This document shows positions 1 to 27,775 of a DNA stretch of 27,775 nucleotides, one piece after another; within the stretch, counting starts at the first letter, position 1; every line of letters starts with the position of its first letter. The stretch is from an uncultured Heliobacteriaceae bacterium (GTDB lineage: Bacteria > Acidobacteriota > Blastocatellia > RBC074): the NCBI GenBank assembly GCA_964563495.1, contig CAZLYK010000070.1, positions 1 through 27,775 of the forward strand, written 5' to 3'. A model generated the notes under the pieces. It worked only from the letters and a program-made list of their open reading frames with translations, was not told the DNA's origin and made no database searches. The position numbers were made by a program, and so were the translations under genes.

Positions 1-30
1 AGCCAGGGGTGGAGCGCTCCACCCCTGGCT
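1..30. repeat. Perfect 30-nt palindrome (AGCCAGGGGTGGAGCGCTCCACCCCTGGCT) at the window edge, about 90 nt downstream of the minus-strand flotillin-like gene. Possibly its terminator hairpin, though the flanking T-run would lie outside the window.
   Basis: The sequence is its own reverse complement. It lies 3' of the CDS that ends at 120 on the minus strand. Confidence 0.35.
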
Positions 31-119
31 AAGATCTTGTCGCCCCTTCGCGGTGAGTGTCCGAATCTTTTTTGGTCTGATTTAGCACCCAGCACCCAGC
101 ATCTGACATCTTTTTCTGT

Positions 120-2327
120 TTATGACCATTGTTTGGTCGAGCCATTGACCTGATCGGACTTTGGATTGGCCAAATTCAACTGGTTGCGGAAGAGGTTGAG
201 CAGGAGCAGTGTGCCCAGGTTGCCTCCGCCATCGCCGTTTCCGCCCGAAGCCATGACGTCGGGTGTGATCCGGACGCCCTTCTCGCCGATCACTTTGAGG
301 GTTTCGACCAGCGCGACTCCCTGCGGACCGAGAGCTTTGACCTGTTCGTGATAGGCTACGCCCTGGGCCTCGCCCATCAACCGTGCCTTCTCGGCCTCAG
401 CCTTTCCGGTTTGCAGGATGTAGTGAGCCTCGCCTTCGGCCTCGGCTTTTCGCTGTTCGGCGCGTTTGCCGGAGATCTCGACGCCGACGGTCGCGGCCAT
501 GAGGTCGCGCTGGTTGTCGGCTTGGGCCTTTGTCTTCTCCAGTTCGATCCGCCGGCTTTCCGCTTCGCGCTGCGCATTGTACATATTCTGCCGCTGCTCG
601 GCCAGGATCTTTTCCGTCTGCGTCTTCATCAATTCCTCGGGCAGGCGGATGTGGCAGATCAGGACATTGACCACGTCGACGTGGTACTTGAGCAGATGGG
701 CGCGGACGCGGGCTTCGGCGCGTTCCTGCTCCTCGTGACGGTTCTGCAGATAAGCCATGGCCGAAGATTCCGACGCCTGGTTTCGAAAGATCGAATCGAT
801 CAACGGATGCATGACATTCTGGATCAGTCGATCGATCGAGCCGATCTTGGCGACCATAAACGGCGCGTCTTCGGGTTTGACGCGGAAGACGACGCGGACT
901 TCGAGCTGCATGGTGAAGCCGTCTTTCGAGATCACCTCGAACGGGTCGAAGGTGTTGGCAACCTGTTCCGTCGTCCACTCGACCGTCTGGTTGGTCGTCG
1001 GGATGATCACCGGGGTCACTGCGAGGGTGTTGACGTAGTAGCGACCGGGGCCGACCACCGTCTCCTGAATGCCGCGATAGCCCTCGGGGACGACATAGGC
1101 TTCGTGAGCGCCCTCATCCAGCCGGGCATCCGCCGGGTCTACCATTCGCAAATCCTGCTTGATCTCCTCCAGGTCATCACCCTGATCGCCGTCGAACTTG
1201 TCCAGATGAGCTGCAGCTATAGCCAACTGCTCCTTCTCTTCGCGTTCGAGCTTGGACCGGATTTTATCGGCCATGGCGCGGCGGATCTCTTCGGTCGGGT
1301 CTTTGCCGACGTTCGAGACGATCACCGCCACTTCGCCCGGCTTGACTTCACCCGCTTTTTCAGGGATCACTTTGAACAGGAGCGGATTGATGTAGTAAGT
1401 GCCGGGCAGCAGCAAGTCCTTCTGCGGGCCGCGCTGGCCGCCGCGCTTGATGAACTCATGACCGGTCTGAAAGTTGTCATGACCATCGACCGGGGTCGCC
1501 ACATAATCGCGCTGGTTGAGCGCCGCCCCGTCGAGAGCCTCGACCAGGCCGATCTGGTTCTCGTTGATGATCGATGCGTCAAACAGGTGCACCGTGAAGA
1601 TCCCGGGCTTGACGCTCTGGTCTTCGAGCGAGATCGAATTGGTCAGGATGCGATATGTGCCCGGGGTCAGGATGTCGATCTGTGGGCCTTTCTGTCCGCC
1701 CGACGCGATGAACTGTTCAGCATCCTGAAAATTGCGATGTTCGTTGACGCTCAGGCCGAGCAGCCGTCCGGCTTCGAGCGGCTCGCCGTCGGCGGCCGTC
1801 ACCACGCCGACCTTGCCCTGCGGGATCATCGTCGCTTTGGCGATCGAGACGCGGAAGAGATAAGGGTGGATCGGCCAATAGCCGGGAGGCAGCGTGCGCA
1901 TCTGAATGCCTTTGACGCCCCCACGATGAATGAAGGCGATCGGATCCTGGAAGTTGTTGTGGGCGTTACGCGCGCGATCGGGCGCAAAGATGCGGCCCGG
2001 CGGCAGCGGCTCCCCGTCGATCGCCTCGATGATTCCGATCTCGTCTGAGCCGATTTCGATCAGCGGAACCTTGGCCACTACCCGTTCAAACGGATACTTG
2101 ATCAAATGCAGGCCGGGTTTAAGCACATCGGCCTGGATGCCGACCTCGCCCTCGGTCGCGACCACGCGGCCCGGAGGCATCTTCTTCCCCAGATAACGCA
2201 GCTCTTTGATCGCAATCTCCTTGGCGCCGACGTTGACCAGCACTTTGCTCATCACGAAAAGCAAAGCGACCAGACCGGCGAAAGCGGCGATTAATAGAAA
2301 GGGTGAAAACCCGAAAACGGTGTTCAT
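120..2327 (-). CDS. SPFH/band-7 (flotillin-like) membrane protein, 735 aa. It has an N-terminal TM helix and three ~60-aa tandem repeats inserted before the SPFH core. The C-terminus is an Ala/Glu-rich coiled-coil flotillin tail.
   Basis: The ATG at 2327 has AAGGA 6 nt upstream. There is an N-terminal hydrophobic segment (FSPFLLIAAFAGLVALLFV). Three repeats share DGEPL..GR...HNNFQD..FI.RGG.KG.Q...LPGTY.I.P.LF. The SPFH core runs DGFTMQLEVRVVFRV...NVLICHIRLPEEL. The Glu/Ala/Lys/Arg-rich heptad region resembles YqiK/flotillin C-termini. Confidence 0.8.
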   Translation of the reverse strand: MNTVFGFSPFLLIAAFAGLVALLFVMSKVLVNVGAKEIAIKELRYLGKKMPPGRVVATEGEVGIQADVLKPGLHLIKYPFERVVAKVPLIEIGSDEIGIIEAIDGEPLPPGRIFAPDRARNAHNNFQDPIAFIHRGGVKGIQMRTLPPGYWPIHPYLFRVSIAKATMIPQGKVGVVTAADGEPLEAGRLLGLSVNEHRNFQDAEQFIASGGQKGPQIDILTPGTYRILTNSISLEDQSVKPGIFTVHLFDASIINENQIGLVEALDGAALNQRDYVATPVDGHDNFQTGHEFIKRGGQRGPQKDLLLPGTYYINPLLFKVIPEKAGEVKPGEVAVIVSNVGKDPTEEIRRAMADKIRSKLEREEKEQLAIAAAHLDKFDGDQGDDLEEIKQDLRMVDPADARLDEGAHEAYVVPEGYRGIQETVVGPGRYYVNTLAVTPVIIPTTNQTVEWTTEQVANTFDPFEVISKDGFTMQLEVRVVFRVKPEDAPFMVAKIGSIDRLIQNVMHPLIDSIFRNQASESSAMAYLQNRHEEQERAEARVRAHLLKYHVDVVNVLICHIRLPEELMKTQTEKILAEQRQNMYNAQREAESRRIELEKTKAQADNQRDLMAATVGVEISGKRAEQRKAEAEGEAHYILQTGKAEAEKARLMGEAQGVAYHEQVKALGPQGVALVETLKVIGEKGVRITPDVMASGGNGDGGGNLGTLLLLNLFRNQLNLANPKSDQVNGSTKQWS

Positions 2328-2366
2328 AGCTATCCTTTGCTGCTAGCACAAATTGGGTGGTTGAGA

Positions 2367-3074
2367 TCAAGTCAGACGCCGGGTTCCCGCCGCTAGCTCG
2401 CGGCGAACATCGGCAATCGCTTGTTTGATAAGAAAACCTGATCCGGAATACCTGGTTTCATCCGCTATCAGCCAGTAAGCGCTTTCGACCACGGCGATTA
2501 GATCTGTGGCTGAAATCTGCGGCAGTTCGCCCGCGCGCCATCTCTTGAGCGTCTCTTCAACCGCCTGCTCAAAGAGCGGCGCCTCATCAGATAGCGCGGC
2601 CAGGTAGAGCAGATCGGCCGGCGAAGGCTGATCGTGCGAGTCCTTCCAATGACCGAGCATTAATCCGGCGAAATCGGCGCTCGATCGCAGGCCCCCGCTC
2701 CCGACGATGTATTCGGCAATCGAGCGCAGGCGTTCGCGATCGCTGTCGGCCTCTTCGACGAGCTTTTGCAGGACTTCGTGATAGAGCTCCCGTTTGCCCG
2801 TCGCGAACGCATCGTCGAGCGCTTTCTCGTCACCCTCGCCGGCCCGCTCGAGCAGTCGTTCGCGCTCATCCTTCGCCCGAGACGCGGCTTCTGCCCGCGC
2901 AAGCAGGATCGCTCCCCGTTCGTACTCCTCGGTAAACAGGCTGTGGGAACCGGCCGCTGTAGATGGTTCGAGTTGGTCAGCCTGGCCTTCGCGCTTTGAG
3001 CTCCGACTTTTGAAGCGAAGCGCTATCGCCGCGACCACAAGCAGAAAAACCAGAATTGGCAGAAAGGTGTTCAT
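2367..3074 (-). CDS. Hypothetical membrane-anchored protein, 235 aa, with an N-terminal TM helix and an Ala/Glu/Arg-rich soluble domain. It sits 39 bp upstream of the flotillin-like gene and is co-oriented with it, so it is a likely operon partner.
   Basis: The ORF has consistent GC3-rich codon usage. The N-terminus (MNTFLPILVFLLVVAAIALRF) is hydrophobic. I recognise no family. Confidence 0.55.
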   Translation of the reverse strand: MNTFLPILVFLLVVAAIALRFKSRSSKREGQADQLEPSTAAGSHSLFTEEYERGAILLARAEAASRAKDERERLLERAGEGDEKALDDAFATGKRELYHEVLQKLVEEADSDRERLRSIAEYIVGSGGLRSSADFAGLMLGHWKDSHDQPSPADLLYLAALSDEAPLFEQAVEETLKRWRAGELPQISATDLIAVVESAYWLIADETRYSGSGFLIKQAIADVRRELAAGTRRLT

Positions 3075-3211
3075 ATCTCTTCGCCTGACTCGGAAAAACA
3101 GTCATTGACACCCGGCTGAGTCGTGTCAGGCGACTTGGTTGCACAAGCAGATATACGTCTACCGTGATTTTGTTGTTCTCTAAACCGGCGGGTAGAGGCG
3201 TTAAATCAGAG

Positions 3212-3838
3212 TTAAGTTCTGGGGGTGACAGCCCGGGTTGGATTTTTCTGGGTCAACTGTGGGAAAAATTTGTTGGCGACGCGGTAACCGAGCAGGACAA
3301 GCAGGACCAGACCGAATGCCAGCGGCAGGCGCGTGTCGGCTTTGACCAGCAGATAATAATGAGTCACTCCCGCCGCTGCAGCGAGATAAACGGCTCTGTG
3401 CAAGAGGTTCCAGCGCCGGCCGCCAAGGCGCTTGATCATCCCGTTGGTCGAGGTGACCGCCAGGGGAATGAGCAGCAGAAATGCGAACATGCCGAGAAAG
3501 ATAAACGGCCGCTTGAGCGTGTCTTCGGTCATGGCCGCCAGATTAAAGGCTTTATCAAACCAGGTGTAGGCAAGCAGATGCAGGCAACCATAAAAGAAAG
3601 CATAGAGCCCGAGCATGCGCCGAAGCCTGATCATCCACGGCAGCCCCAGGACTTTACGCAGCGGCGTGACCGCAAGCGAAAGGAGCAGGAAGACCAGGGT
3701 CAGAGTCCCGGTCGTGTGTAAGACGAATTCCTGCGGATTTGCCCCGAGCCGGCCGCGATAGGCATCCCACCCCAGCATGGCGCACGGCACAGCGCTATTG
3801 ATGAAGACCAGAAATTTTGCAAATTTTAGATCGGGCAT
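3212..3838 (-). CDS. msrQ: Protein-methionine-sulfoxide reductase heme-binding membrane subunit MsrQ (YedZ family).
   Basis: 208 aa with about 6 TM segments and conserved His residues. It lies immediately downstream (9 nt) of the msrP homolog on the same strand, as in the E. coli yedYZ/msrPQ arrangement. Confidence 0.8.
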   Translation of the reverse strand: MPDLKFAKFLVFINSAVPCAMLGWDAYRGRLGANPQEFVLHTTGTLTLVFLLLSLAVTPLRKVLGLPWMIRLRRMLGLYAFFYGCLHLLAYTWFDKAFNLAAMTEDTLKRPFIFLGMFAFLLLIPLAVTSTNGMIKRLGGRRWNLLHRAVYLAAAAGVTHYYLLVKADTRLPLAFGLVLLVLLGYRVANKFFPQLTQKNPTRAVTPRT

Positions 3839-3847
3839 GGCCGTCTC

Positions 3848-4798
3848 TTAAAAATCCTGCTTGAGATCCATTCCGGAATACATACTCGCGACTTGATCGC
3901 CGTAGCCGTTGAAGAGAATAGTTTTTCGTCTTCCCCATTCTCCGATCCGGCGCTCGCTGGCCTGGCTCCAGCGCGGGTGGGCGACATCCGGATTGACGTT
4001 GGAGTAAAACCCGTACTCATCGGGCGCGTAGCCGTTCCAGGTCGTTTCCGGTTGTTTTTCGGTGAACGTGATTTTGACGATCGACTTGATGCTCTTAAAC
4101 CCATATTTCCACGGAACGACCAGTCGCAGCGGCGCTCCGTTTTGCGGCAGCAGCATCTTGCCGTAAAGACCAACGGCGAGAATTGTCAGCGGATGCATGG
4201 CTTCATCGATCCGCAGTCCTTCGTAGTATGGCCATGGCAGCACATCGTCGCGCTGATTCGGCATGCGTTCCGGATCCAGAAGCGTCATCAATCTGACAAA
4301 CCGGGCTTCTCCCATAGGATTGACCTGGTCGAGCAGCCGTTTAAGTGGAATCCCCAGCCAGGGAATGACCATCGACCACGCCTCGACGCAGCGCAGGCGA
4401 TAGATCCGATCTTCGAGCGGCGCCAGCTTGAGGATCTCTTCGATGCCGAAAGTCTTCGGTTTGTGGACCAGGCCGTCGACCTCGATCGTCCAGGGGCGGG
4501 TGACGAAATTTTTGGATCGAACCGCGACCGCCTGTTTATCGGTCGAAAATTCGTAAAAGTTATTGTAGTTGGTGATGTCTTCGAAATCGTTCGCCGGCTC
4601 TCCCTCGGCGGTCGCATAGGGGCTCTTAGCCGGCGTCTCGGGACCCGCCGTCGTTCGAGGCCCGGTTGAAGGAGTGTTCAATTGACGATAGAGCAGCGCC
4701 GTCGCTGCGGTTGTCCCCGCCAAGACGGCGCCGCGGACGAAGTTGCGGCGATTGAGATATTGTTTCTCGTCGGTAATCTCGCTGCTTTTAATCACCAT
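3848..4798 (-). CDS. msrP: Protein-methionine-sulfoxide reductase catalytic subunit MsrP (YedY, molybdopterin oxidoreductase). A Tat signal is present.
   Basis: The Tat motif RRNFVRG is present. There are strong block matches to E. coli YedY: [68 protein letters not shown] and HPRWSQASE. The RBS GGAGGGG lies upstream of the ATG at 4798. Confidence 0.92.
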
Positions 4799-4817
4799 GC
4801 TTCACCCCTCCGTAATA

Positions 4818-4883
4818 AATAGACAGGATTGACCGGATTTTGTCAGGATATGACCAGACACGATCCTGTTGATCCTGTCTATT
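4818..4883. repeat. Palindromic repeat element, copy A (AATAGACAGGATTGACCGGATTTT...GATCCTGTTGATCCTGTCTATT). It lies in the divergent msrP/rnhB promoter region.
   Basis: The terminal motifs AATAGACAGGAT and ATCCTGTCTATT are inverted. It belongs to the family also seen at ~8.0, 8.4, 11.4, 15.4, 17.6 and 22.7 kb. Confidence 0.7.
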
Positions 4884-5012
4884 GCCCACTTTGAATGCTG
4901 CAGAATCAAAATTTTATTCCAGGATTTCGGTGAAAGCTTCCTCATCTCAGCGCCCATCAAGTTATAATCAGCCGGCGTTTAAGAATACGATTTGACCATT
5001 AAAGTGGATTTC

Positions 5013-5663
5013 ATGCCATATCTGCTCAAGTTTGAAAAAGAGCTCTGGGGTGAAGGAGTAGCTCTGATCGCCGGGGTCGACGAAGCAGGTGTCGGGCCGT
5101 TGGCCGGGCCCGTCGTCGCCGGCGCGGTCATTCTCCCGCGCGAGTTCGGGCTGCGCGATCTGAACGATTCCAAGAAGCTGGGTCAAAAGACGCGCCGGGA
5201 TCTCTCCGTGGAGATCAAGACCGGAGCCTTGGCGTGGGCGGTTGGGATCGCCGAAGTCGAGGAGATCGACCGTCTCAATATTTATCGGGCCGGGTTGCTG
5301 GCTATGCGGCGCGCTGTCTGTGGATTGAGCCGGAGACCGGATTTTATCCTGGTCGATGCCCGGACCATCCCCGATTGTGAGATCGGGCAGAGAGGTATTA
5401 TCCGCGGAGACGAGCTTTCGGCGAGCATCGCCGCCGCTTCGATCATCGCCAAGACCACCAGGGATGCGATCATGGTCGAGCTCGACCGGGAATTTCCCGG
5501 CTATGGTTTTGCGTCGCACAAGGGATACGCGACGCCCGAGCATTTCCGCGCTTTACGGGAGCGCGGAGCGCTGCCGGTTCATCGACGAAGTTTCCGCCCG
5601 GTGCGCGAAGCCCTCGGGATTGAGCCGGTCCAGAACCCCTTGTTCAATAATTGCCATAAATGA
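5013..5663 (+). CDS. rnhB: Ribonuclease HII.
   Basis: It carries the [21 protein letters not shown] motif (RNase HII DEAGRGPL box). Later catalytic Asp/Ser blocks are also present. The six-frame ORF starts at a TTG at 4992. The ATG at 5013 (MPYLLKFE...) is the first ATG and I prefer it. Confidence 0.88.
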
Positions 5664-6883
5664 CAAATCAACAGGGCGTGGAGACCAGAGACGCGATCGG
5701 ATTTGTCTTGCGGATTGGCCGTGCGCTGCATGCTTACGGCTATCCCGCGGATCGTCTCGAAGAGGTCATGGAGAAGACCTCTGATCGACTGGGTCTTTTG
5801 GGACAGTTCTTTTCGACACCGACCTCGATCTTTGCGGCGTTCGGACCCCAGGACAATCAGCAGACCTTTTTACTTCGCGTCACCCCGGGTGAAGTTAATC
5901 TGGGCAAACTGGCTGAGCTGGACAGGGTCACGATCAACGTCCTGCGCGGCGTGCGAGACGCGGCTCAAGGGTCCGGGCAGGTCGAGCGGATACTGGCCGA
6001 GCCACTTCCCTATGGCCGCTGGCTGCGTGTGACGGCTTTTGGAATAGCGTCCGCCTGCTCTTCGCGTTTTCTGGGCGGAGGAATGATCGAAGTCTTCGTC
6101 TCCGCTCTGATTGGACTGCTGATCGGACTGCTCTCGATGGCAATCGAGAGATATCAATCGCTTGGCAGAGTCTTTGAACCGGTCGCCGCTTTCGCCGCCT
6201 CCGCGCTTGCTTCCGCTTTGAGCTTTGCCATCGGGCCTTATGCGGTTTCAAACGCCATGCTCTCCGGGTTGATCATACTCATGCCCGGGTTGACGCTGAC
6301 CGTCGCCATGATCGAGCTCTCGACGCAGCATCTATCATCGGGGACGTCGCGTTTGAACAACGCCTTTGTCACTTTCCTGGGGATCGGTTTTGGCGTGGCG
6401 GTCGGCAGCGCCCTGATCGATTCAATGCTTGGGTCGGCGCGCGCCGTCCGCGCCATCCCCTTGCCGGCCTGGACTGAGCTGCTCGCGATTGTCTCGCTCT
6501 CGCTGGCTCTGACGGTTCTGCTGCGCGCGCATTTGCGTGATGCCGTGTGGATCGTCCTGGCCGGAGCGCTGGCCGTCGGCAGCGCAAAAGTCGGAGCGAG
6601 GTTGCTGGGCCCGGAGCTTGGAGTCTTCTTCGGCGCGCTGACGGTCGGCGTTGGCGGAAATTGGTATGCTCGGCTGGTTGACCGCCCGTCGATTATTACC
6701 CAGGTCCCTGGAATCCTCATGCTCGTCCCGGGCAGCGTGGGATTTCGCGGGCTCGCGGCCATGCTCGACGAAAAGATCATCTCGGGCATCGATACGACTT
6801 TCAAAATGATCCTCACGGCTGTCGCTCTGGTCGCCGGGACGCTGATCGCCAGCATCATCGCTCCGACACGGCGTGAGATATAA
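5660..6883 (+). CDS. Threonine/serine exporter (ThrE) family membrane protein, a fused YjjP-like (DUF1212) plus YjjB-like (DUF3815) arrangement.
   Basis: 407 aa. An N-terminal soluble region ([24 protein letters not shown]) is followed by about 10 TM segments. The start ATG overlaps the rnhB stop (ATGA). Confidence 0.75.
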
Positions 6884-6890
6884 TTTATTG

Positions 6891-6922
6891 AAGATCCCCG
6901 CCGCTTGCGGCGGCGATCTTTG
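6891..6922 (+). terminator. Candidate intrinsic terminator hairpin (GATCCCCGCCGC/GCGGCGGCGATC stem plus a short TTT) after the rnhB-thrE pair.
   Basis: A GC-rich inverted repeat lies 8 nt after the stop at 6883. The following U-tract is short, so confidence is modest. Confidence 0.35.
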
Positions 6923-6936
6923 TCACAAGGAGAACA

Positions 6937-7944
6937 ATGACTTCCAGAATCAATCATCAGTGGCGACTGGCGTCGCGCCCGGTCGGCTTTCTCAAGGAGT
7001 CGGATTTTAAGTGGGTCGAAGAACCAACGCCCGATTTGAAGGAGAATCAGATTCTCGTCCGCAGCCTCTATCTGTCACTGGATCCGGCAAACCGGGGGTG
7101 GACGAATGAGGGCGGATCCTACCGCGACGAGATCCCACTGGGCGCCGTCATGGAAGGTGGGGCGGTCGGAGTAGTCGAAGAATCGCGGAATCCTAATTTT
7201 ACACCGGGCGACAACGTCCAGGGGATGTTTGGCTGGCAGGAATACGTCGTCTCCGAGGGAAAGGGAATCAATAAGTTGCCGAACATTCCCGGCTTGCCTT
7301 TGACCGCCTACCTGGGGCTTTTCGGCCACATCGGATTAACCGCATATTTCGGCCTGCTCGACCTCACCCAGCCGAAACCAGGCGAAACTCTGGTCGTCTC
7401 GGCCGCCGCGGGGGCAGTCGGATCGATCGTCGGTCAGATCGGCAAGCTCAAAGGCTGTCGCGTCGTCGGCATCGCGGGCAGTGACGAAAAATGCAAATGG
7501 ATCACCGACGAGCTGGGCTTCGACGCGGCGATCAATTACAAAAAAGAGAATATCCGTGAGGCTCTCAAAAAGGCCTGTCCCCAAGGCATCGACATCTATT
7601 TTGAGAATGTCGGCGGCGAGACGCTGGATGCCGTGCTGAGTATGATCAATCTGTTCGCCCGGATCAGCGTCTGCGGGATGATCTCTATCTACAACGCGAC
7701 CAAGCCCGTCCCCGGCCCCTACAACCTGATCAACATCCTGACCAAACGCGCAAAGATGCAGGGCTTCATCGTGACCGACTTCTTGCCGCGCTCACAAGAA
7801 GCGGTGGCCGACCTGACCAAGTGGTACACGGAAGGCAAGCTCAAATATCGTGTCGATGTCGTCGAGGGGCTGAAGCACGCGCCGAGTGCGCTCAACAAGC
7901 TCTTCGAAGGGTCGAACCACGGCAAGCTGATCATCAAGATCTGA
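6937..7944 (+). CDS. NADP-dependent oxidoreductase of the medium-chain dehydrogenase/reductase family (CurA/YncB, alkenal/one reductase-like).
   Basis: 335 aa. The RBS AAGGAGA lies 5 nt upstream of the ATG. There is a Rossmann motif AAAGAVGSIVGQIGKLKGCRVVGIAGS and MDR N-terminal GroES-like blocks (ENQILVRSLYLSLDP). Confidence 0.88.
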   Translation: MTSRINHQWRLASRPVGFLKESDFKWVEEPTPDLKENQILVRSLYLSLDPANRGWTNEGGSYRDEIPLGAVMEGGAVGVVEESRNPNFTPGDNVQGMFGWQEYVVSEGKGINKLPNIPGLPLTAYLGLFGHIGLTAYFGLLDLTQPKPGETLVVSAAAGAVGSIVGQIGKLKGCRVVGIAGSDEKCKWITDELGFDAAINYKKENIREALKKACPQGIDIYFENVGGETLDAVLSMINLFARISVCGMISIYNATKPVPGPYNLINILTKRAKMQGFIVTDFLPRSQEAVADLTKWYTEGKLKYRVDVVEGLKHAPSALNKLFEGSNHGKLIIKI

Positions 7945-7986
7945 TCGAAATAAACAAGACTATCGGGATTGAAGACAATCACAAAA

Positions 7987-8008
7987 ATCCTGTTTAATCC
8001 TGTCTATT
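7987..8008. repeat. Half copy (right arm only, ATCCTGTTTAATCCTGTCTATT) of the palindromic repeat family. It lies between the oxidoreductase and the SCP2 gene.
   Basis: It matches the right-arm consensus ATCCTG...AATCCTGTCTATT. No left arm is present. Confidence 0.55.
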
Positions 8009-8031
8009 CAAATTTTACGGAGAAAGACCGA

Positions 8032-8349
8032 ATGACTGAACCGGCAAAAGACCTGACAGTTGATGAGTTCACCACCGGGATGCGCGAGAAGATCGGCGAA
8101 AATTCCCGGCTCGACGCGACCTTCAAATTTGTCTTCGATGACGGCCGAACTATTTTTATCGATGGTAAAACAGTGCCCAACCGCGTGAGTAACGATGATC
8201 AGCCGGCTGAGGTGACGCTCAGGATGTCGATCGAGACGCTCAACAAACTCCATCGCAAGGAGCTCAATCCAACCATGGCCGTCATGCTCGGCAAGATCAA
8301 GCTGGAAGGGAATATGATGACAGCGCTGAAGCTCGATCAGATTTTTTAG
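8032..8349 (+). CDS. SCP2 (sterol carrier protein 2) domain protein, ~105 aa.
   Basis: The C-terminal blocks LNKLHRKELNPTMAVMLGKIKLEGNMMTALKL are typical of SCP2. GGAG lies 9 nt upstream of the ATG at 8032. The upstream TTG-initiated extension to 7969 would read through the repeat half-copy, so I reject it. GC is lower (~52%) than in neighbouring genes. Confidence 0.75.
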   Translation: MTEPAKDLTVDEFTTGMREKIGENSRLDATFKFVFDDGRTIFIDGKTVPNRVSNDDQPAEVTLRMSIETLNKLHRKELNPTMAVMLGKIKLEGNMMTALKLDQIF

Positions 8350-8352
8350 GCG

Positions 8353-8424
8353 ATTGACGGGATTTTCTCAGGACTTGACCGGATGGGGTCTGGTCAAATC
8401 CTGAGAAAATCCCGTCACTCCCGT

Positions 8425-8430
<6 letters not shown>
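8353..8430. repeat. Palindromic repeat element, copy C, a variant (GACGGGATTTTCTCAGGACTTGACCGG ... CTGGTCAAATCCTGAGAAAATCCCGTC ... CCCGTCTATTT). It lies between the convergent SCP2 and M2-peptidase genes. The peptidase stop codon TAG sits in its terminal AAATAGACGGG motif.
   Basis: The inverted-repeat arms are ~27 nt. The terminal GTCTATT motif is shared with the family. Confidence 0.6.
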
Positions 8431-10260
<1,830 letters not shown>

Positions 10261-10369
10261 AGACATTATCCTCATGGGAAAAATGAAAATCCGGGTAAAT
10301 CTGCGTGCGATCATGGCTTGAATGGTTCAAAATGGCGACAGTCGAAGTTGAGACTCAGTAAGAGATTAT

Positions 10370-10603
10370 ATGCACAGCAGTACAAGACGCGAACTTCTCA
10401 CCGGCCTCCAATATCTCCTCATTGGCATCATTGCGCAATGCTCGGTTGTGCAATGGTTTGGAGGCAAGGACTTTTCCGTGCAACTACTGGTCTGGACGGC
10501 CGTCTTCACGGGGCTCGGTCTGGTCAGGCTGATCATCCTGTTTCTATCAGACCAATTCCGGCGAGATCAATGGCAGACGATCTCCAGGCGCAAGTGGTAT
10601 TAA
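10370..10603 (+). CDS. Possible small two-TM membrane protein, 77 aa, hypothetical.
   Basis: It sits in a 285-bp gap between two minus-strand genes. It has two hydrophobic helices. The RBS is weak (AAGAGA) and codon usage is mixed. Its stop overlaps the SDR gene's 3' end. Only weakly supported. Confidence 0.3.
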   Translation: MHSSTRRELLTGLQYLLIGIIAQCSVVQWFGGKDFSVQLLVWTAVFTGLGLVRLIILFLSDQFRRDQWQTISRRKWY

Positions 10604-11364
10604 ATCATCATCTGGCCGCCGTTGATTTCGATCATCTCGCCGTGGATGTAGCTGGCGGCGTCCGAGGCCAGGAAGGCGATGACTCTGCCGACCTCTTCCG
10701 AAACGCCGGCCCGGCCCAGGGGGATGCTGGCGGCGAATTGGGCCATCAATTCCGGGGTCGAAAGCCTTTCGTGGAAGGGGGTCTCGATGACGCCGGGGGC
10801 GACGCCGTTGACCCGGATGCCGCGATGCGCCAGCTCTTTGGCCATCCCTTTGGTCAGGCACATGACGGCCGCCTTGGCAGCGGCGTAAACGGCGGCGCCC
10901 GGGCCGCCTCCGTGATGGCCCGCGATCGAACCGACATTGATGATGTTCCCCCGGCCGCGATCCATCATTTCAGGCATGACCGCTTGTGAGCAGAGCAGGA
11001 CACTCTTGAAATTGAGCGTCACGACGCGGTCCCACAACTCGTCGGTGAAATCGAGCAGGGGGCAGCGCTGGATCATGTCGCCGGCATTATTGACGAGGAT
11101 GTCGATCGGCCCCAGTTTTTTGCGCGCCTCTTCCATGAGCGCGTGAGCGCCGGGGCGGGTCGAGACGTCGGCCTGGATAACTATTGCTCGACCGCCGTGC
11201 GATTCGATCAGGTGGCCGGTCTCTTCCGCTCCTTCACGGTTGCGATGGTAGTTGAGTGCCACCGCGGCTCCGCATTCGGCCAGGGCCGCCGCCGTGGCGC
11301 TCCCAATCCCGCTGCTCGCGCCGGTAACGACCGCGATCCGCCCGCTCAAATCCTGTTTGTTCAT
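10600..11364 (-). CDS. SDR-family oxidoreductase (3-oxoacyl-ACP reductase / glucose dehydrogenase-like short-chain dehydrogenase).
   Basis: It has the TGASSGIG cofactor motif after MNKQDLSGRIAVV, the NNAG motif, and the catalytic S...YAAAK (YxxxK). I set the start at the ATG at 11364. The six-frame ORF extends further upstream to 11595, through the repeat. Confidence 0.9.
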   Translation of the reverse strand: MNKQDLSGRIAVVTGASSGIGSATAAALAECGAAVALNYHRNREGAEETGHLIESHGGRAIVIQADVSTRPGAHALMEEARKKLGPIDILVNNAGDMIQRCPLLDFTDELWDRVVTLNFKSVLLCSQAVMPEMMDRGRGNIINVGSIAGHHGGGPGAAVYAAAKAAVMCLTKGMAKELAHRGIRVNGVAPGVIETPFHERLSTPELMAQFAASIPLGRAGVSEEVGRVIAFLASDAASYIHGEMIEINGGQMMI

Positions 11365-11392
11365 TTCCTGCTTCCCTTTGATGTTGACATTT

Positions 11393-11479
11393 AATGGACA
11401 GGATTGACGAGATTTTTGCAGGATTCGACAAGATAATATCCTGTCAAATCCTGCACAAATCTCGTCAATCCTGTCTATT
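11393..11479. repeat. Palindromic repeat element, copy D, full nested form (AATGGACAGGATTGACGAGATTTTTGCAGGATTCGACAAG-ATAAT-ATCCTGTCAAATCCTGCACAAATCTCGTCAATCCTGTCTATT). It lies between the nagA 3' end and the SDR start. The nagA stop codon TGA is inside its right arm.
   Basis: The inverted arms are ~38 nt, with about 3 mismatches. The nagA C-terminus ...RNRQD* is read from AAT AGA CAG GAT TGA of the element. Confidence 0.75.
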
Positions 11480-12643
11480 TCTCCGATAAGCGATTTGTCC
11501 GTCGACGATCGTCGCCTCGATTTCGAGGCTGGTCGTTTGATCGTCCCAATCAAACAAGACCAGATCTGCGCTGAATCCCGGGGCGATCGATCCATATTTG
11601 TCGCTCAAACCGAGAATCCGGGCCGGATTGCCGCTCGCCATCTGCAGTGCGTCATCGAGTGTCGCATCGGAAAAGGCGACGGTCTTGGCGACGGCTTCCT
11701 GCATCTCGAGGGCCGAACCAGCGAGATAAGGGGTGCCGGGCAGGCAGACTCTGCGCGTGGGGGTGAGTTCGACCTCGACCGCACCCAGCCGGTAACGCCC
11801 TGATGGGCGTCCCGCTGCGGCGATCGCGTCGGTCACCAGAATAGTGCGACCCGGCGTCTTGCAGCGGAGAAAGCATTTGACCACAGATGGCGGCAGATGA
11901 TGGCCGTCGACGATCAGGCTCGCCCATAGATCGTCGGTGGCCAGTTGTTCCCAGATGTAATTGGGGTGCCGGTCGATCCTGGCGTGCGAGCCGTTGCCCA
12001 GGTGAGTCGACAATTTCGCCCCGGCCCGAACAGCATCGGCAATCTGTTGGGGGCTCGCCGCGGTATGACCGATCGCCGCAATCACTCCCGCCTCGACTAG
12101 ACGCTCGATCAAGCCGGTTGCCTCTGGCCATTCCGGCGACAGGGTAACGATTCCGATCTTTCCGCGGGCTGTCTCCTGCCAGCGCCGAAACCGATCCCAA
12201 TCCGGCGGGCTCACGTGTTCGCGAGGATGCGCTCCGCGCGGCCCGTCTTCGGGCGAGATAAACGGGCCTTCCAGATGTATGCCCGGATGCGAGCGGGCAA
12301 CTTCCGTCGATTGCTCGGCCGCGCGCACGAGATTCGAGATGCATTTATCTATCTGTTCCGTTGAGCCGGTGATGATCGTCGGGCAGAAGGCAGTCACTCC
12401 GGTTCGCTTCAACGCGCGCGTCGCCGCTTCGATCTCTTCGACGGTTGTCTCGGGGAAGTTGAAATCCACTCCGTTGTAGCCGTTGATCTGGAGGTCGATC
12501 CAGCCCGGCGCGATGCGCAGGCTCGGGTCGCCGAGGTCGCAGCGTACCGATCGATCAGCGGGTCGCTGATCCGTGATCAGCCCGTCGACCATGGTCAGAT
12601 CCACAACCGTATTCCCGGCTCCGATCCTGCCTCTGATCTTCAT
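11465..12643 (-). CDS. nagA: N-acetylglucosamine-6-phosphate deacetylase family amidohydrolase (NagA-like).
   Basis: Blocks align to E. coli NagA: GWIDLQINGYNGVDFN (GFIDVQLNGCGGVQFN), IHLEGPFI (LHLEGPWL), STHLGNG and LVTDAIAAAG (LVTDATAPAG). The start ATG directly abuts the stop of the upstream small ORF (TGAATG). Confidence 0.85.
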   Translation of the reverse strand: MKIRGRIGAGNTVVDLTMVDGLITDQRPADRSVRCDLGDPSLRIAPGWIDLQINGYNGVDFNFPETTVEEIEAATRALKRTGVTAFCPTIITGSTEQIDKCISNLVRAAEQSTEVARSHPGIHLEGPFISPEDGPRGAHPREHVSPPDWDRFRRWQETARGKIGIVTLSPEWPEATGLIERLVEAGVIAAIGHTAASPQQIADAVRAGAKLSTHLGNGSHARIDRHPNYIWEQLATDDLWASLIVDGHHLPPSVVKCFLRCKTPGRTILVTDAIAAAGRPSGRYRLGAVEVELTPTRRVCLPGTPYLAGSALEMQEAVAKTVAFSDATLDDALQMASGNPARILGLSDKYGSIAPGFSADLVLFDWDDQTTSLEIEATIVDGQIAYRRNRQD

Positions 12644-12883
12644 TCAGGCTCCGATCCTGGTTATCCAATAACCCAAAGCAAGCAACAGGGCGACCCACAG
12701 CCAGGCCAGCAGGAAGCCGATGACATCCAGCCGGTAGTGACGATAGCTGAACTTGCCGGGCAATCTGAGCAGGTCCACAATCATGAGCGAATGACCCTCC
12801 TCCTCCAATCGGGAGTGGGGAATCGGTGGGACGATATCGGAGATGGATTCGGTCTCGACGCCGGTTGTCCGGTTTTGAACCAT
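12644..12883 (-). CDS. Small membrane protein (79 aa, C-terminal TM helix), hypothetical. It is translationally coupled between the symporter and nagA.
   Basis: GAGAGG lies 5 nt upstream of the ATG at 12883. It starts 9 nt after the symporter stop, and its stop abuts the nagA ATG. The C-terminal helix is VIGFLLAWLWVALLLALGYWI. It resembles the small accessory subunits often paired with SSS transporters, but I cannot confirm the family. Confidence 0.5.
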   Translation of the reverse strand: MVQNRTTGVETESISDIVPPIPHSRLEEEGHSLMIVDLLRLPGKFSYRHYRLDVIGFLLAWLWVALLLALGYWITRIGA

Positions 12884-12892
12884 GGGTGCCTC

Positions 12893-14370
<1,478 letters not shown>

Positions 14371-14374
<4 letters not shown>

Positions 14375-15351
14375 TGTTCAGATCCTCGCTTGACCGCAAT
14401 CAGAGAGATGCAAACCAGCGGCGGGTTCGCTCCCGTCCGGTCCGCTTTGGGAAAAGGTTGAACGGTTGTCCGTGTCGGTGGCGGAGTCGGAAAAAAGGTC
14501 GCGTATTTTTCGTTCATGAGCTTGAACTCGGCCATATCGTCGAGGTAAACATTGACGGCGACCGTCTCCGACAGACTCGCACCGTGGCTTTCCAGTCTGG
14601 CTTGCAGCTTTTGCATGACCGCCGTCAACTGATCTTCGACGTTTGCGGCAGTTGTCTCCGACTCGAGATTGCAGAAGACAATCCCGTCCGGCGGATCCGC
14701 TCTCGAAGCGATGGCCGAGAGACAGGCCGCCTTCTCTCCGGGCAGCGCACTGACCGGAATCATGGCCGAGATGTCCGTCCCGTAATCGTTGCGAAAGACG
14801 ACCCGGCTTTGATCGAGGCCCAACTCGGCGAGCGCGCGCATCAAATTATCGTTCGCTTCCGACCGATCCTGACCATAGACGCCGGAGAGGAAGACGCGAC
14901 CGCCGGCTTCGACTGCCGAGCTGGCGTGACCTGCCGGCCGCAGGCTGCTCAGGTTGATCGTTTTCTTGAGGCTCAGGTCGCGGATGGCCAGAGCCGTCAT
15001 CTCGACGTTGGTCTCTCCAGGCATTCTGGCCACCCCGATAACCACGCGAGCCGGTGGAGCCTGACCGAAGTAGCCGGCATAGACGCGATCGACCGGACCC
15101 AGATCACTGATCTTTTCCAGATAAAGCTGCAGATGGACGATATGCTCAAGCGTCAAACCCGCGGCTTCGACGATCGCCTTGACGTTCTTCAGGCATCGGT
15201 CGGCCTGGGCGGCGAGCCCTTCGGGAATTTTGCCCTCCGCGTCGCGCACGCCCTGTCCGGAGAGATAGAGGTAATCGCCAACCAGCAGACCAGGGCTGTA
15301 CGGACCGGCGGGCCTGGCGCCGTCGGCGGGAACAATCGGTTTGCGTTTCAT
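14371..15351 (-). CDS. Tandem RidA/YjgF (Rid family) domain protein, with two endoribonuclease-L-PSP-like domains.
   Basis: There are two ~130-aa units, each with YjgF-like blocks: GPYSPGLLVGDYLYLSGQ...VHLQLYL and a second GGRVFLSGVYG...NVYLDDM. I prefer the ATG at 15351 (MKRKPIV). The six-frame start at 15387 is a TTG inside a repeat copy. Confidence 0.8.
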
Positions 15352-15358
15352 CTTGATT

Positions 15359-15404
15359 AATAGACAGGATCGACAAGATTTCTGCAAGATTGAACGATAG
15401 GATC
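15359..15404. repeat. Partial (left-arm) copy of the palindromic repeat family (AATAGACAGGATCGACAAGATTTCTGCAAGATTGAACGATAGGATC). It lies immediately upstream of the RidA gene start.
   Basis: It matches the left arm of copies D and F at about 80%. The right arm is degenerate or absent. Confidence 0.55.
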
Positions 15405-15437
15405 TCCGGTCAAGGCTATATAAATCCTATTAATCGT

Positions 15438-15642
15438 CCTCACGTCAGGACACTTTTCTTGGCGTAGGGGAAACTAGCCGGGAAATTTAACCGCCAAGAA
15501 GCCAAGATCGCCAAGTCAACCAAGCAAAGAATGGTCATTTTAGTTGGGCCAATGGTCCGACCCCGGACCTCCTTGGCGTCTTTGCTGCTTGGCGGCTTGG
15601 CGATTTTTATACCTTAAGCATGTAAACTGTCCCGACGTGAGG
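15438..15642. mobile_element. MITE-like 205-bp element with 15-nt terminal inverted repeats (CCTCACGTCAGGACA / TGTCCCGACGTGAGG). It is flanked by AATCGT direct repeats. Inside is a long imperfect hairpin built from CCAAG/CTTGG repeats.
   Basis: The TIRs match 14/15. AATCGT is at 15432-15437 and again at 15645-15650. The interior pairs CGCCAAGAAGCCAAGATCGCCAAGTCAACCAAGCAAAG with CTTTGCTGCTTGGCGGCTTGGCG. It lies in the 5' leader of the S15 hydrolase gene, so a structured 5'-UTR RNA is an alternative reading. Confidence 0.4.
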
Positions 15643-15680
15643 TCAATCGTCTCTATTATCTTTGCATCGAGGTGACAACC

Positions 15681-17534
<1,854 letters not shown>

Positions 17535-17549
<15 letters not shown>

Positions 17550-17620
17550 CAGGATTGATGCAGGATTTGACAAGAAAGGTCTTGTCAAATCCTGCATCAA
17601 TCTTGTCGATCCTGTCTATT
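17535..17620. repeat. Palindromic repeat element, copy F, the best-preserved full nested form (AATAGACAGGATTGACAGGATTGATGCAGGATTTGACAAG-AAAGGT-CTTGTCAAATCCTGCATCAATCTTGTCGATCCTGTCTATT). It lies between the convergent S15 hydrolase and MFS genes.
   Basis: The arms are 40 nt with 2 mismatches. It contains the S15 hydrolase stop codon. The MFS gene stop is 4 nt beyond the other end. Confidence 0.8.
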
Positions 17621-17623
17621 AAT

Positions 17624-18919
<1,296 letters not shown>

Positions 18920-18990
18920 GACGCCTCCGTCTGGTTGTCATGCTGATTGAATGGTCTGCCGATGAAAAGCCCGCGTAGGATAATGCAGGC

Positions 18991-19020
18991 TTGACAACTT
19001 GGTCAAACCGTTCAGATAAT
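18991..19020 (+). promoter_or_regulatory. Candidate sigma70-like promoter (TTGACA, 18 nt, GATAAT) in the divergent MFS/TonB-receptor intergenic region. It overlaps a degenerate relic of the repeat's inner palindrome (TGCAGGCTTGACAACTTGGTCAAACC).
   Basis: It has hexamers with good consensus matches. Its orientation is toward the TonB receptor gene at 19306, giving a ~280-nt leader. Acidobacterial promoters are poorly defined, so confidence is low. Confidence 0.3.
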
Positions 19021-19305
19021 GCGCATCGTCGGCGTAATCAATCGATCCACCATGAATCAAGCCGGCGTGAGTGAGCCGGCATAAATGAGCTGGTCATATC
19101 CTTCGATCAGTCTCGCCGGCGTTGCTGGGACCGTAGCTAACCTGGACTTTCTTCAAACAATCGGCAATTGATAGAGCAATTCGCGTGGCCACACGAACTA
19201 GAATACCCAGAGGTTTGTGCCCGTCCGATTTGTTTATCGGCGCAGATTTGAGATCTGTGTTTTCAACAACCGACCGCGATTTCAGCAATTTCAGGAGGAT
19301 AACAT

Positions 19306-22300
19306 ATGAGTCCGAAACTCAGCTCAGAAAGCATGATTCGCCGGATGATATGCATGACCGGGGTGCTGCTGGTTCTGCTCGTCGTGACGCAGGCGGCGCA
19401 GGGGCAGGTGCTCTACGGTTCGCTCACCGGCAACGTGGTTGATAAAAATGGCGCGGTCGTCGCCGGCGCCACCGTTACGATCACAAACCAACAGACCGGC
19501 CAGTCGCGAGAAGGCGTGACCGACGTCAACGGCAGCTATGATTTCCCGACGGTCCAGGCCGGCACCTATACGATCAAAATCAGCAAGCAGGGTTTCAAAT
19601 CGGTGACCAAGGAGAATATCGCGGTCACGCTCAACACCGTCACGCGCGCCGATATTTCAGTCGAAGTCGGGCAGGTCAGCGAGACGGTGGTTATCACCGC
19701 CGAAGCCGCGCAGCTCAAGACCGACCGTGCGGAGGTCAGTGCCGAGCTGACCAGCCGCCCGCTCCGAGACCTGCCGGTCCCGCTCGGGCGCAACTACCAG
19801 AACCTCTTCAAGACGCTCCCCGGTTTTACTCCTCCGGAAGACGCGCATTCGGTTCCCTCGAATCCATCGCGTTCGCTGGTCTTCAATGTCAATGGCGCCA
19901 GCCGCTCGTCGAACAACACCCGGATTGACGGGATCAGTTCGACCAACATCTGGCTGCCGCACGTCACGGCATACGTGCCGGCGCTCGAAGCGATCGAGAC
20001 GGTCAATGTCGTCAGCAACAGCTTCGACGCCGAGCAGGGGTTGGCCGGCGGCGCGGCGATCAACGTCCAGATCAAGAGCGGAACCAATGAATTTCACGGC
20101 TCCGCGTTCGAATACCATTCCAATCAGGTGCTCAAGGCGAGAGATTATTTCCGTCCTCCGCAAAACGCCAAGGGCAAGTTCATCCAGAACCAGTACGGTG
20201 GAACGCTCGGCGGCCCGATCATGAAGAACAGGCTCTTCTTCTTCGGGAGCTACGAGGGAACCAAGAACCGTCAGAACGACAGCCGCATCGAGTCCGTCCC
20301 GACGGCGGCGATCCGGACCGGCGATTTCCGCGGGACAAACACCAACATCTACGATCCGTTGACCGGCAACGTGAACGGCACCGGCCGTACGATCATCAGC
20401 TGCAACGGCGTCCAGAATGTGATCTGCGCCGACCGGATCAGCCCGGCCATCAAAAAGATTCTGCCGCTCATCCCGCTGCCCAATCTGCCGGGCGAAGTCA
20501 ACAACTATTTTGCCTCGGCGGGTTTTCTCTTTGACCGCTGGACGATCGACAGCAAGGTCAACTGGAACGTCAACAGCAAGCTCAACATCTGGGGGCGCTA
20601 CAGCGTCCTCGACTTCTACACAGTCAATGAGACGGTCTTCGGCAAAGAGTTGCAGGGGCGCGCAATCAACAGCTCGAACCCCGGGACGGGACAGGGCAAG
20701 ACGCACAGCTTCTCCTTCGCCGGCGTCTATACCTTCACGCCGAGCTTCATCGTCGACGCAAATTTCGGGCTCTTCCGCCAGAACACGGACGTCGCGCAAT
20801 CCGACATCGCAGAGAAGCGGGGTCTGGATTTCCTGGGCATTCCGGGAACCAACGGGAGCCAGCCGTTTGAGGGTGGCTTCCCGTTTTTCGATCTGAGCAC
20901 GTATTCAGATTATGGGACGGTTGATACTTTCATGCCATACACGCGCCGGGACGATCAGTATCAGATCGTGGCTAACGCCAACTGGCTGAGGGGGGCGCAC
21001 AACATCCGCTTCGGCATGGATACTTATCGGCAGAAGCTGAACCACACACAGCCCGAATCGAGTGATACCAGCTTCGGCGCGCGCGGCGGCTTCCAGTTTA
21101 CCAACGGAGTGACTGCCCTTAGCGGTGGGGCGAATGGAAATCAGTACAATGGCTTCGCGGGGTTCCTTCTCGGACTGCCTTCGCGGATTGGTAAACTGAC
21201 GTTGACCGAGGCTCCATTCAGCACCCGCAACTGGCAGTACAGCTTTTACGGGCGCGATCAGTGGCAGGTCAACAAGAGCCTGACCTTCTCCTTCGGCACG
21301 CGCTGGGAATACTTCCCGGTTCCGACGCGCGCCGACCGCGGTCTCGAACGCTACAACGTCAATACCAACATGATGGAGATCGGCGGCGTCGGTTCGGTGC
21401 CGATGGACCTCGGCGTCGAGGTGAGCAAGCGCATGTTCGCCCCACGCATCGGTCTGGCCTACCGCATCACTTCGTCGTTTGTCGTCCGCGCCGGATACGG
21501 GTTGACCAACGATCCGTACGCGCTGGCGCGTCCGCTCCGGACCAATCACCCGGTCCTGCTCAACCTCAACAACGATGCGGTCAATGGGTTCCAGTATGTC
21601 AGCCGGCTGGAGCAGGGCATTCCGGTGGCCACTGCGCCCAGCCTGGGGAATGGGATCATCTCGATCCCGAGCAACGTCTCGGCGATCACGCTGCCCGACA
21701 AGTTCCAGCGCGGATACGTCCAATCGTGGAACCTCTCTCTCCAAAAGGAACTGAAGTGGGGCTTCACCGGTGAGATCGCCTATATCGGGACACGGCAGGT
21801 CAAGCAGATCGGCTTCGCGGAACTCAACTACGCCAACATCAACGGCGGCAACAATGGCCGTCAGCTCGTCCAGAAGTTCGGGCGCACCGCGACGACCCTC
21901 CTGGTGACGCCGATCGGCAACAGCCATTACGATGGAATGCAGGCCCGTCTCGATCGCCGGTTCAAGGACTTCTACCAGCTCGGCGTCAACTATACCTGGT
22001 CCAAGTCGATCACCACCTCGGGAGCTAACAACAGCGATGATAGTCTGCGGGTCAACATTCCGCAGTACTACTATCTCAATCGTTCGCTCAGCAGTTTCGA
22101 CCGCCCGCACAACCTGCAGATCACCAACCTGACCGAGCTCCCGTTCGGCAACGGACGGAAGTACTTGAATGGCAAGGGCGTGCTCTCGGCGGTTGTCGGA
22201 GGCTGGCAGGTCAACAACATCATCAGCCGGTTCAGCGGCGTGCCGTTCACCGTCACCTCGTCGGGAAGCACACTCAACGCACCGGGCAACAGCCAGACCG

Positions 22301-22662
22301 TAGACCTGATCAAGTCCAGTGTGGCCATCTTCGGCAACAACGGACCAGGGCAGAAATATTTCGATATCGACGCCTTCCGCGCCGTCGGGGCGGATCCTAA
22401 TACGGCCAACCGTGTCCGCTTCGGCACTGCCGGGTACAACATACTGCGCGGCCCGTCACGATTCCAGTGGGATTTCGGTCTCTTCCGGCAGTTCCGGGTG
22501 ACCGAGAGGTTCAATCTTCAGTTCCGCGCTGAAGGATTCAACTTCACCAATACCCCGCAATGGGGCAATCCGAACAGCAACCGCGACAGCTCCAGCTTCG
22601 GAGAGAATACCACCGTCAGCGGTGAACGAATTTTCCGATTCGGCCTGAGACTCGGTTTCTAA
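19306..22662 (+). CDS. TonB-dependent outer-membrane receptor, Oar-like, with an N-terminal carboxypeptidase-regulatory-like domain (1118 aa).
   Basis: AGGAGG lies 7 nt upstream of the ATG. There is a signal peptide. The CarbopepD_reg-like block is VVDKNGAVVAGATVTITNQQTGQSREGVTDVNGSYDFPTVQAGTYTIKISKQGF. A plug region (NVNGASRSSNNTRIDGIS) follows, then a long beta-barrel ending ...RFGLRLGF with a C-terminal Phe. Confidence 0.9.
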   Translation: MSPKLSSESMIRRMICMTGVLLVLLVVTQAAQGQVLYGSLTGNVVDKNGAVVAGATVTITNQQTGQSREGVTDVNGSYDFPTVQAGTYTIKISKQGFKSVTKENIAVTLNTVTRADISVEVGQVSETVVITAEAAQLKTDRAEVSAELTSRPLRDLPVPLGRNYQNLFKTLPGFTPPEDAHSVPSNPSRSLVFNVNGASRSSNNTRIDGISSTNIWLPHVTAYVPALEAIETVNVVSNSFDAEQGLAGGAAINVQIKSGTNEFHGSAFEYHSNQVLKARDYFRPPQNAKGKFIQNQYGGTLGGPIMKNRLFFFGSYEGTKNRQNDSRIESVPTAAIRTGDFRGTNTNIYDPLTGNVNGTGRTIISCNGVQNVICADRISPAIKKILPLIPLPNLPGEVNNYFASAGFLFDRWTIDSKVNWNVNSKLNIWGRYSVLDFYTVNETVFGKELQGRAINSSNPGTGQGKTHSFSFAGVYTFTPSFIVDANFGLFRQNTDVAQSDIAEKRGLDFLGIPGTNGSQPFEGGFPFFDLSTYSDYGTVDTFMPYTRRDDQYQIVANANWLRGAHNIRFGMDTYRQKLNHTQPESSDTSFGARGGFQFTNGVTALSGGANGNQYNGFAGFLLGLPSRIGKLTLTEAPFSTRNWQYSFYGRDQWQVNKSLTFSFGTRWEYFPVPTRADRGLERYNVNTNMMEIGGVGSVPMDLGVEVSKRMFAPRIGLAYRITSSFVVRAGYGLTNDPYALARPLRTNHPVLLNLNNDAVNGFQYVSRLEQGIPVATAPSLGNGIISIPSNVSAITLPDKFQRGYVQSWNLSLQKELKWGFTGEIAYIGTRQVKQIGFAELNYANINGGNNGRQLVQKFGRTATTLLVTPIGNSHYDGMQARLDRRFKDFYQLGVNYTWSKSITTSGANNSDDSLRVNIPQYYYLNRSLSSFDRPHNLQITNLTELPFGNGRKYLNGKGVLSAVVGGWQVNNIISRFSGVPFTVTSSGSTLNAPGNSQTVDLIKSSVAIFGNNGPGQKYFDIDAFRAVGADPNTANRVRFGTAGYNILRGPSRFQWDFGLFRQFRVTERFNLQFRAEGFNFTNTPQWGNPNSNRDSSSFGENTTVSGERIFRFGLRLGF

Positions 22663-22667
22663 CCCGG

Positions 22668-22716
22668 AAAATAGACAGGATTGACAAGATTTTTTTCTTG
22701 TCAATCCTGTCTATTT
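22668..22716. repeat. Palindromic repeat element, copy G, a short form (AATAGACAGGATTGACAAG-ATTTTTTT-CTTGTCAATCCTGTCTATT). It lies 5 nt after the first TonB receptor stop.
   Basis: It has perfect 19-nt inverted arms with an 8-nt loop that is A/T-only. It could act as a 3' hairpin or terminator, since the loop/flank is T-rich on the plus strand (GTCTATTTAAAT). Confidence 0.8.
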
Positions 22717-22994
22717 AAATCCAAAAATCTAAAATTTATCCATAAAAATGGATGTATTTTTGGATAGAGAAAGACGCGCCTGCCTATAAGTTAAAGCCTA
22801 TCAACACAAAGATTTGACCCGAGATTTGGGCATAAGTCTTGCCTTTTAATTTACGTCACATCAATACAAGCTCGCCTCCTGGACAGTCCGGACAAATTAG
22901 TAAGGATTGAAGAGGCGAGCCCCATCACCGGTATACGAACAAAAATTAATACGGAAGACAGCGCCCTGATAGTCCATGTTTAGGCGAAACCCCT
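22717..22994 (+). promoter_or_regulatory. AT-rich (~40% GC) 280-bp intergenic/leader region upstream of the second TonB receptor. It contains the palindrome ATCCATAAAAATGGAT (22738-22753) and a GCTCGCCTC...GAGGCGAGC stem. The promoter and regulatory site are uncharacterised.
   Basis: There is a marked compositional drop relative to the flanking ~62% GC. Palindromic motifs are present. No ORF and no tRNA-like sequence is present. Confidence 0.4.
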
Positions 22995-23009
22995 TTGGAG
23001 GACCATGTC

Positions 23010-26000
23010 ATGAAACGAGAAATAGTCAGGCTAGTCACCGGTCTAGTTTTTTTGATGGTGAGCGGTCTTGCTGTCTACGGGCAGGGGACGACGGCGCCCA
23101 TCTCCGGAGCGATCACCGACCCTAACGGGGCGGTTGTCGCTGGTGCGAAGGTAACGGTCAAGAGTTCGACGGGTGAGGAGTACCAGGTGACCACGGTCGG
23201 GAACGGGACCTACACCGTTCCGGCGCTGGGTTCCGGGATGTACACGGTGACGGTGGAGGCCCGGGGCTTCAAGAAGGCGATCATCCAGGATGTCAAGATG
23301 GACGCCGGTGCACCTGCAACCGTCAACGTGATATTGGAAGTTGGCGCACCGTCGGAAACGGTGATTGTCGAGGGTGGCGGCGAGGTGCTGCAGACGCAGT
23401 CGGCCAACGTCTCGACGACGATCACCGGCCGCCAGATTACCGAGTTGCCTTTCAGTTCGCGTGATGCACTCGACCTGGTCCTGCTCCTCCCGGGGACGAG
23501 CACCCCGGGCCGGCCCCGCACCTCTACGGTCAACGGGCTACCCAAGGGGGCGCTCAACCTGACCATGGACGGTATCAATATCCAGGACAACACGCTCAAG
23601 TCATCAGACGGTTTCTTCACCTACATCCGCCCGCGCATCGACGCGGTCGAAGAGGTCACGCTCTCGACCGCCACGCCGGGCGCGGAAAGTTCGAGCGAAG
23701 GCGCCGTCCAGATCAAGTTCGTGACCAAATCGGGCAACAATGACTATCACGGCAGCGTTTACGAATATCACCGCAACCCGGTGCTCAACTCCAACTACTG
23801 GTTCAGCAATCGCGCCGGGCAGCCCCGCGCCCGCGTCCTGCTCAATCAGTTTGGGGGGCGCGTCGGCGGCCCGATCTCGATCCCGAAGCTTTTCAATGGC
23901 CGCGACAAGGCCTTCTTCTTCGTCAATTATGAAGAGTACCGGCTGCCCGAACAGACCTTCCGCCAGCGGACGGTGCTCAATCCGCTGACGCAGACGGGCG
24001 TTTTCCAGTACAACTCATCGAGCGGCGTCCGGCAGGTCAACCTGCTCCAACTGGCCGCCAACCAGGCCGGCTGCACCGGTTGCACGACGACGGTCGATCC
24101 GACGGTCTCAAAGCTGCTGGCCGACATCACCAAGGCGACGACGACCACCGGCTCGATCCGTCAGTTGACCGATCCGAATCTGCAGGAATATAGCTTTACC
24201 AATACCGGCGGCCAGCGCCGGACGTTTACGACCGTCCGTTTCGATTTCAACCTGACGGACAAGCATCACCTGGAGAACATCTACAACTACGATTACTTCG
24301 GCTCCAAGGTAGATTTTCTCAACAGTGCGGATCCGATTTTCCCGGGCTTTCCCGGCCAGGCCAGCCAGATCTCGAACCGCTTCTCCGACGTGATTGCGTT
24401 GCGCTCGACCCTGACCTCGGCGCTGGTCAATGAAGCCCGGTTCGGGTTTACCGGCGGCACGGTAGTCTTCTTTCCGGAAAACAGCCCGGCGAACTTCAGC
24501 GGGACAGTGGCCAATCAGCAGGGCTTACTGCTCAACATCAGCGCGGCGGGCATCAACAATGCGCTGCCCGGGACTGCGAACGGCCCGCAACGACGCAATG
24601 CGCCGACCTGGCAATTCAGCGACACGCTCAACTGGACGCGCGGTTCGCATAGCATGAGCTACGGCTACAACTTCACCCAGATCAACTTCTGGGGAAGAAA
24701 CCAGACGCTGGTGCCGTCGATCACCTTCGGGATTGACACAAACGACCCGGCCAACGTCATGTTCACGGCGGCGAACTTTCCCGGCTCGGCAGCCGCCGAC
24801 ATCACCCGCGCGCGCGCGATCTACGCGGTGCTGACCGGCCACGTCACGGCCATCAATGGCAACGCCCGGCTGGATGATAACGGAAAGTATGTCTATCTGG
24901 GCGAACTGACGCAGAAGTACCGGCAACGCGAGATGGGTTTCTTCGCGCAGGATGCCTGGCGCGTCAAGCCCAACCTGACGCTGACCGCCGGGCTGCGCTA
25001 TGAAGTACAGTTCCCCTTCATCGCCTCGAACGGCGTCTTCGCGCAGGTCTCCTTTGACGATCTGTTTGGTGAATCCGGGCGGGGGAATCTCTTCAAGCCG
25101 GGGACGCTGACGGGGCGCCCGTCTCAATATACCGCTTTCAGTCCCGGCACTCGGACGAACAACACCGACAAAAACAACATCGCACCGAGCATCGGTATCA
25201 CCTGGAGTCCGAACTGGAAGAGCGGGATGCTCAAGCGCATGTTCGGCGAGGGTGGGCAGACCGTCTTTCGCGGTGGCTACTCGGTCGCCTTCAACCGGGA
25301 AGGGATGAACGTCTTCTCGAGCATCCTCGGAAGCAATCCGGGCGCGACGATCACGACCAACCGGAACCTGACGCTCGGCAACCTGGGCACGCTGCCCTTG
25401 CTGCTGCGCGAGACGAGCCGTCTTGGGGCGCCGACGTTCCCGAGCGCGCCAACTTACCCGAATACGGGGTTGATCACGGATGCAGTCAATGCCTTCAATC
25501 CGGACCTTGGCCTGGGTTACGTTCAATCCTGGACGATCGGGGTGCAGCGCGAGATCAATAAAGACACGGTTGTCGAGGTGCGCTACGTCGCTAACCGCGC
25601 CGTCAAGCAATGGCAACAGTACAATCTCAATGAAATCAACATCATTGAGAATGGCTTCCTCAATGAGTTCAAGCTGGCGCAGGCCAACCTGCGCGCCAAT
25701 ATTACTGCCGGCCGGGGGGCGCAATTCCGCTACGCCGGGACTGGCACGGGAACTTCACCGCTCCCGATTATTCTCAAGCATTTCAACCCGACCGGAGACC
25801 CGAACAGCTCGGCAGCCTACAGCTCCGCCAACTTCGCCAGCACCACTTTCGTCAACCCGCTGGCGATCAATGGCCCCGCGCCGTTTAGCTTTGCCAGCTC
25901 GTTGTACAGCAATGCGACGTTCAGGGGTAACGCGCTGACCGCGGGGCTTCCGGCCAATTTCTTCCTGGTCAACCCCGGCAAGCAGGGTGGCGCTTTCACG

Positions 26001-26876
26001 GTCGAAAACAATGGCCGCAGCTACTATGATGCCGCGGTTGTCGAATTGCGGCGCCGGCTCTCGCACGGTCTGCTGGTCCAGGGCAGCTACAGCTTTGCCA
26101 GAAACCTGACCAATATGCCCGTGAGCAGTTCGGTCGTCTTCTATCAACCGCCGAGTTTGCGTGAAGTGGCGGGCGACAAGACACTCTCGCCCTTCGGCAT
26201 CACGCACGCCCTCAAGTTCAACTGGATTTACGACCTGCCGTTCGGCAGAGGGCAGGCTTTCGGCAGCGGAATCAGCCGCCTCGCCGACCTGGCCATCGGC
26301 GGCTGGGAGTTTCACGGCACGGCTCGCATCCAGTCGGGCAGCCCGAACAACTTCGGCAACGTCCAGTTGGTCGGGATGACGCGCAATGACCTGCAGAAGG
26401 CGCTCAAGATTCGCAAGGAGGCGAGCGTCGTCTACTACCTGTCGCAGGACATCATCGACAACACGATCAAGGCCTTCAGTGTGAGCGCAACTTCCGCCGA
26501 CGGCTACAGCGCACTCGGTGCGCCGACCGGCCGCTACATCGCGCCTGCCAGCAATGCGAGTTGTATCGAGAGCTTCGGCGGTCAATGCGGCACGACCAAC
26601 CTGGTCCTCTATGGGCCGAACTTCACTCGCTTCGATCTGAGCGTGGTCAAGAAGTTCAAGTTCACGGAGCGGTTCAACTTCGAGTTCCGCGCCGAGTTCC
26701 TCAACGCGTTTAACAACATCAACTTCCTGGTCGGCAGCGCGGCGAACGACGTGACGACGGTCGGCGGTTTTGGCACCGCGACCTTCGGTCAGACAACCAA
26801 TGCCTATCAGGATACCTCGACGACCAACGATCCGGGCGGACGGTTGATTCAATTCGTCGCTCGCATCAATTTCTAA
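23010..26876 (+). CDS. TonB-dependent outer-membrane receptor, Oar-like, with an N-terminal carboxypeptidase-regulatory-like domain (~1288 aa).
   Basis: GGAGGA lies 8 nt upstream of the ATG at 23010. The six-frame ORF begins at the TTG at 22995. There is a signal peptide (LVFLMVSGLAVYGQG). The block ITDPNGAVVAGAKVTVKSSTGEEYQVTTVGNGTYTVPALGSGMYTVTVEARGF and a plug motif (TVNGLPKGALNLTMDGINIQDN) are present. The C-terminus is ...FVARINF. Confidence 0.9.
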   Translation: MKREIVRLVTGLVFLMVSGLAVYGQGTTAPISGAITDPNGAVVAGAKVTVKSSTGEEYQVTTVGNGTYTVPALGSGMYTVTVEARGFKKAIIQDVKMDAGAPATVNVILEVGAPSETVIVEGGGEVLQTQSANVSTTITGRQITELPFSSRDALDLVLLLPGTSTPGRPRTSTVNGLPKGALNLTMDGINIQDNTLKSSDGFFTYIRPRIDAVEEVTLSTATPGAESSSEGAVQIKFVTKSGNNDYHGSVYEYHRNPVLNSNYWFSNRAGQPRARVLLNQFGGRVGGPISIPKLFNGRDKAFFFVNYEEYRLPEQTFRQRTVLNPLTQTGVFQYNSSSGVRQVNLLQLAANQAGCTGCTTTVDPTVSKLLADITKATTTTGSIRQLTDPNLQEYSFTNTGGQRRTFTTVRFDFNLTDKHHLENIYNYDYFGSKVDFLNSADPIFPGFPGQASQISNRFSDVIALRSTLTSALVNEARFGFTGGTVVFFPENSPANFSGTVANQQGLLLNISAAGINNALPGTANGPQRRNAPTWQFSDTLNWTRGSHSMSYGYNFTQINFWGRNQTLVPSITFGIDTNDPANVMFTAANFPGSAAADITRARAIYAVLTGHVTAINGNARLDDNGKYVYLGELTQKYRQREMGFFAQDAWRVKPNLTLTAGLRYEVQFPFIASNGVFAQVSFDDLFGESGRGNLFKPGTLTGRPSQYTAFSPGTRTNNTDKNNIAPSIGITWSPNWKSGMLKRMFGEGGQTVFRGGYSVAFNREGMNVFSSILGSNPGATITTNRNLTLGNLGTLPLLLRETSRLGAPTFPSAPTYPNTGLITDAVNAFNPDLGLGYVQSWTIGVQREINKDTVVEVRYVANRAVKQWQQYNLNEINIIENGFLNEFKLAQANLRANITAGRGAQFRYAGTGTGTSPLPIILKHFNPTGDPNSSAAYSSANFASTTFVNPLAINGPAPFSFASSLYSNATFRGNALTAGLPANFFLVNPGKQGGAFTVENNGRSYYDAAVVELRRRLSHGLLVQGSYSFARNLTNMPVSSSVVFYQPPSLREVAGDKTLSPFGITHALKFNWIYDLPFGRGQAFGSGISRLADLAIGGWEFHGTARIQSGSPNNFGNVQLVGMTRNDLQKALKIRKEASVVYYLSQDIIDNTIKAFSVSATSADGYSALGAPTGRYIAPASNASCIESFGGQCGTTNLVLYGPNFTRFDLSVVKKFKFTERFNFEFRAEFLNAFNNINFLVGSAANDVTTVGGFGTATFGQTTNAYQDTSTTNDPGGRLIQFVARINF

Positions 26877-26895
26877 ACCCGACCGGGTAAACGAC

Positions 26896-26936
26896 GGGAG
26901 GAGTGCGGCGCGGGCTGTGCTCCTCCTTTCTTTTTT
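26896..26936 (+). terminator. Rho-independent terminator (GGGAGGAG...CTCCTCC stem followed by TTTCTTTTTT) after the second TonB receptor gene.
   Basis: A GC-rich stem-loop lies 20 nt after the stop and is immediately followed by a 10-nt T-rich tract. Confidence 0.7.
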
Positions 26937-26994
26937 ATGGATCGCAATATTGGCGGCAATGCCGCCGGCGGGAAAATCGATTCTGGAGGCCGAG

Positions 26995-27714
26995 ATGAAG
27001 AAAACCGCAGTATTTTTTCTCTTAATAGTCGTCTTCGTCTATTCTGCGTTCGCTCAGAAGAGTGCAAAACCCTGGACGGAGTGGAGTGAGAAGGAATTAA
27101 ACAAGATGCTCAATGACTCCCCCTGGGGGCAGACTCAAACCGAGACGGATACGTCACAAATGACCTATTCGCCGACCCCGAGGAGTCTGCCGAACCGCCC
27201 GCTCGACTCTCCTGATGCGACCGGATCACAGGGGGCATTGAACCAGGCAACGGACGTCAACTACCGTATTCGACTCCTGACCGCCAAGCCGATCCGCCAG
27301 GCCATGGCGCGCCGGGCGCAATTGAACAATCCTAAAATGGCCGAACAACTCGCGGCGTTCGCCAACCAGAAGACGGATCAGTATATCGTGGTGGCGGTCG
27401 ATTACGATTCGAAGGATCGGAGGTTCTCAGGGCCGGCACTGCAGATCTTCAACAGCGCCAATACCGGCGGGCTCAAAAATGTCACCTACCTTGAGATCAA
27501 GGACGGCAAGCGCGTCTTCCTTCAGGAATATATCCCACCGACAAACGACGGGATGGGGGCGAAGTTCGTCTTCCCCCGCAACGTCGACGGCAAACCCTTT
27601 GTCACTGACGATGCCGGTTATCTCCGTTTTTACAGCGAAATGGCCAAAAGGATCAAACTCAATATGCGGTTCAGAGTTAAGGATATGACCTACGACGGGG
27701 TCCTCGAATACTGA
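26995..27714 (+). CDS. Secreted hypothetical protein (~239 aa), with a signal peptide and a Trp-containing N-terminal region (KPWTEWSEKELNKMLNDSPWGQ).
   Basis: GGAGG lies 6 nt upstream of the ATG at 26995. The signal peptide MKKTAVFFLLIVVFVYSAFAQ is clear. GC is lower (~52%) than in its neighbours. I recognise no family. The upstream extension of the six-frame ORF to 26917 overlaps the terminator. Confidence 0.65.
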   Translation: MKKTAVFFLLIVVFVYSAFAQKSAKPWTEWSEKELNKMLNDSPWGQTQTETDTSQMTYSPTPRSLPNRPLDSPDATGSQGALNQATDVNYRIRLLTAKPIRQAMARRAQLNNPKMAEQLAAFANQKTDQYIVVAVDYDSKDRRFSGPALQIFNSANTGGLKNVTYLEIKDGKRVFLQEYIPPTNDGMGAKFVFPRNVDGKPFVTDDAGYLRFYSEMAKRIKLNMRFRVKDMTYDGVLEY

Positions 27715-27723
27715 TGAATTACA

Positions 27724-27773
27724 GCGGTTTTCAGTTTCGTGCGTCCTGTCAGACGCACGAAACTGAAAACCGC
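27724..27773 (+). terminator. Perfect 22-bp-stem hairpin (GCGGTTTTCAGTTTCGTGCGTC-CTGTCA-GACGCACGAAACTGAAAACCGC) 10 nt after the last gene. It is a candidate terminator or 3' stabiliser. The flanking sequence is cut off by the window end.
   Basis: The arms are an exact reverse complement. No U-tract is visible because the window ends at 27775. Confidence 0.4.
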
Positions 27774-27775
27774 AC

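Follow-up and report, generated by a model that had tools for sequence, protein, structure and literature searches.

Dispersed palindromic repeats in a Blastocatellia contig resemble the arms of GxxExxY gene cassettes

Repeat copies and their position among genes

The DNA analysed here (27.8 kb in its whole length, referred to as the window), a MAG contig of Acidobacteriota origin (Blastocatellia-like), carries seven copies of a palindromic repeat located at or between protein-coding genes. Five of these (A, C, D, F, and G) are intact hairpins, B has decayed, and E is split; they are listed below together with a relic of a right terminus, with fold energies computed from RNA parameters.

Copy A, 4818-4883: intact hairpin, each arm of about 3 units; fold -36.6 kcal/mol, z -8.5; in the spacer from which an msrP-like gene (minus strand) and rnhB (plus strand) diverge, with 19 nt separating it from the downstream msrP-like ATG (4798).
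Copy B, 7949-8008: decayed whole copy, right arm (7987-8008) well kept, left arm degenerate; z -1.3, folding lost; in the spacer that follows the ADH stop and precedes the SCP2 start.
Copy C, 8343/8353-8430: intact, diverged hairpin with units ACGGGAT/TCAGGAC; fold -55.3 kcal/mol, z -9.3; where the SCP2 and M2 peptidase genes converge, its termini containing the stop codons of both (SCP2 TAG 8347-8349, M2 peptidase TAG 8427-8425).
Copy D, 11393-11479: intact hairpin, 4 units in each arm; fold -57.9 kcal/mol, z -13.7; overlapping the TGA that ends the amidohydrolase gene (11467-11465), with the SDR start 28 nt downstream.
Copy E, 15359-15404: left arm only, 3 units; z +0.1, no fold alone; in a divergent region, starting 7 nt from the candidate ATG (15351) of a RidA-like gene.
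Right-terminus relic GTCAATCGTCTCTATT, 15642-15657: 14 of its 16 positions agreeing with the consensus in the terminus scan.
Copy F, 17535-17620: near-perfect hairpin, 41-nt arms 95% complementary, 4 units per arm; fold -71.5 kcal/mol, z -16.7; where the S15 peptidase and MFS genes converge, with the S15 stop TGA (17547-17549) within it.
Copy G, 22668-22716: minimal perfect hairpin, 21-nt arms, 2 units, loop TTTTTT; fold -34.6 kcal/mol, z -10.9; beginning 5 nt past the stop codon that closes the first outer-membrane barrel gene.

When the window was scanned with the terminus pattern AATAGACAGGATTGAC, allowing up to 3 mismatches, 13 matches were detected versus 0.12 expected, and more than 2 matches were never obtained in any shuffled window. 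A repeat search of the window recovered the same direct and inverted families, and an arm-model search found 11 arms. The original prediction of a real repeat family at these sites was thus borne out, and copies A, C, D, F, and G indeed fold as long hairpins (z -8.5 to -16.7). Its coordinates are confirmed as well, with the corrections that B is a whole copy extending over about 7949-8008 and that E has only the left arm. In the repeat-family comparison, the left arm of copy B (AATAAACAAGACTATCGGGATTGA) displays 68% similarity to the terminus. As the relic GTCAATCGTCTCTATT has the sequence of a right terminus, copy E and the relic may constitute one 299-bp element with a filled interior.

The window elements measure 46-88 bp and their inverted arms of 21-43 nt are 80-100% complementary. 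Arms consist of 2-4 tandem units of 9-12 nt, variants of (T/A)TGACAGGAT, that are mirrored in the opposite arm; the separate inner palindrome once proposed for the longer copies is therefore replaced by tandem units. The termini read AAT(A/G)GACAGGAT … ATCCTGTC(T/C)ATT with every position paired, and stems of 20-41 bp close over loops of only 1-6 nt. With respect to covariation, the outer 17 pairs are nearly invariant, and in the inner arms left-right complementarity averages 0.76 within an element versus 0.65 between elements, a difference too weak as an argument for structural selection. The CAGGAU unit resembles CsrB repeats; a CsrA-sponge reading was discarded, as each GGA is engaged in pairing across the two arms. 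Interpretations of the units as PhoB-type sites or DnaA boxes were likewise abandoned since spacing, copy number, and positions do not fit, and so was an outward sigma-70 promoter in the termini of copies A and E (TTGCAG/CTGACA – 17 nt – TCTATT), which has a poor -10 element; the promoter scan showed no enrichment.

Copies had been described as all intergenic and mostly at gene 3' ends. This is only partly correct: C and F lie where genes converge and D, G, and B just past stop codons, but A and E occupy divergent 5' regions, and four flanking genes (SCP2, M2 peptidase, amidohydrolase, and S15 peptidase) have their stop codons inside element termini. Of the three frames in which translation can run into a terminus, two meet TAG or TGA within 15 nt, and the elements reshape gene ends, four housekeeping genes ending inside an element here. 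At the convergent M2|SCP2 junction every relative examined has a hairpin, which is an ordinary GC hairpin in L189 and L190 and another tandem-unit palindrome in L095-L098 and L100. As its sequence is different each time, the presence of a hairpin is conserved and its sequence is not; terminator positions between convergent genes appear to be re-occupied repeatedly by differing palindromes. An intrinsic-terminator scan of the window returned 20 sites, which equals the shuffle expectation, and no copy was among them. Because the copies also have no T-tract, the suggested terminator role is unsupported in its canonical sense.

Arm-flanked GxxExxY genes in other genomes

Outside the window, the arm design was found in Blastocatellia, Chloroflexota, Planctomycetota, Bacteroidota, Proteobacteria, and Sumerlaeota, where the arms often enclose a GxxExxY gene. 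The matches listed in a contig scan with a 16-mer were largely chance singletons, yet cross-phylum members were among them, and MAG contigs L016, L030, L044, and L051 end inside an element. As several genomes and more than one contig per MAG are represented among the matches listed, the family is not limited to the few copies of the window, and the idea of a local family had to be given up because it spans many phyla.

In the Blastocatellia cassettes L052, L086, and L089 the layout is AAT(A/G)GACAGGATT(G/T)ACAGGATTTTCAGGA – RBS – GxxExxY ORF – ATCCTGA(A/G)AAATCCTGT(C/A)AATCCTGTC(T/C)ATT, with the gene placed exactly between both arms and the ORF identified as TIGR04256 (E 3e-38). Window copies A, C, D, F, and G match these cassettes in the terminus and in 2-4 mirrored CAGGAT-type units, and copy F agrees without mismatch with the left arm of L089 over its first 22 nt. 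At all examined loci with a gene between CAGGAT-type arms, that gene is GxxExxY. Judged by sequence comparison, the arms of gene-carrying cassettes and the window hairpins share one design, and this design travels with the GxxExxY gene across phyla. In the window itself, hmmsearch --max against the six-frame translation detected no GxxExxY gene or remnant, and its copies are gene-less forms like those of L183/L184. The RAYT partner envisaged in the original prediction was not found among the window ORFs; the arm-flanked gene encodes the PD-(D/E)XK protein GxxExxY instead.

GxxExxY (TIGR04256/PF13366) is a protein of 125-145 aa with a PD-(D/E)XK nuclease fold, and the family comprises 18,146 clusters at 50% identity, its genes forming large paralogous, multi-copy families. 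To our knowledge, no GxxExxY protein has a known activity. The AlphaFold2 model has a pLDDT of 94 and residues D66, E76, and K78 are conserved, so that GxxExxY is plausibly a nuclease by prediction. In a survey of PD-(D/E)XK proteins GxxExxY/PDDEXK_3 is listed as 'unknown' (PMC3424549), and a literature search on GxxExxY/PDDEXK_3/TIGR04256/PF13366 returned nothing on flanking repeats. Comparison with PHROGs revealed no membership, and with PADLOC a weak Cas4 similarity and no other defence match. C-terminal peptides encoded by arms occur in most of the 120 closest GxxExxY homologues and in many of 150 diverse cluster representatives, in all three frames (NPVNPV, ILSK, SCQSC; DRITGFSG, QDxQD). 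This explains a recurrent annotation artefact, namely low-complexity tails (NPVNPV, QDLQD) and tiny ORFs called on arms.

Some loci depart from the simple layout. The cassette of L026 is decaying through internal deletion, and neither the order hairpin – gene – extra reverse arm in L093, L177, L179, and L180 nor the direct repeat in L191 would be predicted by a simple picture of a transposon with terminal inverted repeats. A gene for a 23S_rRNA_IVP four-helix-bundle protein (L086, 12042-12563) is preceded by an array of a different 9-nt unit, the complement of which lies within the called ORF. Since this analogous array accompanies an unrelated gene, the arm architecture may not depend on GxxExxY.

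Gain, loss, and distribution of the element

At the orthologous kinase|FHA junction of Blastocatellia, L089 and L052 are filled and L183/L184 have a gene-less hairpin, whereas the junction is empty in L182, the sister of L089, in L185/L186, the sister of L183/L184, and in the outgroups L187 and L188. From the empty, gene-less, and filled states at one junction it is evident that the element is gained and lost. No clear target-site duplication or footprint was seen in the comparisons L089/L182 and L183/L185, where flanks have diverged and a 2-nt TA is indistinguishable from the palindromic end.

More distant GxxExxY genes, on viral contigs and on replicons of Bernardetia, Sphingomonas, Gemmatirosa, and Treponema, are flanked in the same way but by arms of other units, namely CACGGAT, ACCGGATGA, AACGGAATA, AAATGAAAC, CGCAGAAA, CACAGAGA, ACGCGAAG, and GACTGAAG. 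One GxxExxY from Anaerolineales with CAGGAT-type arms shows 63% identity to a Blastocatellia protein versus 36-51% for GxxExxY with other unit types, suggesting that unit type roughly tracks the protein lineage.

About 0.9 Mb of related Acidobacteria contigs, selected irrespective of the repeat, contained a single complete element plus a partial arm (L125, L152), and 40 kb from the two closest relatives contained no arms. Other Blastocatellia contigs have filled cassettes with zero free hairpins within 20 kb. The source genome of the window thus represents an unusually dense gene-less expansion, a lineage-specific burst.

Origin of the repeats and comparison with known families

As they match inverted arms enclosing GxxExxY, the window repeats look like gene-less cassette copies, and they are probably MITE/REPIN-like members of a GxxExxY palindromic cassette family. 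Such elements would be selfish DNA that is moved at the DNA level and settles in short spacers and gene 3' ends. When transcribed, their stems of 20-41 bp would form double-stranded RNA, walling the insert off from host messages, and a transcribed stem could act as a 3'-end hairpin or RNase III site. The most plausible mover would be the GxxExxY nuclease acting in trans and recognising the unit arrays, which we infer only tentatively. Possible, if somewhat more doubtful, is the wider reading that GxxExxY proteins are the nucleases of unrecognised hairpin-bounded mobile cassettes in many bacterial phyla, with the units as recognition sites and the gene-less palindromes as non-autonomous offspring. 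If true, a concrete testable role would be available for a very large orphan family, and a second gene-plus-hairpin system, resting on a PD-(D/E)XK enzyme, would exist beside RAYT/REPIN.

The relation between gene and palindrome might also be the reverse, the palindromes being an independent REP-like family and GxxExxY a homing-endonuclease-like enzyme that cuts their centres and is copied into the loop, so that gene-less hairpins are unoccupied targets. Insertion into a centre would suit the exact placement of the Blastocatellia gene between its arms, the gene-less hairpin and filled cassette present in the same spacer in different lineages, the large paralogous families of GxxExxY genes, and the similar layout at the unrelated four-helix-bundle gene. 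It would also suit the window hairpins, which are palindromic right up to their 1-6-nt loops and have no ORF debris inside, an absence that was counted against derivation from cassettes. However, unit type roughly tracks protein lineage and CAGGAT arms go with the gene across phyla, which fits arms that are part of the transferred unit. Moreover, the other Blastocatellia contigs with filled cassettes lack free hairpins over 20 kb, a length of 25-40 bp is short for arms that would serve recombinational homing, and the L026 cassette decays via internal deletion, so that we consider homing unlikely. Lower still is the probability that hairpins are kept by the host for an RNA role of the kind suggested in the original prediction, as a 3'-end stabiliser, a factor-dependent or bidirectional terminator, or an RNase III site, with repetition being secondary. 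The extreme stability of the hairpins, the location of C and F between convergent genes and of D, G, and B just past stop codons, and the presence of some hairpin at the M2|SCP2 junction in all relatives examined would agree with it. Yet there is no T-tract or terminator-scan match, no transcript ends in the divergent 5' regions of A and E, copies B and E are decaying, and sister lineages have clean empty sites; a host function alone would also leave the 16-nt terminus shared across phyla and the link to one gene family unexplained.

That a REP/TIR family is mobilised by an IS200-like tyrosine transposase (RAYT or TIRYT) from another part of the genome seems very improbable. The elements do have the look of REPINs, being intergenic, dispersed, hairpin-forming inverted doublets that differ sharply in abundance between related genomes, and as in REPIN/RAYT systems one small gene is flanked by inverted copies of the repeat; those systems show no target-site duplication, and none is clear at the filled/empty pairs here. 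It also counts in favour that TIRYT genes accompanied by TIR families are known from Acidobacteria (PMC3733652). However, REPs have an unpaired GTAG (or CGTC) tag at one end, a stem of 5-13 bp, and a flanked RAYT (PMC3733652), whereas the fully paired window termini contain neither tag, the arms of 21-43 nt form stems of 20-41 bp from tandem 9-12-nt units, and no IS200-like Y1 transposase (RAYT) is encoded among the window ORFs. In the loci examined, the gene between CAGGAT-type arms is always GxxExxY, which has the PD-(D/E)XK fold and not that of an HUH/Y1 transposase; its genes are multi-copy and the arm design crosses phyla. Hardly any weight can be given to operator arrays, in which a transcription factor would bind ACAGGAT or CTGTCA direct repeats about one helical turn apart. 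The unit period of 9-12 bp and the position of A and E beside start codons, in the promoter regions of divergent genes, would be compatible with such arrays, but seven sites in 28 kb lie by unrelated housekeeping genes, including convergent 3' ends, unit number varies, copies are decayed, sisters have empty sites, and a scan for promoter-like sequences showed no enrichment. This supports the earlier view of a dispersed, decaying palindromic family rather than an operator.

An Rfam search at E up to 1 assigned the copies to no family, two sub-threshold chance matches to microRNA hairpin models being obtained on copy D, and in a literature search with the arm sequences no paper containing the window repeats was found. 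Together with the departure from REPs (PMC3733652), this agrees with the earlier statement that the family could not be matched by eye to the REP consensus, and by comparison with Rfam, REP criteria, and literature the hairpin-bounded GxxExxY cassette is apparently undescribed.

With bacterial MITEs (e.g. Correia/NEMIS, RUP, and Nezha, likened by description) the window elements of about 46-90 bp share small size, terminal inverted repeats, lack of coding capacity, local abundance, decay, insertion at gene boundaries able to alter C-termini, and a longer gene-carrying relative. They differ in that the whole element is a single palindrome of sub-repeats, no clear target-site duplication was detected, and a parent insertion sequence with a recognised transposase was not found, the longer relative carrying only the 125-145-aa PD-(D/E)XK protein. 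Pneumococcal BOX elements are modular intergenic repeats in which the tandem modules inside vary in number and which can form strong secondary structure. The window family is similar in its modular intergenic nature, variable tandem modules, and strong folding potential, whereas sequence and module sizes are unrelated and BOX is not a mirrored unit-array palindrome and is not known to have an associated gene. Intervening sequences (IVS) of 23S rRNA are regarded as horizontally acquired selfish elements, the stem of which is cut by RNase III (PMC4990558). IVS sit in helix 25 or 45 of the 23S rRNA, from which RNase III excises them. The window contains no rRNA, and its elements lie at or between protein-coding genes, are mostly gene-less, and are related to another ORF family than the S23p/four-helix-bundle ORF of IVS. 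Similarities to IVS are the small ORF inside long complementary stem-forming termini and the 23S_rRNA_IVP-family gene with its analogous unit array in L086.

Anatomy, folding and gene context of the repeats

The terminus AATAGACAGGATTGAC was matched 13 times (at most three mismatches) in the 27,775 bases of the window, where 0.12 matches were expected from dinucleotide-preserving shuffles, and in a separate repeat search the direct and inverted families reappeared at the coordinates listed here, so the palindromic repeat family of the original prediction is real. Folding yielded very stable hairpins for five copies (A, C, D, F and G), and none for B and E, treated as half copies.

Repeat copies in the window: position, flanking gene pair, form and folding
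A, 4818-4883: divergent pair; -36.6 kcal/mol, z -8.5
B, about 7949-8008: co-directional pair; whole copy in decay
C, 8343/8353-8430: convergent pair; -55.3 kcal/mol, z -9.3
D, 11393-11479: co-directional pair; four units per arm; -57.9 kcal/mol, z -13.7
E, 15359-15404: divergent pair; left arm only
F, 17535-17620: convergent pair; four units per arm; -71.5 kcal/mol, z -16.7
G, 22668-22716: co-directional pair; two units per arm; -34.6 kcal/mol, z -10.9

The nested inner palindrome that had been described for the longer copies dissolved on side-by-side comparison: each arm, that is, each inverted half, consists of 9-12-nt units in tandem, two to four of them, every one a variant of (T/A)TGACAGGAT mirrored in the opposite arm. 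A relic at 15642-15657 (14/16) is probably the right end of copy E. Between half-copy E and this possible right end, at about 15487-15620, lies a second tandem-unit palindrome with unit GCCAAG (left arm CCGCCAAGAAGCCAAGATCGCCAAGTCAACCAAGCAAAGA, loop of about 50 nt, right arm CCTTGGCGTCTTTGCTGCTTGGCGGCTTGGCG; -49.9 kcal/mol, z -3.6).

Window genes are ordinary housekeeping and transport genes according to Pfam. The proposed placement of the copies between genes, mostly at 3' ends, holds for C and F (convergent) and for B, D and G (co-directional) but not for the divergent A and E: an msrP-like start codon lies 19 nt downstream of the end of A, and E starts 7 nt from the candidate start of a RidA-like gene. 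Nor are the copies strictly intergenic, as four flanking ORFs stop inside elements, those for SCP2 and M2 peptidase with the TAG within AATAG of the element and those for amidohydrolase and S15 peptidase with N-R-Q-D-stop encoded through AATAGACAGGATTGA. The suggested terminator role found no support in its canonical form: a T-tract is absent from all copies and none was among the terminator-like sites in a scan of the window. No Rfam family was matched by the copies.

The source genome carries a dense gene-less expansion. An arm profile search detected 11 arms in the window, and about 0.9 Mb of related Acidobacteria contigs, gathered without reference to the repeat, contained one complete element (contig L125) and one partial arm (L152). 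The window spans one entire MAG contig. By M2 peptidase, the next relatives are 82-84% identical and go by the names Acidobacteriota, Blastocatellia or Blastocatellales; no arms occur in 40 kb from the two closest of them, and no free hairpins occur within 20 kb on other cassette-bearing Blastocatellia contigs.

GxxExxY genes between repeat arms in several phyla

A motif scan over species-representative genomes listed 85 stretches, more than half of them chance singletons, with at least about 16 from Blastocatellia or other Acidobacteriota. Among the matches listed, several contigs came from single MAGs and at least four contigs ended within an element. Extension of matches gave the common design AATAGACAGGATTGACAGGATTT(T/A)CAGGAT … ATCCTG(A/T)AAATCCTGTCAATCCTGTC, whose hosts, among the matches listed, include Anaerolineae, Chloroflexia, Planctomycetota, Lewinellaceae, beta- and gammaproteobacterial MAGs, Sumerlaeota and one Heliomicrobium MAG, so the family is dispersed, as predicted, and not confined to the window. 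In a Lewinellaceae MAG (L020 1-850), a 49-50-nt repeat forms at least 16 head-to-tail copies; in each, a C-rich tract comes after a pair of ATCCTGT-type units (…ACCTGTCCATCCTGTTCATCCTGTCCCCCCAAAGCGCCTTGCCCCCAAA…).

In contigs from Blastocatellia (L052) and Anaerolineales (L033), arms 420-500 bp apart enclose a small ORF, and in L026 a decayed ORF remnant is left between them. The ORF encodes a GxxExxY protein (TIGR04256, E 3e-38; Pfam PF13366, PDDEXK_3). Among contigs reached via GxxExxY homologues, L086 carries the cassette AATGGACAGGATTTACATGATTTTCAGGAT – ATG…TGA – TCCTGAAAATCCTGTCAATCCTGTCCATT, inserted with yceI on one side and an aldehyde dehydrogenase gene on the other, and L089 carries AATAGACAGGATTGACAGGATTTTCAGGAG – ORF – ATCCTGAGAAATCCTGTAAATCCTGTCTATT between Ser/Thr kinase and FHA genes. 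On sequence grounds, window repeats and cassette arms belong to one family, and the arm/cassette module is common to several phyla.

The protein tail is the translated arm, in any of three frames, for a majority of the 120 nearest homologues and for many among 150 diverse representatives, and reads …ILKNPVNPV*, ILSK or SCQSC or, where the forward arm is translated, DRITGFSGFTG or QDLQD. Purines predominate in every forward arm and pyrimidines in every reverse arm. The GxxExxY family comprises 18,146 clusters at 50% identity, and distant members have matching architecture with other unit sequences, such as CACGGAT, ACCGGATGA, AACGGAATA, AAATGAAAC and CGCAGAAA on viral contigs, CACAGAGA, GACTGAAG and CACGGATTCG in cultured Bernardetia, Gemmatirosa and Treponema, respectively, and ACGCGAAG in Sphingomonas parapaucimobilis. 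Proteins with CAGGAT-type arms are at least 60% identical even between phyla and those with other units (viral-contig and plasmid examples) 36-51%; the boundary between unit types is fuzzy because some CAGGAT-tailed representatives drop to about 51%.

In a cultured S. parapaucimobilis strain, the cassette (L195 371-799, between fabD and fabG) lies within a core operon for fatty-acid synthesis and could serve as a useful experimental system. Arms are translated by gene callers, as in a 39-aa ORF on a gene-less hairpin (L183/L184 2372-2491), and many GxxExxY entries have low-complexity tails NPVNPV, ILSK or DRITGFSG (proteins P0141, P0146, P0168, P0201, P0202, P0242), those of P0168, P0202 and P0242 probably continuing into the next gene. 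At L093 9700-10450 and L177, L179 and L180 (about 1330-2000), complete hairpin(s) precede the GxxExxY gene and an extra reverse arm, giving the forward arm two possible reverse-arm partners; L093 has its upstream hairpin, of about 143 nt, in tandem duplicate. On a plasmid of Fusobacteria bacterium ZRK30 (L191 270-890), the gene is flanked by a roughly 50-nt direct repeat, AATC(A/G)GTGAAAAT…CAGATTTAATCCGTGTACCTAT, in place of inverted arms. A 23S_rRNA_IVP gene (PF05635, four-helix-bundle; L086 11990-12563) is preceded by an array of tandem 9-nt units (GAGATTGAAGATTGGAGATTGGAGATTGGAGG), with complementary units (…TCTCAAATCTCAAATCTCAAATTTGAAATC…) within the called ORF, a cassette-like architecture around an unrelated small gene.

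Residues D66, E76 and K78 are invariant or near-invariant among GxxExxY homologues. No solved structure matched the protein by sequence, no PHROG contains it, and PADLOC reported only weak similarity to Cas4. A survey of the PD-(D/E)XK fold lists PDDEXK_3 as of unknown function, with multiple transfers between divisions (PMC3424549).

Gain and loss at orthologous sites and possible origin

The kinase|FHA junction was compared over Blastocatellia contigs, grouped by flanking-gene identities as ((L089, L182), L052, (L183, L185)), with L187 and L188 outside.

States of the kinase|FHA junction
L089: filled (arms and GxxExxY gene)
L182, sister of L089: empty, clean 28-nt spacer
L052: filled
L183/L184: gene-less hairpin, CAGGAT-type units
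L185/L186, sister of L183: empty
L187, L188: empty

Filled, gene-less and empty states at this junction indicate that both element forms use one 20-30-nt spacer. Elements are thus gained or lost at orthologous sites, and presence in one lineage with absence in its sister means that elements either inserted more than once at a single position or were cleanly lost. Comparison of filled with empty sites showed no clear target-site duplication.

The repeats are probably selfish, non-autonomous elements, which may spread through the putative GxxExxY nuclease acting in trans, the units being candidate sites for its recognition; once transcribed, their long stems would wall off the insert and may substitute for 3' hairpins. 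The main rival, less likely but plausible, is that the palindromes are independent of GxxExxY, which would home into their centres; the perfect window palindromes with short loops and the similar layout at the unrelated four-helix-bundle gene both count in its favour. Purely host-functional hairpins do not explain the data, since the terminus common across phyla, the tie to the GxxExxY gene, the decaying copies and the empty sites in sisters would be left unaccounted for.

Small palindromic mobile repeats are an already-known kind. The elements do not fit REP/RAYT in tag, stem length or partner gene (PMC3733652), nor IVS in location (PMC4990558). Neither Rfam nor the searchable literature yielded the tandem-unit arms, their cross-phylum spread or their tie to GxxExxY, a large orphan family; a genuinely new class of mobile cassette, driven by a PD-(D/E)XK enzyme, is a tentative and rather unlikely reading.

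Other palindromes at gene boundaries

At the convergent M2 peptidase|SCP2 junction, occupied by copy C in the window, every relative has some hairpin, never a shared one, with tandem units of 9-10 nt in several.

Hairpins and palindromes at the M2|SCP2 junction of relatives
L189, about 9965-10000: ordinary GC hairpin
L190, about 11840-11880: ordinary GC hairpin
L095, 3245-3330: tandem unit GGGAGAG
L096, 11862-11945: tandem units CACAAAG/CACGAAG
L098, 2138-2214: tandem units CACAAAG/CACGAAG
L097, 2978-3075: tandem unit GGGACAAGG
L100, about 2540-2740: other tandem units

Either such sites are hot spots for palindromic insertion, or their resident terminator hairpins are overwritten again and again. 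Several further intergenic palindrome families (for example ACAGTACCGCGCGCG…, TGTACCGTAGGTTGTCCAACCTGCGG…, CACAGAG-unit arms) are abundant in related Blastocatellia contigs (L096 7925-8050, 12282-12349 and 16180-16294; L095 219-288 and 3666-3733; L098 2554-2660 and 4253-4308). Perfect palindromes outside the CAGGAT family occupy both contig ends (window 1-30 and 27724-27773; AGCCAGGGGTGGAGC|GCTCCACCCCTGGCT and 22-nt arms GCGGTTTTCAGTTTCGTGCGTC), where the assembly probably broke at other multi-copy palindromes, and tandem AGCACCC units lie at 84-110.

Follow-up and report, generated by a model that had tools for sequence, protein, structure and literature searches.

A probable MITE-like insertion nested in a palindromic repeat upstream of an S15 hydrolase gene

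Two divergent genes are separated by a 329-nt intergenic region (15352-15680) in which a 205-bp non-coding element (15438-15642) is found; we regard this element as probably a non-autonomous, MITE-like DNA transposon insertion nested in a palindromic repeat. The evidence comes from the inverted ends of the element, the 8-bp direct repeat that abuts them and the copy of an intergenic repeat family that the element interrupts. Judged from its sequence, its putative membership in a mobile family is unverified.

Results

Genomic setting

The window, meaning the whole stretch of DNA analyzed, is one contig of an NCBI metagenome-assembled genome in its full length of 27,775 bp. On one side of the intergenic region is a gene for a two-domain RidA-like protein, which heads a minus-strand cluster also comprising an SSF transporter, an amidohydrolase, an SDR and others, and on the other side is a gene for a secreted S15 hydrolase (Table 1). 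The N-terminus of the hydrolase is hydrophobic and resembles a signal peptide. A GAGGTG motif is found 6 nt upstream of the hydrolase ATG, and 38 nt separate this ATG from the right end of the element. The named homologues of the hydrolase and of the RidA-like protein are from Acidobacteriota, mostly Blastocatellia; given that the best of them are only 78% and 62% identical, respectively, the databases hold no near relative.

We also noted that the RidA-like gene has no Shine-Dalgarno sequence and that TATTAA of the palindrome end is 5 nt upstream of its ATG (15351-15365, minus strand); a promoter within the palindromic repeat may drive its expression as a leaderless mRNA. At the extreme end of the contig, after the last ORF, is a perfect 22-nt inverted repeat with a 6-nt loop (GCGGTTTTCAGTTTCGTGCGTC / GACGCACGAAACTGAAAACCGC, 27724-27773), which could act as a terminator or be a further repeat at which the assembly broke. 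No tRNA or tmRNA able to mark an integration site was found.

Table 1. Positions of the element, its component repeats, the palindromic repeat copies and the flanking genes in the 27,775-bp window
Feature	Position	Strand	Remarks
Two-domain RidA / Ribonuc_L-PSP gene	14371..15351	-	First gene of minus-strand cluster
Interrupted palindromic repeat copy	15358-15437 plus 15651-15659		Split by the 205-bp element
Left and central part of degenerate palindrome copy, putative insertion host	15358..15429		Aligns with 17534-17621, 11392-11480 and others
Left direct-repeat copy TTAATCGT, candidate target-site duplication	15430..15437		Abuts left inverted repeat
Non-coding MITE-like element, 205 bp	15438..15642		Inverted repeats and direct repeats at its bounds
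Left terminal inverted repeat CCTCACGTCAGGACA	15438..15452	+	15 nt
Tandem array of 8-nt units, consensus CGCCAAGA x2.9	15492..15515	+	Left arm of inner hairpin (Tandem Repeats Finder)
Apical G+C hairpin GGTCCG-ACCC-CGGACC	15554..15569	+	Paired in predicted minimum-free-energy folds; near element centre
Tandem array of 8-nt units, consensus CTTGGCGG x3.9	15572..15602	+	Right arm of inner hairpin (Tandem Repeats Finder)
Right terminal inverted repeat TGTCCCGACGTGAGG	15628..15642	+	15 nt, complementary to left at 14/15
Right direct-repeat copy TCAATCGT	15643..15650		Abuts right inverted repeat; 7/8 match to left copy
Right terminus CTCTATTAT of interrupted palindrome copy	15651..15659		Displaced by the proposed insertion
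Secreted CocE/NonD-type S15 hydrolase gene	15681..17549	+	
Palindromic repeat copies	4817-4884; 7948-8009; 8343-8430; 11392-11480; 17534-17621; 22669-22716		

The element has inverted ends and a hairpin interior

The preliminary description of this DNA had placed a pair of 15-nt inverted repeats at the ends of the element. Their coordinates and 14/15 complementarity proved correct, and of 2000 shuffles of the 329-nt intergenic region that preserved its dinucleotides, one yielded an inverted repeat of 15 nt with at most one mismatch. The single A.C mismatch between the two ends becomes G-U on the minus strand. The interior had been described as a long hairpin of reiterated CCAAG and CTTGG pentamers, and this too held. 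Each pentamer occurs four times within the 205 bp, where about 0.15 would be expected at the window rate, and the 8-nt units form two arrays of opposite orientation, which can base-pair in several alternative registers. The predicted fold of the region is far more stable than those of shuffled sequences, both as RNA (-89.8 kcal/mol, z -6.1 for the plus strand; -93.5 kcal/mol, z -7.0 for the minus strand) and as DNA (-44.9 kcal/mol, z -5.9).

The longest ORFs inside the element are 28-43 aa, and its six-frame translations, joined into one query that would also catch spurious ORF calls on further copies, matched nothing at E<=10 in a set of 5.8 billion proteins. A 28-aa ORF (15531-15617) that would encode a hydrophobic tail was considered as a possible small protein and rejected, as it has no ribosome-binding site and no homologues. 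The G+C content of the element is 51.7%, compared to 37-42% for the flanking intergenic DNA and 58.3% for the window. MITEs are about 50-800 bp long and carry neither a transposase nor any other gene; at 205 bp, the element is small, non-coding and bounded by terminal inverted repeats.

The element splits a copy of an intergenic palindromic repeat

A family of ~88-nt palindromic repeats with the ends AATAGACAGGAT...ATCCTGTCTATT is present in seven copies in the 27.8 kb, all of them intergenic. The intact copies are near-perfect hairpins with predicted folding energies of -35 to -44 kcal/mol (z -12 to -17). As short extragenic palindromes in many copies, they are of the REP/BIME type; classical REPs are 20-40 nt, shorter than the ~88-nt palindromes of the window (PMC3733652). 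We saw no RAYT gene in the window, and BLASTN detected no member of the family in about 85 kb of relatives' loci (L005-L008, L010-L014). The palindrome family may itself be a mobile foldback repeat. The palindrome arms consist of 9-11-nt GATTGACAR units that contain TTGACA, and copies are found in divergent, convergent and co-directional intergenic regions alike.

On the left side of the 205-bp element, the sequence from about 15358 to 15436 is 73% identical to positions 11-88 of the palindrome copy at 17534 (BLASTN). On the right side, TCAATCGTCTCTATTA (16 nt, 15643-15658) is identical to the right end of the family, TCAATCCTGTCTATTT, at 13 of 16 positions, and an inverted repeat (I6) pairs 15358-15374 with 15642-15658 across the element. 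Upon removal of the 205 bp and one 8-mer in silico, 92 nt remain, which align with intact copies (91-92 nt) with few small gaps and scores of 35 and 29, compared to scores of -154 and -161 for the unexcised region. The palindromic repeat next to the element, taken at first to be a partial copy, is thus a full-length copy that the element splits and that regains its normal length upon excision. The six intact copies serve as paralogous empty sites and are evidence for an insertion. No orthologous empty site is available, since the nearest relatives are only 78% and 62% identical in the two flanking proteins and are not syntenic.

An 8-bp direct repeat abuts both ends of the element

The element had been reported to be flanked by AATCGT repeats as a candidate target-site duplication, with the right copy offset by 2 nt. 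The direct repeat is present, but the offset is not, since the repeat read as 8 bp (7/8 identical) abuts the inverted repeats on both sides. Intact palindrome copies have TCAATC / TCGATC at the position of their right arm that corresponds to the right copy, TCAATCGT. Under a uniform model, a 7/8 direct repeat has a chance probability of 3.8e-4, and adjacent 8-mers matching at 7/8 or better are found at 5.8e-4 of window positions. Adjacent 8-mers match at no more than 4/8 at all 419 positions of the six intact palindrome copies, and the native period of the family is 9-11 nt; an 8-nt duplication is therefore not native to the target.

We compared this reading with a model without duplication, in which both 8-mers belong to the palindrome. 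With both 8-mers kept, the alignment scores are 33 and 25, nearly as high as the 35 and 29 obtained with one 8-mer removed, and the palindrome copy is left 8-9 nt too long. The site without duplication folds better, however (-13.7 kcal/mol, z -3.2 compared to -6.4 kcal/mol, z 0.05), because the junction of ATCGT with TCAATC is complementary to 15388-15398. On these sequence comparisons, a real target-site duplication is favoured, though not proven.

The same observations bear on whether the element could be a non-mobile palindrome that grew in place, by inverted duplication and 8-nt slippage in a BIME-like composite within the palindrome cluster. The flanking AATCGT repeats would then be periodic units of the host repeat rather than a target-site duplication. 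Such an origin is consistent with the 9-11-nt periodicity of the host palindrome arms, with an interior made of tandem and inverted 8-nt units, with the perfect complementarity to 15388-15398 of the junction that retains both 8-mers and the better fold of the site so reconstructed, and with the lack of other copies in the contig, genomes, metagenomes, protein space and relatives' loci that were searched. It does not account well for the interior, which is dissimilar to the host palindrome family, or for the position of the 15-nt inverted repeats at the exact borders of the similarity to the host repeat. Furthermore, tandem 8-mers are found in none of the six intact palindrome copies, and the canonical palindrome length is regained upon excision that includes one 8-mer. 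We consider local growth unlikely and a MITE-like insertion probable.

Independent assemblies contain both ends of the element

Independent Logan k=31 contigs of the same population, assembled from two samples (L002 and L003), agree base for base, carry the left inverted repeat and both end at 15504. A further Logan contig (L001), from one of these two samples, starts at 15612 and carries the right inverted repeat, with its first 31-mer ending on the last base of that repeat. Both inverted repeats and both direct repeats are thus confirmed in independent assemblies, and the central 107 nt (15505-15611) are outside the coverage of the Logan contigs examined.

We considered whether the locus might be an assembly artefact in which two contig ends were joined through a spurious or foreign middle segment, given that the Logan contigs break off at 15504 and resume at 15612, which leaves 15505-15611 without independent support among the contigs examined. 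This is extremely improbable. The inverted and direct repeats are all within independently assembled parts, the contigs from two samples are identical, and the middle segment symmetrically continues the arms of the hairpin.

The element contains no internal repeat of at least 30 nt that would explain a branch in the assembly graph. The breaks inside the element are compatible with further copies or with a polymorphic core and prove neither. The central 107 nt, with their slippage-prone 8-nt arrays, could differ between cells of the population. That the element is an active or polymorphic switch in the control region common to both divergent genes is quite improbable. On that reading, a transposase or a regulator might bind the inverted CGCCAAG/CTTGGCG arrays as subterminal sites, in a manner similar to the subterminal repeats of hAT elements, which likewise duplicate 8 bp.

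Searches for further copies and a parent element

Neither a second copy of the element nor a solo end above chance was detected in the 27.8-kb contig, and the element was not found by BLASTN in about 85 kb of relatives' loci. We scanned one genome per species (185,579 species) for the exact 12+12-nt end pair CACGTCRGGACA-N(160-190)-TGTCCYGACGTG, and JGI metagenome contigs for the same end pair with a spacer of N(155-185). Each scan returned one locus, L004 from the genomes and L009 from the metagenomes. Both loci were judged to be chance matches, since in a perfect palindrome a single 12-mer match satisfies the end-pair pattern. In L004, from a Myxococcaceae MAG (JAQBQI010000572.1), the match is in a palindrome of about 300 nt (3899-4200) whose near-perfect arms of ~60 nt enclose an unrelated interior, and the L009 contig opens with a palindrome that has arms of >150 nt and an unrelated interior, probably an assembly foldback. 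The L004 palindrome has a 14-nt core, TCACGTCGGGACAC, in common with the left inverted repeat of the element; in L004, this core is internal to the palindrome arms.

Neither scan recovered the window itself, indicating that the source genome is outside both collections. A looser 11+11 end-pair pattern gave 0 matches in viral contigs, and plasmids searched by BLASTN yielded nothing beyond chance matches of 27-31 nt. The window contains neither a transposase nor a matching insertion sequence; a parent insertion sequence would be seen as CCTCACGTCRGGACA pairs 0.8-2.5 kb apart around a transposase gene. The original proposal of a MITE is therefore upheld in part: the ends, the 8-bp duplication, the non-coding character, the hairpin and the interrupted repeat are in agreement with it, but multiple copies were not found in the contig or the collections searched.

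The element is not conserved upstream of homologous genes

As an alternative to a mobile element, the preliminary description had proposed a structured cis-regulatory 5'-UTR RNA with the outer 15-bp stem as its closing helix. Such an RNA would act on the plus strand in the leader of the hydrolase gene, or on the minus strand in that of the RidA-like operon. The very stable fold on both strands (z -6.1 and -7.0) is consistent with such an RNA, as is the position of the element 38 nt before the hydrolase ATG, with the Shine-Dalgarno sequence unpaired; weak evidence in the same direction is the change of the outer-stem mismatch to G-U on the minus strand, where five more pairs form. Against this, the arms are repetitive 8-nt units that pair in several registers, unlike a fold that binds a specific ligand or protein, and the element interrupts another repeat and is flanked by a duplication. 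A consensus scan revealed no sigma-70-like promoter in 15300-15750. Two promoter candidates picked out by eye, a weak hybrid promoter with TATTAT (15654-15659) and a poor -35 and a sigma-54-like TGGC-N8-TGC (15574-15588), were rejected as not above chance for a repeated motif.

A conserved cis-regulatory leader would be expected to recur, with covarying stems, in front of homologous genes or to match a curated RNA family. Rfam gave no match at the gathering threshold for the whole window, nor at E<=10 for 15340-15700. The closest hydrolase homologues (L005-L008) follow a dxr, acetyltransferase or Uma2 gene with upstream gaps of 23-97 nt, and the RidA-like homologues (L010-L014, <=62% identity) lie opposite a TonB-type outer-membrane protein gene, small ORFs without annotation or selA, roughly 150-250 nt away. 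Synteny is not conserved around the homologues of either flanking gene, and BLASTN detected no trace of the element beside them. The suggestion of a conserved 5'-UTR RNA is thus not supported by the homologue loci examined, which have other neighbours. We consider a conserved regulatory leader unlikely and a structured cis-regulatory RNA at this site very improbable.

Examination of these loci also revealed that more distant Blastocatellia relatives (L012, 1-5053; L010, 1-5047) have, divergent to the RidA-like gene, a gene for a CarboxypepD_reg/TonB-type outer-membrane protein, and that in L012 an S15 peptidase gene is located just past the latter. The gene families of the window recur together in distant Blastocatellia relatives, in a different order.

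Discussion

A model for the insertion

We propose that a 205-bp element with 15-bp terminal inverted repeats may have entered the right arm of a pre-existing ~88-nt palindrome in the divergent promoter region between the RidA-like operon and the S15 hydrolase gene. A DDE-type transposase encoded elsewhere would have recognised the ends and cut with an 8-bp stagger, such that 8 bp of the target (TCAATCGT) would have been duplicated, with a C -> T change later in one copy. Duplications of 8 bp occur in several IS families, including IS256, ISL3, IS66 and IS1595, and the ends of the element do not discriminate among them. The inverted 8-nt arrays may represent a minisatellite grown by slippage or subterminal protein-binding repeats. 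Mobility in trans, a parent element and any effect on expression are inferences. At present, the element would put a highly stable hairpin (about -90 kcal/mol when folded as RNA) 38 nt upstream of the hydrolase ATG, and the insertion would also have moved most of the original intergenic DNA away from the hydrolase gene.

If more copies exist, Blastocatellia-type Acidobacteriota would gain a new MITE family, in a phylum with hardly any described small mobile repeats, and the nesting of one repeat in another would give a relative dating of both. For annotation, the 329-nt divergent intergenic region is accounted for, and the strong hairpin in front of the hydrolase gene probably represents acquired DNA and not a conserved regulatory RNA. 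The element is an ordinary kind of bacterial repeat, and its importance is modest.

Comparison with known repeat elements

Prokaryotic MITEs are small, intergenic elements with inverted ends and direct repeats that form stable stem-loops (PMC10969869). QMITE2 of Coxiella burnetii, for example, has direct repeats of 7-9 bp, inverted repeats of 23-29 bp and a core of 113-145 bp, and the hairpin of its transcript is very stable (PMC10969869). The element described here is likewise ~200 bp, non-coding and intergenic, with terminal inverted repeats, a direct repeat of the 7-9-bp class and a predicted stem-loop of about -90 kcal/mol along its whole length. Unlike QMITE2, it is known as one copy, no parent insertion sequence has been identified for it, and its inverted repeats are shorter (15 nt). 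Its G+C content (52%) is higher than that of the surrounding intergenic DNA (37-42%).

The combination of inverted ends and short internal repeats is also found in BrickBuilt of Porphyromonas gingivalis, a MITE with a minisatellite inside (PMC4596501). As in BrickBuilt, a short-unit tandem array is contained within an element bounded by inverted repeats, but the units are 8 nt and form two opposed, mutually pairing arrays of ~3-4 units each.

Palindromic repeats are documented targets of insertion sequences (PMC1525189), and those that insert into REPs or other palindromes include IS1397 and ISPpu9/10, among others (PMC1525189, PMC12288879). The position of the 205-bp element within a repeated extragenic palindrome is reminiscent of IS1397 and ISPpu9/10. 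These and related insertion sequences are autonomous, 1-2 kb long and encode a transposase, whereas the element is 205 bp and non-coding, with inverted ends. Elements of the IS110/IS1111 type have no terminal inverted repeats, generate little or no duplication and encode a DEDD recombinase. An IS110/IS1111-type REP-targeting element was considered and rejected, as the element has inverted repeats at its termini, is flanked by an 8-bp repeat and contains no ORF.

The location next to a gene invites comparison with the Correia elements of Neisseria, MITEs that provide promoters upstream of genes (PMC10969869). In contrast to these elements, the 205-bp element has no sigma-70-like promoter detectable by scan in it or around it. 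Correia elements duplicate TA, not 8 bp. Like them, the element described here is a small, inverted-repeat element immediately upstream of a gene, and it could alter the expression of that gene.
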